Source of the DNA: a phage | Reading direction: 5' to 3' (one strand) | Sequence record: PZ452598.1 | DNA: 64,000 nt | Shown: positions 1 through 64,000 of the stretch, in pieces | How positions within the stretch are numbered: the first letter of the stretch is position 1 | How the letters are laid out: every line of letters starts with the position of its first letter | Translations under genes and position numbers: made by a program | Notes under the pieces: generated by a model | Told to the model about the DNA's origin: nothing | Seen by the model: the letters and a program-made list of their open reading frames with translations, nothing else | Databases searched by the model: none

Positions 1-233
1 AGACCGATGTCTTCCATTCGCTTCATCCAATCTCGAGCATCTTTCATTGATGGAAATTTTTGAGGAGCGCAGTTTTTACCATAGATGTCTTTGTATTTTG
101 ACTCTTCCTTACAATGCCTAAACATAGTTGGAAGATATTCTACTTCACGGGTACGTTCCTTTCCATTTTCATCAATATAACGTTCAACAATGTTATTTCC
201 GACTGTTTCAATAGAGATATAAAATTCTTTCAT
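1..233 (-). CDS. 43: DNA polymerase gp43, N-terminal 77 codons only (gene continues beyond window start)
   Basis: ATG at 233-231 on minus strand; translation MKEFYISIETVGNNIVERYIDENGKERTREVEY...; not in ORF track because no stop inside window; lies downstream of regA-62-44-45 as in T-even replication cluster. Confidence 0.8.
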   Translation of the reverse strand, partial: MKEFYISIETVGNNIVERYIDENGKERTREVEYLPTMFRHCKEESKYKDIYGKNCAPQKFPSMKDARDWMKRMEDIG

Positions 234-235
234 AG

Positions 236-285
236 ATATTCCTTAGTTTATAGCCCGAGTTATTAGGCTCTTGATATATTATACT
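236..285 (-). promoter_or_regulatory. Shine-Dalgarno AAGGAA plus short hairpin directly 5' of gene 43 start; candidate gp43 autogenous translational operator
   Basis: minus-strand RNA ...AAGAGCCUAAUAACUCGGGCUAUAAACUAAGGAAUAUCUAUG; stem AGCC/GGCU with 9-10 nt loop abutting the SD. Confidence 0.4.
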
Positions 286-291
286 CCAAAT

Positions 292-309
292 AAGGGGCCG
301 AAGCCCCTT
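292..309 (-). other. RNA stem-loop GGGGC-UUCG-GCCCC (C(UUCG)G tetraloop) in regA-43 intergenic region
   Basis: perfect inverted repeat on plus strand aaggggccgaagcccctt; on the transcribed minus strand loop is UUCG. Confidence 0.5.
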
Positions 310-311
310 GC

Positions 312-680
312 TTAATTACCAATCGTATATTTAGGAACGAGCTTCCATTCATGTTTTTGTTTAAAAGAAATAACTCGGAAGTTATTAGTTAAATCTTTCA
401 TAAAAGTTCTTTGACCAGGAACGATTTCAATTAGTCCCCAATCTTCTAATAGCCATGCAATCGAATCACGACGAACTTCATCTTCTTCTGTCATTTCAAC
501 TTGACGACCATCCATACGAAGCATTTCTTTAAAATGAACGATATAGTATAGTCCTTTTTTCTGAAGAATATGACAGGACTGATATAGAACTTTATCTTTA
601 TTATTAGCAATTCCCATACGAGTCAAAGTTTCTTTTACTTTCAGAAAATCTTCAGGTTTTTTAAGAGTAATTTCAATCAT
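312..680 (-). CDS. regA: translational repressor RegA (122 aa)
   Basis: 122-aa ORF between genes 62 and 43; length and sequence match recalled T4 RegA. Confidence 0.85.
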   Translation of the reverse strand: MIEITLKKPEDFLKVKETLTRMGIANNKDKVLYQSCHILQKKGLYYIVHFKEMLRMDGRQVEMTEEDEVRRDSIAWLLEDWGLIEIVPGQRTFMKDLTNNFRVISFKQKHEWKLVPKYTIGN

Positions 681-681
681 T

Positions 682-1245
682 TTACCATTCCAATGCTAGT
701 TTTTTGAGTTGTTTCTGTTCTTTTACGTTCTTAGTCACTTCTTTCAAAAAATCATCCGTGACTAAACCTTTTAGTTCTTTTAATACTAAAGGAAGTTTTC
801 CATTTTTAGTAAGAATTGATTTATAGTTAATTGCATCATTTGTATTAACTTGATACCGCTTAGCAAGTAACTTAATAATCAATACTTCGGTGGAATCTTC
901 AACCAGTTTTGCCCATTTACCATATCTTTTACCACGAGGAACTGCAGCCATTAGATAATTAAAATGAGCTTCATCACTTAAGCCTGATCCAATTAAATTC
1001 ATAGCATATACAGCTGGCATACACTCTGGAAATTGTGATAATGCATTTTCAACCATGAATTTTGAATAATCTTTTTGAGCAATAGAGCATTTAGTTTTAT
1101 TATTAATAGCTCCAATTATTTCAAAAAATTCATTTTCTGCTTTTTCTTTAAAAGAATCAGCAGCGGATTGGACAGCTGTCCAATCTTTTGAATACCAAGC
1201 AACTTGATGCTCGTTTAATTGAATATCATCTTTAAATAAGCTCAT
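682..1245 (-). CDS. 62: clamp loader small subunit gp62 (187 aa)
   Basis: 187-aa ORF with 1-nt spacing to gene 44 upstream; conserved gene order 45-44-62. Confidence 0.85.
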
Positions 1246-1246
1246 A

Positions 1247-2206
1247 TCACTTCCACTGCATTTCGCATGCTAATTGAATGAAAAGATAAGCTAAATGCAA
1301 TTCAGTATTAGCTGCAATACCATGATACTGATTATTTTCGCCGACAATTTCGTACATACGAATAATACTTTGTGGAGTTACACGTGAATAGATTTCTTCG
1401 GCAAGTTTACCCACGAACCACGAATAATCAGCCGCATATTTTGGTGCTAAAGCTCTGAGTTGTTTAACATCTTTATTTTTGAGAGACTCAAGAACATCAT
1501 CAATAGCACCACGATCGTTAGTAACCAGTGATAAAATACCAGCATCCAAAACACCTTTAGACGAATAACTATCGAGCTCGCCAATAGTTTTACGAAAATC
1601 AGGAAAATTCTTTTTAACCAAAGCTGCTACAACTTTCATATCAGCTATAGCAATTCCTTCATGCTTGCAGATTTCAGTCAATCGACGAATCATCTGCTTC
1701 ATCATTTCAATTTTATCTTCATCAGTTGGTTGACCGAATGTAATAACTCGGCAGCGTGACTGAAGCGGTTTAATAATACCATCAATATTATTAGCAGTAA
1801 TAATAATACTACAGTTTGAACTATAAGCTTCCATAAAGGAACGAAGATGTCGCTGAGACTCTGCTAACCCTGAACGGTCAAATTCATCAATAACGATTAC
1901 TTTTTGACGACCATCAAATGAAGCGGCGCTGGCAAAATTAGTCAAAGGACCACGAACGAAATCAATTTTACAATCTGACCCATTCACAAACATCATATCA
2001 GCATTTACATCATGACATAATGCTTTTGCTACAGTTGTTTTACCTGTTCCTGGAGAAGGAGAATGAAGAATAATATGTGGAATCTTACCTTTACTTGTAA
2101 TAGATTTAAAGGTTTCTTTATCAAAGGCGGGAAGAATACATTCATCGATAGTAGATGGACGATATTTCTGTTCAAGAATGTGTTCTTTTTCATTTACAGT
2201 AATCAT
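1247..2206 (-). CDS. 44: clamp loader ATPase gp44 (319 aa from MITVNEKEH; ORF track start at 2221 gives 324 aa)
   Basis: Walker [11 protein letters not shown], Walker [12 protein letters not shown]+ clamp-loader architecture. Confidence 0.9.
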
Positions 2207-2240
2207 AATTTCCTCATTCAAGTTTTAGTGTAAATTATAA

Positions 2241-2254
2241 AGGGCCGAAGCCCT
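2241..2254 (-). other. C(UUCG)G RNA hairpin between genes 45 and 44
   Basis: plus agggccgaagccct; minus-strand RNA AGGGCUUCGGCCCU. Confidence 0.5.
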
Positions 2255-2257
2255 CTA

Positions 2258-2944
2258 TTAAAAATCGTGGGTAGAATCAGCTTCAAGAGCTACCACATAA
2301 TTCGCGTGTTCACCTTCAAATTTAGCAGCACCTTGTTTACCTTTTGCCCAAAGCAGAAGTTTATAATTTCCTGGTTGCATTTTCATATTTGCCATATTGA
2401 TAATGAAATTAAATGTATTTTCACCATCATAATCACCAAGAGTCAAAGAATATTTAACACGGGTCAGAGCAGAATCTTCTACTTTATTAAAACCGTTAAT
2501 TACGATTTTACCTTCTTTTACCGTGATAGCAATTGTATCAATTTGCAGACCACGAGATACACGCAACAGCTGTTGAAGGTCTTCAGCTTTAATTTCAGTA
2601 ACAGCAGATGCTACCGGGAATGGAATTGGTTTATTAGGAGCAACTACTGTACTCGGATCGGCTGCTGGCCAAAAAATTGTTGAGCGGGCATCAGCAATTT
2701 TAATATTTCCATCTTCTGACTGGGAAATTTCTGCATCATCATTAACTAAAGACAGAATACCGAGAAAACCGTTCAAATCGTAAATTGCTACATCAAAATC
2801 AATAACGTCAGAAATATTTGCTTCCGCATAAGTTGTACCATTAACTGCGCGAGTCATAATAAATTGACCGGATTTAAGCATAATACCAGAGTTAATAGTA
2901 GCGAAATTTTTAAGCAGAGCAGTAGTATCTTTAGACAGTTTCAT
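2258..2944 (-). CDS. 45: sliding clamp gp45 (228 aa)
   Basis: 228-aa ORF MKLSKDTTALLKNFATINSGIML...; position upstream of 44/62. Confidence 0.9.
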   Translation of the reverse strand: MKLSKDTTALLKNFATINSGIMLKSGQFIMTRAVNGTTYAEANISDVIDFDVAIYDLNGFLGILSLVNDDAEISQSEDGNIKIADARSTIFWPAADPSTVVAPNKPIPFPVASAVTEIKAEDLQQLLRVSRGLQIDTIAITVKEGKIVINGFNKVEDSALTRVKYSLTLGDYDGENTFNFIINMANMKMQPGNYKLLLWAKGKQGAAKFEGEHANYVVALEADSTHDF

Positions 2945-2962
2945 GTAATTTCCTTCAATTCA

Positions 2963-2998
2963 AATGAGATTTAATTTTATAACTAATTTAATAAAGCA
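2963..2998 (-). promoter_or_regulatory. candidate MotA-type middle promoter upstream of gene 45
   Basis: minus strand ttGCTTTA (MotA-box-like) about 10-11 nt upstream of TATAAA -10-like element, about 30 nt before the gene 45 ATG. Confidence 0.35.
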
Positions 2999-2999
2999 A

Positions 3000-3389
3000 T
3001 TAACGATTAAAATCAGCCGCAATTGTTTCCGCAACAATTTGAGCAGCAACAATTAGACGTTCATCTGCATTACCGCAATAATCATCTTCAAGGCGTTCAC
3101 CACATGAAGTCATAATAAATTTAGCACCGGCGTTTAGGGATTCTGTAGTATGTTTGCGCATTAGTTCAATCCATTTATTACTTACTTCACGATCGATAGC
3201 TTCATAATACGCATGACGAGCAGGTGCAGATTTAATTTTGTTCTGAATAACTTCCATTGCGTTATCAGAAAGAGACAAAACCCATGCTCGACGAATTTTA
3301 TTTTGGTTTTGTGGATTTGATTCAGAACGCACGTGTTTTGGCTGAATATCTTTTACATCAACAGTATAATTCACAGTAATTTTAGTCAT
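3000..3389 (-). CDS. rpbA: RNA polymerase-binding protein RpbA (129 aa)
   Basis: 129-aa ORF immediately upstream of gene 45; matches T4 gene order and size. Confidence 0.7.
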
Positions 3390-3398
3390 AATACACCT

Positions 3399-3587
3399 TT
3401 AGTCATAATAATCAGTAACAGTCCAAGCTTCATTTCTATTGGACATTATTTTTGTATATTCTGCTTTAAATGCATTCCTAAGCATAGATTCAGTAACTAT
3501 ATGCTCTTCATTAGAAAAATTATTTCTCAGAATATATCGTTTTATTTCAGGAATAGTTAATAGATGCTGTCCAGTTGAATATTCCAT
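3399..3587 (-). CDS. hypothetical protein (62 aa; positional equivalent of T4 45.2)
   Basis: short ORF in frame-packed array between rpbA and gene 46. Confidence 0.5.
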   Translation of the reverse strand: MEYSTGQHLLTIPEIKRYILRNNFSNEEHIVTESMLRNAFKAEYTKIMSNRNEAWTVTDYYD

Positions 3588-3642
3588 GTTTTTCCTCCAT
3601 AGAGATTATACTCTAATAAATTAAAGCATAATCTCTTATAAA

Positions 3643-5325
3643 TTAAACCATTACAGTAAATCGACCAACTTTCTTCATTTGAAGATGCTGACCATATTCT
3701 TGCGGGTCATGGTCTTTATGCGAAATTATAAAAACGTTAGTGTTTTTCATTGAATTTATAATATTAGCTACACCTTTAATACCTTCGGCATCAAATGACC
3801 CATCAAACACTTCATCAAGAATTAATGTACTAATACTAACACCAGATACGATAGAAGCAATATCACGCCAAGTAAATAAAAGAGCAATATCGATTCGTGC
3901 CTTTTCACCTTCACTAAATGAAGCATAACTAAAATCTTCACGACCACGGGATTTAATTGTCTCATTAAATTCTTCATCTAATGTAAACACATAATCCGCT
4001 TCCATTATTTTAAGATAATGGTTAATCTGCTTATTAAATAATGGAATGTACTTTTTAATAATAGCACCTTTAATACCAGAATCTTTGAGCATATCAGTCA
4101 AAATTCCTCGGTGGTATTTTTCCATTACTAAATTAGTTTTTGTCTTAACAATTTTATCAAGTTCTTCTTGAAGCAGTGCTATTTCATCAGCATGGTCAAT
4201 AAACTCAGAAGATGCTTTTTCTATAGCCGCTTTAACTTTTTTAGCTTTATCTACTGCTGCGATCAGAGATTGCTTTTTATTGCGAATATCATTTGCCAAC
4301 GACTGCTGGGTTTTAATATTATCTCGGTATTCATCAACAAGAACTTTTAAATTATCACGATGTGTTGAAAGCTGTTCAAACGAATGTGTGCATTCAGAAA
4401 CTTTATCTTTAATTTTAGAAACAACTTTATCACCGGAACTCAATTGTGACAAACAGGTTGGACATAATCCACCTTCGTGATACATATTAATGACTTTATT
4501 ATACGAGTCAATTTTTGATTTAATTAAAAATGCTTCTTGACCGATTTTATTAAATGCATCAGTCGGGTCTTCGTCCAAAACAATATTAACTAATCTTTCG
4601 TTAGCTTCTTCTATTTCCGATTTTAGCGTTCTAGCTTCTTTTGCCAAATCATCATACATATTTTGTAGACGAGTAAGGTTGTCACCCGTTAATTTTTTCT
4701 GGCGTTCAACATTATCATTATATATTTTAATTTGTTGGATAATACTATCTTTTTTAACATCAAGCACTTGGTTCTGCGAATTTAATTCACGTATTAGTGC
4801 TTTATTAAGCTTATCCATTTCAGCTAATGTTCCTACCTCAAGCAGGTCTTCCACAAGCTTTCTTCGCGCAGGGGTCGACAAACCCATGAAAGGGGTATAC
4901 CCTGCTGTACCAAGGACAACAATCTGCTTGAAACTGGCATATGACATTCCGATAAGCTGTTCAAATTCTGCTTGGAAATCTTTACTGCTGGCAGATTCAT
5001 TAAGACGTGTACCGTTAACGGTGATTTCGAAAACGTTTGGTTTTTGTCCTCTTTTGATATAGTACTTTTTCTCATCATATTCCATCCACAGTTCAACTAA
5101 AAGTTCTTTCTTATTTGTGCTGTTTATTAATTGACCTTTCTTTACATCGCGAAATGGCTTACCAAAAAGCCCAAATGTGATGGCTTCTAGCATAGTAGAC
5201 TTACCACCGCCATTTCGTCCAGTAATAAGAGTTTTTTGAACCTTATCTAATTGAATGTCAATCCCATTTTGACCAACTGACATTATATTTTTATATTTTA
5301 CTCTATTAAGTTTAAAATTCTTCAC
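3643..5325 (-). CDS. 46: recombination endonuclease subunit gp46 (560 aa; SbcC/Rad50-like ATPase)
   Basis: N-terminal Walker A GRNGGGKST, long central coiled coil with CPTC zinc hook-like motif, C-terminal LILDEVFD Walker B/signature region. Confidence 0.9.
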   Translation of the reverse strand: MKNFKLNRVKYKNIMSVGQNGIDIQLDKVQKTLITGRNGGGKSTMLEAITFGLFGKPFRDVKKGQLINSTNKKELLVELWMEYDEKKYYIKRGQKPNVFEITVNGTRLNESASSKDFQAEFEQLIGMSYASFKQIVVLGTAGYTPFMGLSTPARRKLVEDLLEVGTLAEMDKLNKALIRELNSQNQVLDVKKDSIIQQIKIYNDNVERQKKLTGDNLTRLQNMYDDLAKEARTLKSEIEEANERLVNIVLDEDPTDAFNKIGQEAFLIKSKIDSYNKVINMYHEGGLCPTCLSQLSSGDKVVSKIKDKVSECTHSFEQLSTHRDNLKVLVDEYRDNIKTQQSLANDIRNKKQSLIAAVDKAKKVKAAIEKASSEFIDHADEIALLQEELDKIVKTKTNLVMEKYHRGILTDMLKDSGIKGAIIKKYIPLFNKQINHYLKIMEADYVFTLDEEFNETIKSRGREDFSYASFSEGEKARIDIALLFTWRDIASIVSGVSISTLILDEVFDGSFDAEGIKGVANIINSMKNTNVFIISHKDHDPQEYGQHLQMKKVGRFTVMV

Positions 5326-5585
5326 AAAAGATTCCTTTTAATGTATCTTTTAGACCATTCTATCATATCATCATAATCTAAAAAGTATTCATCAAATTCA
5401 GCCATGCAAACAACGCCTTGTGCTGTTTTTGATGTGATATAAATTATTCCAACATATCTAGAATCTTCTTCGGTATAATCAATATTTGCTATGAATTCAT
5501 CATTAATGTCAAATGTCGAAAACTTCACAGTATGCATCCTTAATACAAGATACAGCCATATCTCGTAATGATTTAGGTGTGTCAT
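5322..5585 (-). CDS. hypothetical protein (87 aa or shorter from internal Met)
   Basis: ORF between genes 47 and 46; overlaps next ORF. Confidence 0.4.
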   Translation of the reverse strand: MTHLNHYEIWLYLVLRMHTVKFSTFDINDEFIANIDYTEEDSRYVGIIYITSKTAQGVVCMAEFDEYFLDYDDMIEWSKRYIKRNLL

Positions 5586-5772
5586 TATCTAAAATGTTGA
5601 AGTTAAAAGATACAGCCCAGTCAGTGCAGACAGTAACCTTTTTAATACAATTATCTTCAACCTCTAACGGTTCAAACCAGTATTCAATAATTTCTTTATG
5701 ACCAATATCATCTTTTACTTCACATTTAAAATGCTGACTCATCATAACATTTTTAAATTCATCAAAAGTCAT
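5509..5772 (-). CDS. hypothetical protein (87 aa)
   Basis: ORF whose start overlaps gene 47 stop (5769-5772). Confidence 0.45.
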   Translation of the reverse strand: MTFDEFKNVMMSQHFKCEVKDDIGHKEIIEYWFEPLEVEDNCIKKVTVCTDWAVSFNFNILDNDTPKSLRDMAVSCIKDAYCEVFDI

Positions 5773-6788
5773 TGTGTTGCCTCTACATATAGCTGATTTG
5801 CATATTGAATAAGTGCTTCACGGTCAGAATCAGTGATGTCTGGAATTGCATTAATATACTCTTCCATTAATGTCTGAAGCGATTGAACTTCAACTTCTTC
5901 ACTGTCATCTGACTCGACAGAGTTATCAATCTTTGACACAACTCGTAATGAATGCACAACTTTTTCTAGTTCAGATTCGAACTTCGTCAGATTTTTGTCT
6001 ACTTCAGTTACTATAACACGTACTGATAGATTTGTAAAATCTTTATAGTCAATTTTTCCTTTAAATGGATAATGAATTCTACGATGCCAGGTAGTATTGT
6101 TTGGAATAAATTCCGTTCGTTCTGTTTCTGTATCAAACATCCAGAACCCACGAGGGTCATTCTCGTCACCTGCGGTTAGTGTCCATGGTGTCCCAATATA
6201 TCTGACGTTTGCAGCCTCAGAAATAGTATGGAAGTGACCAGACCACACTTCTTTATAAGTCTTAAGGAAATCGGGTTCAAGACCATGAGATTTCATTCCT
6301 TTATAAAAATAAAATCCATTCAGTTCCCAGTGACCAACACAAAAAGAAGCAGATGAAGTTTTGATATGCTCAAGAATTTCACCAGTATTTTCTTCGCACA
6401 TCCAAGGAATCAAATCAATCAAACACCCGTCAAAATCTACTGTAGTAGGCTTATCATACACTTTAACATTAGGATATTTAGCCAAAAGCTCAGTAGAAGC
6501 ATTTGGATGCATTACATTTTTATAGTGGAGATCGTGATTTCCTACAATAGTGTGTAATGTAATTCCAGCATCATCAAGCGTTTGAACTATTTCACGGGCA
6601 AACTCCATAGTTTTATGTGTGATCGCTTTTCGCACATCAAAAATATCACCGTATTGAATCCAGGTAGTAATTCCATTTTTCTTAGAATATTCTATCGCTT
6701 GCTTAATTCCATCAATTTGAATACCGCGAATCCACTCATCATCAGCTTTAACGCCTAAATGCCAATCACCTAAATTTAAAATTTTCAT
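5769..6788 (-). CDS. 47: recombination endonuclease subunit gp47 (339 aa; Mre11/SbcD-like phosphoesterase)
   Basis: calcineurin-like phosphoesterase motifs LGDWHLG, QYGDIFD, GNHD, GHWE/GHFH. Confidence 0.9.
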   Translation of the reverse strand: MKILNLGDWHLGVKADDEWIRGIQIDGIKQAIEYSKKNGITTWIQYGDIFDVRKAITHKTMEFAREIVQTLDDAGITLHTIVGNHDLHYKNVMHPNASTELLAKYPNVKVYDKPTTVDFDGCLIDLIPWMCEENTGEILEHIKTSSASFCVGHWELNGFYFYKGMKSHGLEPDFLKTYKEVWSGHFHTISEAANVRYIGTPWTLTAGDENDPRGFWMFDTETERTEFIPNNTTWHRRIHYPFKGKIDYKDFTNLSVRVIVTEVDKNLTKFESELEKVVHSLRVVSKIDNSVESDDSEEVEVQSLQTLMEEYINAIPDITDSDREALIQYANQLYVEATQ

Positions 6789-6925
6789 ATATCAAGAACC
6801 GTCATTGAAATGCAAAATAAAATTATTGAAATAAATCCATCTGGAGTGCTAAAGAACCCAATCCAACATGCTCTAGTGAATAGATAAAATGCAAGAAAAA
6901 GTATCACATATCCAAGAAATATCAT
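6785..6925 (-). CDS. small hydrophobic protein (46 aa, MIFLGYVILFLAFYLFTRACWIGFFSTPDGFISIILFCISMTVLDI); below ORF-track size cutoff
   Basis: ATG 6925-6923; stop overlaps gene 47 start (ATGA-type coupling); fills otherwise empty gap between a-gt and 47. Confidence 0.45.
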   Translation of the reverse strand: MIFLGYVILFLAFYLFTRACWIGFFSTPDGFISIILFCISMTVLDI

Positions 6926-6960
6926 TATATCAAACTCCGTATAAAGCTAAAGGGCCGAAG

Positions 6961-6974
6961 CCCTTTATTTTGTA
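6961..6974 (-). other. C(UUCG)G RNA hairpin overlapping a-gt stop
   Basis: plus agggccgaagccct. Confidence 0.45.
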
Positions 6975-8167
6975 ATAATGTCAAACTGTTCTTTAAAGCA
7001 GAAGCTTGAATCTTGATGCTGATACAAAAATTCATATGCTTTTTCTCGCTCACGGTCATAAAGAGCTCGGTCAGATGACAGTTCTTTAATACGTTCAAAT
7101 GTTGATTCCATATCATTTTCATCAAACCAAATGATACCGCTATCATGCGAGGTCAAAGGAGTATTATCAACACGGAATTTTAAATTTTCGCCAGTAGATT
7201 TCCAAAATACCGGAATTGTTCCACATGCACCAAGCTCGAGATGAGTATATTCGAGTGAGCGTTGTAAGTATTTCTGGTTAAGTTTACTCAACTGATATCC
7301 AAAGCCAGATTTACTCATTCGTTCAAGCATTTCACTATTAATATAACAATCTAGGATTTGTGCCGGTTGATTCGGCGCGAGATTCATTTTATCAATCTCA
7401 CGATTACCGTAATATTCATACGGAATACCTTTTTCCTTAATTGCAATAAAAGCAGGGGAACGTTCCAGACCTTCCATTACAGTGGATTTACCAGCAGGTT
7501 TTAAGAATTTTTCATGAAAATCAAACATCTGGTAAAAACCTTTCCATGTAGTCGTACGACCAATCCAACGGTTGATATTCATGTTAATTTCAGAAACATC
7601 TTTCCAATAAGTTGACCGAACCTTCACAATATCCATAGGAGGCTGAAAATTATATACTGTCGGTGCTTCTTCAATATCATCAAACAGAGAAACAGTTTCT
7701 GGATACCATTCTTTCATCAGAACTTTATTAAAATCACCATTATCAGAATGGCTAAAAATAACATCAGCTCGACGAACAGTTTCTTCTAATCCCAAATTTC
7801 GACGCAAAGAAAGAACAGAATGATCATGCTGATAAACTACAACACGAATAGAAGGTTTAATATTATCTAAAAGTTTTTTATAGTTATTAATCGTAGCTTC
7901 TTGAACGGAAGTAGCAGGAACAGAATTAATAATTAGAATATCACAATCATTTACTAGCTTAAGTGCTTTATCGTATTCTTTAGCTAAAATAACTGGAATT
8001 GAAAATGATTTGTGGTCATGAGAACTTGTACGAGTAAATGATTTATCTTTAGCATAAACCAAAGTTACTTCATGACCATTTTTAATAAACCAATCACGTT
8101 GCTCGAGTGAGAATTTTGTTACACCACAACCTTCAAGACCTCGAGCCATAAAAATGCAAATACGCAT
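6965..8167 (-). CDS. a-gt: DNA alpha-glucosyltransferase (400 aa)
   Basis: 400-aa ORF MRICIFMARGLEGCGVTKFSLEQRDWF...; size and position match T4 a-gt. Confidence 0.8.
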   Translation of the reverse strand: MRICIFMARGLEGCGVTKFSLEQRDWFIKNGHEVTLVYAKDKSFTRTSSHDHKSFSIPVILAKEYDKALKLVNDCDILIINSVPATSVQEATINNYKKLLDNIKPSIRVVVYQHDHSVLSLRRNLGLEETVRRADVIFSHSDNGDFNKVLMKEWYPETVSLFDDIEEAPTVYNFQPPMDIVKVRSTYWKDVSEINMNINRWIGRTTTWKGFYQMFDFHEKFLKPAGKSTVMEGLERSPAFIAIKEKGIPYEYYGNREIDKMNLAPNQPAQILDCYINSEMLERMSKSGFGYQLSKLNQKYLQRSLEYTHLELGACGTIPVFWKSTGENLKFRVDNTPLTSHDSGIIWFDENDMESTFERIKELSSDRALYDREREKAYEFLYQHQDSSFCFKEQFDIITK

Positions 8168-8225
8168 AGTTTTCCTCTTTTCATTTAATAAATCATGTAA
8201 ATAATATTTTATTTTCTATAAAACG

Positions 8226-9020
8226 CTACGAATAGGCCCAAACATATCCATAAGCAATTTTGCTTTTTCCAGATATGCACTTTTTAATATTAGACATGCA
8301 TCCTTTAACGGATACAGCTGCGTCTTTAATTCTAGGAAATACTCGTAATAATTTTCCAGTAGTATCATATTGAAATACTGGCACATTTCTTTTCTGAGTT
8401 ATCCCACGTTTAGATTTAGACATTTTTTGTTTAGTTGCATTAGACATCCTAGAGGGCTTTCCTATGTTATCAGAATAATAATATTTCCATTGAAATCCTC
8501 CAGCGGTTTTCCTTTTACCATCTACACATTGTTTAATTGAAGTTGAACAGCTATATGACATATCTTCTGCAGCATCTGTAATACATCTATATTTGCGAAT
8601 AAAATTTCCATTTAAATCATATTGATAAATTGGTTTTCCAGCATTTCGTCTAGCGTTAGACATGTATTTTTTATTATCATCATCTTTCCAGAACTCTTTC
8701 ATGCTTTCCGATATTGAAGAAGATACAGCTGTTTTAATCCATCCATACATTTTATTATTTAGTCTTGTTCCGTCAGAACTATAACACATCATACGAATAG
8801 CTAAAGCCAATTTAGGAAGTCTATAAATTTTAAATAATAATAAATGCGCGGTAAAATGTTCTTCTGGTGTCAAAAGAACTAAATTAGTTTTATCATCTGT
8901 ACCACCCATACATCTAGGAATTATATGATGTGTTTCAGTATAGTATGTCAAAAGACTTTTATCATTGCCTCTGTTTAGTCCTTTTTCGATCAGTAAATTA
9001 TATATGTTTAAATAATTCAT
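8226..9020 (-). CDS. mobB: HNH homing endonuclease (264 aa; mobB-like)
   Basis: HNH motif ETHHIIPRCMGGTDDKTNLVLLTPEEHFTAH; C-terminal tandem NUMOD-like DNA-binding repeats (IKQCVDGKRKTAGGFQWKY / IKKCISGKSKIAYGYVWAY). Confidence 0.6.
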   Translation of the reverse strand: MNYLNIYNLLIEKGLNRGNDKSLLTYYTETHHIIPRCMGGTDDKTNLVLLTPEEHFTAHLLLFKIYRLPKLALAIRMMCYSSDGTRLNNKMYGWIKTAVSSSISESMKEFWKDDDNKKYMSNARRNAGKPIYQYDLNGNFIRKYRCITDAAEDMSYSCSTSIKQCVDGKRKTAGGFQWKYYYSDNIGKPSRMSNATKQKMSKSKRGITQKRNVPVFQYDTTGKLLRVFPRIKDAAVSVKGCMSNIKKCISGKSKIAYGYVWAYS

Positions 9021-9058
9021 TTTAGTTTATTTTACCAAAAAATTTATAAAGCAATATA

Positions 9059-9072
9059 GGAGCCGAAGCTCC
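9059..9072 (-). other. C(UUCG)G RNA hairpin upstream of mobB
   Basis: plus ggagccgaagctcc. Confidence 0.4.
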
Positions 9073-9263
9073 TATCCACATAATACGCCATACAGAGGCT
9101 CGTTAGAACTTTTAAATTTTATGCGCTTATATGTTATAGTTCCTTCTGCTTTAGCTTTATCATGAGCCTCTTTAAAGCGTCTCATCATTTCCTCTCTAGA
9201 GGAACGAATTTTATTATAATCTATTTCAGAAGTCGGATGTTCATCTTTCACAGTTGCCACCAT
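9072..9263 (-). CDS. hypothetical protein (63 aa)
   Basis: ORF in packed array. Confidence 0.4.
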   Translation of the reverse strand: MVATVKDEHPTSEIDYNKIRSSREEMMRRFKEAHDKAKAEGTITYKRIKFKSSNEPLYGVLCG

Positions 9264-9454
9264 TTTTTGACTTGATAAGAATCAACCCACACTTTCATAT
9301 TAGGGTCTGCTCTTACAATAGGAGGATTAACTTCTTTGATTGAACTATCACGGTATTCTTTTTCAGAAATTTTCACGCAAAGATGACCATTCAAAGATTC
9401 AGTAAATCCTGCATTAATTTTAAGACGCTTGAATTTTACGTGTGTAAGCATCAA
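9248..9454 (-). CDS. hypothetical protein (68 aa)
   Basis: ORF in packed array. Confidence 0.4.
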   Translation of the reverse strand: MMLTHVKFKRLKINAGFTESLNGHLCVKISEKEYRDSSIKEVNPPIVRADPNMKVWVDSYQVKKWWQL

Positions 9455-9737
9455 TCATATCCTCAATCTGCGATCTAGTAGTCTTCCAAAGAATACTGAT
9501 GAGTTCATCGTTATATGGCTGTTTTAGAATATCCCGACTTTTCTTGATAGCATATTCGTATTGAGCAAAATTATTATTTTCAGCTGCGATCTGAGCGTGC
9601 TTATAAAGACGATTCAGTTCGCGTTTGTTTTTAGACAATAACTTATTTGCTTTTCTTTCTGCTTCAAGACGGTTCTTTTCTTCAATAGAAGAAATAAGCT
9701 TTTCCACTTCATCATTAATTTCGGGTTTATCAGTCAT
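9420..9737 (-). CDS. hypothetical protein (105 aa), basic coiled-coil
   Basis: ORF in packed array. Confidence 0.45.
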   Translation of the reverse strand: MTDKPEINDEVEKLISSIEEKNRLEAERKANKLLSKNKRELNRLYKHAQIAAENNNFAQYEYAIKKSRDILKQPYNDELISILWKTTRSQIEDMIDAYTRKIQAS

Positions 9738-9738
9738 A

Positions 9739-9984
9739 TTATTTCTCTAATATAAAATAAAAATCATCATCTGTTAAATGATACCGATAGTTTAATTCTA
9801 CACCATTAGATTTAAAAGCGGTATCATACGGATTTTCTGGATCAATATCAATGTCAAGAGCTAAAACTTCCCTGAGATACATTTTAAGTAAATAGGGAAT
9901 AGCTTCAACTTCAGGTATTTCTTCCAAGAATCCGGAGAGGTTAATCGTTAGCCTCATATAAAAAATCCAAACTAGGAGAATCAT
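9739..9984 (-). CDS. hypothetical protein (81 aa or shorter)
   Basis: ORF overlapping gp55 3' end; start uncertain. Confidence 0.35.
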
Positions 9985-10498
9985 CTACAACACTTTTCTT
10001 TTCAGCCCCCGGTGTTCTATAGGTTGATTCTTCGTAATGCGTCATTTTATCATAGATGTCTTGAATAAAAGTTTCATCTACTAACGCAACCATATCGTCG
10101 TCACGGCTGTCATAGACATTGTGAACGAAGTAACTATATTTCTTTGCAACTTCCTTACGTTCTTTTTTAATACGTTGGACGAATGCATTAAAACAAGCTT
10201 GAGTTATATACGCATGTGGGTTTTTATATTTCGTTTCATCAAAATTGTGAAGCCCCTTAATAGAAGCTTCTATACCATCTGCAATCATTTCTTGTTTCCA
10301 AGACTGGGTGTATCCTGAAAAGTTGAAACGTTTAGATAAGCCTTCTGCAATAAGCATAATGGCTAATCCGATAGTATCATTCTGACGAACTACTTTATTT
10401 GGGTCTTTATTATTTGCTAATTCTGTTTTCCAATCAATAATAGCTTGTAAAAGCTCTTTATTGTTTACGTAATTATATTTAGGCTTAGTTTCTGACAT
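9941..10498 (-). CDS. 55: late-promoter sigma factor gp55 (185 aa from [17 protein letters not shown])
   Basis: sequence matches recalled T4 gp55; ORF track start two codons upstream. Confidence 0.9.
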
Positions 10499-10580
10499 TT
10501 TCACCTCTTAGCTCAATTCATAGATCTATTATATCATAATATTTGAAGACCTATCTTAAAGCATAGAGGATGAATCAATT

Positions 10581-10796
10581 TCAAGCATTCATCAGATTAG
10601 CCGCTCCAAGAGCTGCATCTAGTGAATCAAATTGGTCAACATATTCAATTAATTCGCCGTAATTAGCGTATAACCACCATTGGCTAAATTCATACTCAAG
10701 GATGAATCCATTTCCTTCAATTTGAGTTAAACCAATGCCATTTGTATTTACTTCATACCCAGCGAGACGTAAATCGTTAATAAGAGCTTCGTTCAT
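10581..10796 (-). CDS. hypothetical protein (71 aa)
   Basis: ORF. Confidence 0.4.
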   Translation of the reverse strand: MNEALINDLRLAGYEVNTNGIGLTQIEGNGFILEYEFSQWWLYANYGELIEYVDQFDSLDAALGAANLMNA

Positions 10797-10798
10797 AA

Positions 10799-11125
10799 TT
10801 ATACCTTAGTAATTTTCAGGTCTGCAAATTTTTTCTTGCGTTGATTTTTCATGCGACGAATAGTTTTATCGGAAATTTCATGCTTTTGATAAGCTTTAGA
10901 TTCTACACCAAAAGCTTTAACATCAAATTCTGACAAGATATATTGAACCAACAATTCACGGACAGTATTGCGTCCAATCTTCTGATCATTCTGTTTCATC
11001 GTTTGATGAAGCTCTTTTTCCCATTTATCCAAAATTTGAGGAGTTACAATATCGCCTTTTTCTAGCAAAGAAACTACTTTATCATATGCGTAAGAATTGA
11101 TGGCGTTTTTAATTTGAATAGTCAT
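10799..11125 (-). CDS. hypothetical protein (108 aa)
   Basis: ORF. Confidence 0.45.
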   Translation of the reverse strand: MTIQIKNAINSYAYDKVVSLLEKGDIVTPQILDKWEKELHQTMKQNDQKIGRNTVRELLVQYILSEFDVKAFGVESKAYQKHEISDKTIRRMKNQRKKKFADLKITKV

Positions 11126-11157
11126 ACATTATCCTCAATTACGTTAAAATTTTATTA

Positions 11158-11179
11158 TCCAAAAAGGGCCGAAGCCCTT
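11158..11179 (-). terminator. intrinsic terminator-like hairpin GGGCUUCGGCCC followed by U5
   Basis: plus aaaaagggccgaagccctt; on minus strand hairpin then UUUUU. Confidence 0.5.
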
Positions 11180-11378
11180 AGCTAAACTTTTTGGCACCCT
11201 TCCAGCCTTCGTACATCATTGCGACTGACAATGACAAAGCTCCTTCACATGCTGCATACTTATTATTCCAGAACCAATTTAGAAAAACTTCATCCTCAAT
11301 ACCGTTGTGTTTCATGTTCTGGAAAAATTTGGCGCGTTCTTCAGCAATTCGCTGCGATAATTTAGATTCAGGATTCAT
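11178..11378 (-). CDS. hypothetical protein (66 aa)
   Basis: ORF. Confidence 0.4.
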   Translation of the reverse strand: MNPESKLSQRIAEERAKFFQNMKHNGIEDEVFLNWFWNNKYAACEGALSLSVAMMYEGWKGAKKFS

Positions 11379-11594
11379 TTAAATTTCCCAATTGCCATTT
11401 TCATCAATAAATTTAATCCAGTCATTTACTGACCACTTGGTCGTATCGCCTTTTGGAGTAACATTTAAAGTGTATAGCCCTTGCTTAAAAAGCATGCGTT
11501 TGATATTCATATTTTCCTCAGCTGTAACGATAACACTCGTTTGATTTACGTTTAGCAACTCGTTGAGAAGTATTATAATCAAAATCATCATCAA
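11379..11594 (-). CDS. hypothetical protein (71 aa)
   Basis: ORF. Confidence 0.4.
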   Translation of the reverse strand: MMMILIIILLNELLNVNQTSVIVTAEENMNIKRMLFKQGLYTLNVTPKGDTTKWSVNDWIKFIDENGNWEI

Positions 11595-11856
11595 TGTAAA
11601 CTGATTTTTTCAACTTTCTTACTTCACCGCGTAATTGACGATTTAACTCATCTTTAACTTCTGAATCAATACCTTTCATTCTACGCCATTTATCTGAGCG
11701 AAAAATGTTTTCAACCATATCTTTATGACTTACCCCATCAGGAGCTTTACGCTTTCCGAAATAGTCATAATCACGCACTTTTAAGTCTTTACGACGATAC
11801 GTTTTACCCATGGAGTTTAATTTCCTTAGCAACTGAACTAAATACAGCACGATCAC
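11518..11856 (-). CDS. hypothetical basic protein (up to 112 aa)
   Basis: ORF; start uncertain. Confidence 0.35.
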   Translation of the reverse strand: MIVLYLVQLLRKLNSMGKTYRRKDLKVRDYDYFGKRKAPDGVSHKDMVENIFRSDKWRRMKGIDSEVKDELNRQLRGEVRKLKKSVYIDDDFDYNTSQRVAKRKSNECYRYS

Positions 11857-11986
11857 AAATCATACGTTTATGTAACTTGAGTATAAGATAGTAAACATCA
11901 AAACCATTTACATAAGTAACACGAACAACATTACCATTCACGAGATAATACTGTCCCTTTTTAATCTCTTTATCAACCACAACCAT
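11804..11986 (-). CDS. hypothetical protein (60 aa)
   Basis: ORF directly downstream of an early promoter. Confidence 0.4.
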   Translation of the reverse strand: MVVVDKEIKKGQYYLVNGNVVRVTYVNGFDVYYLILKLHKRMICDRAVFSSVAKEIKLHG

Positions 11987-12013
11987 ATCAATTCCTCAAA
12001 GGTAATTCATATG

Positions 12014-12048
12014 TTAATAATACCACGGTTTGAACTTGTTGTAAACAA
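12014..12048 (-). promoter_or_regulatory. sigma70-type early promoter (minus strand GTTTAC-N17/18-TATTAT)
   Basis: plus 12041-12046 gtaaac and 12016-12021 ataata; T-even early promoter -35 is GTTTAC. Confidence 0.5.
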
Positions 12049-12120
12049 CTTTGTGAAAAATATTTTAGGGAATGATAAGAAAGGAACGATAGCTTAGAAT
12101 GGTAATATACAGAATGTGAG

Positions 12121-12140
12121 AAAGAAAGGCCCAGAGGGCC
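12121..12140 (-). terminator. hairpin GGCCCUCUGGGCC plus U-rich tail after nrdH
   Basis: inverted repeat ggcccagagggcc immediately 3' of nrdH stop on the transcribed strand. Confidence 0.4.
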
Positions 12141-12144
12141 CGTC

Positions 12145-12453
12145 TTAATCTTCTATGATATCTCTATCATATCCAAGTGAAATGAGAGTTTCTTTGAAGT
12201 GTTTAATGTTCTTTTGTCTAGAATCATTAATGAAAATGACTGGATAACGAATGTTAAGAGATGTGAATCCAGCGCGTTTAGCAAGAGATACAATCAGCGG
12301 ACGATCATACTCAATCTTACCATTATTTGTAAGAACTTTATAGAAAGTAAAAGGAGCATTGAGCTCCTTTAGAAGTTTTGTAACTGATTGACATCCAGGA
12401 CAACGACCTACTTCATCTGGAATTCCATAGACTTCAATCTTATTTTGTTTCAC
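12145..12453 (-). CDS. nrdH: glutaredoxin-like protein NrdH (102 aa)
   Basis: CPGC redox motif near N-terminus (GRCPGCQSV); adjacent to nrdG/nrdD. Confidence 0.75.
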   Translation of the reverse strand: MKQNKIEVYGIPDEVGRCPGCQSVTKLLKELNAPFTFYKVLTNNGKIEYDRPLIVSLAKRAGFTSLNIRYPVIFINDSRQKNIKHFKETLISLGYDRDIIED

Positions 12454-12455
12454 AA

Positions 12456-12668
12456 CTATTCCTTACTAAGAGCAGCATTCAGCTTGTTAGTAATTTTATC
12501 CAGACGCTCATTGAATTCACTAGAAGATAAGCCCTTTTCTGGAGAAATCAAACTAATCACGAAAAATATAGCAATAAAAGGAATAAGGAAAATAGCTCCA
12601 ACTGCCATAAACAGAAAGAATGTTACAGTTGTAAGAAAATCAGCTAAACCTTTACGAAATTTATACAT
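12456..12668 (-). CDS. small membrane protein (70 aa)
   Basis: long hydrophobic segment VTFFLFMAVGAIFLIPFIAIFFVISLI. Confidence 0.45.
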   Translation of the reverse strand: MYKFRKGLADFLTTVTFFLFMAVGAIFLIPFIAIFFVISLISPEKGLSSSEFNERLDKITNKLNAALSKE

Positions 12669-12786
12669 TTACATTTACCTTTAATTGATTAACCAAGCAT
12701 TGATAAGCACTAAACTATACTGCGAATAAAATTCTGGACCAAAATGAAAAATCATATCATTTATAGTATCCATAATGTAATTCAAT

Positions 12787-13257
12787 TTAATCATGTTTCC
12801 ACACCCCATCGGTATTTGACCAAAGTCGCTGATTATCTGATCCTCGCCACAGCTTTTTGGTCGGAAGATTTTTCTCATACTTCCCATCAATAATAACATC
12901 AACATATTTAAGCATTTCTAGTTGTTTAATATCTTCAAACTTATATCCTGTCCACAACCAGATATCTTTCTCCGGAAATCTTGCTTTAACCCAAGAAACT
13001 AAATTTGAAATCTCTTCTCGGTTCTGTGGATAAAGTGGGTCACCGCCGGTTAAGGTAAGGCCTTGGATATACGATTTGCTTAAATGGGACGCAAGTTCTT
13101 TAACGGTATTCATAGTGAATAACTGTCCGTTACGAGCATTCCAAGTACTACGATTATAACAACCTTCGCATTTATGCAAACATCCAGTGACGAAGAGAAC
13201 GACCCTACATCCAGGGCCGTTAACGAAATCGCATGGATAAATTCTATCATAATTCAT
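12787..13257 (-). CDS. nrdG: anaerobic ribonucleotide reductase activating protein NrdG (156 aa from MNYDRIYPCDFVNGPG)
   Basis: radical-SAM style cysteine cluster CxxxCxxC (GCLHKCEGCYN); host NrdG-like N-terminus; ORF track 184-aa version is an upstream extension. Confidence 0.85.
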   Translation of the reverse strand: MNYDRIYPCDFVNGPGCRVVLFVTGCLHKCEGCYNRSTWNARNGQLFTMNTVKELASHLSKSYIQGLTLTGGDPLYPQNREEISNLVSWVKARFPEKDIWLWTGYKFEDIKQLEMLKYVDVIIDGKYEKNLPTKKLWRGSDNQRLWSNTDGVWKHD

Positions 13258-13879
13258 CTTTATATTTCCAAGTATATCCCTTATGAATAGATTGAATTCC
13301 TTTGCAACATTTATAAACAGCAGAATGAAAAAATCCTGCATTTCTTATTTCAGTTGCTCCAGTTAGTTCTATTGTATTTCCGTCTGGTGAATAGCCAATA
13401 ACCGTTTTGGTGTTAAAGCGATTTCTAGAACTATTTTTGATATGCTCTTTATGATTAGTAGACAAAGTTCTTCCTGTTAGCCCATCAGATATCCTTTTTC
13501 CAAAATCATCAGGAAGAGTTACTTTAGACCTAGCTATGCTCATTAGCTTCTTAGTTTTATCGCTTCTTTTTGCGCCACGCTGATTTTCAAATTTCTTAGC
13601 TTTTGCATACGCGTATTGTGAAGAAGTAACTTTTCTATGCTTACTATTACTCATTATCCAATATGCATCATACATCTTTCCACCATATATTTTAGCCAAT
13701 AAATGGTGAGCAGTATAGTGGGCCTTATAAGTTAAAAATACTAAGTTGTCTAAATCATCTGAACCACCCATACTTCTTGGAATTATATGATGAAGTTCAT
13801 ACCCGGCTTTAGTTTGACGGGGCTTAGATGGGTGTTCAGCAGAATTAACTAGATTTGAATAGATTCTGTCATAATTCAT
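13247..13879 (-). CDS. mobC: HNH homing endonuclease (210 aa; mobC-like) inserted between nrdD and nrdG
   Basis: HNH motif ELHHIIPRSMGGSDDLDNLVFLTYKAHYTAH; C-terminal NUMOD-like repeat; overlaps nrdD stop and nrdG start. Confidence 0.65.
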   Translation of the reverse strand: MNYDRIYSNLVNSAEHPSKPRQTKAGYELHHIIPRSMGGSDDLDNLVFLTYKAHYTAHHLLAKIYGGKMYDAYWIMSNSKHRKVTSSQYAYAKAKKFENQRGAKRSDKTKKLMSIARSKVTLPDDFGKRISDGLTGRTLSTNHKEHIKNSSRNRFNTKTVIGYSPDGNTIELTGATEIRNAGFFHSAVYKCCKGIQSIHKGYTWKYKDEL

Positions 13880-15155
13880 TGGTGCTTAACCCTATGCATG
13901 ATTTCTTTATTTTTACCGAGATTAAATCCGCGTTCGTTCGGATTTCCCAAATAACCACATGTTCTTCTTATGGTATTCATCTTTTTAGGATCAGTTTCTC
14001 CACAAATAGAACAAACAAATCCGTTTTCAGTAGGAGTCATTTCATGGGTACTTCCACATGTAAAACATTTATCTACTGGCATATTAACACCAAAATAATC
14101 TAAATGCTGTGCAGCATAATCCCACACGGCCTCAAGACCTTTTAAGTTATTTTTCATATCAGGAAGTTCAACATAAGAAATGTGACCACCTGTCGCAATG
14201 AAATGATATGGCGCTTCACGAGAAATCTTTTCAAACGGAGTAATATTTTCTTCTACTGAAACATGGAAACTGTTAGTGTACCAGCCTTTATCGGTAACAT
14301 CTTTTACGCTTCCATATTTTTCTGTATCGAGTTTACAGAAGCGATAACACAGGTTTTCAGCAGGAGTCGAATATAAACTAAAAGCAAATCCGGTTCTTTC
14401 AGTCCACTGTTTAAGATGAGCATTCATTTTAGTTAAAATTTCTCGTCCAATATCACGACCGACAAGAATATTCAATTCGTGAATACCAATGTATCCTAAA
14501 GACACTGAACTTCTACCGTTTTTAAATAACTCAATTATGTCGTCATCAGGTTTAAGACGAACCCCGAATGCACCTTCTTGGTAAAGAATAGGAGCAACAG
14601 TAGCTTTAACTCCTTTTAAGGAACTAATTCTACACATCAAAGCTTCAAAACATAAATCCATTCGTTCATTAAATAGCTCAACAAATTTCTGTTCATTGAA
14701 CTGTGTTCCAATATAAGAATCTAACGCGATGCGAGGAAGATTCAGTGTTACAACACCAAGATTATTGCGTCCATCAAGAATTTCATTGCCAGTCGAATCT
14801 TTCCATACGCTCAAGAAACTACGGCAACCCATCGGAGAAACAGGAACAGATGAACCAGTGATAGCTTTATTGTTCTTAGCTGAAATAATATCAGGATACA
14901 TCCTTTTGCTTGCGCACTCTAGAGCAAGCTGTTTAATATCATAGTTCGGATCGTCTTTATAAAGATTAACACCTTCTTCAACGAACATAACAAGCTTAGG
15001 GAAAATAGGAGTTATCCCATCACGACCAAGACCTTTAATACGATTTTTCAGAATTGCTTTCTGAATCATTCGTTCAGTCCAGTCAGTTCCCGTACCAAAT
15101 GTAATTGTTACAAAAGGAGTCTGTCCGTTTGAACTGAATAACGTGTTCACTTCAT
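13876..15155 (-). CDS. nrdD: anaerobic ribonucleoside-triphosphate reductase NrdD, exon 2 (C-terminal 425 codons, glycyl radical domain)
   Basis: ORF lacks ATG; C-terminal glycyl radical motif RRTCGYLG and CxxC...C zinc site (CFTCGS...CSICG); joins in frame to exon 1 across intron giving 605 aa. Confidence 0.85.
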
Positions 15156-16188
15156 CAATGTGTTCAGTAGAGTTCGCTACTTCTCTACCCGTTTATATGA
15201 AACAATGTAATTTGGATAATTGTCATCTAAACACAAATCTTTAATACGACTTGGGTGGAGTTTTAAATCTTTAGCAGCATCCACAAATGATTTATAGATA
15301 TTGTCATTTATTTTAACATATTCTGGGACGGGATGAATTGTTATTTTTATATCTATAACATTTGGATGATTACTAACCTGTTCTTCAGAGCATTTAAGAA
15401 ATTTTGCAGCTGATTTAAAACTTCTAAATTTATTTCCGGATTTTAAAGCTATAGAAACAGTCTTTTTAGCCGTTCTACTACCAATATTATTTTTAACATG
15501 AGCTTCACTTCTACTATTATTTTTATAATGCTCAATCAATTTCTCTCGTATCTTATCTTTATGTTTTAAAGATAAGATTTTACCTTTATGGGCATTACTA
15601 AGTTTTTGCTTATGTTCTTCTGAATCCGGATATTTGTTAAATTTATATCCACCTATAGATTTATTAAGAATAAATTCGTTATTAAAATATTTCCTAATAA
15701 GCATTTCTTCATGTTTAAGGGCCGATTCATAAGAATCAAAAACTTGAAGAATTATCCACTTAGCTTTATAATCTTTAAGCTTTTCTTTAACAAGCTTAGA
15801 TGACGAATTGTATTCTTTCCAATTTGTATCTTTACCATATATAGTTTTGAATTTTTTAAAACCTATATAAAAAGACTTATCAGGAAATCTTACCATATAG
15901 GTAAATGCTACAGAATTGGCAATTTTTAAGCTTTTTCTTAATTTCCATTTCATCGTTTCACCTCGTATTCATATTTATACGAGGATAAACAGCTGCATGT
16001 CACCATGCAGTTCAGACTATATCTTCAACTCTTAGAGTTGTCTGCCGTTTCGGGTCGCTTGACCCTACTCCCTTACATTCATCAGGGATAGTCGTTGGGC
16101 ATTTACAGCTACTGCTGATTTAGCAACGGATTGTCTCAGTGAGAGTTTCCCGTTTTAGGCAGATTTTACATGAGCTTGACTTACGTTA
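15156..16188 (-). mobile_element. group I self-splicing intron (1033 nt) in nrdD carrying an endonuclease ORF
   Basis: exon 1 frame hits stop 2 codons past inferred 5' splice site; P1 pairing exon UAUGAGU with intron GCUCAUG; structured GC-rich core 15960-16188; boundaries inferred from pairing plus frame/length, uncertain by a few nt. Confidence 0.75.
15177..15953 (-). CDS. I-TevII: intron-encoded GIY-YIG-type homing endonuclease (258 aa; I-TevII-like)
   Basis: ORF inside intron 3' of catalytic core; N-terminal FTYMVRFPDKSFYIG motif; basic C-terminal DNA-binding region. Confidence 0.7.
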   Translation of the reverse strand: MKWKLRKSLKIANSVAFTYMVRFPDKSFYIGFKKFKTIYGKDTNWKEYNSSSKLVKEKLKDYKAKWIILQVFDSYESALKHEEMLIRKYFNNEFILNKSIGGYKFNKYPDSEEHKQKLSNAHKGKILSLKHKDKIREKLIEHYKNNSRSEAHVKNNIGSRTAKKTVSIALKSGNKFRSFKSAAKFLKCSEEQVSNHPNVIDIKITIHPVPEYVKINDNIYKSFVDAAKDLKLHPSRIKDLCLDDNYPNYIVSYKRVEK

Positions 16189-16726
16189 ACTCATAAGCTT
16201 GGAATGCATCGTATACGTCTTTTTCTGTTTTAGATTGAGCATAATTCAACGCATCAGCGATTTGCCATTTTTCTGCATCCTCAATATGTTTTGCATAGGT
16301 GCGTTTAACATAAGGAGAAAGTACTTTATCTACATTCGCAAAAGTCGTTCCGCCGTATTGGTGAGAAGCAACTTGCGCAGTAATTTGTGCCATAATTGCA
16401 GTAGCAACTCCAATTGATTTAGGAGTTTCAATCTGCGCATTACCAAGCTTAAATCCGTTTTCAAGCATTCCTTTTAAATCTACTAAACAGCAATTAGTAA
16501 ATGGAAGAGCAGGGGAATAATCAATATCATGCACGTGAATAATTCCGCTTTCATGCGCTTTCATAATAAAAGACGGGACCATATTTTTGGCAATGTGTTT
16601 AGACACAATACCAGCCATAAGGTCCCGTTGAGTTGGAAAAACACGAGAATCTTTATTAGCATTCTCGTTTAAAAGGTCTTTATTAGTTTTATGAATTAAT
16701 CCTTCAATTTCTTTTTCAATTGTCAT
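16189..16726 (-). CDS. nrdD: anaerobic ribonucleoside-triphosphate reductase NrdD, exon 1 (N-terminal 179 codons plus 1 nt)
   Basis: starts MTIEKEIEGLIHKTNKDLL; ATG overlaps gene 49 stop; exon ends ...DAFQAYE. Confidence 0.85.
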
Positions 16727-17196
16727 TTTAAACTCTTTCTAAGCTGCTTCTTGAATGAAGCTATTAATTGTGTTTTGGTGTCAGATTCATTATATTCAAA
16801 TCCTCTTTGAAGCATCTCGGCCATCATTTCCTCTTTTCCTAAACGAGAAAATTCCTTTGATTTATCTCCAACAAAGTTAGGGTGAATATTATTTTGGGTG
16901 TAATCGGATTTTAAATAAGTAAGTAAATTTTCTAACCATTCAAGATAATCAACACCTTGTCCCTTTAAGCCAGAACGATTAAATTTATGCTTCATTTGAC
17001 CTTCTGCAGCATTGCATAGATTACAAAGCAATCCACGCACCTTTCCTGCTTTTGGTCCATTTAATTCATGGTCATGGTCGAGGTGATTAGCTTGAACATC
17101 AGGATTTAGTTCTCGTTGGCAAATTAAGCATTTACCGTTTTGTGCATCATAAAATTTCTGTTTTTCTTCTTTGTATAATTTGCCAGTCAATAACAT
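16723..17196 (-). CDS. 49: endonuclease VII (Holliday junction resolvase, 157 aa)
   Basis: zinc-binding cysteines CLICQ...CNLCN and HLDHDHE motif; size 157 aa. Confidence 0.85.
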   Translation of the reverse strand: MLLTGKLYKEEKQKFYDAQNGKCLICQRELNPDVQANHLDHDHELNGPKAGKVRGLLCNLCNAAEGQMKHKFNRSGLKGQGVDYLEWLENLLTYLKSDYTQNNIHPNFVGDKSKEFSRLGKEEMMAEMLQRGFEYNESDTKTQLIASFKKQLRKSLK

Positions 17197-17237
17197 AATA
17201 AACCCTTACCTTAAATAGATAAGGGTATTTATTATTT

Positions 17238-17723
17238 TCAAGTATTGTAAAACATTTGATGCAATCGCTTATATTGCTGAATCATTCGGTCAGAAAAAGA
17301 AATTTGAGTTTCAAGCCATTCAATGTACTCTGCGGCAGCTTGCATTAAATTTCCTTCATAGCCATCGTTATTTTCTTGTGCAGCTAATTTAGCTAATGCG
17401 TATGAAATACGTTCACCTTGAAAATCGGCTTTAGGCTTCTGAACAACTTGATTAGTTCGCTCTACAACTTCTTCAATTTCGCCATTTTCTACTGATTCAG
17501 TATTCCACAAACACCAATACGTAATTGGCTTATCGTAGATGTTAATAATCTTTCCATCAGAAAGTTCAATTTCAATAATTCCAGTGTCAGGCTCTATATC
17601 ATCTTCACATTCTTTTACAAGTTCACGAACTTTAAAGACAGTACCTGCACTAAGTTCCGGCCAGTAATTACACAGCCCTGTATCAGCACGATTAATTCTA
17701 AACCATTTATCTACTGTAATCAT
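17238..17723 (-). CDS. hypothetical protein, 161 aa from MITVDKWF; positional candidate for Lon protease inhibitor Pin
   Basis: position between gene 49 and nrdC; identity by position/size only. Confidence 0.45.
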   Translation of the reverse strand: MITVDKWFRINRADTGLCNYWPELSAGTVFKVRELVKECEDDIEPDTGIIEIELSDGKIINIYDKPITYWCLWNTESVENGEIEEVVERTNQVVQKPKADFQGERISYALAKLAAQENNDGYEGNLMQAAAEYIEWLETQISFSDRMIQQYKRLHQMFYNT

Positions 17724-17846
17724 GTCCCATCTCCATATCAATTAAGTCATTTATCGTTGGTTCATTATACACCGTTTCTTCATCAGTGTAAACCGGTTCT
17801 TCCGGCTCTGGCTCTACAGTTTCCCATCTAGCCGCCCACCAAGGTT

Positions 17847-18167
17847 TTATAGCGTAATCCATTCTCGTACTGTCTGAGTTACTACACGTTCTCGAAGCTC
17901 AACCAGTTCAACAGTAGGAACTGCATAATACCAGTCAGAATGGTAAGAACCTGAGCGAGATTCATTTACAGCCACATGTACATTATGTTTTGGACTAAAA
18001 TAAACACACTGACGATATTGGCATTTACCATCTTGCACCCAGTCTTCTATTTCGATAGGTTTAAGATAGTCGGAAAAATCGAAATCATAGTTTTCCGAAA
18101 ATGCATCATGGTCTTCAATGATTTCGCTCAGAACTGCATCAACATCTAATTTATTTTCAATATTCAT
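17847..18167 (-). CDS. hypothetical protein (106 aa)
   Basis: ORF. Confidence 0.45.
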   Translation of the reverse strand: MNIENKLDVDAVLSEIIEDHDAFSENYDFDFSDYLKPIEIEDWVQDGKCQYRQCVYFSPKHNVHVAVNESRSGSYHSDWYYAVPTVELVELRERVVTQTVREWITL

Positions 18168-18472
18168 TTTTCACACCACCAACTGCTTACTTCAAAATCG
18201 GGTTCGCCATGTTCCCAGAACCAGGGGCCGATAGGAATCCACTTACCTTCATCGGTGACGTCATATTCTTCGGATTTAAGCCCAACGTATCGCCATTCGA
18301 CTTCATAAGCGGTACCACCGATTACAACTGTGTTCTCGCCATACGGGTTAGACACAACAAAGTCTATACCTTCTGCTTTAGCTAACCAAATCATGTATTC
18401 ATAGAGTTTATATTCCAGGTCGCCTTCTGTTCCATCGCCTAGAAAAATAATTTGTTCATTTAATTCTATCAT
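18164..18472 (-). CDS. hypothetical protein (102 aa)
   Basis: ORF with overlapping start/stop to neighbours. Confidence 0.45.
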   Translation of the reverse strand: MIELNEQIIFLGDGTEGDLEYKLYEYMIWLAKAEGIDFVVSNPYGENTVVIGGTAYEVEWRYVGLKSEEYDVTDEGKWIPIGPWFWEHGEPDFEVSSWWCEK

Positions 18473-18732
18473 TTAAAGTATTCCCGCAATTGGTCAAATC
18501 CACCAATATGACTTCCATCAGGAGCAAATACCTGAGGCATTGTTAAGCCGATTTGAGTATCACGACCTAGTTTAGTCAGAAGCTCAGCAATTTTCTCATC
18601 ATCAAAAACACCTTTTTCCGGCATAATGTTGATAAATTCAAACGGCTGTTTCTTCACAGTCAAAAGACGTTTTGCATTATCGCAATACACACATTTATGA
18701 ATGTTGCTATCATAACCATATACTTTAAACAT
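18469..18732 (-). CDS. nrdC: thioredoxin/glutaredoxin NrdC (87 aa)
   Basis: CVYC active-site motif (KCVYCDNAKRLL), 87 aa. Confidence 0.85.
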   Translation of the reverse strand: MFKVYGYDSNIHKCVYCDNAKRLLTVKKQPFEFINIMPEKGVFDDEKIAELLTKLGRDTQIGLTMPQVFAPDGSHIGGFDQLREYFK

Positions 18733-18733
18733 A

Positions 18734-18976
18734 TTATTCCTTAATTCCTAGTACTTGTTTAAAAGTCTCGTCGTAATCAAGACTTTGGCCCGTTTGTTCT
18801 TTATGCTTGTATATAATATCACTTACTTCTGATAGCATATTTTTATATGAACGAGTTAAAGCAGATTTAAGCACGCTGTATCTATCAGGAAATTTACCGT
18901 GTTCATTATAATAAGCTATTGCTAATTCACGGACTGCCTTTTCAGCAGTCTCCATATATTCTTTACGCTTTGTCAT
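18734..18976 (-). CDS. hypothetical protein (80 aa from [13 protein letters not shown])
   Basis: ORF; upstream extension in ORF track overlaps next gene. Confidence 0.4.
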
Positions 18977-19277
18977 TTTCTTCTCGGTCAAATCGGTGTT
19001 TACAATGGCGACATTTATAACGAAGATTATTAGTCTGCCAATGGACCAATTGCACCTGTTCAGTTCCACATTCAGGGCAATTAGGAACGTTTTTAGAAGC
19101 CCTTTCGCGACGTTCAACCATGACCATTACAGAATCCCAATTAACAGGAGGGCTATAATCATCACAACCATAAATCTTTCCACGCATTTCCAGATCGTCT
19201 TCTTCACCAGCCATAATAATTTTAATTAGACTAGAATTACTTGAAGCTGCAATGTCTTCTAATAGACGCTTTTTCAT
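18963..19277 (-). CDS. hypothetical zinc-ribbon protein (104 aa)
   Basis: CPECG...CRHCKHRF four-cysteine ribbon. Confidence 0.5.
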
Positions 19278-20200
19278 TTCAATACCTCAATAGCATTACG
19301 TAAACCATTTGCTTTGGCGGTTAAATCCTTAAGAACTTTAGTATGCTCTTCAATCTGTTTTTCAACTTCAATCAAACGGGTACTGAGATATTCGCGTTCT
19401 TCTTTCATAGTATCATTCCCATGATTGGGCTTTGGCGTAGGTTTAAATTTATTAGGGTCCTTTAACTTAATAACAACTTTAGTTTCAAACAGTGAAAGAC
19501 CATAATTCGTATTATCATCAAAGGATTCAACTACGTCCATTTTAGACAATAACGTACGAAGATTATAAGTCAAAGAACGAATCGTTTTATTATGTTTATT
19601 AGCTTCACATGGTTTCATATATGGAAGATTTTTATATATTTCATGCGGAGCACAAACAATAATTAACAATTCAAATGGTCCATTCTGTGATGATGGAATG
19701 AATTTAGCCGTAACCCAATCTTTTACATTTACATTAATAGTACGATCATCGCCATGACAAAACAGTCTACGAGAATGCTTAAAAAGCATATTCACATTAT
19801 TATTAAATTCGTGTGAAAACTCACTGGCAAATTTTTCTTTACTATCTTTAGAAAACCATTCTTCTAAATAAGTTCTTTTCACGTCGTTAATAATATTAAA
19901 TGTAACAACATTATCATTTGATACATTAGTCTCAATGTAGCTTGGATACATAAATTTTTTAACATTATTAACAGCTATCACAGAAGATAGTAATCGGGAA
20001 CGTTTGAACCACTCGAGCAAAGAACCAAGAGAATGTGAATACGCATTTTGTGTATCTTTACAAATATGGTTTTCCCATCCAATATAGTCTAAAAAATCAC
20101 GAAGAATATTATTGATTACTTCTCTATGTCCTTTCTGATAATCACGATGTTTAGTAATAAGACTGTCAAAATAATCAATATAATGTTTACGAGTTTTCAT
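19274..20200 (-). CDS. paralog-family protein A (308 aa), C-terminal coiled coil
   Basis: shares motif pattern (L..LL.KMDVV) and coiled-coil tail with three neighbouring ORFs. Confidence 0.55.
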   Translation of the reverse strand: MKTRKHYIDYFDSLITKHRDYQKGHREVINNILRDFLDYIGWENHICKDTQNAYSHSLGSLLEWFKRSRLLSSVIAVNNVKKFMYPSYIETNVSNDNVVTFNIINDVKRTYLEEWFSKDSKEKFASEFSHEFNNNVNMLFKHSRRLFCHGDDRTINVNVKDWVTAKFIPSSQNGPFELLIIVCAPHEIYKNLPYMKPCEANKHNKTIRSLTYNLRTLLSKMDVVESFDDNTNYGLSLFETKVVIKLKDPNKFKPTPKPNHGNDTMKEEREYLSTRLIEVEKQIEEHTKVLKDLTAKANGLRNAIEVLK

Positions 20201-20254
20201 GTTCTTCTCACTTGGTTAATGATTTATACTCCGAGCCATCCTTGGCTTTAAATT

Positions 20255-21256
20255 TTACTTAATTAACTGCAAAGCTTGTTCTAGACGATCAAGACGATTA
20301 ACGGATTCTTCCCAAATCTTTTTAGCCTGCTCATATTCTTTCTGCGCTTTATTAGAAATTTCTAGAACTTCTTTATAAGCTTTTTCTAGTGCAATAACTT
20401 CTGGACGAATTTCTATCGGTTCAGGTGAATCATCAAGACATTCCATTAGTTCCTCAAGGGTAGTTTCTTCTTTAGGAGTATTCACAATTTCATCACATTT
20501 TTGTTGGTAAATTTCTTTACTAGTAGGTGAATAAGCACATTTCACTTCACGAAGGCTAATTACGAGTTTATATCCTTCCCAACCGCATATATTCTTAAAA
20601 GGATATGTATGAATATTTTCTACTGTTTCCATACAAAGTAATGCGGTCTCTAATTGACGAGTTATAGTGCTAGCAATTGAGAAAAATTTATTAATATTCT
20701 TTTGGTTAGTTTCTGGTGTAAAAAATCCATAATTCACAAAAATAGATACTTTATTTTTATCAAGTTCATATTCTTTTATGATAATCATATCAGAAGCCAA
20801 AGGATGAATTTGACGATAATCGCCATAACATAATTTAGAAGCTGATTTTAGAATTTGCTTCTTGAAAAGTCTGAAATTACTAATCCAACGACGAGTAAAA
20901 ATATTCTCAGGGTCTTCTTTATTATTGAGATGATAAGAATTAACATCACCGAACCAATTATATCCTACTACATCTTTAGTTCGTTTAATTTCTTTCCCAA
21001 AATTACCAAGAATATCCCGATTAACCAAATATGAAAGAAGACGAGACTCTTTAAAGGTTTTCTTGATAACATCTTTATCTACACGGCTAGAAATTTTACG
21101 AATTTCATGAATAAATTTAGTAGAAGAAACAATACTTGCATCAACACTATTGAGCCACTGATTGATAATAGAAAGAACGCTATTTTGGCCAAACATCGGT
21201 ATAGCTTTATCATCAATAACGCTATTGAATGATTTGATATATTCGTTACGAGTCAT
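20255..21256 (-). CDS. paralog-family protein B (333 aa from MTRNEYIKSF; strong GAGGAGA SD)
   Basis: FRLFKKQILKSASKL aligns with FRRQLKQILSTASRL of paralog C; coiled-coil tail. Confidence 0.55.
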   Translation of the reverse strand: MTRNEYIKSFNSVIDDKAIPMFGQNSVLSIINQWLNSVDASIVSSTKFIHEIRKISSRVDKDVIKKTFKESRLLSYLVNRDILGNFGKEIKRTKDVVGYNWFGDVNSYHLNNKEDPENIFTRRWISNFRLFKKQILKSASKLCYGDYRQIHPLASDMIIIKEYELDKNKVSIFVNYGFFTPETNQKNINKFFSIASTITRQLETALLCMETVENIHTYPFKNICGWEGYKLVISLREVKCAYSPTSKEIYQQKCDEIVNTPKEETTLEELMECLDDSPEPIEIRPEVIALEKAYKEVLEISNKAQKEYEQAKKIWEESVNRLDRLEQALQLIK

Positions 21257-21283
21257 ATTAATCTCCTCAGTAGAAAGTAAGAA

Positions 21284-21316
21284 CATTATACCACATCCTT
21301 GTGGCAAAGTAAACTA
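21284..21316 (-). promoter_or_regulatory. early promoter GTTTAC-N18-TATAAT between paralogs C and B
   Basis: plus 21309-21314 gtaaac, 21285-21290 attata; spacer contains CCACAAGGATGTGG. Confidence 0.45.
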
Positions 21317-22336
21317 GTTCAGTGCATTTAGTGCATTGTTCAGTTTAGAACGTTGCTTTGTCAGATTTTGAACCCTTGACTGAGCTTGTTCTAACGCCTT
21401 TTCAGCTTCTAGCACTTCATTGGTCGCTTTAACTAATTCAGCATCTACTGCCTTAAGAGACTTCTCAATCGCATCCGCGTGCCATTTTTCAACAGGTTTA
21501 AGACTTGGATTTTCAACAGGAAGAAAATTCACTTTATTGAATTTCCATGCATCTTTATTACCTGAGCTATACATCCAAAATTTAGGATCGTTTGATAAGT
21601 AATTAGATAAATTTAAGTTATCTTGCACTTCTTGCTTTTTCTCTTGTGTGACTTCGTCCTTTCTCAAAAATTCATATTTAAATGAAACGATCATATCAAG
21701 TTCATATGATGTTGTATCTAACTTAAATCGTTCAAAACGAGGTAAAATCTTAGATTGAACAGCAGCAACAACATCCATATACTTAAATGCTTCTGTCAAC
21801 TGCGATTTAAGGCATTCGCAAATTGAAAGAGAATTTTTTGTATTAGGTTTAAAGCTAATTCGTGCAGTTCTATTATTTTCTTTTAACGGTCTTACTTCCA
21901 TCTGAAGAGTATAACCATCAAATTTCAGATTCTTTAAGTTAATGTCAGAGCCTTTTAATCGACTAGCAGTAGACAAAATTTGCTTTAATTGTCTACGGAA
22001 CAGAGCAATAAATCTCCATTCAATACGATAATGATTTGGATTGAAAAATCCAGATGATAAATCGACCTTACTTTGACCAACGCCTTGAACAAATAGAGGA
22101 TTTTTATAATCAATAGTTTTACAGAAATCGGTGAGCTGTTCACGAGCAGTCATTTGAGTAATATACCCTGCTTTACTAAAATTACGCACCCATTCACTGC
22201 TATTCGTATACTTAAAGTGATGAATAACACGATTAACTTTATCAGGGTCTAAATTATTTTCACACAAAAATGTCATAACATCACGAGTATAGCTGGCATT
22301 ACGAACCATATCTTCAATTTGAGAACGAGTTTTCAT
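21314..22336 (-). CDS. paralog-family protein C (340 aa)
   Basis: see paralog B; MDVV motif shared with A. Confidence 0.55.
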   Translation of the reverse strand: MKTRSQIEDMVRNASYTRDVMTFLCENNLDPDKVNRVIHHFKYTNSSEWVRNFSKAGYITQMTAREQLTDFCKTIDYKNPLFVQGVGQSKVDLSSGFFNPNHYRIEWRFIALFRRQLKQILSTASRLKGSDINLKNLKFDGYTLQMEVRPLKENNRTARISFKPNTKNSLSICECLKSQLTEAFKYMDVVAAVQSKILPRFERFKLDTTSYELDMIVSFKYEFLRKDEVTQEKKQEVQDNLNLSNYLSNDPKFWMYSSGNKDAWKFNKVNFLPVENPSLKPVEKWHADAIEKSLKAVDAELVKATNEVLEAEKALEQAQSRVQNLTKQRSKLNNALNALN

Positions 22337-22344
22337 GGTGTTCC

Positions 22345-23259
22345 TTAAGATTTAAGTAAATCAACAATTTTAATTAACTTTTCACGCTCAGATTTAGCTT
22401 TACTACTCAATCCAGATAGTCTGAAAATTTCATCATCATATTGTTGAATAGAAATATTCAGCTCTTCAATTTGCTTATTAAAATAATCAATTTGTTCAGA
22501 ATGTTTTTCGTTACTACGAACTGGTACAGGTTTTGTAGGCAATTTAGTTGAACTGGATTCATTCGGGCGATAAATTAAAATGCAATTTGAACCAATCGGG
22601 CATTTAGCACCAGATGAATATTCTAACGTTCCAGCTTCTTTTAAAACTTCAAAAGCTAAACAGAGATGATGCCCCATATTAACATAATCAGTAGAGCGAG
22701 CTCTGATGTAATAATCATCTCCACGAGTGCTAAATTTAAAGCATTTAAGGTCTTCTGTATTATTAGTTTTAAAAATCATTTGTTTATCTAGACCTTTAGC
22801 CAATCGAGCACCTAATGCTAATAATCGTCGTTGATTTTCCCACAAATCTGCGATCATTTGGTCAAATGATAATTTCGGCATTAGCCGACCATAAAGGTCA
22901 TATCCTTTATTATAATTGCGAAGGATTTCACTCGCATTAATACGAGACAACGCTCCAATTTTATTAAGGGCTTTCATAATACGATTAGATAAACTCATTC
23001 CAGACCCGTTTGTTCGCTGTAAATGTTTTTCTAATCCAAATCCAATATCAACTTTAAATTTATCTAAAATTTCAGCATGAACATCTCTGTCAATAACATT
23101 CAAATCCAAAGTTGGGTTAAATCTATGAAAAAATTTATCTGGCTCTCCACGACGTAAAACAGTCCATTCATTCATCATTTTTTTATTAACTAAAGATTTA
23201 ATTACTGCGTTGACATTATTAATTACTACTGACATATTTTCCTCACTCAATTTTACCAA
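22345..23259 (-). CDS. paralog-family protein D (304 aa; start may be internal Met)
   Basis: same architecture: globular N-terminal region plus C-terminal coiled coil. Confidence 0.5.
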   Translation of the reverse strand: MVKLSEENMSVVINNVNAVIKSLVNKKMMNEWTVLRRGEPDKFFHRFNPTLDLNVIDRDVHAEILDKFKVDIGFGLEKHLQRTNGSGMSLSNRIMKALNKIGALSRINASEILRNYNKGYDLYGRLMPKLSFDQMIADLWENQRRLLALGARLAKGLDKQMIFKTNNTEDLKCFKFSTRGDDYYIRARSTDYVNMGHHLCLAFEVLKEAGTLEYSSGAKCPIGSNCILIYRPNESSSTKLPTKPVPVRSNEKHSEQIDYFNKQIEELNISIQQYDDEIFRLSGLSSKAKSEREKLIKIVDLLKS

Positions 23260-23644
23260 TTACGCGGAATAAGATTGAACAGACTATATAAGTACCACAT
23301 ATAGATTGAACTAATGCCATTCCAAAGAACCAAACAATATTATCAAACCATGTCTGTTTTACGTCGAAAGGACGTAAACTTACAGTAATATTATCACCTT
23401 TTTCTATTGAAGAATACATCTCTGGGGAAATATATTCACTAAATCTATAACCGTCTTTGAGTTCATATACAGCAATAAACGATAAACTAGACCCCTTTCC
23501 TTGAGTTCCTGTAAGGGTATTAACTACAGTAACATCATAATCTTTATAATGCATATAATCATTAATTGCGTAATAACCATATGCAATTACTATACATAAA
23601 CAACATATCAATAAATTCAATCTTTTAATTATCAACTGTTTCAT
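23243..23644 (-). CDS. membrane-anchored protein (133 aa)
   Basis: N-terminal hydrophobic helix LICCLCIVIAYGYYAI and second hydrophobic segment near C-terminus. Confidence 0.5.
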   Translation of the reverse strand: MKQLIIKRLNLLICCLCIVIAYGYYAINDYMHYKDYDVTVVNTLTGTQGKGSSLSFIAVYELKDGYRFSEYISPEMYSSIEKGDNITVSLRPFDVKQTWFDNIVWFFGMALVQSICGTYIVCSILFRVIGKIE

Positions 23645-23654
23645 AATAATCTCA

Positions 23655-23698
23655 ATTAAAAGGGCTTAGAACCATTATACCATCCTTGGTATAAAGCG
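23655..23698 (-). promoter_or_regulatory. candidate middle/early promoter (GCTTTA MotA-box-like, CCAAGGATGG, TATAAT)
   Basis: minus strand cGCTTTAtaCCAAGGATGGTATAATgg. Confidence 0.4.
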
Positions 23699-23699
23699 G

Positions 23700-24227
23700 T
23701 TATGCGAGTACCGTATTTAACCGTTCTTCAAACTTCCGAAGAGTGTTCTGGCGTTCAGCTCTTTGCTTTTTGTAAGTTTCAATACGCTCTGAAATGAGAG
23801 TGTATCGTTCATTTACTGATTCTTTCATAAAATCAGGAATTTCACGAGAAGCTTTAATCTCGTCAAATTTATCAATAACAGCTTGCTCTTCAGCAATTAA
23901 GTTATCATACATCAAAATATCTTTCTTGATGAACTCAATATCTTCTTGAGTTACACGAGATAATTTAGATGCTTTATCCTTTTTGTACTGTTCGTTAGTA
24001 TCACGAGACCAGTGTAATGTACGATTTTTATTCGTATTCTTGTAAATTTCTACAATACCAATCTCATCGATAATAACGATCCAATTCCAACGGGATTTGT
24101 AAATTTGTCCTCCATTAACAGTGATTTCACCTCCGATTGAGATGTCATTAAAGAACTTGCTTTGTGCTTCTGATTTAAATTTACCATCGTTGTAATTTAC
24201 CAGGTTGAAAATATCTTTAGCGTTCAT
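23700..24227 (-). CDS. hypothetical protein (175 aa from MNAKDIFNLV)
   Basis: ORF track N-terminal extension covers the promoter/leader; start set at first Met downstream of promoter. Confidence 0.5.
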   Translation of the reverse strand: MNAKDIFNLVNYNDGKFKSEAQSKFFNDISIGGEITVNGGQIYKSRWNWIVIIDEIGIVEIYKNTNKNRTLHWSRDTNEQYKKDKASKLSRVTQEDIEFIKKDILMYDNLIAEEQAVIDKFDEIKASREIPDFMKESVNERYTLISERIETYKKQRAERQNTLRKFEERLNTVLA

Positions 24228-24253
24228 TTTGTGTTCCTCCGTAGTTGATAGTT

Positions 24254-24287
24254 GTATAGTACCACAGCTCAAACGGAAAGTAAACCG
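24254..24287 (-). promoter_or_regulatory. early promoter GTTTAC-N18-TACTAT with conserved leader CAACTATCAACTAC
   Basis: plus 24280-24285 gtaaac, 24256-24261 atagta. Confidence 0.5.
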
Positions 24288-24318
24288 GTAAAATGAAAAA
24301 AAGTCTCCCGAAGGAGAC
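24288..24318 (-). terminator. intrinsic terminator: GUCUCC-UUCG-GGAGAC hairpin followed by U7
   Basis: plus gtctcccgaaggagac with aaaaaaa on its 5' side (U-run on minus strand). Confidence 0.6.
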
Positions 24319-24323
24319 TAATG

Positions 24324-24710
24324 TTATTCGAGGGAAAGAAGATACTTACTCTGGTAAAACATTCCAGTAATATCATCTATCGTGCTTTGGATGGCTGGAG
24401 GCATTTCTTTATAAATGCTGTTAGATTGGTCTAGTATGCGATCAATCATTTTAATTGTGTCGGTAGGAAGTTTACTGGCATCTGGAATTGAAGGCGTGTA
24501 TTTTCGACCAGAATACCCCAAATATTGCTCACCAAATTTATCAATCAAATCTGGCAACTCGGAAAAAATAAAATCGTATGCTTTGTGTCTAGCATAACTT
24601 TTAGTTTCAAAATGTGCAGAATGAAAATAAGCTTGTGCAGCCATTAATAAACCTAAGTATTCATCTGCCTTTGAAGGTTTTCCACTTTGTGAAAAGTCGC
24701 TGAATTTCAT
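24324..24710 (-). CDS. hypothetical protein (128 aa; positional rI.-1)
   Basis: ORF downstream of rI. Confidence 0.5.
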   Translation of the reverse strand: MKFSDFSQSGKPSKADEYLGLLMAAQAYFHSAHFETKSYARHKAYDFIFSELPDLIDKFGEQYLGYSGRKYTPSIPDASKLPTDTIKMIDRILDQSNSIYKEMPPAIQSTIDDITGMFYQSKYLLSLE

Positions 24711-25000
24711 TCAGTCTCCAATTTAATGTTCATAATTCTAGCGTATGATTGTGCCATCTCCGCGCCTCGCTCTATACATTCAAAATCAGAAGAGCACGGG
24801 TCATTTTTATAGGTCGTTCTCATAAAACTATAGAATTGTTCAGACGATTCTACGCTTTTATTTTCAAAAAGCATATAAACGTGCCTAATACCAGATTCCA
24901 TAAATTTATCAAAATGAGGATCGACATTCGCTTCAATCGATGGAGATAAAACAAATGACAATCCTAGCATGGCAAAAAGTGCTGTTGCTTTTAAGGCCAT
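24707..25000 (-). CDS. rI: lysis inhibition regulator RI (97 aa, antiholin)
   Basis: N-terminal signal-anchor MALKATALFAMLGLSFVLS; size 97 aa; position next to tk. Confidence 0.8.
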   Translation of the reverse strand: MALKATALFAMLGLSFVLSPSIEANVDPHFDKFMESGIRHVYMLFENKSVESSEQFYSFMRTTYKNDPCSSDFECIERGAEMAQSYARIMNIKLETE

Positions 25001-25012
25001 AAAGGCCTCCTA

Positions 25013-25225
25013 TCATTTTTGTCCTGTATTTACTTTGTGCCGATGCACGGCCTTAACTTTATCAAGGTATTTTTCAAAATTTCGCAATCTAGTATAGTCT
25101 GCCGGAGATTGGTTGAGTGATACTTCTCGACGCAAAGCTGAAATGATATTTCCAACTTCCCTACGAATTTCATCTAATTGAAGAACAGTAAGATTGCGAA
25201 GTTGCTTTTCAGTTAATTGTAGCAT
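25013..25225 (-). CDS. hypothetical protein (70 aa)
   Basis: ORF between tk and rI. Confidence 0.45.
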
Positions 25226-25267
25226 ATATACCCCTTTAGTTAGATAAACCTATTTATAACTTTTGCA

Positions 25268-25849
25268 CTAACCGAGCTTTTTAGTTAATTCATTCCAATG
25301 TTTTCTACACAAAGAAACATAAATTTCATCACCAATACAAATTTGATTACCTTCTTTAACTGGTGTTCCATCTTCCATTAATCGAGCTGTCATAATCGCT
25401 TTTTTACCACAATGACAAACTGCTTTTAGTTCAATAAGTTTATCTGCAATCGCTAAAAGTTCTTTAGAACCTTCAAATAATTTTCCAGCGAAATCAGTCC
25501 TTAGCCCATAAGCCATAACAGGAACATTATATGTATCAACAATTCGGCTCAATTGATGCACCTGTTCAGTTTTTAAAAACTGAGCTTCATCTACAAATAC
25601 GCAATGAATATCTTTTTGTGCTTCAGCCCATTTATAGAACTCGAAAATATCCATATCATCTGTAATAATATTCGCTTCCTGCTTAATTCCAATGCGAGAA
25701 ACGACTTCACAGACAGAATCGCGAGTATCAATAGCAGGCTTAAGAACTAATACACTCATTCCACGTTCTTTATAATTATGTGCAGCAGTCAAAAGAGAAG
25801 CAGATTTTCCAGCATTCATTGCTGCATAAGTAAAAATTAAACTCGCCAT
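25268..25849 (-). CDS. tk: thymidine kinase (193 aa)
   Basis: P-loop NAGKSAS, zinc ribbon CHCGKKA...C..H typical of TK1-family kinases. Confidence 0.9.
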   Translation of the reverse strand: MASLIFTYAAMNAGKSASLLTAAHNYKERGMSVLVLKPAIDTRDSVCEVVSRIGIKQEANIITDDMDIFEFYKWAEAQKDIHCVFVDEAQFLKTEQVHQLSRIVDTYNVPVMAYGLRTDFAGKLFEGSKELLAIADKLIELKAVCHCGKKAIMTARLMEDGTPVKEGNQICIGDEIYVSLCRKHWNELTKKLG

Positions 25850-25850
25850 C

Positions 25851-26039
25851 TTAGTCCTTAGTTAAATTTTCTAAATATGTTTCTAAATCATTTTCAGCTT
25901 TATCGATAGATTTTACTAATTCGTAATATGTTTCGGCATCTCCATATTCAGAAGATATTTCAAAAGACAAATCCTTTTCTAAACTAATAATTTCACCAAC
26001 TAAAAATAATATTTCGTTCTTTTGTTCGCGAGTAATCAT
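25851..26039 (-). CDS. small acidic protein (62 aa), paralog of next ORF
   Basis: REQKNEILFLVGEI... aligns with KEQKDTLFSLIHEV... of 26036-26227. Confidence 0.5.
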   Translation of the reverse strand: MITREQKNEILFLVGEIISLEKDLSFEISSEYGDAETYYELVKSIDKAENDLETYLENLTKD

Positions 26040-26227
26040 AAGGAATTTATATAATCAATGAGTTCTTGTTCTTTATTATCGAATTCTTTAGAAAGTTCTT
26101 CGTACTCGTTTGCGCTAAAAGGACCGCATTCATTACAAACTTTTTCCAATTCACTATTTTTATCCATAACTTCGTGGATAAGAGAAAAGAGTGTGTCTTT
26201 TTGTTCTTTGCTTAAACTCATAACCAT
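26036..26227 (-). CDS. small acidic protein (63 aa), paralog of previous ORF
   Basis: tandem duplicate. Confidence 0.5.
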   Translation of the reverse strand: MVMSLSKEQKDTLFSLIHEVMDKNSELEKVCNECGPFSANEYEELSKEFDNKEQELIDYINSL

Positions 26228-26445
26228 GTCACCTTTAAGCAGTATTCTTCTACATGCTGTTTACGACCTTTCTTATCAATAAAGGTATATTCAACGAATG
26301 TTCCAATGTAGTCTTTATCTACATCATGTGGACTATTAATTGGACATTTAGTGCGACAAATGCGTTCCCATTGACGAATAATTACTGCCTTATTCTTTGG
26401 GTCATATGGATGTGGATAATGTATATTCATAATAATGGTTCCCAA
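26218..26445 (-). CDS. hypothetical protein (75 aa)
   Basis: ORF. Confidence 0.45.
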   Translation of the reverse strand: MGTIIMNIHYPHPYDPKNKAVIIRQWERICRTKCPINSPHDVDKDYIGTFVEYTFIDKKGRKQHVEEYCLKVTWL

Positions 26446-26894
26446 TCAACAATCACAATTTCTAATTTAGAGGAATATGTATCTAAAATCCCCTCAATAA
26501 TATCCCAGTTCCCTTTACCTATGCCTGCACCAATCCTAGGCATATAGATTGTAGGTTTAATCAGTTTATTTTCACCAAACTCATTTAATTCTAACATACA
26601 ATTCATTAAAGCGGAATACTCAAAATTTGGCCCTGGTTGAAATTGAGTATAAAGATTGAAGCAGTAAGCTTTATGAGTCCTAAAGTATTTTTCATAGACT
26701 GAGTAAGAACCGAGTTTAGTTACATCACCCCATTCAGTCTGTAATTTATCAGCTTCCAAAATTTTAGGGAAAGCTTTGGTTAATTGACCCGCTACGCCTG
26801 AACCCATAGTATGAAAACAATTACATCCATGTGCAATATTTTTACCTTCAGCGAAAAGGGCGACAATATCGCCCTTGATATATTTTACAATCAT
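26427..26894 (-). CDS. macro-domain-like protein (155 aa)
   Basis: N-terminal IVKYIKGDI...AHGCNCFHTMGSGVAGQL resembles macro-domain ADP-ribose-binding glycine-rich loop. Confidence 0.45.
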   Translation of the reverse strand: MIVKYIKGDIVALFAEGKNIAHGCNCFHTMGSGVAGQLTKAFPKILEADKLQTEWGDVTKLGSYSVYEKYFRTHKAYCFNLYTQFQPGPNFEYSALMNCMLELNEFGENKLIKPTIYMPRIGAGIGKGNWDIIEGILDTYSSKLEIVIVDWEPLL

Positions 26895-27238
26895 CTAGTA
26901 CTCAATCCTCGATTATAAGAATCTACCAAACGGTCAACCATTGAATGACAAGCGGCTTTATCTTTCTCCTCCGCAACTGAACATTCTAAGGTATTCCACT
27001 TTTTAGCATATCGTTTTAACAATGTATCGTTTTTGTATCTGCTTGATTTATCTCTTTCTCCGTCTTTATATGCATATATTAATTTCTGTGCAAATTCAGC
27101 TTGGCATGCCTTATTTTTCCCACAATAATCTGCCGCAGTGCGGTTTACATATTCTCTAATTTCAGTATATGATGTATCTGCTGACGCAGAAGCAGAAAAT
27201 GAAATTAATCCTATACATAAAACCAAAATTTTAGTCAT
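26891..27238 (-). CDS. secreted small protein with signal peptide (115 aa; positional vs)
   Basis: signal peptide MTKILVLCIGLISFSASASA; four Cys. Confidence 0.45.
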   Translation of the reverse strand: MTKILVLCIGLISFSASASADTSYTEIREYVNRTAADYCGKNKACQAEFAQKLIYAYKDGERDKSSRYKNDTLLKRYAKKWNTLECSVAEEKDKAACHSMVDRLVDSYNRGLSTR

Positions 27239-27776
27239 TTACTATTTCCAAAAGTTTATTATTTTTAAGGTAATTAGCCTTTTCTAGGACTTCAGAAGCA
27301 TATTTAGAACCTGCTTTAACATTCCATCCCGAATTATAAGAGGATATTGCTTTTCTTATATCGCCCTTATGTATATTTAACCAATAAGAAAGTTCAATGT
27401 ACGCCCAGGAAGCTGAATTGGATCGTTTATTCAACATTCTTTTTATTTCAGCATCGGTCATATTATAACCAAGTTCCTTAACTCTTGCTCGCATAGTAGG
27501 CAAATAATTTTGGAACATTCCGTAGGCGTGATGCTTTGGTTTAGATTTTAAATTAACTCCGCCAGAGCTTTCTTGCCATAAAATGGCAGCCATTATATGA
27601 CCTAATCCGCTCTTGTGGATATTTTTGTGTGTTTTATATTTTCCATCCTTAGAAAATTGTTCCCCGAATTGATACGCGTAACGCATGTTATCGAGTTGGA
27701 CATTACTGAAAGTATGCTCGGAGCTATGTGCCATCATTGAAATGGCCAATAGACCAGCGAGTAGTGCTTTTCTCAT
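27231..27776 (-). CDS. secreted lytic transglycosylase-like protein (181 aa)
   Basis: signal peptide MRKALLAGLLAISMMAHS; SLT catalytic-type motif ILWQESSGG and downstream YGMFQ. Confidence 0.55.
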   Translation of the reverse strand: MRKALLAGLLAISMMAHSSEHTFSNVQLDNMRYAYQFGEQFSKDGKYKTHKNIHKSGLGHIMAAILWQESSGGVNLKSKPKHHAYGMFQNYLPTMRARVKELGYNMTDAEIKRMLNKRSNSASWAYIELSYWLNIHKGDIRKAISSYNSGWNVKAGSKYASEVLEKANYLKNNKLLEIVND

Positions 27777-27783
27777 GCTTACC

Positions 27784-28245
27784 TCATTGAGTTTTAATTA
27801 CTGCTTTAGAAGCCTTTCCTGGTAAACGACGACTGTTGATAATTGCCATCCTACATTGAAGTGACGGGTCTTTGAACTTCTCGTTAGGTTTACAAACTGT
27901 AAATCCAAGCCAAAGATTTCCATCTGTGATTTCTAAACGTCCAGGACGATATTCAACCCCATCAATAAAATCCTCGTCAATGTCAGGACGCGGAGGCATA
28001 CTCAGGAATTCATTAACTTCTAAAACATGGTCTTTTATTTTATGGAATAATTCAAAAACGTATGTCTCATCAATCTCCCGTTGAATTGCGCGATCAAGAA
28101 GATGTTGAGAATATTTTAGATGAAACGATGAGACTCCTGCTGCTTTTGATGCCTCACGAATCTCATTGTTAATTTGACGAAACTCCGACTCAAAGTGACG
28201 ACGAAGCTTATTTCGACGGATAAAAACTTCTGTATTGATAGTCAT
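27784..28245 (-). CDS. regB: endoribonuclease RegB (153 aa)
   Basis: 153-aa ORF MTINTEVFIRRNKLRRHFESEF...; size/position match T4 regB. Confidence 0.75.
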   Translation of the reverse strand: MTINTEVFIRRNKLRRHFESEFRQINNEIREASKAAGVSSFHLKYSQHLLDRAIQREIDETYVFELFHKIKDHVLEVNEFLSMPPRPDIDEDFIDGVEYRPGRLEITDGNLWLGFTVCKPNEKFKDPSLQCRMAIINSRRLPGKASKAVIKTQ

Positions 28246-28270
28246 GTTATTCTCCTCTTAACTGATAGAA

Positions 28271-28305
28271 AAATTATACCACAGTCAAGAGGAAAAGTAA
28301 ACAGT
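28271..28305 (-). promoter_or_regulatory. early promoter GTTTAC-N18-TATAAT upstream of regB
   Basis: plus 28298-28303 gtaaac, 28273-28278 attata with TGTGG extended -10. Confidence 0.55.
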
Positions 28306-28625
28306 TATTCTTTAAATCTAATCAATTTATTCATAGACTTTGAAACTTCGGCACGAACCTCATGTAGATTTTTGAGCTGTTCAAGACGCTGCGTATAGTA
28401 AGCAATTTCATCTTCTTCGAGACAGTCCTGCGAATCTTCTTTAAGATAACGTGCATAGTCCTGGAAAGCGTTACGGACTACTTCCTGGAAGTCATCAAGA
28501 CTTTGAATTTTCTTAGGAGCAACAGATACACGACGAGGGGCAGTATAATACTCATAACCAAACCCTGCGCTTAATTGAGCCATTAGTATTTTTCCTCTGG
28601 TTGGAACACTGCACGACAAGCCCAC
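28305..28625 (-). CDS. hypothetical protein (106 aa)
   Basis: ORF. Confidence 0.45.
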
Positions 28626-28885
28626 ATACTGGCTTCTTTGAGTTTCGTTTTAGCAATAGTTAACTGATCGAGACTTTCAGCATAATTCTTCGCGAATTCA
28701 CAGTCTTCGCAATTATCTAGTGCTTCCCAGAATTCATCATATAAAGCATCAAAGATAAGTCCTAAACGAACTTCAGCGTCTTTAATAGCATTTACTTTAC
28801 CGATTTTCTCTTCAGTATGTGGTTTATAACCCTTAATATCTTCAATCATATTTGACTTCCTCACCAGTACATAAATCGTATTCAA
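28583..28885 (-). CDS. hypothetical small protein (100 aa or 88 aa from MIEDIKGY); positional vs.4, candidate cyclic-oligonucleotide sponge Acb2
   Basis: position in regB-denV small-gene block; identity not verifiable by eye. Confidence 0.4.
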
Positions 28886-29063
28886 CTAAACGAATAGGTT
28901 CATGAATGCCATAGCCTTGAACAGAAATTTCTGTCGTAGGATAAATTCCATCAATATCACCCATATTCCACGCTTCATTAAATTGCTGTTCGCCTGAGTT
29001 ACTAAACCACTCGGCGAAAGCATTTAGCACATCTTCAGAACCTTCAATAATTATCTTTGCCAT
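28842..29063 (-). CDS. hypothetical acidic protein (73 aa)
   Basis: ORF. Confidence 0.45.
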   Translation of the reverse strand: MAKIIIEGSEDVLNAFAEWFSNSGEQQFNEAWNMGDIDGIYPTTEISVQGYGIHEPIRLVEYDLCTGEEVKYD

Positions 29064-29425
29064 TACAAACTTTCAGTAAAGGTACGAGCGATAACGTCGC
29101 GCTGCTGTTCCGGAGTCAGAGAGTTAAAGCGAACTGCATAACCGGATACACGGATGGTCAGCTGCGGATATTTTTCCGGATGCTTAACTGCATCTTCCAG
29201 AGTTTCACGACGCAGAACGTTAACGTTCAGGTGTTGACCACCTTCAATTTTAACTGTAGGTTGTGGCTCAATTTCAATTTCACGGGCATGCAAACCATAG
29301 AAAATTTCTGGGTCTACAAAAGAGTCCTCTTTAAAGGTTTTAGAGACAATAATTCGTGCTTGAATACCATCTTCAAAATAAATAGTACCTTTATGTGTGC
29401 CTTCAAGAATTTGATATGCTTTCAT
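29063..29425 (-). CDS. glycyl-radical cofactor protein (GrcA/YfiD-like, 120 aa)
   Basis: C-terminal RVSGYAVRF glycyl-radical signature and [10 protein letters not shown] block as in pyruvate formate-lyase C-terminus/GrcA. Confidence 0.75.
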
Positions 29426-29432
29426 ATAAACC

Positions 29433-29762
29433 TCAATTAGAAAATAAATTTATCCAAGATTGTTCTTTAATTAAAAATGGCTCAGAATCATATGCCATTA
29501 AACTTTGCGTAATTAATCCTTTAAAAGGTCCATCAATAAATTCCATGGTAAAATATGGAATTTTATTCATTAGCCGTGCATTAGGAGCAGTGCACAAAAC
29601 TCTGCATCCTTTGAATACGCCTTTTTGTAATTTGTATTGCTTGGGATAAAATTCGCTCAAAATGTTATTTTTTGCCAAAATTTCAAAATGATTCACCAAT
29701 TTATTTTTAATAGTTTTTGGCGAAAAATAAAGATATTCGAAAAGCTGAGTGTCTGTCATCAT
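29433..29762 (-). CDS. hypothetical protein (109 aa from MMTDTQLF)
   Basis: ORF; start overlaps stop of upstream P-loop gene. Confidence 0.4.
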
Positions 29763-30409
29763 TGCATTCCGATTACGAAAAACTGTGGACGAGTAATACC
29801 ACCAATGCAACATTTACTATTACAGCAGTAGTGTACGGTGTCAATATGGACACTATAAATCTTATCCATATCAGGAGATTTGACAGGCTCATCAATTATA
29901 TACAAAATTCGCGAAAGCTTTAAACCTCTGAACTTGCTTCCTTTATTACCAATAAAACTGCGTACAGAATCAGTAAATAAACGAAAACGTATATCATCAT
30001 TAGAATAACGCGAAAATTCCTTTTTGATGTTATTTGCAGAAATTTTAGCATAAGCTGAAGTATTAGAAAGAACAATAACTGTTCCGCCATCATACAACCA
30101 ATTAGCAGCAAAGTTAGTCACAGCAATTGATTTACCGGATTGACGTCCACCATCTAGTCGAAGTGTACAATACTGTTTAAGTAAGTCTTCAAATGGCGGG
30201 ATATATTCGTTTTTACAAATTTCTTCTACTCTAGCATCAGAATGGTGTGTAAAAGCATTCATCAGGGATAGATAAGGACCAGTTAAAAATGTTCTCATTT
30301 CTTCTCTATAAGTTTGGGCCATTCCGTGGCGCATGAATTGTCCATTTCTGTATTTACCCATTACCGCGCTTGGGCTCGACCTTATTACAGGTTGGCGGGA
30401 ATCCCTCAT
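29759..30409 (-). CDS. P-loop NTPase-like protein (up to 216 aa)
   Basis: Walker A GGRQSGKS and Walker B-like ILYIIDEP. Confidence 0.5.
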   Translation of the reverse strand: MRDSRQPVIRSSPSAVMGKYRNGQFMRHGMAQTYREEMRTFLTGPYLSLMNAFTHHSDARVEEICKNEYIPPFEDLLKQYCTLRLDGGRQSGKSIAVTNFAANWLYDGGTVIVLSNTSAYAKISANNIKKEFSRYSNDDIRFRLFTDSVRSFIGNKGSKFRGLKLSRILYIIDEPVKSPDMDKIYSVHIDTVHYCCNSKCCIGGITRPQFFVIGMQ

Positions 30410-30435
30410 ATAATCATGAGGTCCAGGTTGTTCCC

Positions 30436-30852
30436 TTATGCATAAATCGCCTTACCGTAGTATTTGTACCAAGTAGGACGTTGTGCAATTTTTTCATCTA
30501 AACGAGCTTGTGATATAGCAATAGAAGCTTCATGGGGAATATAATCACCACGGAATTCCTGAGGAATATCACTAATATCCTGGACTGTAGTATCCTTGAT
30601 ATTAAAACCACGTTTTAAACATTCAGCTATAAGCTCAATTTGACGTTTACGTAAGAACTCGAGCTTATCGTAAAAGAATGTAACATGACCTGCGCCAAGG
30701 ATAAAAGTAGGACTGATTTTAAAATCACGAACACGTTTACCGTTAGCAACATGCTTACGAACTGCACCAAAAACACGCGGCAATTCACGATATTCAGCCA
30801 TTAAGTGTTGGTCAGCCAATTCAGATACTAAAGTAAGGTTGATACGAGTCAT
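30436..30852 (-). CDS. denV: endonuclease V, pyrimidine-dimer DNA glycosylase (138 aa)
   Basis: sequence [34 protein letters not shown]... matches recalled T4 endo V. Confidence 0.9.
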
Positions 30853-30880
30853 TTTAGTGTTCTCCTGTAGTTGATAGGTC

Positions 30881-30912
30881 TATAGTATCATACCTACAGG
30901 AGATGTAAACTG
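30881..30912 (-). promoter_or_regulatory. early promoter GTTTAC-N17-TACTAT upstream of denV
   Basis: plus 30905-30910 gtaaac, 30883-30888 atagta; flanked by inverted repeat CCTGTAG/CTACAGG. Confidence 0.5.
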
Positions 30913-31215
30913 TTATTTATCTTTAATTGCTTTAGCTGCTTCGATAGCCGCTTGCTGAAGGTCATCCATAGACATGCCGAACTTAGAAGCAAAGTTATCA
31001 ATTTTCTTTTCGACGGCATTCAAAGGCTTGGCCTGTTTACCTTCATTAGCGCCAGGAAGAGCGAGAATACGCTCTCTGTCAATATAAAGGCTTACAAGTT
31101 TCTTACGGTCTTTATCGGGCAAATCATGAAATGAATGGGCCTTTTTATTTACAGCGGCTTCTAATTTACCTGCGCCCACTCGCGCTTCGGCAATAAATTC
31201 TTGATATGTTTTCAT
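30913..31215 (-). CDS. ipII: internal protein II (100 aa) with capsid-targeting N-terminus
   Basis: N-terminal MKTYQEFIAEA shared with ipIII; basic/Ala-rich. Confidence 0.8.
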   Translation of the reverse strand: MKTYQEFIAEARVGAGKLEAAVNKKAHSFHDLPDKDRKKLVSLYIDRERILALPGANEGKQAKPLNAVEKKIDNFASKFGMSMDDLQQAAIEAAKAIKDK

Positions 31216-31252
31216 ATGTTTCCTTTAAATGTAAATATTTTTATTATTCTAT

Positions 31253-31297
31253 CCTAGAATTGTGATAATATATTCACAATTCTAGGAGTTGTAAACT
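31253..31297 (-). promoter_or_regulatory. early promoter upstream of ipII with perfect 12-bp inverted repeat CTAGAATTGTGA-N8-TCACAATTCTAG around the -10
   Basis: plus 31290-31295 gtaaac; palindrome 31253-31284. Confidence 0.5.
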
Positions 31298-31330
31298 GCT
31301 TTTATTTAAGCGTCCCAAGTATAAGCTTTA

Positions 31331-31912
31331 TTAAGAATTACCACGGGCTGCATTAGCAACGGCGTAAGCGTACTGAATATTAGCGTCTTTAAACTTACCT
31401 TTAGAGGTATCTATTTCTGCCTTAAAGCCGCCTTTAGTCATAACATCGGCAAATTCTTTACGGAAAGCCATTGCATCAAGACCTTTCCATGATGATTTAT
31501 GCTTGGCAAATTCAAGACCTGCGAAGTTGACAGCTTTAGCCAATTTATTATCAATGACCCATTTACCGGCTTTAGGCACAAACTTCGGGCCTTTCTGTTT
31601 AGAGAACAGTTTTAAATTCCAGCGGCGAAGGTCTGCATCAGCTTTAACAAATTCTGAGTCTAAGTTACTAGCAACAACATCTTCAATATGAGCAAATTTA
31701 AGTCCGTCAACTTCAATATTTAAATCGGTACGCCAGCGAAGTCCTTCCCAAGCGAAGGCTTTAAAGTCGGAAGCCTTTGTAGCTAAGTACCGTTCAATAG
31801 GAGCTGTTTTAGGGTCAAAGCCGTTTCCTGATCGGTAGGTCCACTCATCTTTGTTAATGCCTTTGGCCTTTACTACAGAAGCTTCGGCAATAAATTCTTG
31901 ATATGTTTTCAT
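31331..31912 (-). CDS. ipIII: internal protein III (193 aa) with capsid-targeting N-terminus
   Basis: N-terminal MKTYQEFIAEA; size 193 aa. Confidence 0.8.
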   Translation of the reverse strand: MKTYQEFIAEASVVKAKGINKDEWTYRSGNGFDPKTAPIERYLATKASDFKAFAWEGLRWRTDLNIEVDGLKFAHIEDVVASNLDSEFVKADADLRRWNLKLFSKQKGPKFVPKAGKWVIDNKLAKAVNFAGLEFAKHKSSWKGLDAMAFRKEFADVMTKGGFKAEIDTSKGKFKDANIQYAYAVANAARGNS

Positions 31913-31954
31913 ATGTTTCCTTTAAATATTTTAATTAGTAATTGTCTATTCAAG

Positions 31955-31995
31955 TAATTGTGAATATACTATCACAATTCCAAGAGAAAGTAAAC
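31955..31995 (-). promoter_or_regulatory. early promoter upstream of ipIII with 8-bp inverted repeat AATTGTGA-N8-TCACAATT around the -10
   Basis: plus 31990-31995 gtaaac; palindrome 31956-31979. Confidence 0.5.
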
Positions 31996-31999
31996 AGCT

Positions 32000-32968
<969 letters not shown>

Positions 32969-32987
<19 letters not shown>

Positions 32988-33160
32988 TCAGTGATAAAGT
33001 TATTTAAATTTTGAGCATATTTCTTTTCATCAAAAATCTTTTGCTGTCTGCGTAACCGCCATGGCATTTCAATGAACATACGCCATATTCCTGATAATAC
33101 TGCTGCTGTAAAAATATTAACAAGTATAGTTAAAAGAATCCAATCGCCTATTCTGTCCAT
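32969..33160 (-). CDS. small membrane protein (63 aa)
   Basis: N-terminal TM helix WILLTILVNIFTAAVLSGIW then basic tail. Confidence 0.45.
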
Positions 33161-33456
33161 TGGATTTTTATAAAAAAGTAAAATACGAATGATGATATAG
33201 GAAGACTAATGATATACCACAGAAGAACCTTCTTATCTGTGAACCAATCAGCATTCGTTAACTTAGCGCGACCATTTTGAATACACACGAATTTATCATC
33301 TGTTACAGTAAATGGCTTAGCTGCTTGATATCCCATTCTAAACTCCCTAATTAATCGTTTCTTTGTATCTTCGGAACAACCATTCCAATCAACTCTATCA
33401 ACTGGAATGCCATCATCCCCATCATCTAAATCATACCAGCGAGTTTTTAAAATCAT
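33148..33456 (-). CDS. small protein with C-terminal TM helix (102 aa)
   Basis: C-terminal LLWYIISLPISSFVFYFFI. Confidence 0.45.
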   Translation of the reverse strand: MILKTRWYDLDDGDDGIPVDRVDWNGCSEDTKKRLIREFRMGYQAAKPFTVTDDKFVCIQNGRAKLTNADWFTDKKVLLWYIISLPISSFVFYFFIKIQWTE

Positions 33457-33815
33457 TTAATTTTCCTGCAATCAATCACAAACTCTTTCATTGATTCATT
33501 TTCAATATAAGACATGTAGCTATTATATTCTTTTAATTGTATTTTGTAATCCTTTTTTCTTTGCCAATTTATTTTAAAATTATCATAATGAAAATATAAA
33601 ATGATACCAAAGAATGAAAACAATGAAATAATTTTAGTATAACAAAGCTCGCTCCAAACTTCTATTATATCTACTGTACCACTGATTTTTAAAATAAAAC
33701 AGTCAATTAATAGTCCAATAAGACTACCTGTAAGAGCTGCAGCCAACGCCACAGCAAAAATTAAAAATGACTCAGAAAACGAATATTTGACTTTATTTAG
33801 CTTTGGCTTTTGCAT
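33453..33815 (-). CDS. two-TM membrane protein (120 aa)
   Basis: two hydrophobic helices then basic tail; paralog-like to next ORF. Confidence 0.5.
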   Translation of the reverse strand: MQKPKLNKVKYSFSESFLIFAVALAAALTGSLIGLLIDCFILKISGTVDIIEVWSELCYTKIISLFSFFGIILYFHYDNFKINWQRKKDYKIQLKEYNSYMSYIENESMKEFVIDCRKIK

Positions 33816-34210
33816 CGTGATTCCTTAACAAATTTCATAATTTCATTAAATTCATACTCAGCAAGTTTAAGCTGGTGTTCCTTTTTAATCTTTTTGCACT
33901 GGGCTTTCCAATCACGTACGCGTTTACGATAATGTCTTCCTTGATACCAGTATCCTATCCAATTTACGGGTACTAATAAAAATGGAACTACCAATGGAAG
34001 AGTTAGCATTAACATAATTATTACGCCAGAATCAATATCAGTCATAACATCTAAAACACCTCCAATAATCAATAGAATTACAAATGATATAGCTATCACA
34101 GGACCTATTAATACATCAGTAGAAATTATCTGGCGCTTTAATTCATACTTCAAAGGTTTACTTGGAAGGTATAGTGATGGCTTTGACATATTCTCTACAT
34201 TCCTTAACAA
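33797..34210 (-). CDS. two-TM membrane protein (137 aa)
   Basis: two hydrophobic helices then basic tail WYQGRHYRKRVRDWKAQCKK. Confidence 0.5.
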   Translation of the reverse strand: MLRNVENMSKPSLYLPSKPLKYELKRQIISTDVLIGPVIAISFVILLIIGGVLDVMTDIDSGVIIMLMLTLPLVVPFLLVPVNWIGYWYQGRHYRKRVRDWKAQCKKIKKEHQLKLAEYEFNEIMKFVKESRCKSQS

Positions 34211-34766
34211 ATTTTTCTAGTAATAAATCACTTTCAAAATTAGGATTTTCCACTAATTTATCAAAAAGATCATCAACAATATTCAAGATATTTCTTTTAC
34301 TAAGAATACGTTTATTTTCATGCTTCGTTTCAGAATCAACTATAAGAGTAAAGAAATATTTCTTTCCCTGAAATTTTACCGTAGTATCAATATAAAATAA
34401 ATTTGACTTTTGTAAATTACGTTTAAACCATGCGTCACTTAAACTATAAACACCGAGATAATCAAAATCGTCGTTTAAATAACAAACTGACCATTCAGGA
34501 GAAATGAAATCAGTAAATTCAACATCAAAATCACATGTCAATGAATGAATTGATTCAATACTGTTAATAAGTATTCCAGGACGTATTAAAGACTTTTTAC
34601 CTCTGGAAAATCTTCCAGAAAGACTTTCATCAGTTTCATATGAAGAACCCCAATAATAATTACGTCCTTTTGCCATATGTTTAAGAGCATTTAGTAATTG
34701 GTCTGGAACATCAACGTGTCTTTGGAACTCTTCAAACATTGAATTGAAATCACTTTGCATTTTCAT
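34158..34766 (-). CDS. hypothetical protein (202 aa)
   Basis: ORF. Confidence 0.5.
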   Translation of the reverse strand: MKMQSDFNSMFEEFQRHVDVPDQLLNALKHMAKGRNYYWGSSYETDESLSGRFSRGKKSLIRPGILINSIESIHSLTCDFDVEFTDFISPEWSVCYLNDDFDYLGVYSLSDAWFKRNLQKSNLFYIDTTVKFQGKKYFFTLIVDSETKHENKRILSKRNILNIVDDLFDKLVENPNFESDLLLEKFVKECREYVKAITIPSK

Positions 34767-34787
34767 TCCTATTTACTCCAAGTAATA

Positions 34788-34802
34788 GGGGGCCGAAGCC
34801 CC
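34788..34802 (-). other. C(UUCG)G RNA hairpin
   Basis: plus gggggccgaagcccc. Confidence 0.45.
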
Positions 34803-34808
34803 TTATCA

Positions 34809-35402
34809 TTATTTCAGAGAATTAATATATTCCTGAACATCGGCAGAGGTAGTTTCAACCCCAGAAATATTACCATTAAAGGTTTCAACTCGAGCAAGAG
34901 TATCTTCAATATCAACCTTAGTCAGTGCTGCAATTTCAACTACATCATCAGCAGTACTAATTCCAAGGGCATTTGCTGCACGAGTTTCACGGATATATTC
35001 CAATTTAACTGCAAGTTCTTGGCGAGCATCATCTAACTCAACTACTTTCTTGGCGATTTCAATTCGCATTTCAGCATAACCATCAGCTTTAGTAGTCAGC
35101 TGTTCAGCTGTTCGACGATATAGCAAGCCGAGTTTAGCATGCATTGTTACATCTTGACCTTCGGAAAGAAGCTTGCGAATTTCACGCTCTTTTGATTCGG
35201 CCTGTTTATTCTTTTCAACAATAAGTTCACGAATACGTTTTTCTTCATTAATAGATTTAACAGAAGCAGTTTTTAGGTCTTTAATTTTATCAAGTAGTTT
35301 TGCTGCTGCAGCAGTATACTGTTCTTCAACAGATAGATTTTTAGCCATTGCAGAACCAAGTTTAGTGCGAATAAACTCAACAATTTTCTTCAGTGTGTTC
35401 AT
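34809..35402 (-). CDS. coiled-coil protein (197 aa), possibly PspA/IM30-like
   Basis: predominantly helical heptad-rich sequence with charged residues; family assignment tentative. Confidence 0.45.
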
Positions 35403-35464
35403 AGTATTTCCTTAGGTTGGTATAATTAGATAATATAATATCACGTTTCTAATAGATTGTAAAC

Positions 35465-35800
35465 TTATTCTTCGTCTAGCTCGTCGATAAAGGCGTTGAT
35501 GGCCTCGATAATGGCATCATTGATAGCCAATAAAATAAAATCATCGTCAGTACCTTTAGAAGATTCTAAAGCATTGATATATGCTTGGTTGACGAGTTCC
35601 CAAGCCTTTTTAAAATAAGGAGCTTCATCATCAGGACAAATATCCCGCACGCCTTCAAAGATACGTTTGGCATAATCTAACACCCATTGTACAGGCATGT
35701 TTTGAGAACGTTCGTTAAACTCTTTAAAGTCCTTAGATTCAAAAAGCTCTTCAGGATAATTATTTCTATTACAAAAAGCTTTACTAAAGTTACGTTTCAT
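35465..35800 (-). CDS. hypothetical acidic protein (111 aa)
   Basis: ORF downstream of early promoter at 35821-35860. Confidence 0.45.
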   Translation of the reverse strand: MKRNFSKAFCNRNNYPEELFESKDFKEFNERSQNMPVQWVLDYAKRIFEGVRDICPDDEAPYFKKAWELVNQAYINALESSKGTDDDFILLAINDAIIEAINAFIDELDEE

Positions 35801-35856
35801 AATGTTTTCCTCATTTGTATAGGCTCATAATATCTCAATCATGAGCCTATGTAAAC

Positions 35857-36120
35857 TTATTTCATATTATTGAAATATTCTTCTGCGATTTCGTCGTTAT
35901 CATGGTAAACTTTAGAAGACAGTTTAACATAACTTTCAGCAGTGAACATGTTAATCACAACCTTTACAGTATACCACTGACCGTCTTCATTACCCATTAC
36001 TGCGTAAGTTTCAAACATCGGATGGTCAGGACCGATAACTTTAATATCATTCACCGTACGACCGAAATCTTCTGAAACACATTTCATAAAGAAGTTGAAA
36101 AGTTCACCGTAATTATCCAT
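35857..36120 (-). CDS. hypothetical protein (87 aa from MDNYGELF)
   Basis: ORF; GGAGA SD 7 nt upstream of this Met; track extension covers promoter. Confidence 0.45.
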   Translation of the reverse strand: MDNYGELFNFFMKCVSEDFGRTVNDIKVIGPDHPMFETYAVMGNEDGQWYTVKVVINMFTAESYVKLSSKVYHDNDEIAEEYFNNMK

Positions 36121-36161
36121 TTTATTCTCCAAGTTATTTTCTGTATCAGTAGTTGATAGTT

Positions 36162-36195
36162 GTATAGTACCATGGAAGAACAAGGATGTAAACAG
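36162..36195 (-). promoter_or_regulatory. early promoter GTTTAC-N18-TACTAT with conserved leader
   Basis: plus 36188-36193 gtaaac, 36164-36169 atagta. Confidence 0.5.
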
Positions 36196-36310
36196 TTTTG
36201 TGAAAAAATTTTTAAAAAGTTTTAGGGAATTCTAGGGCGGAGAGGGGCAATTAAAAGATAGGATAATATATTATAAAGGGTATAAACTAAATGATGCCTA
36301 GAGAGGTCTG

Positions 36311-36344
36311 GAAAGGCTTAGATACCAAAAAGCCCCAACCTTTC
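36311..36344 (-). terminator. intrinsic terminator at 3' end of tRNA/stable-RNA transcription unit
   Basis: minus-strand hairpin AGCCCCGACC-GAAA-GGUUGGGGCU followed by UUUUUGG. Confidence 0.6.
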
Positions 36345-36389
36345 GGTCGGGGCTAAGCCTTGCGGCAACCTTGTCGGGGTTCCACCTGC

Positions 36390-36548
36390 CAAGGCAAGTG
36401 TTTGTACGAAACGCCGGGATTCGAACCCGGTTATTAAGTAGTTGACGCTACTCAATATTTTTAAAAGGCCATATCTCAACCATATCCGAACGTTCCGTCA
36501 AAAACGCTACTCGGCTTACGGCAAAGATATTTCCTCGAATCGATAATT
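36390..36548 (-). ncRNA. candidate small stable RNA with tRNA-like 3' domain (approximate bounds)
   Basis: T-arm-like CCGGGUUCGAAUCCCGG on minus strand at 36412-36430; no ORF; position downstream of tRNA-Arg as for T4 stable RNAs C/D. Confidence 0.4.
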
Positions 36549-36668
36549 TGGTGCGCCGTTTCTGCTGTGATGTAAGAGGGCATCAATAAACGCAAAGATT
36601 ATTAACGCAATTCCTTACTCAGGGAACATCAGTCCGACGACTTACCGGTAGCGACCCGGTTTCTCATT
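36549..36668 (-). ncRNA. candidate small stable RNA ending ...CGGCGCACCA (approximate 5' bound)
   Basis: abuts tRNA-Arg; 3' end resembles CCA-terminated acceptor; no ORF. Confidence 0.4.
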
Positions 36669-36743
36669 TGGTATCCCGCCCTGGGATCGAACCAGGACCG
36701 CAAACTTAGAAGGATCGTATGCTATCCATTACACCAGCGGGAC
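36669..36743 (-). tRNA. tRNA-Arg (anticodon UCU), CCA encoded
   Basis: manual fold: acceptor GTCCCGC/GCGGGAT, T-arm CCTGG-TTCGATC-CCAGG, anticodon loop CTTCTAA. Confidence 0.8.
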
Positions 36744-36748
36744 GTAAT

Positions 36749-37414
36749 TTAAAATTTCATTTTTCGACCTTTAAACCATCCTTCTGGAATTGGGTCAGTT
36801 TTCTTAATACGTTTAGAAACTTTTTCATCTAATGAATGAATCCACATCATACCGAATTGGGAATTCTTTTCACCTTTCTGGTGATTATTTTTGGCGTGAG
36901 ATTCTTTCATTTTATTAATAGTTTCAGGAGTATGATGCTTATTTAGAAATCTGCTATTATTTAAAAATTTTTCCCTGTATTCAGGAGTTGACCACAAACG
37001 TTTAAATACATTTGAACCAATTTTACGATATTTTTCTTGAAGTAAAATATCATTTTCAAAACGTGACTTAAACGATTTAGCTCCTTTTAAGCTAGCATCT
37101 TTCTTCTGGTTTAGCATTCCAGGAATATTTACATGATCCCATCCACCTTCACCGCCAAGTTTTAAATTATACACATCTGGTCTATTTAAAAACTCTTCTG
37201 TGACAATATTTTTCTCGGCTTCAAGCATAGATTCTTTATCGTCAAAATACTCTAATATTTCTTTAGAAAAATTTTCTATACCATATTTATCTTGGGCTCT
37301 TTTTAATAATTTACCAGAACCCATATATCCATCATCTAAATTTTCGGTAGAATGCACACCAATATAAATTTTATTATTAATTTTATTTGTTATTTTATAA
37401 GTGTAATAGAACAT
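36749..37414 (-). CDS. segB: GIY-YIG homing endonuclease (221 aa; segB-like) inside tRNA cluster
   Basis: N-terminal YYTYKITNKINNKIYIGVH GIY-YIG motif; located between tRNA-Arg and tRNA-Ile. Confidence 0.7.
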   Translation of the reverse strand: MFYYTYKITNKINNKIYIGVHSTENLDDGYMGSGKLLKRAQDKYGIENFSKEILEYFDDKESMLEAEKNIVTEEFLNRPDVYNLKLGGEGGWDHVNIPGMLNQKKDASLKGAKSFKSRFENDILLQEKYRKIGSNVFKRLWSTPEYREKFLNNSRFLNKHHTPETINKMKESHAKNNHQKGEKNSQFGMMWIHSLDEKVSKRIKKTDPIPEGWFKGRKMKF

Positions 37415-37455
37415 AAATATCTCCTATTTCTAAGAGTATTTATGTTCTCAAAATA

Positions 37456-37529
37456 TGACCCAGACCAGATTTGAACTGGTAACCTTTCCCTTATGAGGGG
37501 ACTGCTGCTAACCATTGAGCTACAGGGCC
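37456..37529 (-). tRNA. tRNA-Ile (anticodon CAU type), no CCA encoded
   Basis: manual fold; anticodon loop CTCATAA; 1 nt from tRNA-Thr (dimeric precursor arrangement). Confidence 0.7.
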
Positions 37530-37530
37530 T

Positions 37531-37606
37531 TGGTGCTGATTGACGGAATCGAACCGCCGACATCCTCATTACAAGTGAGGTGCTCTACCTACTGAGCTAA
37601 ATCAGC
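37531..37606 (-). tRNA. tRNA-Thr (anticodon UGU), CCA encoded
   Basis: manual fold: acceptor GCTGATT, D-arm GCTC-AGTAGGTA-GAGC, anticodon loop CTTGTAA, T-arm GGCGG-TTCGATT-CCGTC. Confidence 0.85.
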
Positions 37607-37613
37607 AAAATTA

Positions 37614-37700
37614 CGGAGGCGATAGGATTTGAACCTATGAGTCGCCGGAGCGACTGCCGGTTTTCAAGACCGGTGCATTAAACCACTCTGCCACGCCTCC
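37614..37700 (-). tRNA. tRNA-Ser (anticodon UGA), long variable arm
   Basis: manual fold: acceptor GGAGGCG, anticodon stem-loop CCGGT-CTTGAAA-ACCGG, extended variable arm, T-arm ATAGG-TTCAAAT-CCTAT. Confidence 0.85.
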
Positions 37701-37702
37701 AG

Positions 37703-37776
37703 TCTCCATACAAGGATTTGAACCTTGGACCTCCTGATCCCAAATCAGGCGCTCTACCAAACTGAGCTACACGGAG
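37703..37776 (-). tRNA. tRNA-Pro (anticodon UGG)
   Basis: manual fold: anticodon stem-loop CCTGA-TTTGGGA-TCAGG; T-arm CAAGG-TTCAAAT-CCTTG. Confidence 0.85.
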
Positions 37777-37786
37777 TAAATTAAAT

Positions 37787-37860
<74 letters not shown>

Positions 37861-37865
37861 AAATT

Positions 37866-37952
37866 TGGTGCGAGAAGTGGGACTCGAACCCACAAGGAAA
37901 TCATTCCGCAGCATTTTAAGTGCTGTGCCTTTACCAATTTGACCATTCTCGC
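37866..37952 (-). tRNA. tRNA-Leu (anticodon UAA), long variable arm, CCA encoded
   Basis: manual fold: acceptor GCGAGAA/TTCTCGC, anticodon loop CTTAAAA, T-arm GTGGG-TTCGAGT-CCCAC. Confidence 0.85.
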
Positions 37953-37953
37953 G

Positions 37954-38026
37954 CTGGGAATAAAGGACTCGAACCTTTGCATCTAGCAGTCAAAGTGCTA
38001 TGCCTTACCAACTTGGCTAATTCCCA
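37954..38026 (-). tRNA. tRNA-Gln (anticodon UUG)
   Basis: manual fold: acceptor TGGGAAT/ATTCCCA, anticodon stem-loop TAGCA-CTTTGAC-TGCTA, T-arm AAGGT-TCGAGTC-CTTTA. Confidence 0.85.
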
Positions 38027-38123
38027 ATTATTAACAAAGGCTCTCTAACAAGAACCCTTGATGATAGAGGGTATTAATCAGTGCGGTATGAGTTAATAAT
38101 AACAAATAATTCTTAAAGCATAT

Positions 38124-38417
38124 TTACCATTTATGATGATACGTATTTACGATACATTCAAGACCCAAAGGATTCTTGAAAATATCATATTCAAGAGGAC
38201 CTTTTTCTGTTTCAATAAAGAAATCAAAATTTACTGTATTAAATTTACGGTCTTCCTTTACTAATTTAACTTGAGAAGATGAACGATCAATGTAAACCTT
38301 TTCAACTTCAAAACACGTTAAAATGCCATAATCATCAATCAAGGCTTTAGCTGCTTCTTGATCATATTTATATCCATTTTCAACGGATGATACTTTCGCA
38401 TAAAGAATCATCATCAA
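38124..38417 (-). CDS. hypothetical protein (97 aa)
   Basis: ORF. Confidence 0.45.
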   Translation of the reverse strand: MMMILYAKVSSVENGYKYDQEAAKALIDDYGILTCFEVEKVYIDRSSSQVKLVKEDRKFNTVNFDFFIETEKGPLEYDIFKNPLGLECIVNTYHHKW

Positions 38418-38824
38418 CCTCTATCAACAATAGCATGAGTATGGGCATTTACGATTTGCCACCAGTCGAAACGATTGGAACCATAATCTGGTTTATTTTC
38501 ATTTTCTTTAATGATATCACGCAGTTTATCTTCTGTTTCAGCATACGCAATTAAATCATCATATCCACCACAAGGATAATAATTATCACCTGCGAATAAA
38601 AGAAAATTTACCTTAGATGGATTTACGTAATAATGGTCTTTAGGATATTTAGTTCCTCTCCAATCAGTTACTTCAACATAACGGTAAGAAAATCCATTTT
38701 TACTTTCAATCCAACTCCACGCTTCAAAAGGAGTATTAAAAACTTTATCAGGTATTAAATTACCTTCAAAATGAGAAGGATTTGCATAATCCCCGGCATA
38801 AACATAATATTCGTTAATACTCAT
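38414..38824 (-). CDS. hypothetical protein (136 aa)
   Basis: ORF, Tyr/Trp-rich. Confidence 0.45.
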   Translation of the reverse strand: MSINEYYVYAGDYANPSHFEGNLIPDKVFNTPFEAWSWIESKNGFSYRYVEVTDWRGTKYPKDHYYVNPSKVNFLLFAGDNYYPCGGYDDLIAYAETEDKLRDIIKENENKPDYGSNRFDWWQIVNAHTHAIVDRG

Positions 38825-39010
38825 TTATTCACCTTTAGAAATTTTATCCATAACGATAGCAATTAAACCAATTAAAAATGCTACTACAAGTGAAAACACA
38901 TTTTCTGCTGTAGTTAATAATCCGCATATAAATCCAACAAACATTGAAAAACTAAAAGCAGAAGCAGAAATTGCAATAGCAACATTTCGAATTAATTCAC
39001 AGCGTTTCAT
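38825..39010 (-). CDS. small membrane protein (61 aa)
   Basis: two hydrophobic helices. Confidence 0.45.
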   Translation of the reverse strand: MKRCELIRNVAIAISASAFSFSMFVGFICGLLTTAENVFSLVVAFLIGLIAIVMDKISKGE

Positions 39011-39028
39011 TTTATTCTCCTCAGTAGT

Positions 39029-39066
39029 TGATAGGGTAATAGTATCACAGCTAAAACCCTATGTAA
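39029..39066 (-). promoter_or_regulatory. early promoter GTTTAC-N17/18-TACTAT with conserved leader
   Basis: plus tgtaaac at 39059-39065 and atagta upstream. Confidence 0.5.
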
Positions 39067-39086
39067 ACAACTTTGTGAAATATTTA

Positions 39087-39374
39087 TTACAAAAGATTTT
39101 TAGCAATAATCTTGAGATGTGCCGCAGAAATGTGTTTAGCTTTAAACAACGCAGTTTCTTCAGCAGGAGAGATAACGATTGTAGCACCATCCTTTTTAGC
39201 AGACCACCCATCACCTAGGTAAACAGTACCTTTGATTTCTTCGCCATCAACCAGACTAATCATTGGTTTACCTTCTCGTCCTTTATTTGCTTTAATAACT
39301 TCAGAAGTAAGAGTAGCTTCGGTAATGGTAGAAACCGGGGTAGTTGTAGAAGTAAATTCTTTAAATGTTTTCAT
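39087..39374 (-). CDS. ipI: internal protein I (95 aa) with capsid-targeting N-terminus
   Basis: N-terminal MKTFKEFTST... related to MKTYQEFIAEA of ipII/ipIII; size 95 aa. Confidence 0.75.
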   Translation of the reverse strand: MKTFKEFTSTTTPVSTITEATLTSEVIKANKGREGKPMISLVDGEEIKGTVYLGDGWSAKKDGATIVISPAEETALFKAKHISAAHLKIIAKNLL

Positions 39375-39395
39375 TTTTATTTTCCTAATTAATTT

Positions 39396-39440
39396 TGATG
39401 AGGTAATAGTATCACTACCTCATCAGTATGTAAACAACTT
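39396..39440 (-). promoter_or_regulatory. early promoter upstream of ipI with perfect 10-bp inverted repeat TGATGAGGTA-N10-TACCTCATCA enclosing the -10
   Basis: arms 39396-39405 and 39416-39425; -35 gtaaac at 39430-39435. Confidence 0.5.
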
Positions 39441-39447
39441 TGTGAAA

Positions 39448-40144
<697 letters not shown>

Positions 40145-40145
<1 letters not shown>

Positions 40146-40870
40146 TATAGTACCTTTAGTGTATTTTTAATTTTAGAAAAAAGTTCTTCAAGAGAACCAT
40201 CGTTTGTAATTACTAAATCGCCATCACGAATTGGCAATCCAGCTTCTGTAATATGTGTATCATTGGATTTTTGACCAGGACGAACTACATGAATTACTGT
40301 AGCACCCATCGCCCTAGCCGCATCCATTTCATGATCTTGACGGGTATCAGGAACGATATAATAATCATAACCTGAGTTAAATTTATCAAGATAATCTAAA
40401 GCAAATAATTTTACCCAGTACATGCGGTCGAAGTTATTAACAATCAAATCCGTACCTAGGGCTTGCATCAGACGACGGACTGACCATTGATCTTCAATAT
40501 TATTTATAACGTCAGTAATCTTATTAAATGCTACGAAATTAACTGATTCTTTTCCTTCGTCATCAAAAACAAACACACCTTTAATTGGGCTTTTACCATT
40601 AAGATAACAAAATGCTTGTTCCATAATCGTGATTACTTCTAATTTAGTCAGATTTAAATTAGTCTCACGATCATAGTCAATTCCTTCAAACTCTTTACGA
40701 GTTAAGCAAGGATAGTCAGTGTTTGCTGCAAATACTCCCCATGCATAAGCCAATGCATCCTTAATAGGACCAGCAAGTTGGTATTTAACTGCAGAATAAT
40801 TGCTCATGATAAAATCAGCAGTAGTATCTTTTCCACTACGCTTTACACCGCTTAAAAAGATTAGTTTCAT
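40145..40870 (-). CDS. 1: deoxynucleoside monophosphate kinase gp1 (241 aa from MKLIFLSGVKRSGKD)
   Basis: P-loop GVKRSGKD; track start is an upstream extension. Confidence 0.85.
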
Positions 40871-40919
40871 GTGTTTCTCCTCAAATTTAATTAAGATTAT
40901 AACACACAAAACTGAAGCA

Positions 40920-41450
40920 TTAAACTTCTGCTATAATTTTACCATCTTTTTCTACTTGAAAATAGGTGTAAGGAATTGTTGCAGTACATACTAAAGCCGG
41001 GTCTGAATCTTCCGTGTAGCTAAATTCTACTTCAGATAGGTCAGAAACCCAAGGCTTATAAAAATTTATTGACATCACGATTTCAGTTTTGCTATTATCT
41101 AAGATGTAAAGCGTAATGTACTCAGGACCTGTTTTTTGGGCAGTATTTTCACCTGTAAGATAGTTGCTAGTTCCTAGCATCCATTCATACATTCCTATCC
41201 ACGACTTAAGTTCTTCATCAACTATAAATCTCACAATGAGTGGATCATACTCAAATGTAACACCTGGACGTTGTGCTCGGCCCAGTCCAAACGGCCCAGT
41301 CACGGTATCAGTAACAGGTATTCTAATTCCTGGAATAGGAACTGACTGAGCATTTAAAGTAAAAGCAGATGTAGTATTACTATGTGGTATTGATACTACA
41401 AAGTTAGTTGTATTTGCTTGGTTAAAAATTTGTTGCAGAGCTTGCGACAT
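40920..41450 (-). CDS. 3: tail tube terminator/sheath stabiliser gp3 (176 aa from MSQALQQIF)
   Basis: position and size; track start is an upstream extension. Confidence 0.75.
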   Translation of the reverse strand: MSQALQQIFNQANTTNFVVSIPHSNTTSAFTLNAQSVPIPGIRIPVTDTVTGPFGLGRAQRPGVTFEYDPLIVRFIVDEELKSWIGMYEWMLGTSNYLTGENTAQKTGPEYITLYILDNSKTEIVMSINFYKPWVSDLSEVEFSYTEDSDPALVCTATIPYTYFQVEKDGKIIAEV

Positions 41451-41556
41451 ATATTCCTCATAATGCTTTATAACTGTTGGTGGTATAATGGGTCTAAGTC
41501 CCTTCCATTCAATTCCATTTAGAACAAACAACAGAAAAGAATGGAAGATAATAGAA

Positions 41557-42381
41557 TTAGATATTTGACCAGACTTTGTTTGCAGAGAAACGTTTTCCTT
41601 TTGAAACGAACTGCTGAAGTGGCATCAACACAACGTTCGCCCAGTCTTTCGGGGCGATTTCAACAAGGCTACCCATAATATTACCAGGTATATATGCCTT
41701 AATCATTTGGTCTGCACCCCTAAATCCTTTCACTTGACTCCAATCAATTTTTAATTTCGTTTTATTAGTAATAGTAGGTGTATTTGCATATTGCTTTAAA
41801 AGCTCTTCTAGGAATTGCTGACGAGCTTTAGGTGGAATATAGTGCAAGTTTAATCCGTACATTAAATTATGCTTACCTAAACCAAGGTAAATTATCAAAG
41901 GAAATTTATCCCAGTAAGGAAGAGTTTCCTTGTGTTTAGCATCATAAGCAAAAGCATATATTCGTCCCGGCTGCGGGCGAACAACTTTATGTCCTTTTAC
42001 TTGCTTAATAGTTTCAGCAAACCACTTTCTGGTTTTATTATTAATTGCTGCGCCTTCATTACGAATTTTATCACGCAATGTTTGTCTGAATGAATTTATC
42101 ATAAGCAGTTGTCTTTCTTGCTTATTGAGTTTATTCATTGGTTTTGATTCAAGTTTTTGAATCTTTTCAGCCGTTTTAATTCCTGAAGCATATTTTGACA
42201 TTGCTGAAGTAAACGTAGAGTATTTGATTCCTCTTTCTTCAGCAAATTGCTTTCCTGTCATTCCTTTTGCTTTGGCCTTTTTATATTCAAGACCTATCTG
42301 AATCCATTTCTTTTCGTTTAATGATTGCTTAACCTTTGGAACTTGGGGAGTGCTTTCATTAATTATTTGAAAAATAGCCAT
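41557..42381 (-). CDS. 2: DNA end-protector protein gp2 (274 aa)
   Basis: 274-aa basic protein; gene order 4-2-3. Confidence 0.8.
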
Positions 42382-42833
42382 TATGCCCCCTTAAAGCCAA
42401 GAGCTCGTAATCCATCTTCTGTTAGAATTCTAAATTTTATTCCACGCTTTTCAGCTAAAGATTGTGCTGCTTTCCATTTGTCAGTGTTCACAGACCAGGT
42501 ATAAATTTCATTCATAAATCTTTTCTTCGCTGCGGTCGTTAGATGTGCTGGTTTAACTGGTGGTTGTGTTTCTTTTTTAGGTTTTATTTCAATAAAAAAT
42601 TCTTGTCCAGAAGAATCTTTCATCCAAATATCCATGAAGTATCTACGTTTTTTCCCTTCTGCATTACAAAAATAAGGAATTACTGCTGTTTCACTACCCC
42701 ATGCAATAATTTCTGGATTTTTATCTAACCATTCAAAAAAGAATTTTTCCCAATTTGATCTATACGTAATTTTTTTAGGGTCACCTCTATACTTTGATAT
42801 ATTTTTAGGAACCCATTTTCCAGAATATGCCAT
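42381..42833 (-). CDS. 4: head completion protein gp4 (150 aa)
   Basis: 150-aa ORF; stop overlaps gene 2 start; divergent from gene 53. Confidence 0.8.
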
Positions 42834-42844
42834 TGGATTCTCCT

Positions 42845-42852
42845 TATAAATA
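42845..42852 (+). promoter_or_regulatory. late promoter box TATAAATA for gene 53
   Basis: exact TATAAATA 29 nt upstream of gene 53 ATG. Confidence 0.65.
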
Positions 42853-42859
42853 GATAATA

Positions 42860-42867
42860 TATTTATA
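42860..42867 (-). promoter_or_regulatory. late promoter box TATAAATA (minus strand) for gene 4
   Basis: plus tatttata; 27 nt upstream of gene 4 ATG on minus strand. Confidence 0.6.
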
Positions 42868-42880
42868 AACAGGAGGGCCC

Positions 42881-43471
42881 ATGCTCTTTACATTTTTTGA
42901 TCCGATTGAATATGCGGCCAAAACGGTGAATAAAAACGCGCCGACTATTCCTATGACAGATATTTTTAGAAACTATAAAGACTATTTTAAACGCGCTCTT
43001 GCGGGATACCGCTTACGTACTTATTATATTAAAGGTTCACCACGCCCGGAAGAATTAGCAAATGCTATATATGGAAATCCACAGCTGTATTGGGTTTTAT
43101 TGATGTGTAATGATAATTATGACCCGTATTATGGATGGATTACTTCGCAAGAAGCTGCTTATCAAGCATCTATACAAAAATACAAAAACGTAGGTGGAGA
43201 CCAAATAGTATATCATGTGAATGAGAACGGTGAAAAATTTTATAATTTAATATCATACGATGATAATCCATATGTTTGGTATGATAAAGGCGATAAAGCT
43301 AGAAAATATCCTCAATATGAAGGAGCGCTTGCTGCGGTCGATACGTATGAAGCTGCTGTTCTTGAAAATGAAAAACTTCGTCAAATAAAAATAATAGCAA
43401 AATCAGACATCAATTCATTTATGAACGACCTTATACGTATAATGGAGAAATCTTATGGAAATGATAAGTAA
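42881..43471 (+). CDS. 53: baseplate wedge protein gp53 (196 aa)
   Basis: size, position before gene 5. Confidence 0.85.
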   Translation: MLFTFFDPIEYAAKTVNKNAPTIPMTDIFRNYKDYFKRALAGYRLRTYYIKGSPRPEELANAIYGNPQLYWVLLMCNDNYDPYYGWITSQEAAYQASIQKYKNVGGDQIVYHVNENGEKFYNLISYDDNPYVWYDKGDKARKYPQYEGALAAVDTYEAAVLENEKLRQIKIIAKSDINSFMNDLIRIMEKSYGNDK

Positions 43472-45182
43472 TAACCTTAATTGGTTTGTCGGTGTTGTTG
43501 AAGATAGAATGGACCCATTAAAATTAGGTCGTGTTCGTGTTCGTGTGGTTGGTCTGCATCCACCTCAAAGAGCACAAGGTGATGTAATGGGTATTCCAAC
43601 TGAAAAATTACCATGGATGTCAGTTATTCAACCTATAACTTCTGCAGCAATGTCTGGAATTGGAGGTTCTGTTACTGGACCAGTAGAAGGAACTAGAGTT
43701 TATGGTCATTTTTTAGACAAATGGAAAACTAATGGAATTGTCCTTGGCACGTATGGTGGAATAGTTCGCGAAAAACCGAATAGACTTGAAGGATTTTCTG
43801 ACCCAACTGGGCAGTATCCTAGACGTTTAGGAAATGATACTAACGTACTAAACCAAGGTGGAGAAGTAGGATATGATTCGTCTTCTAACGTTATCCAAGA
43901 TAGTAACTTAGACACCGCAATAAATCCCGATGATAGACCGCTATCAGAGATTCCAACCGATGATAATCCAAATATGTCAATGGCTGAAATGCTTCGCCGT
44001 GATGAAGGATTAAGATTAAAAGTTTATTGGGATACCGAAGGATATCCGACAATTGGTATTGGTCATCTTATCATGAAGCAGCCAGTTCGTGATATGGCTC
44101 AAATTAATAAAGTTTTATCAAAACAAGTTGGTCGTGAAATTACAGGAAATCCAGGTTCTATTACAATGGAAGAGGCGACGACTTTATTTGAGCGTGATTT
44201 GGCTGATATGCAACGGGACATTAAATCACATTCTAAAGTAGGACCAGTCTGGCAAGCTGTCAACCGTTCTCGTCAAATGGCGTTAGAAAATATGGCATTT
44301 CAGATGGGTGTTGGTGGTGTAGCTAAATTTAACACAATGTTAACTGCTATGTTAGCAGGAGATTGGGAAAAAGCGTATAAAGCCGGTCGTGATTCATTGT
44401 GGTATCAACAAACAAAAGGCCGTGCATCCCGTGTTACCATGATTATTCTTACGGGGAATTTGGAATCATATGGTGTTGAAGTGAAAACCCCAGCTAGGTC
44501 TCTATCAGCAATGGCTGCTACTGTAGCTAAATCTTCTGACCCTGCTGACCCTCCTATTCCAAATGACTCGAGAATTTTATTCAAAGAACCAGTTTCTTCA
44601 TATAAAGGTGAATATCCTTATGTGCATACAATGGAAACTGAAAGCGGACATATTCAGGAATTTGATGATACCCCTGGGCAAGAACGATATAGATTAGTTC
44701 ATCCAACTGGAACTTATGAAGAAGTATCACCATCAGGAAGAAGAACAAGAAAAACTGTTGATAATTTGTATGATATAACCAATGCTGATGGTAATTTTTT
44801 GGTAGCCGGTGATAAAAAGACTAACGTCGGTGGTTCAGAAATTTATTATAACATGGATAATCGTTTACATCAAATCGATGGAAGCAATACAATATTTGTA
44901 CGTGGAGACGAAACGAAAACTGTTGAAGGTAATGGAACTATCCTAGTTAAAGGTAATGTTACTATTATAGTTGAAGGTAATGCTGACATTACAGTTAAAG
45001 GAGATGCTACCACTTTAGTTGAAGGAAATCAAACTAACACAGTAAATGGAAATCTTTCTTGGAAAGTTGCCGGGACAGTTGATTGGGATGTCGGTGGTGA
45101 TTGGACAGAAAAAATGGCATCTATGAGTTCTATTTCATCTGGTCAATACACAATTGATGGATCGAGGATTGACATTGGCTAA
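43455..45182 (+). CDS. 5: baseplate hub/cell-puncturing protein gp5 with lysozyme domain (575 aa)
   Basis: internal lysozyme domain MAEMLRRDEGLRLKVYWDTEGYPTIGIGHL paralogous to gene e; C-terminal VEGN beta-helix repeats. Confidence 0.95.
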   Translation: MEMISNNLNWFVGVVEDRMDPLKLGRVRVRVVGLHPPQRAQGDVMGIPTEKLPWMSVIQPITSAAMSGIGGSVTGPVEGTRVYGHFLDKWKTNGIVLGTYGGIVREKPNRLEGFSDPTGQYPRRLGNDTNVLNQGGEVGYDSSSNVIQDSNLDTAINPDDRPLSEIPTDDNPNMSMAEMLRRDEGLRLKVYWDTEGYPTIGIGHLIMKQPVRDMAQINKVLSKQVGREITGNPGSITMEEATTLFERDLADMQRDIKSHSKVGPVWQAVNRSRQMALENMAFQMGVGGVAKFNTMLTAMLAGDWEKAYKAGRDSLWYQQTKGRASRVTMIILTGNLESYGVEVKTPARSLSAMAATVAKSSDPADPPIPNDSRILFKEPVSSYKGEYPYVHTMETESGHIQEFDDTPGQERYRLVHPTGTYEEVSPSGRRTRKTVDNLYDITNADGNFLVAGDKKTNVGGSEIYYNMDNRLHQIDGSNTIFVRGDETKTVEGNGTILVKGNVTIIVEGNADITVKGDATTLVEGNQTNTVNGNLSWKVAGTVDWDVGGDWTEKMASMSSISSGQYTIDGSRIDIG

Positions 45183-45216
45183 TATACTTCCAATGAGCGC
45201 TGATTTAGGAGAATCC

Positions 45217-45711
45217 ATGGAAGGTTCTTCTATCGACGTCACCTTTACCGCTCAATTAGAAACAGGTGAAACGTTAGTATCTATAAATATAACTAGTTAC
45301 GAAGAAACTCCTGGGGTTTTAGTAGAAGAAAATCGCTTATATGGAACATATGAATCTGTATTTGGTTTCGGAAATGACGCGTTGAAATATCGTTTAGGCG
45401 ATGAATTTAAAACTGCTGCTTCATGGGAAGAACTTCCTACTGATTCTGATACTCAGTTGTATTTGTGGAAAGCTCCTCAAAACCTCCAGAAGACATTCAC
45501 TTACGAAGTAACATTAATATATGACTACCAAGAACAAAGTGAATCTGGGGGTTCTGGCAGTAATTCTAGGTCATCTTCTGATACTACTGAACCGACAGAT
45601 CCTCCTGCTCCAGTAAGAAAAACTCTAGTTAAAAATTATACTAAAACTATAGTTGGAAATTGGAGTCGTTGGGCTAATAAACTGAGAAAATATGCCTATG
45701 CAAGACCATAA
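45217..45711 (+). CDS. hypothetical protein gp5.1 (164 aa from MEGSSIDVTF; track start 45154 overlaps gene 5)
   Basis: AGGAG SD 5 nt before ATG at 45217. Confidence 0.55.
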   Translation: MEGSSIDVTFTAQLETGETLVSINITSYEETPGVLVEENRLYGTYESVFGFGNDALKYRLGDEFKTAASWEELPTDSDTQLYLWKAPQNLQKTFTYEVTLIYDYQEQSESGGSGSNSRSSSDTTEPTDPPAPVRKTLVKNYTKTIVGNWSRWANKLRKYAYARP

Positions 45712-46288
45712 ATATTTTTATTTGTATTCAATAACTAATAAAACAACAGAAAAAATTTATGTAGGCGTCCACAAAACTTCAAATTTGGATGATGGGTATA
45801 TGGGTTCTGGCGTTGCCATTAAAAATGCCATTAAAAAATATGGCATAGATAATTTTTATAAGCATATTATAAAATTCTTTGAATCTGAAAAAGCTATGTA
45901 TGACGCAGAGGCAGAAATAGTCACAGAGGAATTTGTTAAATCTAAGAAAACTTATAATATGAAACTAGGCGGTATCGGTGGCTTCCCAAAACATAACACA
46001 GCGGGTGCTAAAAATGGATTTTACGGTAAATCTCATTCGCGTGAAACTAGATTGAAAATTAGCATTAAATCGTCTAGAAAAAGAGGGCCTAGAGGGCCTA
46101 GAGGTAAAACTCTGAAGATGTGTGGCGCCAATAACCCAAGGTATGGCAAAATAGCCCCTAATGCTAAATCTGTTATTATCAACGGCGTTTTATATAAAAG
46201 TATTAAAATCGCAGCTAAAGCTCTTAATATAAATTATAGTACCTTAAAGGGGCGAGTTAAAGCGGGGTATTATAAATGTCAGGATTAA
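45692..46288 (+). CDS. segC: GIY-YIG homing endonuclease (about 196-198 aa; segC-like)
   Basis: [19 protein letters not shown]...[10 protein letters not shown]; about 50 percent identical by eye to segB-like ORF at 36749-37414 over N-terminal 90 aa. Confidence 0.6.
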
Positions 46289-46569
46289 GTTATGATAAGT
46301 GTGTTACTGCTGGCCATGAAGCGTGGCCTCCAACAGTTGTGAATGCTACACAAAGTAAAGTATTCACTGGAGGAATTGCTGTTCTCGTAGCAGGCGATCC
46401 AATTACAGAACATACAGAAATTAAAAAGCCGTATGAAACACATGGCGGAGTGACACAACCTAGAACTTCTAAGGTATATGTCACTGGAAAGAAAGCTGTT
46501 CAAATGGCTGATCCAATATCATGCGGTGATACTGTGGCTCAGGCATCATCTAAAGTATTCATTAAATAG
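46276..46569 (+). CDS. 5.4: PAAR-repeat spike tip protein gp5.4 (97 aa)
   Basis: PAAR-like repeats ([29 protein letters not shown]). Confidence 0.8.
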
Positions 46570-46577
46570 GATTTAAA

Positions 46578-48560
46578 ATGGCAAATACCCCTGTAAATTA
46601 TCAATTAACAAGAACAGCAAATGCTATTCCCGAGATATTCGTCGGGGGTACATTTGCTGAAATAAAACAAAACCTCATTGAATGGCTTAATGGCCAAAAT
46701 GAATTTTTGGATTATGATTTTGAAGGCTCAAGATTAAACGTTCTGTGTGACCTTTTAGCTTATAATACATTATACATTCAGCAGTTTGGTAATGCTGCTG
46801 TGTATGAAAGCTTTATGCGTACTGCTAACTTACGAAGTTCAGTTGTTCAAGCTGCACAAGATAACGGATATTTACCTACTTCAAAATCCGCTGCGCAGAC
46901 CGAAATTATGTTAACATGCACTGACGCATTGAATAGGAATTACATTACTATTCCTCGCGGAACTCGCTTTTTAGCATATGCAAAAGATACTTCTGTTAAT
47001 CCATATAACTTCGTTTCTACCGAAGACGTTATTGCTATTCGTGATAAAAATAACCAATATTTTCCGCGTTTAAAATTGGCCCAGGGACGTATAGTAAGAA
47101 CTGAAATCATTTATGATAAATTAACACCTATTATCATTTATGATAAAAATATTGATAGAAACCAGGTTAAATTATACGTTGATGGAGCGGAATGGATTAA
47201 CTGGACGAGAAAGTCAATGGTTCATGCTGGTTCAACATCAACGATTTACTATATGCGTGAAACTATTGATGGAAACACTGAATTCTATTTTGGTGAAGGT
47301 GAAATTTCTGTTAATGCTTCTGAAGGAGCTTTGACCGCTAATTATATCGGAGGTCTTAAACCTACTCAGAACTCTACGATTGTTATTGAGTACATTAGTA
47401 CTAATGGTGCTGACGCGAACGGAGCAGTCGGATTTTCATACGCAGATACATTAACAAATATAACTGTCATCAATATTAATGAAAATCCAAACGATGATCC
47501 AGATTTTGTTGGGGCAGATGGAGGCGGTGATCCAGAAGATATTGAGCGTATTCGCGAATTGGGTACTATTAAACGCGAAACCCAACAACGATGCGTAACT
47601 GCGACTGACTATGATACATTCGTTTCAGAGAGATTTGGTTCTATTATTCAAGCTGTTCAGACTTTCACTGATTCTACTAAACCTGGGTATGCATTTATTG
47701 CTGCTAAACCTAAATCAGGATTGTATTTAACTACCGTACAGCGTGAAGATATTAAAAATTATCTCAAAGACTATAATTTAGCTCCTATTACGCCATCAAT
47801 TATTTCTCCTAATTATCTTTTTATTAAGACTAATTTAAAAGTCACATATGCTTTAAATAAACTGCAAGAATCCGAACAGTGGCTTGAAGGTCAAATAATT
47901 GATAAAATTGATCGCTATTATACCGAAGATGTAGAAATTTTTAACTCGTCTTTCGCTAAATCTAAGATGTTGACATATGTAGATGATGCAGATCATTCTG
48001 TCATTGGTTCATCAGCGACTATTCAAATGGTTCGTGAAGTACAAAACTTCTATAAAACGCCTGAAGCGGGTATTAAATACAATAATCAAATAAAAGATCG
48101 TTCTATGGAATCTAATACGTTTTCATTTAATTCTGGACGAAAGGTTGTAAATCCTGATACTGGTTTAGAAGAAGATGTATTATATGACGTTCGTATAGTA
48201 TCAACAGACCGAGATTCTAAAGGAATTGGTAAAGTTATTATTGGTCCATTTGCTTCTGGCGATGTTACAGAAAATGAAAACATTCAGCCGTATACAGGCA
48301 ACGATTTTAACAAATTAGCAAATTCTGATGGACGCGACAAATACTATGTTATCGGTGAAATAAATTATCCAGCTGATGTGATTTATTGGAATATCGCTAA
48401 AATTAATTTAACATCTGAAAAATTTGAAGTTCAGACCATTGAATTATATTCTGACCCAACCGATGATGTTATCTTTACTCGCGATGGTTCACTGATTGTA
48501 TTTGAAAATGACTTACGTCCACAATACTTAACTATCGATTTGGAGCCTATATCACAATGA
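46578..48560 (+). CDS. 6: baseplate wedge protein gp6 (660 aa)
   Basis: size and order. Confidence 0.9.
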   Translation: MANTPVNYQLTRTANAIPEIFVGGTFAEIKQNLIEWLNGQNEFLDYDFEGSRLNVLCDLLAYNTLYIQQFGNAAVYESFMRTANLRSSVVQAAQDNGYLPTSKSAAQTEIMLTCTDALNRNYITIPRGTRFLAYAKDTSVNPYNFVSTEDVIAIRDKNNQYFPRLKLAQGRIVRTEIIYDKLTPIIIYDKNIDRNQVKLYVDGAEWINWTRKSMVHAGSTSTIYYMRETIDGNTEFYFGEGEISVNASEGALTANYIGGLKPTQNSTIVIEYISTNGADANGAVGFSYADTLTNITVININENPNDDPDFVGADGGGDPEDIERIRELGTIKRETQQRCVTATDYDTFVSERFGSIIQAVQTFTDSTKPGYAFIAAKPKSGLYLTTVQREDIKNYLKDYNLAPITPSIISPNYLFIKTNLKVTYALNKLQESEQWLEGQIIDKIDRYYTEDVEIFNSSFAKSKMLTYVDDADHSVIGSSATIQMVREVQNFYKTPEAGIKYNNQIKDRSMESNTFSFNSGRKVVNPDTGLEEDVLYDVRIVSTDRDSKGIGKVIIGPFASGDVTENENIQPYTGNDFNKLANSDGRDKYYVIGEINYPADVIYWNIAKINLTSEKFEVQTIELYSDPTDDVIFTRDGSLIVFENDLRPQYLTIDLEPISQ

Positions 48561-51500
48561 CAGTAAAAGCACCTTCAGTCACTAGTCTCAGAATTTCCAA
48601 GTTATCCGCAAATCAGGTGCAAGTACGCTGGGATGACGTTGGTGCTAATTTCTACTATTTTGTAGAAATCGCTGAGACAAAAACAAACTCGGGGGAAAAT
48701 CTCCCGAGTAATCAATATCGTTGGATTAATTTAGGATATACAGCAAATAATAGTTTCTTTTTTGATGATGCTGATCCATTAACAACATACATTATTAGAG
48801 TAGCCACAGCTGCGCAAGATTTTGAGCAGTCTGATTGGATTTATACCGAAGAGTTTGAAACTTTTGCTACAAATGCTTATACATTTCAAAACATGATTGA
48901 AATGCAATTAGCCAATAAATTCATTCAGGAAAAATTTACTCTTAATAATTCTGATTATGTTAATTTTAATAATGATACTATAATGGCTGCATTGATGAAT
49001 GAATCATTCCAATTCAGCCCATCGTATGTTGATGTTTCATCAATAAGTAATTTTATTATTGGTGAAAATGAGTATCATGAAATACAAGGTTCTATTCAGC
49101 AAGTATGTAAGGATATTAACCGAGTTTATTTGATGGAATCAGAAGGAATTCTATATCTTTTTGAGCGCTATCAACCTGTAGTTAAAGTATCCAATGATAA
49201 AGGACAAACCTGGAAAGCTGTAAAGCTCTTCAATGACCGTGTAGGATATCCTTTATCTAAGACAGTATATTACCAATCTGCGAACACAACATACGTTCTA
49301 GGATACGACAAGATTTTCTATGGCCGCAAATCTACTGATGTTAGATGGTCAGCCGATGATGTCAGATTTAGTTCTCAGGATATAACATTTGCTAAACTTG
49401 GCGACCAATTACATCTAGGATTTGATGTAGAAATTTTTGCCACTTACGCGACTTTACCAGCGAATGTATACCGCATTGCAGAAGCTATTACTTGCACCGA
49501 TGATTACATTTACGTTGTCGCCAGAGACAAAGTTAGATACATAAAAACGAGTAATGCACCTATAGATTCTGATCCATTATCTCCAACATATTCGGAAAGA
49601 CTTTTTGAACCTGATACCATGACTATAACCGGAAATCCTAAAGCAGTATGCTATAAAATGGATTCTATCTGTGATAAAGTTTTTGCTCTTATTATTGGTG
49701 AAGTTGAAACATTAAATGCTAATCCTAGAACATCAAAAATAATTGATTCCGCTGATAAAGGAATATATGTTTTAAATCATGACGAAAAAACATGGAAAAG
49801 AGTTTTTGGTAATACCGAAGAAGAAAGAAGACGTATTCAACCCGGATATGCGAATATGTCAACTGACGGTAAATTAGTTTCTCTGTCTTCGAGTAATTTT
49901 AAATTTTTAAGTGATAATGTTGTTAATGACCCTGAAACTGCAGCAAAATATCAGTTAATTGGCGCTGTTAAATATGAATTTCCTCGTGAATGGTTAGCTG
50001 ATAAGCATTATCATATGATGGCATTTATAGCGGATGAAACATCTGATTGGGAGACTTTTACTCCTCAACCAATGAAATACTACGCAGAACCATTCTTTAA
50101 CTGGTCTAAAAAATCTAACACACGTTGTTGGATAAACAACTCTGATAGAGCTGTGGTAGTTTATGCTGATTTAAAATACACTAAAGTTATAGAAAATATT
50201 CCGGAAACATCACCAGATAGATTAGTTCATGAATACTGGGATGATGGTGATTGCACTATAGTAATGCCAAATGTCAAATTCACTGGATTTAAAAAATACG
50301 CATCAGGAATGCTTTTCTATAAAGCCTCCGGTGAAATAATTTCTTACTATGATTTTAACTATCGTGTGAGAGATACAGTAGAAATTATTTGGAAGCCAAC
50401 TGAAGTATTTTTAAAAGCATTTTTACAAAACCAAGAGCATGAGACTCCTTGGTCACCAGAAGAAGAGCGTGGATTAGCTGACCCTGATTTAAGACCATTA
50501 ATTGGCACAATGATGCCTGATTCTTATTTGTTACAGGATTCGAATTTTGAGGCATTTTGCGAAGCATATATTCAGTATCTTTCTGATGGATATGGAACTC
50601 AATACAATAATTTACGAAATTTAATTCGTAACCAATATCCACGAGAAGAGCACGCATGGGAATATTTGTGGTCAGAGATATATAAAAGAAACATTTATTT
50701 AAATGCTGATAAACGCGATGCTGTTGCGAGATTCTTTGAATCACGTAGCTATGATTTTTATTCTACTAAAGGAATTGAAGCATCATACAAGTTTCTTTTT
50801 AAAGTTCTTTATAATGAAGAAGTTGAAATTGAAATTGAATCTGGGGCTGGTACTGAATATGATATAATCGTTCAATCTGATTCTTTGACTGAAGATTTAG
50901 TAGGACAAACGATTTATACGGCAACAGGAAGATGTAATGTTACTTATATAGAAAGAAGCTATTCTAATGGTAAATTGCAATGGACCGTAACTATTCATAA
51001 TCTTTTGGGACGATTAATTGCTGGTCAAGAAGTTAAAGCAGAAAGACTCCCTAGTTTTGAAGGCGAAATTATTCGTGGGGTTAAAGGAAAGGATTTGCTT
51101 CAAAACAATATAGACTATATTAATAGAAGTAGATCATACTATGTAATGAAAATTAAATCCAATTTACCTTCTTCCCGCTGGAAATCTGACGTTATTCGTT
51201 TTGTTCATCCAGTAGGATTTGGATTTATAGCAATTACCCTTTTAACAATGTTTATTAATGTTGGTTTAACTCTTAAACATACAGAGACTATAATTAATAA
51301 ATACAAAAACTATAAATGGGATTCTGGATTGCCTACTGAATATGCCGACAGAATAGCTAAATTAACTCCAACCGGTGAAATTGAGCATGATTCAGTAACA
51401 GGCGAAGCAATTTATGAGCCTGGCCCAATGGCTGGTGTAAAATATCCTCTTCCTGATGACTATAATGCTGAAAATAATAATTCAATATTTCAAGGTCAAT

Positions 51501-51655
51501 TGCCGTCTGAACGACGTAAATTAATGAGTCCTTTATTTGATGCATCTGGAACAACATTTGCGCAATTTAGAGATTTAGTTAATAAACGTCTAAAAGATAA
51601 TATAGGAAATCCAAGAGACCCTGAAAATCCAACACAGGTTAAAATAGATGAATGA
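48557..51655 (+). CDS. 7: baseplate wedge protein gp7 (1032 aa)
   Basis: size and order; overlapping start/stop with 6 and 8. Confidence 0.9.
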   Translation: MTVKAPSVTSLRISKLSANQVQVRWDDVGANFYYFVEIAETKTNSGENLPSNQYRWINLGYTANNSFFFDDADPLTTYIIRVATAAQDFEQSDWIYTEEFETFATNAYTFQNMIEMQLANKFIQEKFTLNNSDYVNFNNDTIMAALMNESFQFSPSYVDVSSISNFIIGENEYHEIQGSIQQVCKDINRVYLMESEGILYLFERYQPVVKVSNDKGQTWKAVKLFNDRVGYPLSKTVYYQSANTTYVLGYDKIFYGRKSTDVRWSADDVRFSSQDITFAKLGDQLHLGFDVEIFATYATLPANVYRIAEAITCTDDYIYVVARDKVRYIKTSNAPIDSDPLSPTYSERLFEPDTMTITGNPKAVCYKMDSICDKVFALIIGEVETLNANPRTSKIIDSADKGIYVLNHDEKTWKRVFGNTEEERRRIQPGYANMSTDGKLVSLSSSNFKFLSDNVVNDPETAAKYQLIGAVKYEFPREWLADKHYHMMAFIADETSDWETFTPQPMKYYAEPFFNWSKKSNTRCWINNSDRAVVVYADLKYTKVIENIPETSPDRLVHEYWDDGDCTIVMPNVKFTGFKKYASGMLFYKASGEIISYYDFNYRVRDTVEIIWKPTEVFLKAFLQNQEHETPWSPEEERGLADPDLRPLIGTMMPDSYLLQDSNFEAFCEAYIQYLSDGYGTQYNNLRNLIRNQYPREEHAWEYLWSEIYKRNIYLNADKRDAVARFFESRSYDFYSTKGIEASYKFLFKVLYNEEVEIEIESGAGTEYDIIVQSDSLTEDLVGQTIYTATGRCNVTYIERSYSNGKLQWTVTIHNLLGRLIAGQEVKAERLPSFEGEIIRGVKGKDLLQNNIDYINRSRSYYVMKIKSNLPSSRWKSDVIRFVHPVGFGFIAITLLTMFINVGLTLKHTETIINKYKNYKWDSGLPTEYADRIAKLTPTGEIEHDSVTGEAIYEPGPMAGVKYPLPDDYNAENNNSIFQGQLPSERRKLMSPLFDASGTTFAQFRDLVNKRLKDNIGNPRDPENPTQVKIDE

Positions 51656-52652
51656 TTCAAGTGTTATCTATCGTGCGATAGTTACTTCAAAATTTAGAAC
51701 AGAAAAAATGTTGAATTTTTATAATTCAATTGGAAGTGGTCCGGATAAAAACACTATCTTTATCACATTTGGAAGATCAGAACCGTGGTCATCAAATGAA
51801 AATGAGGTGGGCTTTGCCCCACCTTATCCAACCGATTCTGTATTAGGCGTAACTGACATGTGGACGCATATGATGGGAACAGTAAAAGTTCTTCCATCAA
51901 TGCTTGATGCTGTTATTCCTCGCAGAGATTGGGGAGATACTAGATATCCGGATCCATACACATTTAGAATTAACGATATTGTAGTGTGTAACTCAGCTCC
52001 TTACAACGCTACTGAATCAGGCGCTGGTTGGTTAGTGTATCGTTGTTTAGATGTTCCTGATACCGGAATGTGTTCAATAGCATCTTTAACTGATAAAGAT
52101 GAATGCCTTAAGTTAGGTGGAAAATGGACTCCTTCTGCTAGGTCAATGACTCCGCCTGAAGGTCGAGGAGATGCTGAAGGAACAATTGAACCCGGAGACG
52201 GGTATGTGTGGGAATATCTATTTGAGATTCCGCCTGATGTATCTATAAATAGATGCACGAATGAATATATCGTGGTTCCTTGGCCTGAGGAATTAAAAGA
52301 AGACCCGACTAGATGGGGATATGAAGATAATCTCACTTGGCAACAAGATGATTTTGGATTAATTTACCGTGTTAAGGCAAATACTATCCGTTTTAAAGCA
52401 TATTTAGATTCAGTTTATTTTCCTGAAGCTGCATTGCCAGGAAATAAAGGATTTAGACAAATATCAATAATCACGAATCCTCTTGAAGCTAAAGCTCATC
52501 CAAATGACCCAAACGTTAAAGCTGAAAAGGATTATTATGACCCAGAAGATTTAATGAGGCATTCGGGTGAAATGATTTATATGGAAAATAGGCCACCTAT
52601 TATTATGGCAATGGATCAAACAGAAGAAATCAATATTCTGTTTACATTTTAA
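51648..52652 (+). CDS. 8: baseplate wedge protein gp8 (334 aa)
   Basis: size and order. Confidence 0.9.
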   Translation: MNDSSVIYRAIVTSKFRTEKMLNFYNSIGSGPDKNTIFITFGRSEPWSSNENEVGFAPPYPTDSVLGVTDMWTHMMGTVKVLPSMLDAVIPRRDWGDTRYPDPYTFRINDIVVCNSAPYNATESGAGWLVYRCLDVPDTGMCSIASLTDKDECLKLGGKWTPSARSMTPPEGRGDAEGTIEPGDGYVWEYLFEIPPDVSINRCTNEYIVVPWPEELKEDPTRWGYEDNLTWQQDDFGLIYRVKANTIRFKAYLDSVYFPEAALPGNKGFRQISIITNPLEAKAHPNDPNVKAEKDYYDPEDLMRHSGEMIYMENRPPIIMAMDQTEEINILFTF

Positions 52653-52655
52653 ATT

Positions 52656-52684
52656 AAGGGAGCCCATGGGCTCCCTTTTTCTTT
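52656..52684 (+). terminator. intrinsic terminator after gene 8
   Basis: GGGAGCCC-AUG-GGCUCCC hairpin followed by UUUUUCUUU. Confidence 0.65.
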
Positions 52685-52691
52685 ATAAATA
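52684..52691 (+). promoter_or_regulatory. late promoter box TATAAATA for gene 9
   Basis: exact TATAAATA 25 nt upstream of gene 9 ATG. Confidence 0.65.
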
Positions 52692-52715
52692 CTATAAACT
52701 CATAAGGAAACCGCT

Positions 52716-53582
52716 ATGTTCATTCAAGAACCAAAGAAATTGATTGATACCGGCGAAATTGGTAACGCTTCTACTGGTGATATCTTATTCGACGGTGGTA
52801 ATAAAATTAATAGTGATTTTAACGCAATTTATAATGCGTTTGGCGATCAGCGTAAAATGGCAGTAGCAAATGGCACTGGAGCAGATGGTCAAATTATCCA
52901 TGCTACTGGATATTATCAAAAACACTCTATTACAGAGTACGCAACTCCAGTGAAAGTTGGCACTAGACATGATATTGATACCTCTACTGTAGGTGTTAAA
53001 GTTATCATTGAAAGAGGCGAACTCGGCGATTGTGTTGAATTCATTAACTCTAATGGATCAATATCAGTTACTAATCCTTTGACAATTCAAGCTATTGATT
53101 CAATTAAAGGTGTTTCAGGTAATTTAGTAGTAACTAGCCCATATAGTAAAGTTACTTTACGCTGTATTTCATCTGATAATTCTACGTCGGTTTGGAATTA
53201 TTCTATTGAAAGTATGTTTGGACAAAAGGAATCACCAGCTGAAGGTACATGGAATATTTCTACATCTGGATCAGTTGACATTCCATTATTTCATCGTACT
53301 GAATACAATATGGCTAAATTGCTAGTTACGTGCCAATCGGTAGATGGAAGAAAAATTAAAACAGCAGAAATAAATATTCTTGTGGATACTGTTAATTCAG
53401 AGGTAATTTCTTCTGAATATGCTGTCATGCGAGTTGGGAATGAAACCGAAGAAGACGAAATCGCTAATATTGCATTTAGTATTAAAGAAAATTATGTAAC
53501 GGCGACTATAAGTTCTTCAACTGTCGGTATGAGAGCAGCAGTTAAAGTTATCGCTACGCAGAAAATCGGGGTGGCTCAATAA
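52716..53582 (+). CDS. 9: baseplate protein gp9, long tail fibre socket (288 aa)
   Basis: size and order. Confidence 0.9.
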   Translation: MFIQEPKKLIDTGEIGNASTGDILFDGGNKINSDFNAIYNAFGDQRKMAVANGTGADGQIIHATGYYQKHSITEYATPVKVGTRHDIDTSTVGVKVIIERGELGDCVEFINSNGSISVTNPLTIQAIDSIKGVSGNLVVTSPYSKVTLRCISSDNSTSVWNYSIESMFGQKESPAEGTWNISTSGSVDIPLFHRTEYNMAKLLVTCQSVDGRKIKTAEINILVDTVNSEVISSEYAVMRVGNETEEDEIANIAFSIKENYVTATISSSTVGMRAAVKVIATQKIGVAQ

Positions 53583-55390
53583 TGAAACAAAATATTAATA
53601 TCGGTAATGTTGTAGATGATGGTACCGGTGACTACCTGCGTAAAGGTGGTATAAAAATAAATGAAAACTTTGATGAGCTTTATTATGAACTCGGTGATGG
53701 TGATGTTCCATATTCAGCCGGTGCCTGGAAAACTTATAATGCTTCATCAGGACAAACATTAACAGCAGAATGGGGAAAATCATACGCTATTAATACATCT
53801 TCTGGAAGAGTGACTATAAATCTTCCAAAGGGTACAGTTAATGATTACAACAAGGTAATTAGAGCTAGAGACGTATTTGCTACATGGAACGTCAACCCAG
53901 TTACACTAGTAGCTGCTTCCGGCGATACGATTAAAGGGTCTGCAGTACCAGTTGAAATTAATGTTCAATTCAGCGATTTAGAACTAGTGTATTGTGCCCC
54001 AGGACGTTGGGAATATGTCAAAAATAAACAAATTGACAAAATTACCAGTTCAGACATTAGTAATGTAGCTCGCAAAGAATTTTTAGTTGAAGTTAAAGGA
54101 CAAACAGACTTTTTAGATGTTTTCCGTGGAACTAGTTATAATGTAAATAACATCAGAGTAAAACATCGTGGTAACGAATTGTATTACGGCGATGTGTTTA
54201 GCGAAAACAGCGATTTTGGCTCTCCAGGCGAAAATGAAGGAGAACTGGTTCCTCTTGATGGATTTAACATTCGATTAAGACAGCCTTGTAATATTGGTGA
54301 CACTGTTCAAATTGAAACATTTATGGATGGTGTATCACAGTGGAGAAGTTCATATACAAGACGTCAAATTAGATTGTTAGATTCAAAATTAACGTCAAAA
54401 ACTTCTTTAGAAGGAAGCATTTACGTTACTGATTTATCAACAATGAAATCAATTCCATTTTCTGCTTTTGGATTAATTCCAGGAGAACCTATTAATCCTA
54501 ACTCTCTTGAGGTTCGTTTTAACGGGATTTTACAGGAATTGGCTGGCACAGTTGGAATGCCATTATTTCATTGTGTTGGTGCCGATTCAGACGATGAAGT
54601 AGAATGCTCTGTTTTAGGTGGAACTTGGGAACAATCTCATACCGATTATTCAGTTGAAACTGATGAAAACGGCATACCAGAAATTTTACATTTCGATAGA
54701 GTATTTGAGCATGGTGACATTATCAATATCACCTGGTTTAATAATGATTTGGGTACATTATTAACAAAAGATGAGATTATTGATGAAACTGATAATCTCT
54801 ATGTATCGCAAGGACCTGGAGTAGATATTTCTGGTGATGTAAATTTAACAGACTTCGATAAAATTGGTTGGCCAAATGTAGAAGCAGTTCAATCTTATCA
54901 ACGCGAATTTAATGCTGTTTCAAATATCTTTGATACGATTTATCCTATTGGAACTATATATGAAAACGCTGTTAATCCAAATAACCCTGTTACATATATG
55001 GGATTCGGCTCATGGAAATTATTTGGGCAAGGAAAAGTTTTAGTTGGATGGAATGAAGATATTTCGGACCCTAACTTTGCTCTAAATAACAACGATTTAG
55101 ATTCGGGTGGAAATCCTTCACATACCGCAGGTGGAACAGGTGGTTCTACTTCTGTTACATTGGAAAATGCTAATCTTCCTGCAACTGAAACAGATGAAGA
55201 AGTTCTAATAGTTGATGAAAATGGATCAGTCATTGTTGGTGGGTGTCAATACGATCCAGATGAATCCGGTCCAATTTACACTAAATACCGTGAAGCTAAA
55301 GCATCTACTAACTCTACTCACACTCCGCCAACATCAATAACTAACATTCAACCATATATTACAGTTTATCGTTGGATAAGGATTGCATAA
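53582..55390 (+). CDS. 10: baseplate wedge protein gp10 (602 aa)
   Basis: size and order. Confidence 0.9.
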
Positions 55391-56049
55391 TGAGTTTACT
55401 TAATAATAAAGCGGGAGTTATTTCCCGCTTAGCCGATTTTCTTGGTTTTAGACCTAAAACTGGCGACATTGATGTAATGAATCGTCAATCAGTCGGGTCA
55501 GTGACAATATCTCAATTAGCGAAAGGATTTTATGAACCAAACATAGAATCAGCTATTAATGACGTTCATAATTTTTCTATAAAAGACGTTGGCACAATTA
55601 TTACTAATAAAACTGGTGTTTCTCCTGAGGGTGTTTCTCAAACTGATTATTGGGCATTTTCTGGAACTGTAACAGACGATTCTCTTCCTCCGGGTTCTCC
55701 TATTACGGTATTAGTATTTGGTCTTCCAGTTTCAGCAACAACTGGAATGACGGCAATTGAGTTTGTTGCAAAAGTTCGCGTTGCACTACAAGAAGCTATT
55801 GCGTCATTTACTGCTATCAATTCATATAAAGACCATCCAACTGATGGTAGTAAATTAGAAGTTACTTATTTAGATAATCAAAAACATGTATTAAGCACAT
55901 ATTCTACATATGGAATAACTATTTCCCAAGAAATTATATCTGAGTCTAAGCCTGGCTATGGTACATGGAATTTATTGGGCGCACAAACTGTAACTTTAGA
56001 TAATCAGCAGACTCCTACAGTATTTTATCATTTTGAGAGAACAGCATGA
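55390..56049 (+). CDS. 11: baseplate wedge protein gp11 (219 aa from [10 protein letters not shown])
   Basis: TAATG stop/start overlap with gene 10; track start is an upstream extension. Confidence 0.85.
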
Positions 56050-57629
56050 GTAATAATACATATCAACACGTTTCTAATGAATCTCGTTATGTAAAATTTG
56101 ATCCTACCGATACGAATTTTCCACCGGAGATTACTGATGTTCAGGCTGCTATAGCAGCCATTTCTCCTGCTGGAGTAAATGGAGTTCCTGATGCATCGTC
56201 AACAACAAAGGGAATTCTATTTCTTGCCACTGAACAGGAAGTTATAGATGGAACTAATAATACCAAAGCAGTTACACCAGCAACGTTGGCAACAAGATTA
56301 TCTTATCCAAATGCAACTGAAACTGTTTACGGATTAACAAGATATTCAACCAATGATGAAGCCATTGCCGGAGTTAATAATGAATCTTCTATAACTCCAG
56401 CTAAATTTACTGTCGCCCTTAATAATGCGTTTGAAACGCGAGTTTCAACTGAATCCTCAAATGGTGTTATTAAAATTTCATCTCTACCGCAAGCATTAGC
56501 TGGTGCAGATGATACTACTGCAATGACTCCATTAAAAACACAGCAGTTAGCTATTAAATTAATTGCGCAAATTGCTCCTTCTGAAACCACAGCTACCGAA
56601 TCGGACCAAGGTGTTGTTCAATTAGCAACAGTAGCGCAGGTTCGTCAGGGAACTTTAAGAGAAGGCTATGCAATTTCTCCTTATACGTTTATGAATTCAT
56701 CTGCTACTGAAGAATATAAAGGCGTAATTAAATTAGGAACACAATCAGAAGTTAACTCGAATAATGCTTCTGTTGCGGTTACTGGCGCAACTCTTAATGG
56801 TCGTGGTTCTACGACGTCAATGAGAGGCGTAGTTAAATTAACTACAACCGCCGGTTCACAGAGTGGAGGCGATGCTTCATCAGCCTTAGCTTGGAATGCT
56901 GACGTTATCCACCAAAGAGGTGGTCAAATTATCTATGGAACACTCCGCATTGAAGACACATTTACAATAGCTAATGGTGGAGCAAATATTACGGGTACCG
57001 TCAGAATGACTGGCGGTTATATTCAAGGTAACCGCATCGTAACACAAAATGAAATTGATAGAACTATTCCTGTCGGAGCTATTATGATGTGGGCCGCTGA
57101 TAGTCTTCCTAGTGATGCTTGGCGCTTCTGCCATGGTGGAACTGTTTCAGCGTCAGATTGTCCATTATATGCTTCTAGAATTGGAACAAGATATGGCGGA
57201 AACCCATCAAATCCTGGATTGCCTGACATGCGTGGTCTTTTTGTTCGTGGTTCTGGTCGTGGTTCTCACTTAACAAATCCAAATGTTAATGGTAATGACC
57301 AATTTGGTAAACCTAGATTAGGTGTAGGTTGTACCGGTGGATATGTTGGTGAAGTACAGAAACAACAGATGTCTTATCATAAACATGCTGGCGGATTTGG
57401 TGAGCATGATGATTCTGGGGCATTCGGTAATACCCGTAGATCAAATTTTGTTGGTACACGTAAAGGACTTGACTGGGATAACCGTTCATACTTCACCAAT
57501 GACGGATATGAAATTGACCCAGAATCACAACGAAATTCCAAATATACATTAAATCGTCCTGAATTAATTGGAAATGAAACACGTCCATGGAACATTTCTT
57601 TAAACTACATAATTAAGGTAAAAGAATGA
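56046..57629 (+). CDS. 12: short tail fibre protein gp12 (527 aa)
   Basis: size and order; Gly/Thr/Ser-rich fibre sequence. Confidence 0.9.
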
Positions 57630-59089
57630 CAGATATTGTACTGAATGACTTACCATTCGTTGACGGCCCTCCTGCAGAGGGCCAGAGCCGCATTTCCTGG
57701 ATTAAAAACGGCGAAGAAATATTAGGAGCTGACACACAGTATGGAAGTGAAGGCTCAATGAATAGACCTACGGTTTCTGTACTAAGAAATGTTGAAGTTC
57801 TTGATAAAAACATTGGAATACTTAAAACATCTTTAGAAACCGCAAATAGTGATATTAAAACAATTCAGGGCATCTTAGATGTATCTGGTGATATTGAAGC
57901 TTTGGCCCAAATAGGTATCAATAAAAAGGATATTTCTGACCTCAAAACGCTAACCAGTGAACACACAGAAATATTAAATGGAACTAATAATACGGTTGAC
58001 AGTATTCTTGCCGATATTGGTCCATTTAACGCCGAGGCCAACTCTGTATACAGAACGATCAGAAATGATTTACTGTGGATAAAGCGTGAACTTGGACAAT
58101 ACACTGGTCAAGATATTAATGGTCTTCCTGTTGTAGGAAATCCTAGTAGTGGAATGAAGCATCGCATTATTAATAATACTGATGTCATCACTTCGCAGGG
58201 AATACGTTTAAGCGAATTAGAAACAAAATTTATTGAATCTGATGTAGGTTCTTTGACCATTGAAGTTGGTAATCTTCGTGAAGAGCTTGGACCGAAACCA
58301 CCATCATTTTCACAGAACGTTTATAGTCGTTTAAATGAAATTGACACTAAACAGACAACAGTTGAGTCTGACATTAGTGCTATTAAGACCTCAATAGGAT
58401 ATCCAGGAAATAATTCGATTATCACGAGTGTTAATACAAACACTGATAATATTGCATCTATTAATTTAGAGCTAAATCAAAGTGGAGGTATTAAACAGCG
58501 TTTAACCGTTATTGAAACTTCCATTGGTTCAGATGATATTCCTTCGAGTATTAAAGGTCAAATCAAAGATAATACAACTTCAATCGAATCTCTAAATGGA
58601 ATCGTCGGTGAAAACACTTCATCTGGCTTAAGAGCGAATGTTTCATGGTTAAACCAAATTGTTGGAACTGATTCTAGCGGTGGACAACCTTCTCCTCCTG
58701 GGTCTCTTTTAAACCGAGTTTCTACAATTGAAACTTCTGTTTCAGGCTTGAATAACGATGTTCAAAACCTACAAGTAGAGATTGGTAATAACAGCACAGG
58801 AATTAAAGGGCAAGTTGTAGCGTTAAATACTTTAGTAAATGGAACTAATCCAAACGGTTCAACTGTTGAAGAGCGCGGATTAACCAATTCAATAAAAGCT
58901 AACGAAACTAACATTGCATCAGTTACACAAGAAGTGAATACAGCTAAAGGCAATATATCTTCTTTACAAGGTGATGTTCAAGCTCTCCAAGAAGCCGGTT
59001 ATATTCCTGAAGCTCCAAGAGATGGGCAAGCTTACGTTCGTAAAGATGGCGAATGGGTATTGCTTTCTACCTTTTTATCACCAGCATAA
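57626..59089 (+). CDS. wac: fibritin (whisker antigen control, 487 aa)
   Basis: long segmented coiled coil; C-terminal foldon [27 protein letters not shown]. Confidence 0.95.
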
Positions 59090-59091
59090 CA

Positions 59092-59109
59092 TGGGGCCGC
59101 AAGGCCCCA
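59092..59109 (+). other. GNRA-type hairpin GGGGCC-GCAA-GGCCCC between wac and gene 13
   Basis: perfect 6-bp stem, GCAA loop, no U-run. Confidence 0.45.
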
Positions 59110-59120
59110 AAGGATTTTAA

Positions 59121-60822
<1,702 letters not shown>

Positions 60823-60863
60823 TAAATATTATAAACTAATTAAAGCCCGGATTAGGAGAAGTC

Positions 60864-64000
<3,137 letters not shown>

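Follow-up and report, generated by a model that had tools for sequence, protein, structure and literature searches.

The start of mobC in bacteriophage T4 as a probable hybrid joint between the nrdG start and a look-alike endonuclease start

Introduction

Endonuclease ORFs of group I introns can be fused in frame to the upstream exon, as is the case for the intron ORFs of yeast mitochondrial cox1. In bacteriophage T4, mobC is an already known homing-endonuclease gene, catalogued between nrdD and nrdG, and the primary paper on this nrdD/nrdG 'mobC slot' is reportedly that of Sandegren, Nord and Sjoberg, published in 2005 (NAR 33:6203). Edgell et al. 2010 (PMC2988022) list mobC as a free-standing and promoterless HNH gene whose activity is given as 'ND' and whose target is given as 'unknown'. 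The same source gives mobC a 24-bp overlap with the upstream ORF; the sequence and the RefSeq annotation both show 4 nt. A comparable T4 gene is that of MobE, an HNH endonuclease of the Mob family which is encoded between nrdA and nrdB and is reportedly likewise free-standing and promoterless (Wilson & Edgell 2009, PMC2790892).

Here, we analyzed a stretch of 64,000 nucleotides (hereafter the window; sequence record PZ452598.1) that corresponds to bacteriophage T4: positions 12787-14400 match NC_000866 42446-44059, and a dozen further T4 records, at 100% identity. The comparative detail presented is of a familiar kind and adds modest points to a known element. The nrdG-like start of mobC, the mosaic nrdG and the Jiaodavirus transfers were not found in the literature searched, and an earlier account in Sandegren et al. 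2005 is possible.

Results

mobC overlaps both of its neighbours and begins with a near-copy of the nrdG start

The genes at the junction are read from the minus strand. nrdD encodes the anaerobic ribonucleotide reductase, and its 3' end (13876-14100) is of the resident Tequatrovirus type; in AR1, T2 and PST, which are empty-site phages, 0-2 nt per 30 differ. This end is followed by mobC (13247-13879), which encodes a protein of 210 aa and is 100% identical to T4 mobC (NC_000866 42906-43538), and by nrdG (12787-13257), which encodes the anaerobic ribonucleotide reductase activase of 156 aa (T4 annotation; Pfam Fer4_12, E=2e-50, and Radical_SAM). nrdD ends ..CAC CAA TGA with its stop codon at 13876-13878, and the 4 nt ATGA are common to this stop and to the mobC start. 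At the other end mobC reads ..AAA GAT GAA TTA TGA and stops at 13247-13249, 11 nt within nrdG.

The HNH domain of MobC is present and intact (PF01844, E=3.2e-6, 27.6 bits against a cutoff of 21.4; match over residues 28-50). Its catalytic core, E..HHIIPRSMGGSD..N..LT..H..AH, spans residues ~28-58 (13706-13798, minus strand), and E28, H30, H31, P34, G38, G39, N45, H54 and H58 are invariant in the family alignment. No NUMOD match was obtained for MobC at E<=0.01; homologues carry PF07460. G.K.S.ETK repeats and a terminal GYTWKY motif are seen in the alignment. Since family members usually end at ..GYTWKY plus 0-1 residues, the C-terminal Asp-Glu-Leu of MobC is encoded via read-through into nrdG. 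The insertion is not of the gene-splitting type known from Aeh1 nrdA/mobE and T4 39/60 mobA: nrdG is a complete 156-aa ORF whose product gives the full Fer4_12/radical SAM match, and the upstream repeat amounts to 7 codons only.

The start of mobC, ATGAATTATGACAGAATCTATTC (13857-13879), and that of nrdG, ATGAATTATGATAGAATTTATCC (13235-13257), are identical at 20/23 positions, and both proteins begin MNYDRIY; the two differences that fall inside codons 1-7 are synonymous. A repeat search extends the pair to 24 nt (21/24, 88%) with a spacing of 622 bp and finds it to be the sole direct repeat in 12700-14100. Its 5' copy (13856-13879) corresponds to mobC codons 1-8, with the start codon inside the shared ATGA, and its 3' copy (13234-13257) is the functional start of nrdG, into which mobC extends with its final 11 nt. 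When a degenerate pattern was searched with <=3 mismatches, just these two sites were recovered in 64 kb, against 0.01 expected from shuffles. The preliminary description of this DNA had reported the 20/23 identity, the shared MNYDRIY and the overlap of the HNH gene with both the nrdD stop and the nrdG start, and all of its coordinates and counts hold.

Empty sites place the mobC start codon at the ancestral nrdG start

The presence of mobC is polymorphic at a fixed site. About 32 of roughly 840 T4-like records carry the gene, and most Tequatrovirus relatives are without it and exactly 622 bp shorter. At the empty junction the nrdG start sits on the nrdD stop (caccaATGAATTATGA), and the same upstream context is found at the mobC start. 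As the preliminary description had predicted for relatives lacking the ORF, nrdG begins directly on the nrdD stop in AR1, T2 and SP18 (caccaATGAATTATGATAGA), where the junction reads ..catagggttaaacaccaATGAATTATGATAGA(T/A)TTTATCC... The structure of these empty sites shows that mobC begins where the ancestral nrdG start codon stood, in the same context and with the same ATGA overlap.

The 32 mobC records share at least 95% identity and are followed by a relative at 45%; the donor lineage of mobC is unsampled. A synthetic empty site with T4-type nrdG was used as a query for precise loss of mobC through recombination between the repeats. All 29 of its full-length matches hold mobC, which gives no evidence of excision.

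The larger part of the start similarity is intrinsic to the HNH family

The proper null for the resemblance of the two starts is given by the endonuclease family's own starts, not by random sequence, and the excess is then smaller. An earlier word-index protein search had returned 12 homologues only, and family statistics were hence based on a scan of IMG/VR viral contigs, which yielded 80 loci, 65 of them with a match from the start codon aligned to residue 1. The 12 distant protein-database homologues begin MNYKKIY, MNYSKIY, MDYCKIY and similar. In an alignment that includes MobB and the homologue from Cronobacter phage leE, Y3 does not vary and M1 and Y7 hardly do (consensus MNYxKIYxxLIxxA), while the environmental homologues have MNY in 46/65 cases and IY at positions 6-7 in 42/65. 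T4 MobE also begins MNY, and mobB, the other HNH ORF of the window (8226-9020), begins MNYLNIY (ATGAATTAT) at an unrelated site. NrdG starts MNY..IYP independently.

Over their first 23 nt, the 65 environmental homologues agree with the start of T4 nrdG at 15.6±1.5 positions, with a maximum of 18. mobB matches at 15 and mobC at 20 (z about 3). About 16 of the 23 matches, that is about two-thirds of the near-copy, are thus intrinsic to the HNH family. We also considered whether the MNY start of the family derives from nrdG. This was rejected, as T4 NrdG, used as a phmmer query against every ORF of the 80 environmental loci, had no match within 1.5 kb.

Codons 4-5 and the missing leader point to a boundary inside the mobC start

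The excess over the family baseline is ~4 nt and rests mainly on two codons, codons 4-5 (Asp-Arg, GAC AGA), which are the same as those of NrdG. Asp-Arg at this place is found in 0/65 environmental and 0/12 protein-database homologues (0/77), among which Gln-Lys, Lys-Lys and Gln-Arg dominate. The closest relatives of MobC, from Pseudotevenvirus and Slopekvirus, begin MNYHKIY (leE, 45% identity) and MNYQKIY (KP27); their genes have a leader of their own of 28-30 nt and lie directly upstream of nrdG. In the family at large, an ATGA overlap with the upstream stop occurs in 2/65 members and a Shine-Dalgarno-like tetramer in 25/65. T4 mobC has neither leader nor Shine-Dalgarno-like tetramer, and its ATGA overlap is exactly that of the empty site. 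Together, codons 4-5, the missing leader and the inherited overlap indicate that the insert has its left end within the first 5-7 codons rather than ahead of the ATG.

The same start could nevertheless have arisen by coincidence, if a complete mobC with a native MNYDRIY start had been inserted before the nrdG ATG without any capture of nrdG, the nrdD stop being regenerated because the family starts with ATGA. An exact 622-bp insert at this position gives the T4 sequence without duplication, the family baseline already reaches 15-18 of 23, and mobB has a similar start at an unrelated site. Moreover, Arg is common at position 5 and Glu occurs at position 4, and the presence of Glu-Arg and x-Arg in the family means that a native MNYDRIY start is not impossible. 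We consider this explanation unlikely in view of the absence of Asp-Arg from all 77 homologues, the His-Lys or Gln-Lys and the leaders of the nearest relatives, the rarity of the upstream-stop overlap, and a mobC copy in Jiaodavirus (below) that demonstrably took its first 9 nt from the resident nrdG.

Searches for an nrdG allele identical to the 5' copy gave no match to ATGAATTATGACAGAATCTAYCC in IMG/VR. A 64-nt hybrid query against GenBank phages gave as its best match the AR1 allele (61/64), which differs only at the three altered positions. The exact 5' copy (GAC AGA ATC) is absent from all sequenced Tequatrovirus empty sites searched.

The nrdG gene of T4 is a mosaic linked to mobC

The nrdG genes of T4, ELT1, AR1, T2, SP18, PST, RB3, Boboto and KP1 were aligned. 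In T4, the nrdD 3' end and nrdG nt 300-471 are of the resident Tequatrovirus type. In between, nrdG nt ~100-300 (NrdG residues 36-99) are ~95% identical to Jiaodavirus KP1 and differ from AR1, T2, SP18, PST and RB3 at up to 18/30 nt. The foreign tract linked to mobC extends from nt 1 to ~300 of nrdG (12958-13257, minus strand) and is present in every mobC-positive Tequatrovirus examined (T4, G2540-3, Pinarejo, HP3, ELT1 and SHFML-11). No record with the foreign tract and without mobC was found among the 29 matches to the synthetic empty site. These observations indicate that the 3' copy of the repeat, which is the working nrdG start, arrived with the cassette and did not result from a local duplication. 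On this comparison of alleles, T4 itself appears to be a recipient of the mobC cassette.

Over its first ~50 nt, the nrdG linked to mobC is recoded with respect to empty alleles, with 6 (Tequatrovirus) and 13 (Jiaodavirus) differences in 51 nt. The nrdG start of the leE/KP27 lineage is likewise recoded (MNYIRIYN against MNFDRIYN in the empty phi5). Such recoding is only suggestive; by this sign, the MobC target would probably lie in this stretch of nrdG.

mobC has been transferred into Jiaodavirus with part of its nrdG flank

mobC is also found in three Klebsiella Jiaodavirus phages, two of which, Boboto and Wolf_ER13, were read at the sequence level. Their mobC equals that of T4 at all 622 positions except nt 8-9 (ATGAATTTCGACAGAATCTA followed by TTCAAATC). 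In the mobC-less Jiaodavirus KP1, a 74-aa ORF lies upstream in place of the nrdD end, and nrdG starts with ATGAATTTCGACAGAATCTA followed by CCCTTCTG. Nucleotides 8-9 of the Boboto and Wolf_ER13 mobC match this resident nrdG start, which implies that the first 9-20 nt of Jiaodavirus mobC are the resident nrdG start. T4 mobC and Jiaodavirus nrdG have 11 nt in common (GACAGAATCTA), and because there is no other homology on that side, the left crossover lies within them (left joint at nt 10-20). On the right-hand side, the T4 type of nrdG in Boboto extends to nt ~110, and the KP1 type sets in at nt ~124. A T4-identical mobC followed by ~110 nt of T4-type nrdG in a Jiaodavirus background is the arrangement expected of gene conversion with co-conversion, and on comparative grounds it marks homing across genera with co-conversion on one side. 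The occurrence of identical mobC copies with co-converted nrdG flanks in two phage genera suggests, circumstantially, that MobC is active or was so until recently, and narrows the search for its target to the first ~50 bp of nrdG.

These alleles also bear on the possibility that the two copies of the repeat became alike after insertion, codons 4-5 having been equalized by ectopic gene conversion or by selection for a common translational signal. The copies lie 622 bp apart in a highly recombinogenic phage, and their differences in codons 1-7 are synonymous. Such homogenization is nonetheless very unlikely: no tract-like pattern is seen, the synonymous choices of the 5' copy (GAC, ATC) are those of the Jiaodavirus nrdG allele and not those of the T4 3' copy, and the 5' copy is invariant in all mobC-positive Tequatroviruses although their 3' copies fall in two haplotypes.

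A second HNH gene of the slot carries 41 nt of nrdG

In ~32 records from two genera, among them PST and Roth67, the same slot holds a different, MobD-like HNH gene of 279 aa. The 5' 41 nt of this PST-type gene are nt 1-41 of the resident nrdG, in the AR1 allele in Tequatrovirus PST and in the KP1 allele in Jiaodavirus Roth67. The corresponding codons form an N-terminal extension that is missing in homologues elsewhere, which align from residue ~23-35. The gene ends ..WKYxNEL*, reading 11 nt into a second, recoded nrdG start (MNYDRIYPCCFVNG allele; recoded nt 1-41), past which the sequence is resident-type again. The PST-type gene is thus an unambiguous case of in-frame capture of 41 nt of nrdG with a portable replacement 5' end. 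A C-terminal domain common to MobC and the PST-type protein was considered and rejected, since BLASTP aligns only the 60-aa HNH core (38% identity).

Other occupants of the slot were seen as well. segH is known there from other phages; RB3 has a segH-type GIY-YIG gene and an nrdD 3' end that is divergent, and ELT1 and SHFML-11 are recombinants in which mobC lies behind a segH-type nrdD end.

Direct repeats at an insertion could also be a target-site duplication, in which a staggered cut was filled in and the resulting 23-24 bp repeats later diverged. The 622-bp insert is indeed flanked exactly by direct repeats, and the PST-type gene at the same site is likewise flanked by repeats of the nrdG 5' end. 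The repeats are, however, not of a fixed length (24 nt for mobC against 41 nt for the PST-type gene), nor do the two copies stem from a single recipient sequence: the 5' copy agrees with the allele of the recipient, and the 3' copy agrees with the donor's and is continuous with 110-300 nt of donor nrdG. Most of the similarity is also found in family members with no nrdG nearby, and to our knowledge break-repair homing does not create duplications of this kind. A target-site duplication is therefore extremely improbable.

These results separate what the preliminary description had combined. Its placement of a mobile endonuclease gene at the exact nrdD/nrdG junction is supported by the empty sites that are 622 bp shorter, while the 20/23 identity is not mainly a duplication footprint, given the ~16/23 matches that the family itself provides; its own caveat, that the MNY similarity might be partly family-intrinsic, turns out to account for the larger part. 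As for the junction sequence being 'duplicated or captured', capture is retained only through codons 4-5, the missing leader and the ATGA overlap, and duplication is abandoned, the 3' copy having come with ~300 nt of foreign nrdG.

Discussion

The reading that we favor, with a probability of roughly 0.7, is that the near-copy is a hybrid joint, formed by recombination of the resident nrdG start with an endonuclease start that looks like it, and not a target-site duplication. In these terms the 23-nt near-copy is about two-thirds family-intrinsic and about one-third recombination joint. mobC would have reached the T4 lineage through repair of a double-strand break with DNA of a donor phage, together with ~300 nt of donor nrdG, the right-hand crossover falling in nrdG near nt 300. 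The sequence upstream of mobC in the donor would have had no homology to nrdD, and the usable homology would have been that between the conserved endonuclease start (MNYxKIY, ATGAAYTAY...A.AAT.TA) and the resident nrdG start (MNYDRIY). With this short stretch as the sole homology, the left joint would have formed inside the first 5-7 codons. The product would be a mobC that begins at the original nrdG start codon with nrdG-type codons 4-5 (Asp-Arg) and lacks both a leader and a ribosome-binding site of its own, and whose translation is probably coupled to nrdD via the inherited ATGA overlap. The intact downstream nrdG start would be the donor's copy, into which the mobC frame runs for 11 nt. 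In general, nrdG would serve as the right arm, and the ~20-nt start resemblance as the left arm whenever the upstream gene differs. MobC itself would be an active nuclease with its target in the first ~50 bp of nrdG.

A broader proposal, which we regard as possible but rather doubtful, is that the nrdG 5' end acts as a portable integration module for the endonucleases of this slot. They would insert within the first 20-41 nt of nrdG, become fused in frame to the displaced start, take over its upstream coupling and carry a recoded, presumably cleavage-immune 5' end; the MNYxKIY start of mobC would then be a built-in left homology arm of ~20 nt. If this is true, mobC could home into phages with an unrelated upstream gene (nrdD in Tequatrovirus, a 74-aa ORF in Jiaodavirus), and the endonuclease would have its N-terminal likeness to the target gene as an adaptation and not by coincidence.

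Genome annotation is little affected by these results, mobC and its mobility being textbook T4 biology. The nrdD/nrdG junction illustrates that a free-standing endonuclease gene can enter an operon and leave it unbroken if it goes into the first part of a coding sequence, makes use of the start codon already there and brings a new 5' end for the host gene. This bears on how an element crosses between phages with different gene neighbours. The junction also calls for caution, as a direct repeat at an insertion boundary can consist mostly of family-intrinsic sequence and not of a footprint.

Compared with known systems, mobC resembles MobE in that its start codon overlaps the stop codon of the upstream gene (UAAUGA for MobE). 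MobE reportedly acts on a ribonucleotide-reductase gene and is spread through gene conversion in which the flanks are co-converted. It differs from MobC in that a strand-specific nick in nrdB has been mapped experimentally. Unlike that of MobE, the mobC start lies at the start codon of the host gene downstream. The PST-type HNH gene is similar to mobC in its slot, in the resident nrdG start at its 5' end and in its 11-nt run into a second nrdG start, and differs from it in that capture is clear-cut (41 nt). As in the cox1-type intron ORFs, the endonuclease borrows the translation start and the first codons of a host gene. In contrast to these ORFs, mobC involves no intron and no splicing, and the host gene is intact, because a further copy of the nrdG 5' end comes with the cassette.

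Alternative occupants of the nrdD/nrdG junction

The position between nrdD and nrdG that mobC occupies in T4 (13247-13879, minus strand) holds a second, MobD-like HNH gene of 279 aa in about 32 phages. We examined its borders in Yersinia phage PST (positions 822-1661 of the retrieved stretch, L002) and in Klebsiella phage Roth67, a Jiaodavirus (L095:401-1237). In each genus, nt 1-41 of the MobD-like gene are those of the resident nrdG, and the cassette is closed by a recoded version of nrdG nt 1-41, in which Asp10 is replaced by Cys (PCCFVNG; hereafter the PCC allele).

The PCC allele is also the mobC-linked nrdG start of phages ELT1 and SHFML-11. At the left mobC junction of these phages (ELT1, L004:800-840; SHFML-11, L012), mobC is preceded by a divergent nrdD 3' end (..VKHA*) of the type associated with segH, a GIY-YIG gene known from the same slot. 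Behind this end, the T4-type nrdD tail survives as a 16-nt remnant, ggttaaacaccaATG, and the two meet at a common 9-mer, ATGCATAGG. This arrangement looks like the swapping of one endonuclease gene for another.

In phage RB3 the slot contains a GIY-YIG gene annotated as 'segD' (L007:600-700), which is probably segH. A ..KEYIG.. motif is encoded upstream of its annotated ATG, and no in-frame ATG was seen upstream of the annotated one. Either the gene uses a non-canonical start or it is damaged in RB3.

Among Pseudotevenvirus genomes, three states were found upstream of nrdG: a 176-aa ORF in leN (L100:423-953), an internally deleted remnant of that ORF in phi5 (L098:231-484) and, in leE (L005:1172-1201), a MobC-like endonuclease gene that carries a leader of its own. 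Here too the nrdG start is recoded where it is endonuclease-linked (MNYIRIYN vs MNFDRIYN).

Mosaic structure of T4 nrdG

Sequence alignment of T4 nrdG delimited a Jiaodavirus-like tract at nt ~100-300 (12958-13158, minus strand; NrdG residues 36-99), which is ~95% identical to nrdG of Klebsiella Jiaodavirus. Over the same tract, all mobC-less Tequatroviruses differ from T4, at up to 18 positions per 30 nt, and nt 300-471 are of the usual Tequatrovirus type. T4 nrdG is a mosaic.

Other endonuclease ORFs

The mobB gene (8226-9020, minus strand) starts with ATGAATTATTTAAACATATAT (MNYLNIY), which is identical to the nrdG start at 15 of 23 positions although the mobB site is unrelated; it is a within-genome control for the family-intrinsic start. 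At 15177-15953 (minus strand), an ORF of 258 aa that weakly matches GIY-YIG, NUMOD1 and NUMOD3 is flanked by two nrdD-like ORFs (13876-15150 and 16181-16726). It fits I-TevII, which is known to lie in the nrdD group I intron of T4.

Overlap and putative expression signals of mobC

Both the sequence and the RefSeq annotation give a mobC/nrdD overlap of 4 nt (ATGA) and place an in-frame TAA 9 nt ahead of the mobC ATG. According to a review (PMC2988022, translational regulation section), mobC overlaps the upstream ORF by 24 bp and has a ribosome-binding site 27 nt upstream. Inside mobC, ~60-80 nt upstream of nrdG (13310-13339, minus strand), GCAGGATTTTTTCATTCTGC followed by TGTTTATAAA forms a predicted terminator-like hairpin. 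It is adjoined by TATAAATG, which matches the T4 late-promoter consensus TATAAATA at 7 of 8 positions. The predicted hairpin and the late-promoter-like match recall an internal terminator that has been reported for mobE and the statement that mobC harbours promoters serving the genes downstream (PMC2988022).

Follow-up and report, generated by a model that had tools for sequence, protein, structure and literature searches.

The analysed stretch of DNA (the window) comprises 64,000 nt of the phage sequence record PZ452598.1. According to the T4 reference annotation, its minus strand carries gene 49, nrdD (a CDS joined from two pieces, with a span of 2851 nt), I-TevII and mobC. The two nrdD pieces are separated by 1033 nt at positions 15156–16188 (minus strand), which correspond to T4 44815–45847 and are 100% identical to it, as are both flanking exons. 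Around this interval, a 3.2-kb region (3201 nt) shows 100% identity to bacteriophage T4, namely to AF158101.6, NC_000866.4 and a dozen further T4 records. The T4 record describes I-TevII as a 'DNA endonuclease encoded by group 1A intron in nrdD; GIY-YIG family'.

The first exon of nrdD (16189–16726, minus strand), as delimited from the open reading frames and the T4 annotation, measures 538 nt and contains 179 codons plus the first base of a split Tyr codon. Its ATG at 16726 overlaps the stop codon of gene 49, and the frame starting there comprises 181 codons and ends ...DAFQAYELT*, with the stop two codons past ...QAYE, just as a preliminary description of this DNA had read it. The encoded segment matches Pfam NRDD (1.5e-40, profile positions 1–141) and equals residues 1–179 of PDB 1H78. 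Exon 2 (13876–15155, minus strand; 1280 nt) begins with the remaining two bases of the Tyr codon, followed by 425 sense codons and the stop. The 425-codon frame lacking an ATG, to which the glycyl-radical part of the enzyme had been assigned, indeed contains the motif RRTCGYLG and matches both Pfam NRDD (2.7e-122, profile positions 146–562) and Gly_radical (9.4e-26); it equals residues 180–605 of 1H78 except for residue 580.

Excision of 15156–16188, which starts with TAACG... and ends with ...CATTG, leaves 538 + 1280 = 1818 nt, corresponding to 605 codons and a stop. The joined frame reads ...AFQAYE-Y-EVNTLFSS..., which is the join and the product length proposed beforehand, and the product aligns over positions 1–605 with the crystallised T4 NrdD (PDB 1H78, 1H79, 1H7A, 1H7B and 1HK8). 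Only at residue 580, well away from the junction, does the product depart from the crystallised chain, by a G-to-A substitution. The NRDD domain and the C-terminal glycyl-radical domain are hence found in one polypeptide, as is characteristic of a class III (anaerobic) ribonucleotide reductase. The junction was derived independently, as the T4 annotation table lacks the join coordinates; the intron length of 1033 nt was obtained from the sequence, and the deposited CDS span (2851 − 1818 = 1033) implies the same length.

Intron-less alleles define the insertion point to the base. A probe that joined 150 nt of either exon at the proposed junction was contiguous in 621 phage records, with a junction of ...TATGA(A/G)T|ATGAAGT.... 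For example, phage RB27 has a 1818-nt nrdD without interruption (...GCTTATGAAT|ATGAAGTAAAT..., i.e. TATGAAT|ATGAAGT), and both in RB27 and in ECML-134 the intron is absent at exactly the T4 insertion point. The ligated exons of the window are predicted to read ...CAAGCUUAUGAGU|AUGAAGUGAAC.... These boundaries are unique, because shifting them by one base yields GAGGATGAAG or GAGTTTGAAG, neither of which equals the intron-less GA(A/G)TATGAAG.

Together with the T4 identity and the intron-less alleles, Rfam RF00028 identifies 15156–16188 (minus strand) as a group I intron, of the subgroup IA type with P7.1 and P7.2. The covariance-model search, which the preliminary description had suggested as a check, matched 16224–15993 (minus strand) over the full model (1–253) with 105.3 bits and an E-value of 2.8e-26 in cmscan, the gathering score of RF00028 being 50; chance would not produce such a match. 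The Rfam alignment misplaces P1: it puts upstream exon bases where the true guide sequence should pair. In P1 (16169–16195, minus strand), the exon end UAUGAGU (16195–16189) forms 7 bp with the internal guide GCUCAUG (16175–16169, intron nt 14–20), placing U16189.G16175 at the 5' splice site. This pairing had already been recognised from the letters alone; all seven pairs hold in the five lineages compared below, two of them are changed on both sides, and the U.G pair is invariant in 5/5. The catalytic core (15993–16163, minus strand) comprises P3 (16163–16158/16046–16041), P4, P5, P6/P6a, P7 (16093–16089/16019–16015, GACUA/UAGUC), P7.1 (16088–16069), P7.2 (16065–16052), P8 (16040–16026) and P9 with a GUGA loop (16010–15993), all on the minus strand.

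The core was aligned across five lineages, namely the introns of T4, the JEP6/IME537 type, nepoznato/A110a, Vibrio phage F102 and Aeromonas phage TS9, and 55 proposed pairs were written out for P1, P3, P4, P5, P6, P6a, P7 (pseudoknot), P7.1, P7.2, P8 and P9. Standard pairs occupy 98.9% of the cells, and 25 of the 55 pairs are changed on both sides. When the 3' partners were slid by 1–3 columns as a control, only 1–4 pairs changed on both sides, and 0/500 shuffles reached any of the observed covariation measures. Both cmscan and covariation thus recover the core helices P3–P9 with the P3/P7 pseudoknot that mark a group I intron. The extra helices of subgroup IA are present as well, with 4/5 (P7.1) and 3/5 (P7.2) pairs changed on both sides across the five lineages; the loop L7.2, AAGC (16057–16060), is kept in all of them, its stem being free to vary. 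P7 is identical in all five lineages, and covariation speaks neither for nor against this helix. In group I introns, P7 holds the guanosine-binding site, and its invariance would fit a functional site.

The Rfam model ends at P9 (15993), more than 800 nt before the 3' splice site. A conserved 3'-terminal ribozyme domain emerged when the five lineages were compared; in T4 it measures 48 nt (15156–15203, minus strand) and consists of the short P9.1 hairpin (15203–15191), the P9.2 hairpin (15189–15166) with the TAG stop of I-TevII (15179–15177) in its loop, a tail and the terminal guanosine. P9.2 contains 7–8 bp per lineage; its sequences differ and are fully compensated, P9.0 and P9.1 are compensated in the five lineages too, and the loop motif GCGA (15173–15182 region) is conserved in all five lineages while the stem is free to vary. 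The conserved L7.2 and L9.2 loops suggest tertiary contacts that might dock the remote 3' domain on the core. The tail GAACACAUU (GAACA...) precedes the terminal G15156, which is invariant in the five lineages. Just before it, UU (15158–15157) pairs with AA of J7/9 (16011–16012, minus strand) to form P9.0, whose two pairs covary as AA/UU in T4, AU/AU in JEP6, nepoznato and F102, and AC/GU in TS9. This pairing was first described in the T4 nrdD intron itself, according to the citation of Michel, Netter, Xu & Shub 1990 in PMC11417360. By inspection, P10 is weak in T4 and amounts to just 3 bp (UGA/UCA). In group I introns, P9.0 and/or P10 position the terminal guanosine; here, the 3' splice site is set by this G and the two-pair P9.0.

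Based on these results, we consider it virtually certain that 15156–16188 is the group I intron of T4 nrdD (formerly sunY), which is mobile, splices itself and carries the I-TevII gene; no substantive evidence speaks against this. The preliminary description, whose every element was borne out and which had noted the likeness of a 605-codon product and a 1033-nt intron to the T4 case, was right about the boundaries to the nucleotide, as judged by the intron-less alleles and 1H78, and the 100% identity to T4 bears out the likeness. The intron is a textbook case, already known, and there is nothing new in the intron itself: it is one of the three classical T4 introns and has been a model for self-splicing, 3' splice-site selection and homing since the 1980s. 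Its value here is that of a positive control, in which a reader of the raw sequence obtained the exact boundaries, the guide sequence and the product length; the covariance model, the intron-less alleles, the crystallised protein and the covariation across relatives are independent tests and are all concordant. The T4 identity, the boundaries, the covarying secondary structure, the rebuilt protein, the endonuclease fold, the hairpin with its promoter box and the homing-like population pattern come from our analysis, and GTP-dependent self-splicing, the cleavage activity of I-TevII and promoter use are taken from the literature.

An intein, a group II intron and a programmed frameshift were dropped in view of in-frame stops directly after exon 1, a full group I core and exon halves lying 1033 nt apart. 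One could ask whether this group I intron is spliced at a junction one or a few bases away from the stated one, or at an alternative, proximal 3' site; its P10 has 3 bp and more than 800 nt separate its core from the 3' splice site, a layout in which competition from proximal cryptic sites is conceivable. However, P9.0 covaries and the terminal G is conserved at the position given above in all five lineages, and only this junction restores the frame and the 1H78 sequence. Since the intron-less alleles and the reading frame exclude any other junction, we assign this possibility a negligible probability.

Another explanation is that nrdD is truly split by an endonuclease cassette, with halves that are translated separately and assemble without any RNA splicing. 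In the annotation of many phage records, a 'homing endonuclease' indeed separates two 'ribonucleotide reductase' CDS, and functional split ribonucleotide reductase genes exist, such as nrdA of Aeromonas phage Aeh1, which is split by mobE (PMC2988022, PMC3653736). At the locus studied here, however, a complete and covarying group I core lies exactly between the halves, exon 2 starts with neither an ATG nor a ribosome-binding site and its first codon is split, and the crystallised T4 NrdD (1H78) is one 605-aa chain continuous across the junction. Given this core, the split codon and the undivided crystallised chain, a split gene is excluded for practical purposes, and its likelihood is minute. 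The same very low probability applies to a decayed relic, in which the ribozyme or the endonuclease would be inactive and nrdD a pseudogene in this strain. Decay does occur in the T4 genome, as the third T4 intron (in nrdB) has a deleted, inactive endonuclease (PMC1865063), and the window itself carries a 4.8-kb deletion elsewhere. Against decay, the 258-aa open reading frame and all helices are intact, and I-TevII is listed as an active endonuclease (PMC2988022, Table 1). Reference T4, for which mobility of the nrdD intron has been reported (PMC1865063), has exactly the same intron and exon sequences (100% identity), and a relic is therefore excluded.

For the T4 nrdD intron, splicing is taken to proceed as follows. 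In the pre-mRNA, the internal guide would pair with the last seven bases of exon 1 to form P1 with the U.G pair at the cut, and a free guanosine bound in P7 would attack after U16189. The terminal G15156, together with the two-pair P9.0 helix and the P9.1/P9.2 domain, would then present the 3' splice site. Ligation of the exons would create the Tyr codon (U|AU) and the mRNA for a 605-aa anaerobic ribonucleotide reductase. Guanosine-initiated self-splicing has been reported for T4 introns, as stated in PMC2988022 and in Gott, Shub & Belfort 1986, a reference listed in PMC3653736.

The intron encodes the homing endonuclease I-TevII (258 aa; 15177–15953, minus strand), with an N-terminal GIY-YIG nuclease domain and C-terminal DNA-binding modules of the NUMOD type. 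The open reading frame is looped out between P9 and P9.1, and its last nine sense codons overlap P9.1/P9.2. Its earlier placement 3' of the core was correct with respect to P1–P9, which end at 15993, but the frame does not follow the whole ribozyme, as the 48-nt domain follows and overlaps it. The GIY-YIG label, weak from sequence profiles alone, is upheld by the fold in a structure model and by motif residues, the Pfam score lying below the cut-off: SegE_GIY-YIG gave an E-value of 2.8e-4 and 21.6 bits, under the curated cut-off of 25. NUMOD1 and NUMOD3 likewise scored slightly below threshold in I-TevII. NCBIfam returned no family match for I-TevII or its JEP6 sister, and a profile of I-TevII and three relatives found no match among PDB sequences even at E 10; the JEP6-type sister, 56% identical to I-TevII, has a precomputed PF19835 match. 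The model (mean pLDDT 65.5) predicts the GIY-YIG alpha/beta fold for the nuclease domain and is built on a shallow alignment, because a word-indexed protein search gave only three related clusters. GIY-YIG enzymes have two motifs with a Tyr some 10 residues apart as well as a conserved Glu and Asn; in a four-sequence alignment, the motif residues F-T-Y19 ... F-Y29-I-G31, E82 and N97 are invariant; the strictly conserved Arg after the second GIY-YIG motif is not evident, the residue in I-TevII being Lys. Among 5.8 billion proteins, I-TevII appeared as a near-orphan in a word-indexed search, which retrieved I-TevII itself, the JEP6-type sister (56% identity) and one partial match of 31% identity as the only three related clusters.

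Directly upstream of the I-TevII frame lies a hairpin, CCUCGUAU...AUACGAGG (15961–15984, minus strand), which sequesters the Shine-Dalgarno sequence GAGG (15964–15961). Its fold has −15.6 kcal/mol with a z-score of −4.3, and 0/200 shuffles were equally stable. It contains an exact T4 late-promoter box, TATAAATA (15979–15972), and the JEP6-type intron keeps both the hairpin, with one G.U change, and the box. Hairpin and box match a published scheme (PMC2988022), in which the ribosome-binding site is hidden in early read-through transcripts, and those started at the internal promoter are devoid of the 5' arm; here, use of the promoter is inferred from the sequence. According to this scheme, the hairpin would hide the ribosome-binding site of I-TevII in early transcripts, and the late promoter within the hairpin would give rise to transcripts without the 5' arm that could be translated. 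A sigma-70 scan of 13000–17500 returned 13 sites where 16 were expected and is uninformative, since T4 late and middle promoters are outside its scope.

Upstream of the same frame (window 15951–15971), TATGAATACGAGGTGAA-ACG resembles the exon junction/homing site TATGAGTATGAAGTGAACACG. As a homing-site-like 'operator', this stretch gave 17/21 matches, equalled in 4/500 shuffles and by at least equal scores in other windows of the intron, and is not significant alone. The sequence TGAACAC.TT is shared by the 3' tail of the intron (15156–15167) and exon 2. Such junction-like flanks would fit published ideas on an operator and on invasion by the endonuclease gene (PMC2988022; Loizos et al. via PMC3984707).

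The distribution of the intron among phages bears the signature of homing. A T4-type intron was found in just 25 of about 690 phage records that contain this part of nrdD; it is always at least 99.2% identical, and the exons of its carriers differ from those of T4 by 2–7% away from the junction. The closest intron-less allele is that of ECML-134, which shows exactly seven differences from the ligated T4 exons over 300 nt, all of them silent and located at −2, +8, +11, +14, +15, +17 and +20. In the window these positions fall on 16190 and 15136–15148 (−2 and +8 to +20, the latter in five consecutive codons), and whenever a T4-type intron is present, they differ from all intron-less alleles. The G at −2 gives a G-C pair in P1, and intron-less alleles would give A.C.

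A pattern of this kind is predicted by homing with obligatory co-conversion next to the insertion site (PMC2988022), and the silent exon blocks are probably fixed co-conversion tracts. Selection, either for P1 pairing at −2 or for immunity, may be the cause instead. As for the route by which such tracts would arise, I-TevII would cut intron-less nrdD alleles near the insertion site, and repair of the double-strand break would copy the intron together with adjacent exon bases. The sporadic spread, the near-identical intron in diverged exons and the fixed block, if co-converted, are consistent with cleavage of intron-less alleles by I-TevII. The cut of I-TevII is reported to lie about 13–15 nt on the downstream side of the insertion site, a position that would be compatible with the block at +8 to +20.

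The T4 td intron with I-TevI (subgroup IA2, GIY-YIG) resides in a different host gene from the nrdD intron. Furthermore, the td reading frame is looped out of P6, in contrast to that of the nrdD intron between P9 and P9.1. The cuts of I-TevI fall 23 and 25 nt on the upstream side of its insertion site (PMC2988022), whereas the exon bases linked to the nrdD intron lie downstream (+8 to +20).

A second lineage, the JEP6/IME537 type, occupies nrdD in 44 phage records at an insertion site that is the same as that of T4 to the base. It shares with the T4-type intron the frame after P9, the ribosome-binding-site hairpin with TATAAATA, the P9.1/P9.2 domain and an identical internal guide sequence, but differs in its length of 1045 nt, a core of about 74% identity with many compensated helix changes, and a 256-aa endonuclease that is 56% identical to I-TevII of T4. 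The silent changes linked to the T4-type intron lie mainly in exon 2, and those that accompany the JEP6 type in exon 1 (−8, −11, −14, −17 and −20). Two diverged lineages, in 25 and 44 records of different T4-like phages, are thus found at one nrdD site with their silent blocks on opposite sides. It is an improbable, though conceivable, reading that the two endonucleases (56% identity) differ in the side on which they cut, or that the blocks were selected as cross-immunity between competing introns, beyond hitch-hiking co-conversion.

The JEP6-type intron, located at L004:1013–2057 in phage JEP6 and also present in IME537 (L003), figures in annotations only as a 'homing endonuclease' flanked by two separate nrdD genes. 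When seven loci were searched together with Rfam cmscan at the gathering threshold, the JEP6/IME537 introns were missed; the 1.2-kb region of JEP6 searched alone gave 70.9 bits, above the gathering score of 50. The miss is an effect of the speed filters and not an absence; scans of several loci at once can lose genuine group I introns in this way. The second lineage at the same site, regularly annotated as a pair of nrdD genes, and the fixed silent blocks next to each lineage are side observations that may be useful to curators of phage genomes.

The nrdD introns of E. coli phage nepoznato (L007), Campylobacter phage A110a (L008) and Vibrio phage F102 (L006) share with the T4 intron an IA-type core and a homologous 3' domain. 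They differ in being inserted at another nrdD site, ...SPMG|CRSFL... (the MGCRSFL segment of T4 NrdD), and in the position of the open reading frame, which lies in the P6a loop in nepoznato and F102 (an HNH enzyme in F102) and is missing from the A110a intron. Insertion sites, positions of the open reading frame and endonuclease families hence vary within one ribozyme family.

Downstream of nrdD, the window contains mobC (13247–13879, minus strand; Pfam HNH, 3.2e-6), a free-standing HNH homing endonuclease gene between nrdD and nrdG; its overlaps measure 4 nt with the nrdD stop and 11 nt with the nrdG start. Phage RB27 lacks mobC, and its nrdG directly follows nrdD. With mobC and I-TevII, the nrdD–nrdG pair therefore holds two unrelated mobile endonucleases within 3.5 kb. 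Outside the intron region, the window shows a few point differences from reference T4 and is not collinear with it, as about 4.8 kb (NC_000866.4 ~53926–58741) are gone at a junction at ~24247–24267. This deletion spans nrdC.9 to mobD.5, including the mobD homing endonuclease, and an overlap of about 21 nt at the junction suggests microhomology. The deletion junction was contiguous in 0/674 records of the phage collection (at least 80% of a 401-nt probe). Finally, eight tRNA genes were detected at 36672–38026 (minus strand) with Rfam scores of 49–75 bits; a gap of about 700 nt sets the first apart from the remaining seven and corresponds to the GIY-YIG homing endonuclease gene segB in reference T4.

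What the first reader, a model, noticed from the sequence alone, without database searches (positions are those of the whole stretch)
25851..26227. Tandem duplicated pair of 62-63 aa acidic helical proteins downstream of tk
ORFs 25851-26039 and 26036-26227 align along their length (ITREQKNEILFLVGEI...EYGDAETYYELVKS versus LSKEQKDTLFSLIHEV...EYEELSKEF) and overlap by 4 nt. Small acidic helical proteins are a common form for DNA mimics and other protein-binding inhibitors; a duplicated diverged pair suggests two related targets.
Basis: seen in the sequence. Interest (0 to 1): 0.45.

Follow-up and report, generated by a model that had tools for sequence, protein, structure and literature searches.

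The report
Phage T4 genes tk.1 and tk.2
The two small ORFs are the long-annotated phage T4 genes tk.1 and tk.2: real, expressed, dispensable paralogues of a small acidic two-helix protein family (Pfam DUF7438) whose function remains unknown.

Summary
The window is phage T4 (100% identity). The ORFs are tk.1 (25851-26039, minus strand) and tk.2 (26036-26221, minus strand, 61 aa from the better-placed start). They lie upstream of tk in the direction of transcription, not downstream.

The paralogy is real. Smith-Waterman z is 8.8, with 0 of 5000 shuffles reaching the score. Both proteins match Pfam DUF7438 and PHROG 653 end to end. This is already recorded publicly: PHROG 653 also holds T4 mobD.3 and mobD.4.

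Both are acidic (net charge about -10) and are predicted with confidence as alpha-helical hairpins. They are under purifying selection (dN/dS 0.10-0.24). Published data show early transcription, detection by proteomics, and dispensability in a transposon screen and a knock-down screen. The transposon screen reports no phenotype against five defence systems, in minimal medium or on one clinical isolate.

The family is confined to T4-like phages of enterobacteria. Copy number varies from one to two at this locus, and the T4-type pair travels as one unit in 169 phage records.

No homology or fold match reveals a function. My best guess is that these are dimer-forming protein binders acting as redundant host or defence modulators. 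That is an inference. The DNA-mimic idea is neither supported nor excluded.

Verdict: already known genes and family, low novelty.

The parts
25851..26039 (-). tk.1 CDS (62 aa), a DUF7438 / PHROG 653 member. It is an acidic alpha-helical hairpin.
   Evidence: ORF. T4 annotation. Pfam 55.6 bits. AlphaFold2 pLDDT 93.8, H4-29/H35-60. dN/dS 0.15-0.24.
26036..26221 (-). tk.2 CDS (61 aa from the annotated ATG at 26221), a DUF7438 / PHROG 653 member. An in-frame ATG at 26227 would give 63 aa.
   Evidence: Pfam 65.2 bits. AlphaFold2 pLDDT 85.4, H5-32/H37-60. dN/dS 0.10-0.34.
26036..26039 (-). ATGA overlap between the tk.2 stop and the tk.1 start, consistent with translational coupling.
   Evidence: Read directly from the sequence.
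26218..26221 (-). ATGA overlap between the tk.3 stop and the tk.2 start.
   Evidence: Read directly from the sequence. T4 annotation.
25851..25862 (-). Last codons of tk.1 (ACT AAG GAC TAA). They contain the AAGGA Shine-Dalgarno of tk, whose ATG follows one base after the tk.1 stop.
   Evidence: Sequence. A ribosome-binding site for tk is annotated in X04567.
25268..25849 (-). tk, thymidine kinase. It is the next gene downstream in the transcript.
26218..26430 (-). tk.3 (70 aa, DUF7202), the gene immediately upstream.
26427..26894 (-). tk.4, a macrodomain protein. A 2025 preprint reports it as AdfM, an anti-DarTG2 factor.
   Evidence: Pfam Macro match. Preprint 10.1101/2025.11.20.689424.
28273..28301 (-). 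Early-promoter-like site (TTTACT, 17-nt spacer, TG-extended TATAAT) upstream of regB. It is the likely start of the regB-to-tk early transcript. No terminator-like site was found on the minus strand between it and tk.
   Evidence: This is a consensus match only.

Best explanation
**Shown.**
- These are the phage T4 genes tk.1 and tk.2, two ancient, diverged tandem paralogues of the DUF7438 / PHROG 653 family.
- Each encodes a roughly 60-aa, strongly acidic alpha-helical hairpin.
- They are co-transcribed early, within a chain of overlapping genes running from regB to tk.
- Both proteins are made in infected cells.
- Both genes are under purifying selection.
- Both are dispensable for growth on laboratory E. 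coli.
- The family is restricted to T4-like phages of enterobacteria. It occurs in one to two copies at this locus, with more copies in the nearby mobD cluster.

**Inferred.**
- The conserved residues form the scaffold: a helix N-cap (T/S-x-E-Q) and the a/d core.
- Extra conserved hydrophobic positions sit at the open end of the hairpin (tk.1 L11, L13, I18, L56). A lone hairpin could not bury them.
- Each protein therefore most likely pairs with a second hairpin into a four-helix bundle.
- It would then act stoichiometrically by binding a host or defence protein through its variable acidic surface and loop.
- Paralogues would cover different or overlapping targets, and this redundancy would hide single-gene phenotypes.
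For: **Identity**
- 100% identity to T4 and to its annotation.
- Annotated as ORF 59.7 and ORF 59.9 in the 1986 record X04567.

**Paralogy**
-.
- The CRISPRi-ART supplement lists tk.1, tk.2, mobD.3 and mobD.4 in PHROG 653.
- My own profile finds mobD.3, mobD.4 and mobD.2a as the only other members in the whole T4 genome.

**Fold**
- Helical hairpins.

**Real and expressed**
- dN/dS is 0.10-0.24 against orthologues with dS of 0.35-2.6.
- Early RNA and a detected protein are reported for both (PMC9697503 supplement).

**Dispensable**
- HIDEN-SEQ hit 20 of 22 insertion sites in tk.1 and 15 of 16 in tk.2, classed 'Non-essential'.
- CRISPRi-ART classes both as 'Not Fit'.

**Narrow family**
- 11 hits at E <= 1e-3 among 1.84 billion representative proteins.
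- 126 clusters, almost all 50-76 aa. Every hit that carries a source name comes from a T4-like enterobacterial phage or an E. coli/Shigella record, and most unnamed hits sit on contigs of 165-173 kb.

**Scaffold versus surface conservation**
- Column statistics.

**Accessory, anti-defence-rich context**
- tk.4 = AdfM.
- Gene content between tk.4 and tk varies across genera.

**Charge**
- Net negative charge is kept in all paralogues, from -4 to -10.
Against: - No target is known and no interaction was computed. The tools fold single chains only, so dimerisation is inferred from sequence periodicity alone.
- HIDEN-SEQ's main text names other genes, not tk.1 or tk.2, as the hits for RexAB, RnlAB, CBASS, DarTG1, DarTG2 and M9 medium.
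- I read only two of the supplement's comparison tables: the comparison of two independent libraries, and K-12 versus UPEC isolate CFE299. Both genes have q = 1 in each. The per-system rows were not read.
- Purifying selection among orthologues does not look like an ongoing arms race within each lineage.
Confidence: 0.45

Rival explanations
1. Tk.1 and Tk.2 are an obligate heterodimer. Two tandemly encoded, translationally coupled hairpins would assemble into one four-helix bundle, as ESAT-6/CFP-10 do, and act as a single unit.
For: - ATGA coupling between the two genes.
- Same fold and length.
- The contiguous T4-type pair is present in exactly 169 phage records. That equals the number of records with a T4-type tk.2 and with a T4-type tk.1.
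- Reference T4 has a second tandem set, mobD.4-mobD.3.
Against: - Either type occurs alone at this locus in other genera. A tk.2 type alone is found in PP01, IME08 and WFL6982 and in about 573 records. A tk.1 type without a tk.2 type is found in Moonvirus KM16. Gelderlandvirus STP4-a has a tk.1 type plus a different 57-aa paralogue.
- A metagenomic contig carries a single tk.2N-tk.1C hybrid in place of the pair.
- There is no WXG motif.
- No co-folding could be run.
Confidence: 0.15
2. They are DNA mimics in the manner of Ocr or Arn. Their carboxylates would imitate a DNA backbone and block a host DNA-binding enzyme such as a restriction or repair nuclease.
For: - Net charge is about -10 over 61-62 residues, with pI 4.2-4.3.
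- Expression is early.
- The genes are dispensable on laboratory hosts.
- From general knowledge, T4 already encodes one small acidic mimic, Arn.
Against: - Only three acidic columns are conserved at 80% or more across the family (tk.1 E5, E16, D23).
- The paralogue mobD.3 carries only -4.
- There is no sequence or structural similarity to any solved mimic.
- No phenotype appeared in the screens, although none of those tested restriction systems that T4 is not otherwise protected from.
Confidence: 0.12
3. The proteins have little or no trans-acting role. The ORFs would persist mainly as translationally coupled spacers that deliver ribosomes to tk and carry its ribosome-binding site.
For: - The Shine-Dalgarno of tk lies inside the last codons of tk.1, and the genes form an unbroken chain of overlaps.
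- No phenotype in any published screen.
Against: - dN/dS of 0.10-0.24 shows that the amino-acid sequence itself is constrained.
- The hairpin heptad pattern and N-cap are conserved across paralogues that sit in different loci, not next to tk.
- Both proteins are detected by mass spectrometry.
- Several genera keep tk directly after a single copy.
Confidence: 0.1
4. They are Rop-like nucleic-acid-binding regulators, acting as a hairpin dimer that binds RNA or DNA.
For: Rop variants are among the closest hairpin matches in Foldseek, with TM about 0.55-0.7, but at E > 1.
Against: - The matches are not significant and the fold is generic.
- The proteins are strongly acidic and have few basic residues (6 K+R against 15-16 D+E). 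That is unfavourable for binding nucleic acid.
Confidence: 0.04

Closest known systems
Pfam DUF7438 (PF24219) / PHROG 653, including T4 MobD.3 and MobD.4
   Same: Full-length profile matches, the same length, the same predicted hairpin, an acidic character, and the same phage group and early accessory regions.
   Different: Nothing distinguishes them: tk.1 and tk.2 are members. The family itself has no known function.
ESAT-6/CFP-10 (WXG100) tandem hairpin heterodimers
   Same: Two adjacent, co-translated genes encode helical hairpins of similar size. These proteins appear among the weak structural neighbours.
   Different: The sequences are unrelated and the loop has no WXG motif. The proteins are shorter (about 60 aa against about 95 aa) and are cytoplasmic phage early proteins. 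Partners are not obligately co-inherited across genera.
Rop/Rom of ColE1
   Same: A hairpin of about 60 aa with heptad periodicity. Rop dimerises into a four-helix bundle, which is the assembly I infer here.
   Different: There is no significant sequence or structure score (E > 1). Rop binds RNA, whereas these proteins are far more acidic.
Small acidic phage inhibitors and DNA mimics (T7 Ocr, T4 Arn, T7 Gp5.9). The comparison with these named proteins rests on general knowledge only.
   Same: Small size, strongly negative charge, early expression and non-essentiality on laboratory hosts.
   Different: No homology or fold match. No conserved array of acidic positions. No known target.
Tsi2, the acidic hairpin-dimer immunity protein of a type VI secretion toxin
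   Same: An acidic helical hairpin that dimerises and neutralises a protein by binding it. It is a weak Foldseek neighbour (rank 3, E = 1.0).
   Different: The match is not significant. The biological context is different and there is no adjacent toxin gene.

Membership tests
Pfam DUF7438 (PF24219) / PHROG 653 | Whole-protein HMM score above the curated gathering threshold, covering the full model. | tested here: met
   tk.1 scores 55.6 bits (model positions 1-57 of 57) and tk.2 scores 65.2 bits (1-57 of 57), against a cut-off of 25. PHROG 653 E-values are 1.7e-22 and 4.1e-24.
Pfam DUF7438 (PF24219) / PHROG 653 | A single-domain protein of about 57-67 aa built from two long helices. | tested here: met
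   AlphaFold2 hairpins with pLDDT 85 and 94. Nearly all family hits are 50-76 aa, apart from a few fragments and one 112-aa read-through.
Pfam DUF7438 (PF24219) / PHROG 653 | Encoded in early accessory regions of T4-like (Tevenvirinae) phages. | tested here: met
   Loci in Tequatrovirus, Mosigvirus, Dhakavirus, Gaprivervirus, Gelderlandvirus and Moonvirus.
DNA-mimic proteins (Ocr, Arn and similar) | High density of negative charge. | tested here: met
   Net charge -10.5 and -9.4, pI 4.2 and 4.3.
DNA-mimic proteins (Ocr, Arn and similar) | A conserved surface array of carboxylates matching DNA phosphate spacing. | tested here: inconclusive
   Only 3 columns are at least 80% acidic across 20 family members. 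The geometry could not be analysed because model coordinates and the oligomeric state are unavailable.
DNA-mimic proteins (Ocr, Arn and similar) | Binds and inhibits a DNA-binding protein. | not testable with these tools
   This needs pull-downs or co-folding against candidate targets.
DNA-mimic proteins (Ocr, Arn and similar) | Sequence or fold relationship to a characterised mimic. | tested here: not met
WXG100 (ESAT-6/CFP-10) heterodimeric hairpin pairs | A W-x-G motif in the hairpin loop. | tested here: not met
   The loops read EYGDAE in tk.1 and ECGPFS in tk.2.
WXG100 (ESAT-6/CFP-10) heterodimeric hairpin pairs | The two partners are obligately co-encoded. | tested here: not met
   Single-copy loci in PP01, IME08, WFL6982 and KM16. 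About 573 records have a tk.2 type without a tk.1 type.
Phage anti-defence proteins (a functional class) | The gene becomes conditionally required when a cognate defence system is present. | tested here: not met
   This comes from published data, not my own experiment. HIDEN-SEQ's text reports other genes as the hits for RexAB, RnlAB, CBASS, DarTG1, DarTG2 and M9 medium. The table for UPEC isolate CFE299 gives q = 1 for tk.1 and tk.2. I did not read the per-system tables. Only these conditions were tested, and paralogue redundancy could hide an effect.

The most novel reading that the evidence does not exclude
The DUF7438 hairpins (tk.1, tk.2, mobD.2a, mobD.3, mobD.4) would be a modular, redundant family of stoichiometric inhibitors of host defence or host nucleic-acid enzymes. 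The open-end hydrophobic patch would drive homo- or heterodimerisation, and the variable acidic surface would set the target. Single knock-outs would be silent because paralogues back each other up. The deletion variant in this window already lacks the mobD copies, so it would be a sensitised background in which loss of tk.1 and tk.2 reveals the phenotype.
Probability: 0.3. Interest if true: 0.55.

Novelty: already known. Interest (0 to 1): 0.2.

Why it matters
T4 is the best-studied large lytic phage, yet about half of its genes have no known function. tk.1 and tk.2 belong to one of its few multi-copy families of small orphan proteins. They sit next to tk.4, which a 2025 preprint reports as an anti-defence gene.

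Assigning a target to this family would explain four or five T4 genes at once. It would also add a very small protein scaffold to the known set of phage inhibitors.

As matters stand, the finding rediscovers annotated genes and a paralogy that Pfam and PHROGs already record. Its immediate value is therefore modest.

Tried and rejected
- **BLASTP of the two proteins.** No alignment. I replaced it with Smith-Waterman plus shuffles and with profile searches.
- **PDB sequence searches.** With each protein and with a 20-member family profile, nothing was significant. The best hit, an 'anti-CRISPR protein' (23aa_A), had a full-sequence E of 0.024 but per-domain E-values of 1.5 and 38. I rejected it as chance.
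- **NCBIfam.** No family.
- **Other candidate family members.**
  - pseT.1 was rejected. Its profile E was 0.008-0.012 in a small database, it is basic, and its pairwise z is below 4.
  - The 57-aa ORF found in T2 and PP01 between tk.3 and tk.2 was rejected. It has no Pfam hit and its z is about 0.
- **MotA-box search.** The middle-promoter pattern gave no site near the genes.
- **Literature.** Searches by gene name, DUF number and accession numbers found no functional study.
- **P0108.** This apparent 112-aa two-domain fusion is a read-through of mobD.2a into the next small ORF and is not informative.
- **P0005.** This hybrid comes from UFV-AREG1, but the current record of that genome has separate tk.2 and tk.1 genes. 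I do not rely on it.

Full report
**What the window is**

A 2.3-kb stretch around the finding is 100% identical to several phage T4 records. The RefSeq annotation places tk at window 25268-25849, tk.1 at 25851-26039, tk.2 at 26036-26221, tk.3 at 26218-26430 and tk.4 at 26427-26894. All are on the minus strand.

The two ORFs were already listed as ORF 59.7 and ORF 59.9 in the 1986 record X04567. Because they are on the minus strand, they lie upstream of tk in the transcript.

**The observation**

The 4-nt overlap is an ATGA start/stop overlap at 26036-26039. The same device joins tk.3 to tk.2 at 26218-26221. This favours the annotated 61-aa start of tk.2, which sits about 7 nt after an AAGGTGA Shine-Dalgarno, over the 63-aa ORF start.

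The stop codon of tk.1 is followed after one base by the ATG of tk. The AAGGA ribosome-binding site of tk lies in the last codons of tk.1.

Default BLASTP reports no alignment between the two proteins. A BLOSUM62 Smith-Waterman alignment scores 74, against 27 +/- 5 for 5000 composition-preserving shuffles (z = 8.8, none reach it). It runs end to end with about 29% identity.

Both proteins match Pfam DUF7438 over the whole 57-position model (55.6 and 65.2 bits, cut-off 25). Both also match PHROG 653.

Both are acidic, with pI 4.2 and 4.3 and net charge about -10. AlphaFold2 predicts the same two-helix hairpin for each:
- tk.2: H5-32 and H37-60, pLDDT 85.
- tk.1: H4-29 and H35-60, pLDDT 94.

**They are real, expressed genes**

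Against orthologues from other phages, dN/dS is 0.10-0.24 for most comparisons, with dS between 0.35 and 2.6.

The supplement of PMC9697503 lists both genes with early RNA and a protein detected with 'middle' kinetics.

A strong early-promoter-like site lies upstream of regB, at 28301-28273 on the minus strand. No terminator-like site lies on that strand before tk. This fits one early transcript covering regB-vs.1-vs-tk.4-tk.3-tk.2-tk.1-tk.

**The family is larger than a pair, and this is already recorded**

Pfam places T4 MobD.3 (4.9e-18) and MobD.4 (5.2e-13) in DUF7438 as well. A published annotation table assigns tk.1, tk.2, mobD.3 and mobD.4 to PHROG 653 (PMC11879866 supplement).

I assembled the reference T4 genome from fetched pieces and scanned all 1262 ORFs of 30 aa or more with my own family profile. 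The members found are:
- tk.1, tk.2, mobD.3 and mobD.4.
- mobD.2a, which is truncated to 38 aa in T4 but is 57 aa in PP01 and phiD1.

pseT.1 is borderline and was rejected. All members are acidic, from -4 to -10.

The window itself contains only tk.1 and tk.2. It carries a 4,820-bp deletion relative to the reference, described under side observations.

**Distribution**

A profile of tk.1 and tk.2 found only 11 proteins at E <= 1e-3 among 1.84 billion representative proteins.

A broader 20-member profile found 126 clusters. Nearly all are 50-76 aa. Every hit with a source name comes from a T4-like enterobacterial phage or an E. coli/Shigella record, and many sit on contigs of about 165-173 kb.

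The content between tk.4 and tk varies between phages:

| Phage (genus) | Genes between tk.4 and tk |
|---|---|
| T4 | tk.3, tk.2, tk.1 |
| T2 | tk.3, a zinc-binding ORF, a 57-aa ORF, tk.2, tk.1 |
| PP01 | tk.3, a zinc-binding ORF, a 57-aa ORF, tk.2 type only |
| IME08 (Dhakavirus) | tk.3, tk.2 type only |
| WFL6982 (Mosigvirus) | tk.2 type only |
| P896 (Gaprivervirus) | tk.3, a zinc-binding ORF, a tk.2-type and tk.1-type pair |
| STP4-a (Gelderlandvirus) | a zinc-binding ORF, a different 57-aa DUF7438 paralogue, tk.1 type |
| KM16 (Moonvirus) | tk.1 type only, followed by a zinc-binding ORF |

The contiguous T4-type pair is present in exactly 169 phage records. That equals the number of records with a T4-type tk.2 and with a T4-type tk.1, at 80% or more amino-acid identity. 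About 573 records have only a tk.2 variant at 47-56% identity.

An 86-kb metagenomic contig carries one 50-aa hybrid (tk.2 N-terminus joined to tk.1 C-terminus) in place of the pair.

Within the T4 lineage the two genes therefore travel together. Across genera, either type can stand alone.

**What is conserved**

Across 20 family members the near-invariant or always-hydrophobic columns, in tk.1 numbering, are:
- T3-x-E5-Q6 at the N-cap of helix 1.
- The a/d core: I10, V14, I17, L24, Y38, L41, I45, L52, Y55 and L59.
- Four further hydrophobic positions at the open end of the hairpin: L11, L13, I18 and L56.

The loop has insertions and deletions. Most surface positions vary. Only three columns are at least 80% acidic.

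A lone hairpin cannot bury the extra hydrophobic positions. I therefore infer pairing with a second hairpin, or docking onto a partner, at the open end. This is an inference from sequence. The tools fold single chains only.

**Search for a function**

Nothing significant appeared in any of these searches:
- PDB by sequence or by profile.
- NCBIfam.
- Foldseek against PDB and viral models.

Literature searches found no functional study.

Two genome-wide screens bear on function. In CRISPRi-ART, knock-down of tk.1, tk.2, mobD.3 or mobD.4 is classed 'Not Fit'.

In HIDEN-SEQ (preprint 10.1101/2025.11.20.689424):
- tk.1 (20 of 22 sites hit) and tk.2 (15 of 16) are classed 'Non-essential'.
- The main text reports other genes as the hits against RexAB, RnlAB, CBASS, DarTG1 and DarTG2 and in M9 medium.
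- In the two tables I read, both genes have q = 1. One compares two independent libraries and the other compares K-12 with UPEC isolate CFE299.

The same preprint identifies the neighbour tk.4 as AdfM, an anti-DarTG2 macrodomain. It also identifies nrdC.1 as an anti-Septu factor. The surrounding early accessory region is therefore rich in counter-defence genes.

**Most likely mechanism and rivals**

My best reading is as follows. These are small dimer-forming hairpins that act stoichiometrically by binding a host or defence protein. Their scaffold is conserved and their acidic surface is variable. Redundancy among four or five paralogues could explain the silent single-gene screens.

I put the identity and paralogy at about 0.98 and this mechanism at about 0.35.

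| Rival | Probability | Main evidence for | Main evidence against |
|---|---|---|---|
| Obligate Tk.1/Tk.2 heterodimer | 0.15 | Coupling and the 169/169 co-inheritance | Single-copy loci in other genera |
| True DNA mimic | 0.12 | Charge | Few conserved acidic positions, no structural relative |
| Mere coupling spacers for tk | 0.10 | Shine-Dalgarno of tk inside tk.1, no phenotype | dN/dS, conservation of paralogues at other loci |
| Rop-like nucleic-acid binder | 0.04 | Weak hairpin resemblance | Strong acidity |

**Novelty**

The genes, their coordinates and their family membership are already in public resources: GenBank since 1986, Pfam DUF7438 and PHROG 653. What remains open is the function of the family. 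I classify the finding as already known, with low interest.

**Side observations**

The window is T4 with a 4,820-bp deletion (T4 53,926-58,745, covering nrdC.9 through mobD.5). The deletion lies between two identical 17-bp repeats, GTTGTATAGTACCACAG. On the minus strand these are the TG-extended -10 regions of two early promoters. No record in the phage collection shows this junction.

RefSeq labels the tk.3 product 'Tk.2 ...'. It labels mobD.4 'molybdopterin-guanine dinucleotide biosynthesis protein MobD', which looks like gene-symbol confusion.

Noticed in passing
window 24251-24267: The window is T4 with a 4,820-bp deletion relative to NC_000866.4 (T4 53,926-58,745). The deletion removes nrdC.9, nrdC.10, nrdC.11, mobD and mobD.1 through mobD.5, including the other DUF7438 paralogues. 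The junction lies in a 17-bp sequence, GTTGTATAGTACCACAG, that is present at both ends in the reference. On the minus strand this sequence is the TG-extended -10 region of two early promoters, each with GTTTAC 17 nt upstream. No record in the phage collection covers the junction in one piece.
   Followed up: partly
L002 1719-2101 (T2). Also L004 2122-2504 (PP01) and L009 2088-2473 (phiD1).: T2-type phages carry two extra ORFs between tk.3 and tk.2 that T4 lacks. One is a 70-aa Cys-rich protein matching Pfam Phage_zn_bind (PF23895, E 2.4e-29). The other is a 57-58-aa ORF with no family match and is not related to DUF7438.
   Followed up: partly
window 26427-26894 (-): tk.4 is a macrodomain protein. 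A 2025 preprint (10.1101/2025.11.20.689424) reports it as AdfM, required for T4 to resist the DarTG2 system. The same screen found vs (26891-27238) to be important in minimal medium.
   Followed up: partly
L013 1501-1653 (ENA metagenome contig, 86 kb). Also protein P0005.: Natural hybrid genes join the N-terminal helix of tk.2 to the C-terminal helix of tk.1. In the 86-kb contig the 50-aa hybrid is the only DUF7438 gene between the 57-aa ORF and tk. The 64-aa hybrid P0005 is attributed to UFV-AREG1, but the current genome record has two separate genes, so it may come from an older version or an error.
   Followed up: partly
L001 358-540 and 2719-2931 (NC_000866.4 annotation): There are product-name errors in RefSeq T4. 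tk.3 is labelled 'Tk.2 conserved hypothetical protein'. mobD.4 is labelled 'molybdopterin-guanine dinucleotide biosynthesis protein MobD', apparently from confusion with the bacterial gene symbol mobD. The wrong name has spread to bacterial and phage records.
   Followed up: no
window 25851-25862 (-): The Shine-Dalgarno of tk (AAGGA) lies within the last codons of tk.1 (T-K-D-stop), and the ATG of tk follows one base after the stop. The C-terminal 'TKD' of tk.1 is therefore under dual constraint.
   Followed up: no
window 1-64000 compared with NC_000866.4: Besides the large deletion, the offsets between the window and the T4 reference shift by 1 nt before position 20001. They shift by 9 nt between 30001 and 63901. 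The source is therefore a T4 variant rather than the reference sequence.
   Followed up: no

Follow-up and report, generated by a model that had tools for sequence, protein, structure and literature searches.

It was concluded that the 155-aa open reading frame at 26427..26894 on the minus strand of the window, the whole 64,000-nt stretch of phage DNA that was analysed, is the phage T4 gene tk.4 (NP_049723.1), recently renamed adfM, and that its product is a standalone macro domain of the ALC1-like class (TARG1, DarG, SCO6735, Poa1p). Tk.4 is most likely a hydrolase removing the ADP-ribose that the host toxin DarT2 places on thymidines of the phage DNA, and it would probably do so with a Gln/Asn pair of the SCO6735 type. 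The macro domain and the anti-DarTG2 role of tk.4 are already known from a table of 2006, a RefSeq note and a preprint of 2025. However, neither the Gln-type site of Tk.4 nor its apparently independent origin relative to the second phage protein named AdfM, PhiKZ gp104, was found stated in those portions of the literature that were accessible.

Identity and genomic context of tk.4

The reading frame extends from an ATG to a TGA codon. The surrounding DNA, from position 26000 to 27300 of the window, was 100% identical to positions 60495-61795 of the T4 genome NC_000866.4 over 1301 bases including tk.4, and the same stretch was also 100% identical in a dozen further T4 records. The RefSeq note on tk.4 reads "phosphatase; Tk.4; contains A1pp phosphatase motif", and the further T4 records label the product "macro domain-containing protein". 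The original prediction had given the position and length of the frame exactly, with no strand, and it had placed the gene between tk and regB. Both genes were indeed found on either side, tk at 25268..25849 and regB at 27784..28245, each on the minus strand, where the gene order is regB, vs.1, vs, tk.4, tk.3, tk.2, tk.1 and tk.

A GAGGA Shine-Dalgarno sequence (26906..26910, minus strand, read as TCCTC on the plus strand) lies 11 nt upstream of the tk.4 ATG. The stop codon of vs and the start codon of tk.4 share an ATGA (26891..26894, minus strand), as seen from the ORF coordinates and the sequence, and a second ATGA (26427..26430, minus strand) joins the tk.4 stop to the start of tk.3, as the sequence and the T4 annotation of tk.3 show (T4 60713..60925, corresponding to 26218..26430 of the window). 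The overlap of vs and tk.4 suggests translational coupling in the vs.1-vs-tk.4-tk.3 gene string. The protein database contained 203 homologs at E<=1e-3. Based on the T4 identity, the Pfam Macro match, the homologs, the tblastn matches in phages, the GAGGA sequence and the ATGA overlaps, tk.4 is a real gene and no chance reading frame.

The scan of positions 25200..29200 for promoters was uninformative on the transcription of tk.4, since 15 promoter-like sites were found when 14.9 were expected from shuffles. A terminator-like hairpin at 26856..26876 on the plus strand, consisting of 8 pairs followed by a T-run, lies antisense to the 5' end of tk.4. It is probably due to chance, because the same scanned region held 3 terminator-like sites against 1.9 expected.

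Several observations were made on the neighbouring genes. The tk.3 product (26218..26430, minus strand) matched Pfam DUF7202 over its full length (131 bits), and its start was set at a TTG at 26445 in the mechanical ORF list and at an ATG at 26430 in the annotation. The Vs protein (26891..27238, minus strand), the 'valyl-tRNA synthetase modifier', had no Pfam match. It starts with MTKILVLCIGLISFSASASA, which resembles a signal peptide for secretion and is unexpected in a supposed modifier of a cytoplasmic synthetase. In the accessible part of the HIDEN-SEQ preprint (bioRxiv 10.1101/2025.11.20.689424), vs was depleted more strongly than any other T4 gene in minimal medium. The vs.1 product (27231..27776, minus strand) matched the SLT transglycosylase domain weakly but above the cut-off (25.1 vs 21.3 bits) and has a signal-like N-terminus, MRKALLAGLLAISMMAHS. 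Two apparently exported proteins are encoded, in this way, directly upstream of the cytoplasmic tk.4.

Macro fold and the ADP-ribose site

The macro-domain assignment had been made by eye in the original prediction, which proposed that it be judged by a profile search and by the predicted fold. Both were macro, and the assignment was borne out as the sequence profile, the predicted fold and the conserved loops agreed. Tk.4 scored 27.7 bits with the Pfam Macro profile PF01661 (gathering cut-off 22), with residues 22-132 aligned to positions 2-113 of 118. Searched as a single sequence against solved structures, it matched BT1257 at 1.3e-9, and also yeast Poa1p, SCO6735, both DarG macrodomains and human TARG1. 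The family profile, based on an alignment of 50 Tk.4 homologs (A1), matched BT1257 (1.7e-17), TARG1 (1.1e-14), SCO6735 (5.1e-14) and M. tuberculosis DarG (4.3e-13). The structure predicted by AlphaFold2 from A1 (pLDDT 95.8, pTM 0.91) had the three-layer alpha/beta/alpha macro fold, and Tk.4 was closest to ALC1-like structures rather than to the MacroD, viral, PARG or macroH2A classes.

Residues 21-38, AHGCNCFHTMGSGVAGQL (26781..26834, minus strand), were recognised as macro loop 1, containing N25 and G31-S-G33-V34. The likeness of this segment to an ADP-ribose binding loop, noticed beforehand, was thus correct, and N25 and G33 proved invariant. The glycine-rich loop is present as described, but it follows the second strand, beta2, and not the first one: in the AlphaFold2 structure the segment comprises the end of beta2 (20-24), a loop (25-32) and the start of a helix (33-41). 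By analogy with other macro domains, the G31-S-G33-V motif may contact the distal ribose and the phosphate. Residues H22, G23, N25, G33 and A35 were invariant or nearly so in the 50 homologs and in 81/81 sequences, the latter being Tk.4 and 80 bacterial relatives whose loci were picked by the peptide patterns HGCNC and IGAGxxGGxW, so that the conservation of those motifs in the bacterial set is partly by construction. N25 itself, present in 50/50 and 81/81 sequences, aligns with the Asn residues that were mutated in SCO6735 (N27S), DarG and PhiKZ AdfM (N23A).

Residues 119-130, PRIGAGIGKGNW (26505..26540, minus strand), form macro loop 2, the diphosphate-binding loop, as judged by conservation and by the alignment with TARG1, in which G122-A-G124-I-G126 of Tk.4 was placed against PRIGCGLDRLQW of TARG1. 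P119, I121, G122 and G124 were invariant and W130 nearly so in the 50-homolog and the pattern-selected 81-sequence alignments. Both ADP-ribose loop motifs, Asn...G-x-G-[VIL] and G-x-G-[IL]-x-G, are therefore present in Tk.4.

The residue at the catalytic-lysine position of TARG1 (K84) and DarG (K80) was found by alignment to be Gln84 (codon CAA, 26643..26645, minus strand). It was invariant in A1 (50/50) and in the larger set (81/81), and it lies outside the two selection patterns, as do D49, N80 and Y82. Together, Q84 and N25 align with the Gln and Asn of BT1257. The HMMER alignment of the A1 profile with TARG1 placed YTQ of Tk.4 opposite ITK, and MAFFT L-INS-i aligned NLYTQ of Tk.4 with NFPTK of DarG, MFPTK of PhiKZ gp104, YLITK of TARG1 and NMIGQ of BT1257; the two alignments agree with the published structure-based alignment of SCO6735. 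The register obtained by hhalign against PhiKZ gp104 was one residue off at the T-Q/T-K motif and was rejected. As this shift occurred in a low-confidence stretch, the position of Gln84 was taken from HMMER and MAFFT L-INS-i. In human TARG1/OARD1 (PDB 4J5R) the catalytic dyad is Lys84/Asp125, whereas the corresponding residues of Tk.4 are Gln84 and Gly126. In Poa1p, of the conserved residues that had been probed, H23 aligns with H22 of Tk.4 and S30 with T29, and a Ser occupies the position of Q84.

The two cysteines flanking the active-site Asn25 belong to an H-G-C-N-C motif (residues 22-26; 26817..26831, minus strand). Within the set selected partly by this motif, C24 was found in 77/81 and C26 in 81/81 sequences, and both were conserved at a level of at least 90% in the independent 50-sequence A1. 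The counterpart of the motif is VNTVN in DarG, HCISE in TARG1 and HICND in BT1257.

Removal of DarT2-made ADP-ribose and its alternatives

A table of 2006 already listed the A1pp/macro match of the T4-like tk.4 orthologs (PMC1524935), and T4 was later suggested to encode a further anti-DarTG factor (PMC11825919). In the HIDEN-SEQ preprint of November 2025 (bioRxiv 10.1101/2025.11.20.689424), so far as its accessible text goes, tk.4 alone came out as a significant hit when a transposon library of T4 was grown on a host with DarTG2. A clean knockout of tk.4 sensitised T4 to DarTG2, and the name adfM (anti-DarT factor Macrodomain) was given to the gene. In the words of the same text, it "seems likely" that ADP-ribose is removed from DNA enzymatically. 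These genetic data come from one preprint, with plasmid-borne DarTG2, M9 medium and 30 C (bioRxiv 10.1101/2025.11.20.689424, accessible part). No description of the sufficiency of Tk.4, such as the rescue of T5 by tk.4, was found in that part of the preprint, and no biochemical assay of Tk.4 was found in the accessible literature.

The relevant mark is most likely the ADP-ribose set by the host DarT2 on thymidine in the phage DNA, and the following sequence of events was proposed. On a host carrying DarTG2, the DarT2 toxin would ADP-ribosylate thymidines in single-stranded phage DNA and block its replication. The two conserved loops of Tk.4 would bind the ADP-ribose. Gln84, held by Asn25, would position the distal ribose, and the cleavage would be started by water, as in SCO6735 and not in the Lys-dependent manner of DarG. 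Hydrolysis of the thymidine-ribose bond in the DNA would release free ADP-ribose and restore the template.

A possible fate of the released ADP-ribose is offered by gene e.1 (32532..32987, minus strand), which lies 6 kb from tk.4 and encodes a NUDIX hydrolase (51 bits). The e.1 product, which we take to be active on ADP-ribose, could dispose of the ADP-ribose set free by Tk.4. The DNA of T4 contains glucosyl-hydroxymethyl-C. DarT2 recognises TNTC (PMC13309987). As a point against the proposal, the modified base may bear on how far T4 DNA is open to DarT2.

The proposed chemistry was drawn by analogy from the Gln-type ALC1-like subgroup, represented by SCO6735 of Streptomyces coelicolor (PDB 5E3B) and BT1257 of Bacteroides thetaiotaomicron (PDB 2FG1/2AFC), with which Tk.4 shares both Gln and Asn. 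SCO6735 has Gln85 at the position of DarG K80 and TARG1 K84, its Q85A and Q85E variants were inactive, and its Asn27 holds the Gln in place, the N27S variant being nearly inactive (PMC9411070). A water-initiated mechanism was proposed for this enzyme, which outpaces both DarG and TARG1 in freeing DNA of the thymidine ADP-ribose made by DarT (PMC9411070). We infer a chemistry of the SCO6735 type for Tk.4 because Gln84 stands in place of the DarG/TARG1 lysine. However, the identity of Tk.4 to SCO6735 and BT1257 is only ~25-29%. The subgroup is defined by a mobile loop that is extended by about five residues relative to DarG and TARG1 (PMC9411070), and the alignments showed the Tk.4 family to be without this insertion, with a 6-residue gap against BT1257, hence it is not fully safe to carry the mechanism over. 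In addition, Ser32 of Tk.4, placed by analogy with the GKG motif of BT1257, replaces the DNA-positioning Lys34 of SCO6735, and the H-G-C-N-C motif with its two conserved cysteines is carried by Tk.4, unlike SCO6735 and BT1257.

The accessible text of the preprint calls Tk.4 a DarG homolog, and no mention of the replacement of Lys by Gln was found in it (bioRxiv 10.1101/2025.11.20.689424). DarG proteins (Thermus aquaticus, 5M31/5M3E; M. tuberculosis, 5M3I) carry the catalytic lysine K80, bind DarT through a C-terminal domain and are encoded next to a darT gene. Tk.4 scored 30.3 bits with the DarG equivalog model NF048014 of NCBIfam against a cut-off of 250, with a match confined to the macro region of this model of 338 positions, and its 36 bits with the PADLOC DarG profile were a domain-level match only. 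The C-terminal DarT-binding domain is absent from Tk.4, in which the macro domain fills the 155 aa, and the alignments showed no DarG-type catalytic lysine, its place being taken by Gln84. No darT gene lies beside tk.4 in T4, its neighbours being vs and tk.3. Based on the sub-cut-off score, Gln84, the single domain and the lack of a darT neighbour, it was ruled out that Tk.4 is a DarG.

These differences also bear on a rival mode of action, in which Tk.4 would imitate an antitoxin and protect T4 chiefly because it binds DarT2 and inhibits it, and not because it clears the DNA of ADP-ribose. Such inhibition is possible, as DarT was still inhibited in vitro by the catalytically dead variants of SCO6735 (Q85A), DarG (K80A) and TARG1 (K84A), most strongly by that of SCO6735 (PMC9411070). 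The phage anti-DarT factors AdfA and AdfB were found via escape mutants (PMC11825919), and PMC11481870, by its title, describes one anti-DarT factor as a phage-encoded antitoxin mimic. Tk.4, however, is without the domain by which DarG binds DarT, and it is the ADP-ribose site whose residues are invariant in its homologs from phages and bacteria. Since the active site is strictly conserved, also in the relatives from the 80 bacterial loci, which showed neither a recurrent neighbour nor a DarT-like family, catalysis is favoured, and toxin binding as the main activity was considered unlikely.

The "phosphatase" label of RefSeq and PHROG would make Tk.4 an ADP-ribose-1''-phosphate phosphatase or an O-acetyl-ADP-ribose deacetylase clearing NAD-derived metabolites. 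This label was inherited from an old domain name, with no assay cited along with it, and such an activity leaves the specific need for tk.4 on a DarTG2 host unexplained. The known cellular source of ADP-ribose-1''-phosphate is tRNA splicing of the Tpt1 type, and we know of no part of such splicing in the infection of E. coli by T4. The phosphatase or deacetylase function was therefore regarded as very improbable.

It had been suggested beforehand that a phage macro domain could erase or read ADP-ribose marks, those of the T4 ADP-ribosyltransferases or NAD-derived defence signals being in view. The general idea fits the requirement for tk.4 against DarTG2 as given in the accessible part of the preprint (bioRxiv 10.1101/2025.11.20.689424), while these particular marks and signals appeared less apt. 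The reversal or reading of ADP-ribosylation by Alt, ModA and ModB, or the sequestration of NAD-derived immune signals, should be given hardly any weight as the function of Tk.4. Alt, ModA and ModB modify arginine, and to our knowledge the ALC1-like macro domains act on Asp/Glu esters and thymidine, not on arginine. As for a signal sponge, the closest structural relatives of Tk.4 are DNA/ester hydrolases and not signal-binding macro domains, and the invariant Asn/Gln pair suggests an enzyme.

Distribution, origin and comparison with PhiKZ and T5

By tblastn, matches to Tk.4 were found in 2751/50,697 phage records (~5%), including T4-like phages of many hosts, rV5-like and Felix-O1-like phages, Pseudomonas phages and some Bacillus phages. 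The bacterial pattern scan, with one genome per species, gave more than 510 relatives, and the best 80 of them were kept. Their ORFs were mostly 146-190 aa long, which indicates that these bacterial relatives are standalone proteins. When the 299 ORFs flanking the 80 loci were compared by all-against-all BLAST, no neighbour family occurred at more than 6 loci. Nine representatives of the recurrent groups among these neighbours were scanned. They matched housekeeping families (a class I tRNA synthetase, parts of ABC transporters, a semialdehyde dehydrogenase, an EEP nuclease, an M23 peptidase) or nothing, and no DarT-like family was among the matches. The origin of Tk.4 from an orphaned DarG antitoxin was rejected, as no DarT partner was found beside the bacterial homologs at the 80 loci.

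A second phage protein, PhiKZ gp104, is also named AdfM and is a standalone macrodomain countering DarTG2 (Cell Rep 2026, PMC13309987). It removes ADP-ribose from DarT2-modified DNA in vitro, and the N23A replacement weakens it (PMC13309987). The gp104 sequence used here was the translation of the construct given in the methods of that paper (PMC13309987). The comparison of gp104 with M. tuberculosis DarG gave 90.7 bits, and its FPTK motif with Lys marked it as a true DarG type. With Tk.4, BLASTP gave 21 bits over 23 residues and hhalign a probability of 96%. Both are standalone phage macrodomains acting against DarTG2, but Tk.4 has Gln84 where gp104 has Lys. As gp104 is of the DarG type with Lys and only a distant match to Tk.4, the two appear to be separate captures from different ALC1-like branches. 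Findings on the mechanism, inhibitors and specificity of one of the two AdfM proteins, of T4 or PhiKZ, should thus not be carried over to the other, because the catalytic residue and, it appears, the origin differ.

We tentatively proposed, giving it somewhat less than an even chance, that Tk.4 represents a third type of thymidine-ADP-ribose eraser, which would combine the SCO6735 Gln/Asn site, the short loop of DarG and the H-G-C-N-C motif, and which would have been captured from a widespread bacterial housekeeping macrodomain, not from DarG and independently of the PhiKZ AdfM. If this is true, the Tk.4 family could erase base-linked ADP-ribose in general, on DNA thymidine and perhaps on RNA uridine, whichever toxin wrote the mark.

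Phage T5 served as the DarTG2-sensitive control in both T4 studies, in one case according to the accessible part of the report (bioRxiv 10.1101/2025.11.20.689424; PMC11825919). Its whole genome was divided in six frames from stop to stop, and all 1071 ORF segments of 40 aa or more were searched with the family profile and the filters off. No Tk.4 homolog was found, which is consistent with the sensitivity of T5, and the best match reached 8.8 bits (E 0.075). In the T4 window, a search of this kind returned tk.4 with 207.5 bits and nothing else. The NAD-related annotations of T5 comprised one Sir2 and one HAD domain, with no macro domain among them. T5.105 (7789..8295, plus strand, T5 segment L083; 168 aa), considered as a hidden macro domain, was ruled out, as it is a HAD_SAK_2 protein. 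This gene is labelled 'Sir2 (NAD-dependent deacetylase)' in RefSeq, and Pfam gave HAD_SAK_2 only (73 bits), which is the HAD domain of RNA-repair proteins. The true Sir2 of T5 is the neighbouring T5.102 (87.8 bits), and the RefSeq label on T5.105 is probably an annotation error.

Follow-up and report, generated by a model that had tools for sequence, protein, structure and literature searches.

The finding of a small open reading frame ending in a glycyl-radical signature within a virulent phage raises the question of which enzyme such a stand-alone domain would serve, and of how the phage acquired it. The window analyzed here is a stretch of 64,000 nucleotides (PZ452598.1), for which the initial annotation had proposed a 120-amino-acid GrcA/YfiD-like spare part near the anaerobic RNR genes. 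The open reading frame was found on the minus strand at 29063..29425, with an ATG start and with the C-terminus and RVSGY motif as described. T4 records were 100% identical over the coding sequence, and a megablast comparison of the vs.6 region with bacteriophage T4 records likewise gave 100% identity. In NC_000866.4, the open reading frame is entered as vs.6 (T4p117, NP_049730.1), and its product, Vs.6, is named "autonomous glycyl radical cofactor GrcA" there and Y06I in the literature; the T4 homologue of YfiD mentioned in the initial annotation is this same protein. A single vs.6-type place per record was present in the T4 genomes of the phage collection. The gene is therefore already known, annotated in RefSeq, and biochemically characterized. 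From the combined data, it is very probable that Vs.6 is a phage spare part of the GrcA/YfiD type that rebuilds the pyruvate formate-lyase (PFL) of the host after cleavage by O2.

Vs.6 has a computed mass of 13.8 kDa and contains no cysteine. It is a small protein that stands alone, its gene having a separate start, ribosome-binding site, and stop, and is not the C-terminal end of a large glycyl radical enzyme. From the translation and alignments, the glycyl-radical loop RVSGY was placed at residues 92 to 96 (29138..29152, minus strand), with the GGT codon of Gly95, the equivalent of PflB Gly734, at 29141-29143 on the same strand. Codons 61 to 118 (29072..29245, minus strand) encode the structured glycyl-radical domain, corresponding to GrcA residues 68 to 125, and were delimited by alignment with E. 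coli grcA. Codons 1 to 60 (29246..29425, minus strand) make up a phage-type N-terminal half, as judged from composition and hhalign. A GAGG Shine-Dalgarno sequence at 29431..29434 (minus strand), located 5 nt upstream of the ATG, overlaps the TGA stop of the upstream gene vs.7, and the stop of vs.6 overlaps the start of vs.5 in the sequence TAATG (29061..29065, minus strand), an arrangement indicative of translational coupling. The gene order in NC_000866.4 is a tightly packed minus-strand run of denV, vs.8, vs.7, vs.6, vs.5, vs.4, vs.3, and regB. Promoter and terminator scanning around vs.6 returned sites no more numerous than in shuffled sequence. Consequently, no dedicated vs.6 promoter is claimed, and the gene is predicted to be transcribed within a vs.8-vs.7-vs.6-vs.5 unit, with no separate promoter signal.

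Some further features of the neighborhood were recorded. The vs.5 gene (28842-29063, minus strand) encodes 73 amino acids here and in recent T4 sequences and 58 amino acids (177 nt) in the NC_000866 annotation; across 28000-30900, indels totaling 8 nt separate NC_000866 from the window. The second gene downstream of vs.6, vs.4 (28586-28849, minus strand), matched PDB 7uq2 "Vs.4" with an E value of 1.9e-57. A related phage has it annotated as "anti-CBASS protein 2," and it belongs to a PHROGs family of unknown function.

The similarity of Vs.6 to glycyl-radical proteins was far beyond chance. The Pfam Gly_radical model matched with an E value of 2.8e-18 (66.8 bits; cutoff, 22.2), E. coli GrcA (PDB 6owr) with 8.6e-42, and PflB residues 697 to 759 with 5e-26 over 63 residues. 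The last 60 residues of Vs.6 were identical to GrcA 68 to 127 at 60/60 positions, and Gly95 was invariant among the phage and host sequences compared. The stand-alone GrcA/YfiD-type identity proposed in the initial annotation was thus borne out, with the RVSGY region being homologous to the C-termini of both GrcA and PflB.

The N-terminal half was more distant. NCBIfam model TIGR04365 (spare_glycyl) matched Vs.6 with an E value of 3.7e-45, residues 20 to 120 aligning to positions 25 to 126 of 126, but because of the divergent N-terminal half, the score of 153.3 bits lay below the equivalog cutoff of 170, although the RefSeq name is still GrcA. Given this divergence and the subcutoff score, binding and regulation may differ from those of GrcA. 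Within phages, PHROG 1209, the family of Vs.6-like proteins, matched over the full length (1.2e-62; residues 1 to 120 to profile positions 1 to 121 of 121). When the N-terminal 60 residues were used alone, only 4 cluster representatives were matched among 1.84 billion proteins, all of them short phage-like proteins, and homology to the GrcA N-terminus was undetectable with this single sequence in that set. Profiles were needed: in hhalign, the N-terminal halves of the phage profile and the bacterial GrcA profile aligned over 59 columns with 96.7% probability, an E value of 3.3e-10, and 29% identity. Phage sequences of an intermediate type were also present among the IMG/VR loci. These comparisons point to the whole vs.6 gene, and not its tail alone, being an old, diverged phage homologue of grcA.

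YfiD and T4 Y06I, spare parts of ~14 kDa, are reported to restore O2-damaged PFL in vitro after installation of the radical by PFL-AE (PMC8683613, which gives Wagner et al. 2001, BBRC 285:456, as its source), and they are named there as the only two validated spare-part proteins. In YfiD, residues 61 to 127 form a structured half that copies PflB 693 to 759, while residues 1 to 60 are disordered yet needed for binding of cleaved PFL and for efficient activation (PMC8683613). The N-terminal half of GrcA is likewise disordered in the 6OWR structure. A corresponding mechanism can be proposed for Vs.6. Reaction of O2 with the glycyl radical of PFL would cut PflB at Gly734, with loss of the C-terminal 26 residues. 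Vs.6 would then dock on the cleaved PflB, probably using its N-terminal half as the binding element by analogy with YfiD, and its C-terminal domain, close to PflB 700 to 759, would replace the lost strand, loop, and helix and thereby supply a new glycyl loop. Placement of the radical on Gly95 by the host radical-SAM activase PflA would render PFL active again. Under T4 infection, host gene expression ceases and host DNA is broken down, and the infected host is therefore unable to make GrcA or new PflB. A phage-expressed copy would sustain the fermentative supply of acetyl-CoA and ATP in the microaerobic gut throughout infection, including under O2 fluctuations, and it is in this that we infer the benefit of vs.6 to the phage in vivo.

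In T4-infected E. coli, vs.6 (T4p117) is classed as an early RNA and a middle protein in the supplement of PMC9697503, indicating that the gene is expressed during infection. It is also one of 11 T4 open reading frames of unknown function that PMC1524935 lists as conserved throughout its set of five T4-like genomes. The initial annotation had regarded the role of the protein during infection as not established; its biochemical activity has been reported, in the form of in vitro rescue of PFL by Y06I (PMC8683613). The searchable literature yielded neither an infection phenotype for a vs.6 mutant nor a functional study of a phage grcA as an auxiliary metabolic gene.

The divergent N-terminal half allows a different reading, in which Vs.6 would be a modulator that competes with PflB, TdcE, or GrcA for PflA, or caps cleaved PFL, and redirects fermentation. 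The half that is the binding and activation element in YfiD is only about 29% identical to that of the host and is conserved as a phage-specific family, and recognition or regulation could accordingly differ. Set against this, Y06I is reported to restore rather than inhibit PFL activity (PMC8683613), and the Gly loop and every other residue of the domain are identical to those of a functional host protein. A pure inhibitor would not need such complete identity, which counts against that role, and modulation was considered improbable.

For repair of host PFL to be the preferred reading, the phage's own glycyl-radical enzyme must also be weighed as the client. NrdD is itself cut at its glycyl radical by O2, and Vs.6 could in principle be its spare part, with activation by NrdG. 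As the initial annotation had stated, the phage carries NrdD, NrdG, NrdH, and NrdC in addition to the stand-alone domain, and all of the genes were located in the window: nrdH at 12145-12453, nrdG at 12787-13257 (Fer4_12, 2e-50), nrdD with exon 2 at 13876-15150 and, with its intron, extending to about 16.7 kb (Pfam NRDD, 2.7e-122), and nrdC at 18469-18732. Their claimed proximity to vs.6 holds at the scale of the early gene region but not in the sense of neighboring genes. The four genes lie 10 to 16 kb from vs.6. Dozens of genes separate vs.6 from nrdD, which is about 12 kb away in the window and about 17 kb away in the T4 reference. The distance is shorter here because the window lacks about 4.8 kb present in every T4 record.

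The absent block corresponds to NC_000866 53926-58741 (about 4.84 kb), with the junction at 24247-24267 of the window, and comprises nrdC.9, nrdC.10, nrdC.11, mobD, and mobD.1 to mobD.5, which were present in all T4 records of the phage collection. At the junction, the two flanking sequences share 21 nt, which is what a deletion between short direct repeats would leave. The absent segment and this overlap indicate that the source was a T4 deletion variant and not the reference strain.

True adjacency of a vs.6-type gene to nrd genes was observed only in Aeromonas and jumbo phages. In Aeromonas phage PX29 (locus L007, 2023-3447), the order is nrdD-nrdG-vs.6-nrdC-nrdH, and in jumbo phages of ~350 kb, the cluster reads nrdD-orf-grcA-orf-orf-nrdG, for example in Yersinia phage fHe-Yen9-04 (L124, 2779-7043). 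The nrd-cluster loci comprised L007 and L144 together with the jumbo-phage loci L121, L123, and L124. The placement of a grcA-like gene inside the nrd cluster of two unrelated phage lineages suggests that the gene may be regulated together with anaerobic functions or that a link in function may exist. As a separate observation, the glycyl loop of the jumbo-phage NrdD (L124, 2779-4599) reads RRVSGY and shares the five-residue core of PFL and GrcA, while that of T4 NrdD reads RRTCGY.

Such clusters, the encoding of NrdD and NrdG by T4 itself, and the nucleotide-metabolism role guessed at for vs.6 in PMC1524935 would all fit repair of NrdD. However, nrd genes were within 5 kb of the grcA-like gene in only 4/80 phage loci, and the similarities of the protein lie elsewhere. 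When Vs.6 was compared by BLASTP with the C-terminal exon of NrdD, the E value was 1.5 and the glycyl loops were not aligned; the NRDD Pfam model gave no match in Vs.6; and Vs.6 lacks cysteine, whereas the NrdD tail contains a CxxC...CxxC arrangement along with its RRTCGY loop. The Vs.6 domain is instead 100% identical to that of host GrcA and close to PflB 697 to 759. Repair of NrdD, which had been suggested in the initial annotation, was rejected at the level of sequence on the basis of the BLASTP result and was considered less probable still than modulation.

The DNA of vs.6 proved to be a mosaic. Identity to E. coli grcA was about 45% through codon 60 and 100% over the 174 nt of codons 61 to 118; the last two codons differed again, and the tract thus ended 6 nt short of the vs.6 stop. 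The 5' half was AT-rich, phage-type sequence with a GC3 of 0.19, compared with 0.41 in the tract, the same as in E. coli grcA; the overall GC of the tract was 0.49. Among E. coli genomes, 100% matches to the tract exist, and 5156/5426 carried it at an identity of at least 99%. The next-closest hosts were clearly more distant: the corresponding segment matched at 172/174 positions in an Escherichia cryptic clade, 161/174 in Citrobacter, and 145/174 in Salmonella, with the same or nearly the same protein encoded. Divergence among host grcA genes was even along the gene, E. coli and Salmonella agreeing at 170/201 positions in the 5' part and 145/174 in the 3' part, and the direction of transfer is therefore taken to be from host to phage. 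The earlier suggestion of a horizontally acquired, host-like C-terminal half was strengthened by this identity at the DNA level.

Among phages, the tract was distributed bimodally. Tequatrovirus and Mosigvirus sequences matched E. coli at 169 to 174 of the 174 positions, while the other lineages (T4-like phages of Klebsiella, Enterobacter, Cronobacter, and Aeromonas, RB49, T5-like, and jumbo phages) matched at 111 to 150. Expressed as identity to E. coli, the tracts of the Klebsiella, Enterobacter, Cronobacter, Yersinia, Aeromonas, and T5-like phages were at 64 to 86%. Outside Tequatrovirus and Mosigvirus, no phage tract reached 92% to grcA from 80 enterobacterial and Pasteurellaceae species, a set without K. 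pneumoniae. About 500 phage records carried the tract at an identity of at least 95%. Between T4 and Mosigvirus RPN187, 17 of the first 59 codons differed, 10 of them synonymously, compared with 0/58 within the tract, and the last 3 codons all differed. The absence of differences within the tract implies that it is younger than the split of the genera or has been homogenized since. These patterns support the view that the 174 nt represent a recent host-to-phage conversion tract restricted to Tequatrovirus and Mosigvirus, where the 3' half of an old, full-length phage grcA lineage was overwritten by E. coli grcA DNA.

The 5' endpoint of the tract was the same in Tequatrovirus and Mosigvirus. 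The 3' endpoint, at codons 115 to 118, varied: T4 has ACT GAA, as in E. coli, and phages ECML-134 (L095) and VEc74 (L093) have ACC GAG, which resembles other phage genera. PinkRuby (L094) was listed with these two as a Tequatrovirus showing a variable 3' endpoint. The variation within Tequatrovirus hints at more than one event. It is conceivable, though doubtful, that the match to the host is maintained actively, either because E. coli chromosomal DNA converts the phage gene again and again or because newly converted alleles sweep from one phage genus to another. The tract variant of Mosigvirus SHSML-52-1 reached at most 97.7% in all 5426 E. coli genomes, its SNPs being private to the phage, and repeated allele-matched conversion therefore gains no support from it. 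The tract data would be explained equally well by one recent acquisition that then spread through recombination among phages.

Two other phage groups showed related features. In Klebsiella phage KP179 (L003, 1501-1863), GC3 was 0.20 in the 5' half but jumped to 0.55 in the 3' half, which was nevertheless only 84 to 90% identical to any host gene compared, K. pneumoniae grcA not being among them; it may be an older host-derived tract from an unsampled species. In T5-like phages, a GrcA-like gene of 122 amino acids lies in the tRNA cluster, directly after tRNA-Met (Salmonella phage Spc35, L006, 1402-1869). In the conserved domain, the DNA of this gene shared only about 75% identity with E. coli grcA, and the gene thus has no recent host tract.

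In spite of the 174 identical nucleotides and the shift in GC3, it is scarcely credible that the phage picked up the host-like half recently by chance and derives no function from it, or that this half arose as an artifact of assembly or of laboratory handling. Conservation contradicts such a reading: the tract replaces, in frame, the homologous part of a preexisting phage gene, it recurs in about 500 independently sequenced natural isolates and in the T4 sequence X04567 from the 1980s, homologues with intact Gly loops were found in T4-like, T5-like, and jumbo phages, in 1589 records altogether, and vs.6 RNA and protein are listed as made during infection (PMC9697503).

The additions made here to the understanding of this gene are modest, namely the homology of the whole gene to grcA, the bounded 174-nt tract, and the embedding of the gene among nrdD and nrdG in two other lineages. 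The DNA-level identity between vs.6 and grcA was not mentioned in the searchable papers, a search outside which Wagner 2001 and the T4 genome reviews fell, and it is not claimed as new. It does provide a clean marker of recent homologous exchange from host to phage that could be used to measure the frequency of such exchange. Should repeated conversion be true, the PFL-fitting part of the phage protein would track the host allele in lock-step, and the locus would be a natural, datable case of ongoing homologous exchange in which a virulent phage receives sequence from the very chromosome that it degrades. Whether it benefits a lytic phage in the gut to repair a fermentation enzyme of its host is a directly testable question on auxiliary metabolism at low oxygen.

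Of the known systems, Vs.6 as a PFL spare part is closest to E. coli GrcA (YfiD; NMR structure, PDB 6OWR). Both are stand-alone proteins of ~14 kDa with identical last 60 residues, including RVSGY, and homologous N-terminal halves, and in vitro rescue of PFL after activation by PFL-AE has been reported for Vs.6 as well. Vs.6 differs in being seven residues shorter, with an N-terminal half only about 29% identical and a score below the TIGR04365 cutoff, in being expressed from the early/middle program of the phage rather than under host regulation, and in being encoded by a DNA mosaic with a phage-type 5' part and a host-type 3' part. With the glycyl radical domain of PflB (residues 697 to 759; PDB 1H16 and 2PFL), it shares the same strand, Gly loop, and helix element and a 13-residue motif. 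Unlike PflB, it has neither an attached 10-stranded barrel nor catalytic cysteines and could thus act only in complex with cleaved PflB. The glycyl radical domain of T4 NrdD belongs to the same superfamily, both proteins matching Pfam Gly_radical, is encoded by the same phage, and likewise has an O2-sensitive radical site; pairwise similarity is nevertheless lacking (E = 1.5), and the zinc-ribbon cysteine cluster and the RRTCGY loop are found in NrdD only.

A broader parallel is provided by cyanophage psbA, encoding D1, a phage-carried replacement of a damage-prone host protein for which intragenic recombination between host and phage copies has been reported. The logic is the same in both cases: once host expression has been shut off, a component of host energy metabolism that turns over fast or is easily damaged is provided by the lytic phage, and mosaic exchange with the host copy has occurred. 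The proteins and hosts are different, and the damage is caused by O2 in the case of Vs.6 and by light in the case of psbA. Furthermore, psbA supplies a whole subunit, whereas what Vs.6 would replace in the damaged enzyme is a single domain of 60 residues.

Follow-up and report, generated by a model that had tools for sequence, protein, structure and literature searches.

The early promoters of ipI, ipII, ipIII and denV in phage T4 each carried an inverted repeat around the -10 hexamer, and the same pattern was found at about 40% of T4-type early promoters. The initial annotation had named these four promoters; the pattern held, but its limit to four did not. The dyad is a hallmark of early-promoter cassettes and not a four-gene oddity. 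The hairpins are probably the stem-loop components of T4-type early-promoter cassettes (PeSL-like), with folding confined to RNA that was initiated upstream.

Inverted repeats at the ipII, ipIII, ipI and denV promoters

The window (the whole 64,000-nt stretch of DNA analysed) was phage T4, with 100% identity to OZ209023 over the compared interval 30400-32600, and was collinear with AF158101 but for one 4.8-kb deletion. The genes denV (30436-30852), ipII (30913-31215), ipIII (31331-31912), e (32000-32494) and ipI (39087-39374) were all on the minus strand. An early promoter of the form TTTACW-N16/17-TAnnnT preceded each of denV, ipII, ipIII and ipI on the sense strand. Each of the four promoters lay in the gap between two same-strand genes, after the stop codon of the upstream gene and ahead of the Shine-Dalgarno and ATG of the next. 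The inverted repeats described earlier were present at all four, with longer arms than had been claimed at ipII and denV, and the -10 hexamer did lie between the arms, the 5' arm being upstream of it in every case. Transcription from sigma-70 promoters starts about 7 nt after the -10. By this usual spacing the start falls between the arms, so each promoter's own transcript would lack the 5' arm and could not form the hairpin. Rfam had no family at the hairpins.

The ipII promoter hairpin (31252..31287, minus strand) had perfect 14-bp arms and an 8-nt loop holding the -10. The repeat, TCCTAGAATTGTGA-N8-TCACAATTCTAGGA, occupied 31252-31265 and 31274-31287, with the 5' arm at 31287..31274 and the 3' arm at 31265..31252 on the sense strand. 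Arms of 12 bp had been placed at 31253-31284; a repeat was there, but that interval was not itself symmetric, the coordinates being one base off (31254-31265/31274-31285) and the length short by comparison with the 14 bp found. The predicted RNA fold was -20.4 kcal/mol (z -6.1). The ipII early promoter (31267..31295, minus strand) comprised a -35 TTTACA at 31295..31290 and a -10 TATATT at 31272..31267, and the ipII ATG was at 31215..31213.

The ipIII promoter hairpin (31956..31979, minus strand), AATTGTGA-N8-TCACAATT, was exactly as first described. The promoter had its -10 TAGTAT at 31971..31966 and its -35 at 31994..31989, and the ATG was at 31912..31910. The fold was weak (-10.1 kcal/mol, z -1.9), and 8 of 200 shuffles folded as well. 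Among orthologues the 8-bp core was retained, with 77 of 80 cells paired.

The ipI promoter hairpin (39396..39425, minus strand), TGATGAGGTA-N10-TACCTCATCA, likewise agreed exactly with its earlier description, and in the sense RNA G-U pairs lengthened the stem inward to 13 pairs. The -10 TACTAT was at 39411..39406, the -35 at 39434..39429 and the ATG at 39374..39372; the fold was -17.4 kcal/mol (z -4.9). The hairpin-to-ATG distance was 20 nt for ipI, 35 nt for ipII and 36 nt for ipIII, and the Shine-Dalgarno sequences of the three genes were predicted to be 0.44-0.88 unpaired.

Internal-protein promoters in relatives had unrelated arms in the same geometry, for example 12 bp in L026, 9 bp in L017 and 10 bp in L117. 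Orthologous internal-protein promoters in L009, L085, L088, L100, L114 and L123 had no hairpin, so the hairpin is dispensable at these promoters. Many relatives had no promoter whatever ahead of the first internal-protein gene. In L113, L118, L121-L135 and others (at about 10440-10470) this gene and the stop codon of gene 57B overlapped (TAAATG), and no promoter cassette was present. Because many T4-like phages lack a cassette at the 57B overlap, the ipI promoter cassette is a facultative insert.

The denV promoter hairpin (30861..30903, minus strand) was TCTCCTGTAG-N23-CTACAGGAGA with 10-bp arms; the shorter repeat reported at 30864-30900 was exact and extended outward to these limits. The 3' arm (30870..30861) included the Shine-Dalgarno AGGAG, whose GGAG lies 7 nt before the ATG (30852..30850). 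The -10 TACTAT was at 30887..30882 and the -35 at 30909..30904. The hairpin fold was -18.0 kcal/mol (z -4.3). The Shine-Dalgarno was predicted to be 0.46 unpaired in the primary transcript and 0.00 unpaired in the read-through RNA, a value reached by 0 of 100 shuffles of the upstream part.

Among denV orthologues the arm sequence and even the arm position varied, and the Shine-Dalgarno remained paired; the arm pairs were TCTCCTGTAG/CTACAGGAGA, TTCCTCCAAG/CTTGGAGGAA, CTCCGTTTG/CAAACGGAG and GATGTCTTCC/GGAGGACATC. Most T4-like relatives had an anti-Shine-Dalgarno element upstream of the expected denV start, in the spacer or overlapping the -10. The mean predicted unpaired value of the Shine-Dalgarno in these orthologues was 0.59 for primary transcripts and 0.11 for read-through RNA, against 0.36 when the upstream part was shuffled. 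No consensus structure came out of RNAalifold on MAFFT-aligned denV promoters, since the position of the arms differs from lineage to lineage.

Cognate pairing across early promoters

Perfect inverted repeats with arms of at least 10 bp and loops of 3-25 nt were counted over the whole window and in dinucleotide shuffles. The window contained seven with arms of at least 10 bp (3.05 +/- 1.7 in shuffles) and three with arms of at least 12 bp (0.23 in shuffles). A single 10-bp repeat in a 64-kb window is not rare. Four of the seven were centred on early-promoter -10 boxes, namely those of ipII, ipI, denV and e.7.

Pairing was also measured between the -35/spacer segment of each promoter and the 45 nt downstream of its own -10 (cognate) or of the others' (non-cognate), using 37 early promoters taken from the whole T4 genome and 169 distinct cassettes from T4-like phages. 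Cognate duplexes of the 37 T4 promoters averaged -12.2 kcal/mol versus -7.75 kcal/mol for non-cognate duplexes, and 0 of 20,000 permutations reached the cognate mean. For the 169 cassettes the values were -11.8 and -7.8 kcal/mol (z -21.8), with duplexes of -15 kcal/mol or stronger in 33% of cognate and 2.8% of non-cognate pairings. The composition controls gave -8.3 kcal/mol (reversed partner) and -7.3 kcal/mol (shuffled arm). MotA-box middle promoters had no cognate enrichment (z -0.9), and that of TATAAATA late promoters was slight (z -2.3), in line with the hairpins known at e, soc, 49, I-TevI and segB.

Coincidence in AT-rich DNA would account for about three perfect 10-bp repeats per 64-kb shuffle and might be argued for ipIII taken alone, whose fold some shuffles equalled. 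For the class as a whole it was refuted by the position of four of the seven long repeats on early -10 boxes, by the z of the 169 cassettes and by the middle-promoter, late-promoter and composition controls, and its probability is close to nil.

Strong stems were found at about 20 of the 37 T4 early promoters and in 73 of the 169 cassettes. Among these 73, the 3' arm covered the Shine-Dalgarno zone in 39 and lay elsewhere in 34. The loop-length distribution peaked at 10 nt, and the 3' arm began 0-2 nt after the -10 in 26 of the 73. Half of the strong stems had loops of 20-56 nt with the Shine-Dalgarno as the 3' arm.

Both placements of the 3' arm recurred elsewhere in T4. The regB early-promoter hairpin (28249..28297, minus strand; -22.5 kcal/mol) belonged to the denV class: its spacer pairs with the regB Shine-Dalgarno, for which the predicted unpaired value fell from 0.93 in the primary transcript to 0.00 in read-through RNA. 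The geometry that occludes the Shine-Dalgarno was present at regB, alc, alt.-3, 30.8, e.8, nrdC.8, modB, motB.2 and imm.1. The e.7 early-promoter hairpin (35818..35851, minus strand; ATAGGCTCAT/ATGAGCCTAT, perfect 10-bp arms at 35819-35850) was of the ip class; at one position of an arm AF158101 has an N and the window reads C. The trna.4 early-promoter hairpin (39031..39062, minus strand), also of the ip class, had the arms ATAGGGT/ACCCTAT around the -10, and its orthologous variant in L090 and L136 was ATGGGGT/ACCTCAT. A third arrangement, a small hairpin wholly within the -35/-10 spacer (CCACAAGGATGTGG), was seen at the nrdC.4, rIIA.1 and ndd.6 early promoters (window 21285-21313; AF158101 2457 and 167085).

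The initial annotation had argued from arms that differ between promoters in a recurring architecture that a single protein-binding consensus was unlikely and that the repeats act as RNA structure in read-through transcripts. This is still the best reading. The predicted RNA folds of ipII, ipI and denV had the z values given above, ipIII being the weak case. The compensatory changes that it had proposed to look for in related phages were found, pairing being kept through compensatory and G-U changes in both orthologues and paralogues. The paralogous mobD.2 and dmd promoters had compensating differences (AGTTGACAAGATT/AATCTTGTCAACT versus CTGACAAGACT/AGTCTTGTCGG). In the ipIII family one pair changed from U-A (T4) to U-G (F26, RB32, AR1, fPS-2) to C-G (F2), and the ipIII orthologue in phage SF had a G-U pair. 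Formal covariation statistics for the ipIII family were not above shuffles because there is too little variation among close relatives. In the ipI family L142 had a G-U pair, and L136 and L090 had a recombinant arm with a compensating A-to-G change.

Strand bias was assessed by scoring G-U and A-C mismatches symmetrically. The ratio of G-U to A-C was 28:19 in cognate stems versus 175:280 in non-cognate ones (binomial p = 0.004). Sense folds were more stable than antisense folds (-12.2 versus -10.4 kcal/mol, p = 0.016). Structure in the sense-strand RNA is favoured by these results, though only moderately and not decisively for the ipII stem with its perfect Watson-Crick pairs.

The perfect Watson-Crick arms of ipII would suit a function at the DNA level equally well, as would those of ipI and e.7. 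The dyad would then be a cruciform or a protein-binding element that modulates the promoter itself, for example the target of an early-promoter shut-off factor, or of a CRP or LacI-like regulator at TGTGA-N8-TCACA / AATTGTGA..TCACAATT. The dyads had the -10 at their centre and were a specific feature of early promoters, middle promoters not being enriched; TGTGA-N8-TCACA occurred at ipII and ipIII only (2 matches versus 0.02 expected); and how early promoters are shut off is described as an unsettled question in PMC3014915. Against this, the arms were unrelated between promoters, which fits no sequence-specific protein, and the sense strand preferred G-U over A-C. Orthologues broke the TGTGA/TCACA cores and kept the RNA pairing (SF TCATA, MN04 CTACA, F26/RB32 U-G), and a cruciform is implausible with the 20-56 nt loops of half of the strong stems. 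The placement around the -10 calls for no DNA-level cause, because in a compact cassette only the spacer and the segment after the -10 can vary freely. A DNA-level function is therefore distinctly improbable, and RNA structure is the preferred reading.

The TGTGA-N8-TCACA matches were at 31261-31278 and 31959-31976, inside the lac-operator-like half-sites AATTGTGA..TCACAATT. The CRP consensus is TGTGA-N6-TCACA. A CRP/LacI-type operator was rejected at these sites: the spacing is N8, the half-site cores vary in orthologues, and the ipI and denV arms are unrelated.

Relation to PeSL cassettes, terminators and recombination

The hairpin-promoter architecture is real and is already known as PeSL or PeSL-like, a link that the initial annotation had missed. 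Cassettes termed PeSL ("promoter-early stem-loop") were described in T4-type phages by Arbiol et al. 2010 (PMC2839356) and Comeau et al. 2014 (PMC4122927). According to these two papers, the stem-loop most commonly falls within the -35/-10 interval or overlaps the -10, the PST/T4 pair has TTTACW-N17-TAYWAT versions, and PeSL-like AT-rich stem-loops at T-even internal-protein loci are attributed to Repoila et al. 1994. The promoters in the window resembled the T-even version, with TTTACW-N17-TAYWAT promoters and AT-rich stems of variable size. Like PeSLs, they combined an intergenic early promoter with a stem-loop, lay between an upstream stop codon and the Shine-Dalgarno/ATG that follows, and were repeated through plastic early regions in association with indels and cassette exchange. 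The four sites had an intergenic sigma-70-type promoter and a stem-loop overlapping it (weak at ipIII), and such cassettes recurred across early regions and relatives and were linked to insertion, deletion and exchange. The ipI, ipII and ipIII elements are PeSL-like cassettes of the kind already described. In the portions of the PeSL papers available, the stem-loop is treated as a terminator or attenuator and a recombination site, with translation and Shine-Dalgarno occlusion unmentioned. Unlike in those accounts, about half of the strong stems here used the Shine-Dalgarno as the 3' arm, and the T4 stems examined had no T-run.

The function proposed for PeSLs would make the stem-loops primarily terminators or attenuators that insulate each cassette from upstream transcription. 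In a reporter, an RB49 PeSL stem-loop lowered lacZ expression to an extent similar to that of the rrnB T1 terminator (PMC2839356). The ip-class hairpins directly followed the upstream stop codon, a position shared with intrinsic terminators, and jumbo-phage denV loci had a true terminator-like hairpin, with a T-run, overlapping the -35. The G+C-rich stem and T-run of intrinsic terminators were missing at the T4 sites, however: all four hairpins and the other T4 early-promoter hairpins in 30400-39600 lacked a T-run and had AT-rich stems. T4 prereplicative transcription extends through downstream genes (PMC2988021), and the denV class requires read-through RNA, since it makes sense only if such RNA exists. 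On balance a primary role in termination is unlikely, and a structure formed in read-through RNA is still preferred. Canonical intrinsic terminators were rejected for the four hairpins, which had no T-run, A-rich tails and AT-rich stems and were not called by the terminator scan; on the sense strand that scan found no canonical terminator in the e-to-denV interval or in the 57B-to-ipI interval. In the jumbo phages (L031, L035, L036, L041; at about 2420-2470) the sequence upstream of denV was GGGTTGAC-TTCG-GTCAGCCC-TTTTT, a terminator-like hairpin that included the -35 of a TTGAC-N18-TATAAT promoter and left the Shine-Dalgarno free.

Processing had also been suggested. RNase III requires about two turns (at least 20 bp) of double-stranded RNA. 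The stems of 8-14 bp are too short to be RNase III sites, and the ip hairpins had no GGAG for cleavage by RegB.

Several observations concerned cassette exchange. The 4.8-kb deletion in the window spanned nrdC.9 to mobD.5 of AF158101, with its junction at 24247-24267. At the junction was a 17-21 nt identity (CTGTGGTACTATACAAC, spanning the -10) common to the mobD.5 and nrdC.8 early-promoter cassettes, and the deletion created a hybrid promoter at 24256-24284. None of the records among 50,697 phage genomes spanned this junction. In L021 (2390-2503) an ipIII-type promoter with its hairpin was fused directly to denV, and in L033 (about 2030-2130) a cassette of the denV type, in which the denV start had decayed (ATACACGTATT), lay ahead of an internal-protein gene.

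The repeats could accordingly belong mainly to the recombination of mobile promoter cassettes, or be its by-products; they would then mark or promote the shuffling of cassettes and not act in gene expression. The deletion junction within a -10 region common to two cassettes, the shuffled cassettes of L021 and L033, and the presence or absence of a promoter at the 57B/ipI junction among relatives would fit such an origin, as would PeSL-mediated exchange, which is documented (PMC2839356, PMC4122927). The crossover, however, used direct homology (CTGTGGTACTATACAAC) and not the inverted repeat, the compensatory and G-U changes indicate selection for pairing, and the conservation of Shine-Dalgarno pairing across very different denV promoters would be left unexplained. 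We regard recombination as a very doubtful main role.

Predicted roles in read-through RNA

If the hairpins act as RNA structures, their geometry may arise as follows. The polymerase fixes the -35 and -10 of a sigma-70 early promoter, and the freely varying segments would be selected for complementarity. The spacer (about -30 to -14) would pair with a stretch from about -6 downstream, sometimes reaching the Shine-Dalgarno. Both arms would be present only in read-through RNA from an upstream promoter, and the hairpin would form there alone. The repeats, their statistics and the covariation were observed directly; the folding of the RNA in vivo and its effect on translation and decay are inferred.

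Two types of hairpin can be distinguished. One, at denV, regB, alc, nrdC.8, motB.2, modB and others, has the Shine-Dalgarno for its 3' arm, and a translational gate is the preferred reading of it. Read-through RNA of this denV type would be shut to ribosomes, and probably to RegB, and RNA from the gene's own promoter would be open. Expression would then come from the gene's own early promoter only, the inverse of the logic of gene e. Structure inhibits RegB (Durand et al.), and for the RegB resistance of the denV GGAG the same authors credit the 3' sequence and not structure. In the ip type a compact intercistronic hairpin right after the upstream stop would leave the Shine-Dalgarno open, so that the internal proteins could still be translated from long transcripts. 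The ip hairpin itself may attenuate transcription from upstream, protect the 3' end of the preceding cistron or insulate the ribosome-binding site.

The proteomic classes (PMC9697503 supplement) place DenV and RegB as early RNA/early protein and IPI, IPII and IPIII as early RNA/late protein. The early-protein class of DenV and RegB is consistent with a denV-type gate, and ip hairpins that spare the Shine-Dalgarno fit both the early RNA/late protein class and the need for these proteins in head assembly. The internal proteins apart, the proteomic classes do not separate the two hairpin classes, in that e.7, dmd, motB, 30.7 and cd.2, all of the ip class, are also early proteins.

T4 hairpins that sequester a ribosome-binding site and contain a promoter are reportedly credited to McPheeters et al. 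in 1986. They comprise those of e, soc, 49 and I-TevI, with segB implicated (review PMC3014915). In the gene e type the long upstream RNA buries the Shine-Dalgarno/AUG in a helix, and RNA from the inner promoter, which lacks the 5' arm, is translatable (PMC3014915). The analogy with lysozyme drawn in the initial annotation was apt for denV, where the Shine-Dalgarno is in the 3' arm and the promoter inside, but not for ipI, ipII and ipIII, whose Shine-Dalgarno was predicted to be open. The gene e type has its Shine-Dalgarno/start in the 3' arm, as denV does and ipI, ipII and ipIII do not. The geometry of the gene e type was the same at denV, regB and about ten other T4 early genes. The promoter differed: a gp55 late promoter (TATAAATA) gives late-only expression in the gene e type, whereas a sigma-70 early promoter is predicted to give early-only expression in the denV type. 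All four sites had sigma-70 early promoters and none had a gp55 late promoter. For the gene e type the long transcript is translationally blocked; for the denV type the difference is one of predicted accessibility only. The 2010 reviews give ribosome-binding-site-occluding hairpins only for e, soc, 49, I-TevI and segB, and their early-promoter alignments hold an unexplained extra consensus. What may be new is the gating of the Shine-Dalgarno at early promoters.

More tentatively, and with somewhat less than even confidence, we suggest that anti-Shine-Dalgarno elements in early promoters gate translation generally in T4-like phages, as a conserved device acting on roughly a third of early genes. 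Under such a gate only RNA from a gene's own promoter would be translatable and accessible to RegB (denV, regB, alc, modB, motB.2, nrdC.8 and others). Shut-off of the early promoters would silence the gated genes automatically, though longer transcripts still crossed them, and cassettes that spare the Shine-Dalgarno, such as those of the internal proteins, would escape and be made late. Early shut-off, which is incompletely understood, would gain an intrinsic RNA layer. Should the predicted action of the denV-type hairpins hold, a considerable number of T4 early genes would have translatability hard-wired to promoter choice. This would help to explain the end of early protein synthesis despite continuing transcription, suggest why RegB might fail to cut certain Shine-Dalgarno GGAG sites, and explain why mobile promoter cassettes carry a stem-loop. 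For annotators of T4-like genomes, the embedded stem-loop offers a simple structural signature of early promoters.

Perfect inverted repeats were also observed away from the early promoters. At the segB start (37408-37448, minus strand) a perfect 12-bp repeat had the ATG in its 3' arm, the Shine-Dalgarno GGAG in a 17-nt loop and the late-promoter-like CATAAATA in its 5' arm; it resembled the arrangement of gene e, and 'implicated' is the term used for segB in the review. The remaining repeats were at 15550-15578 (12 bp, 5-nt loop), 4000-4046 (11 bp, 25-nt loop) and 52656-52677 (AAGGGAGCC-CATG-GGCTCCCTT).
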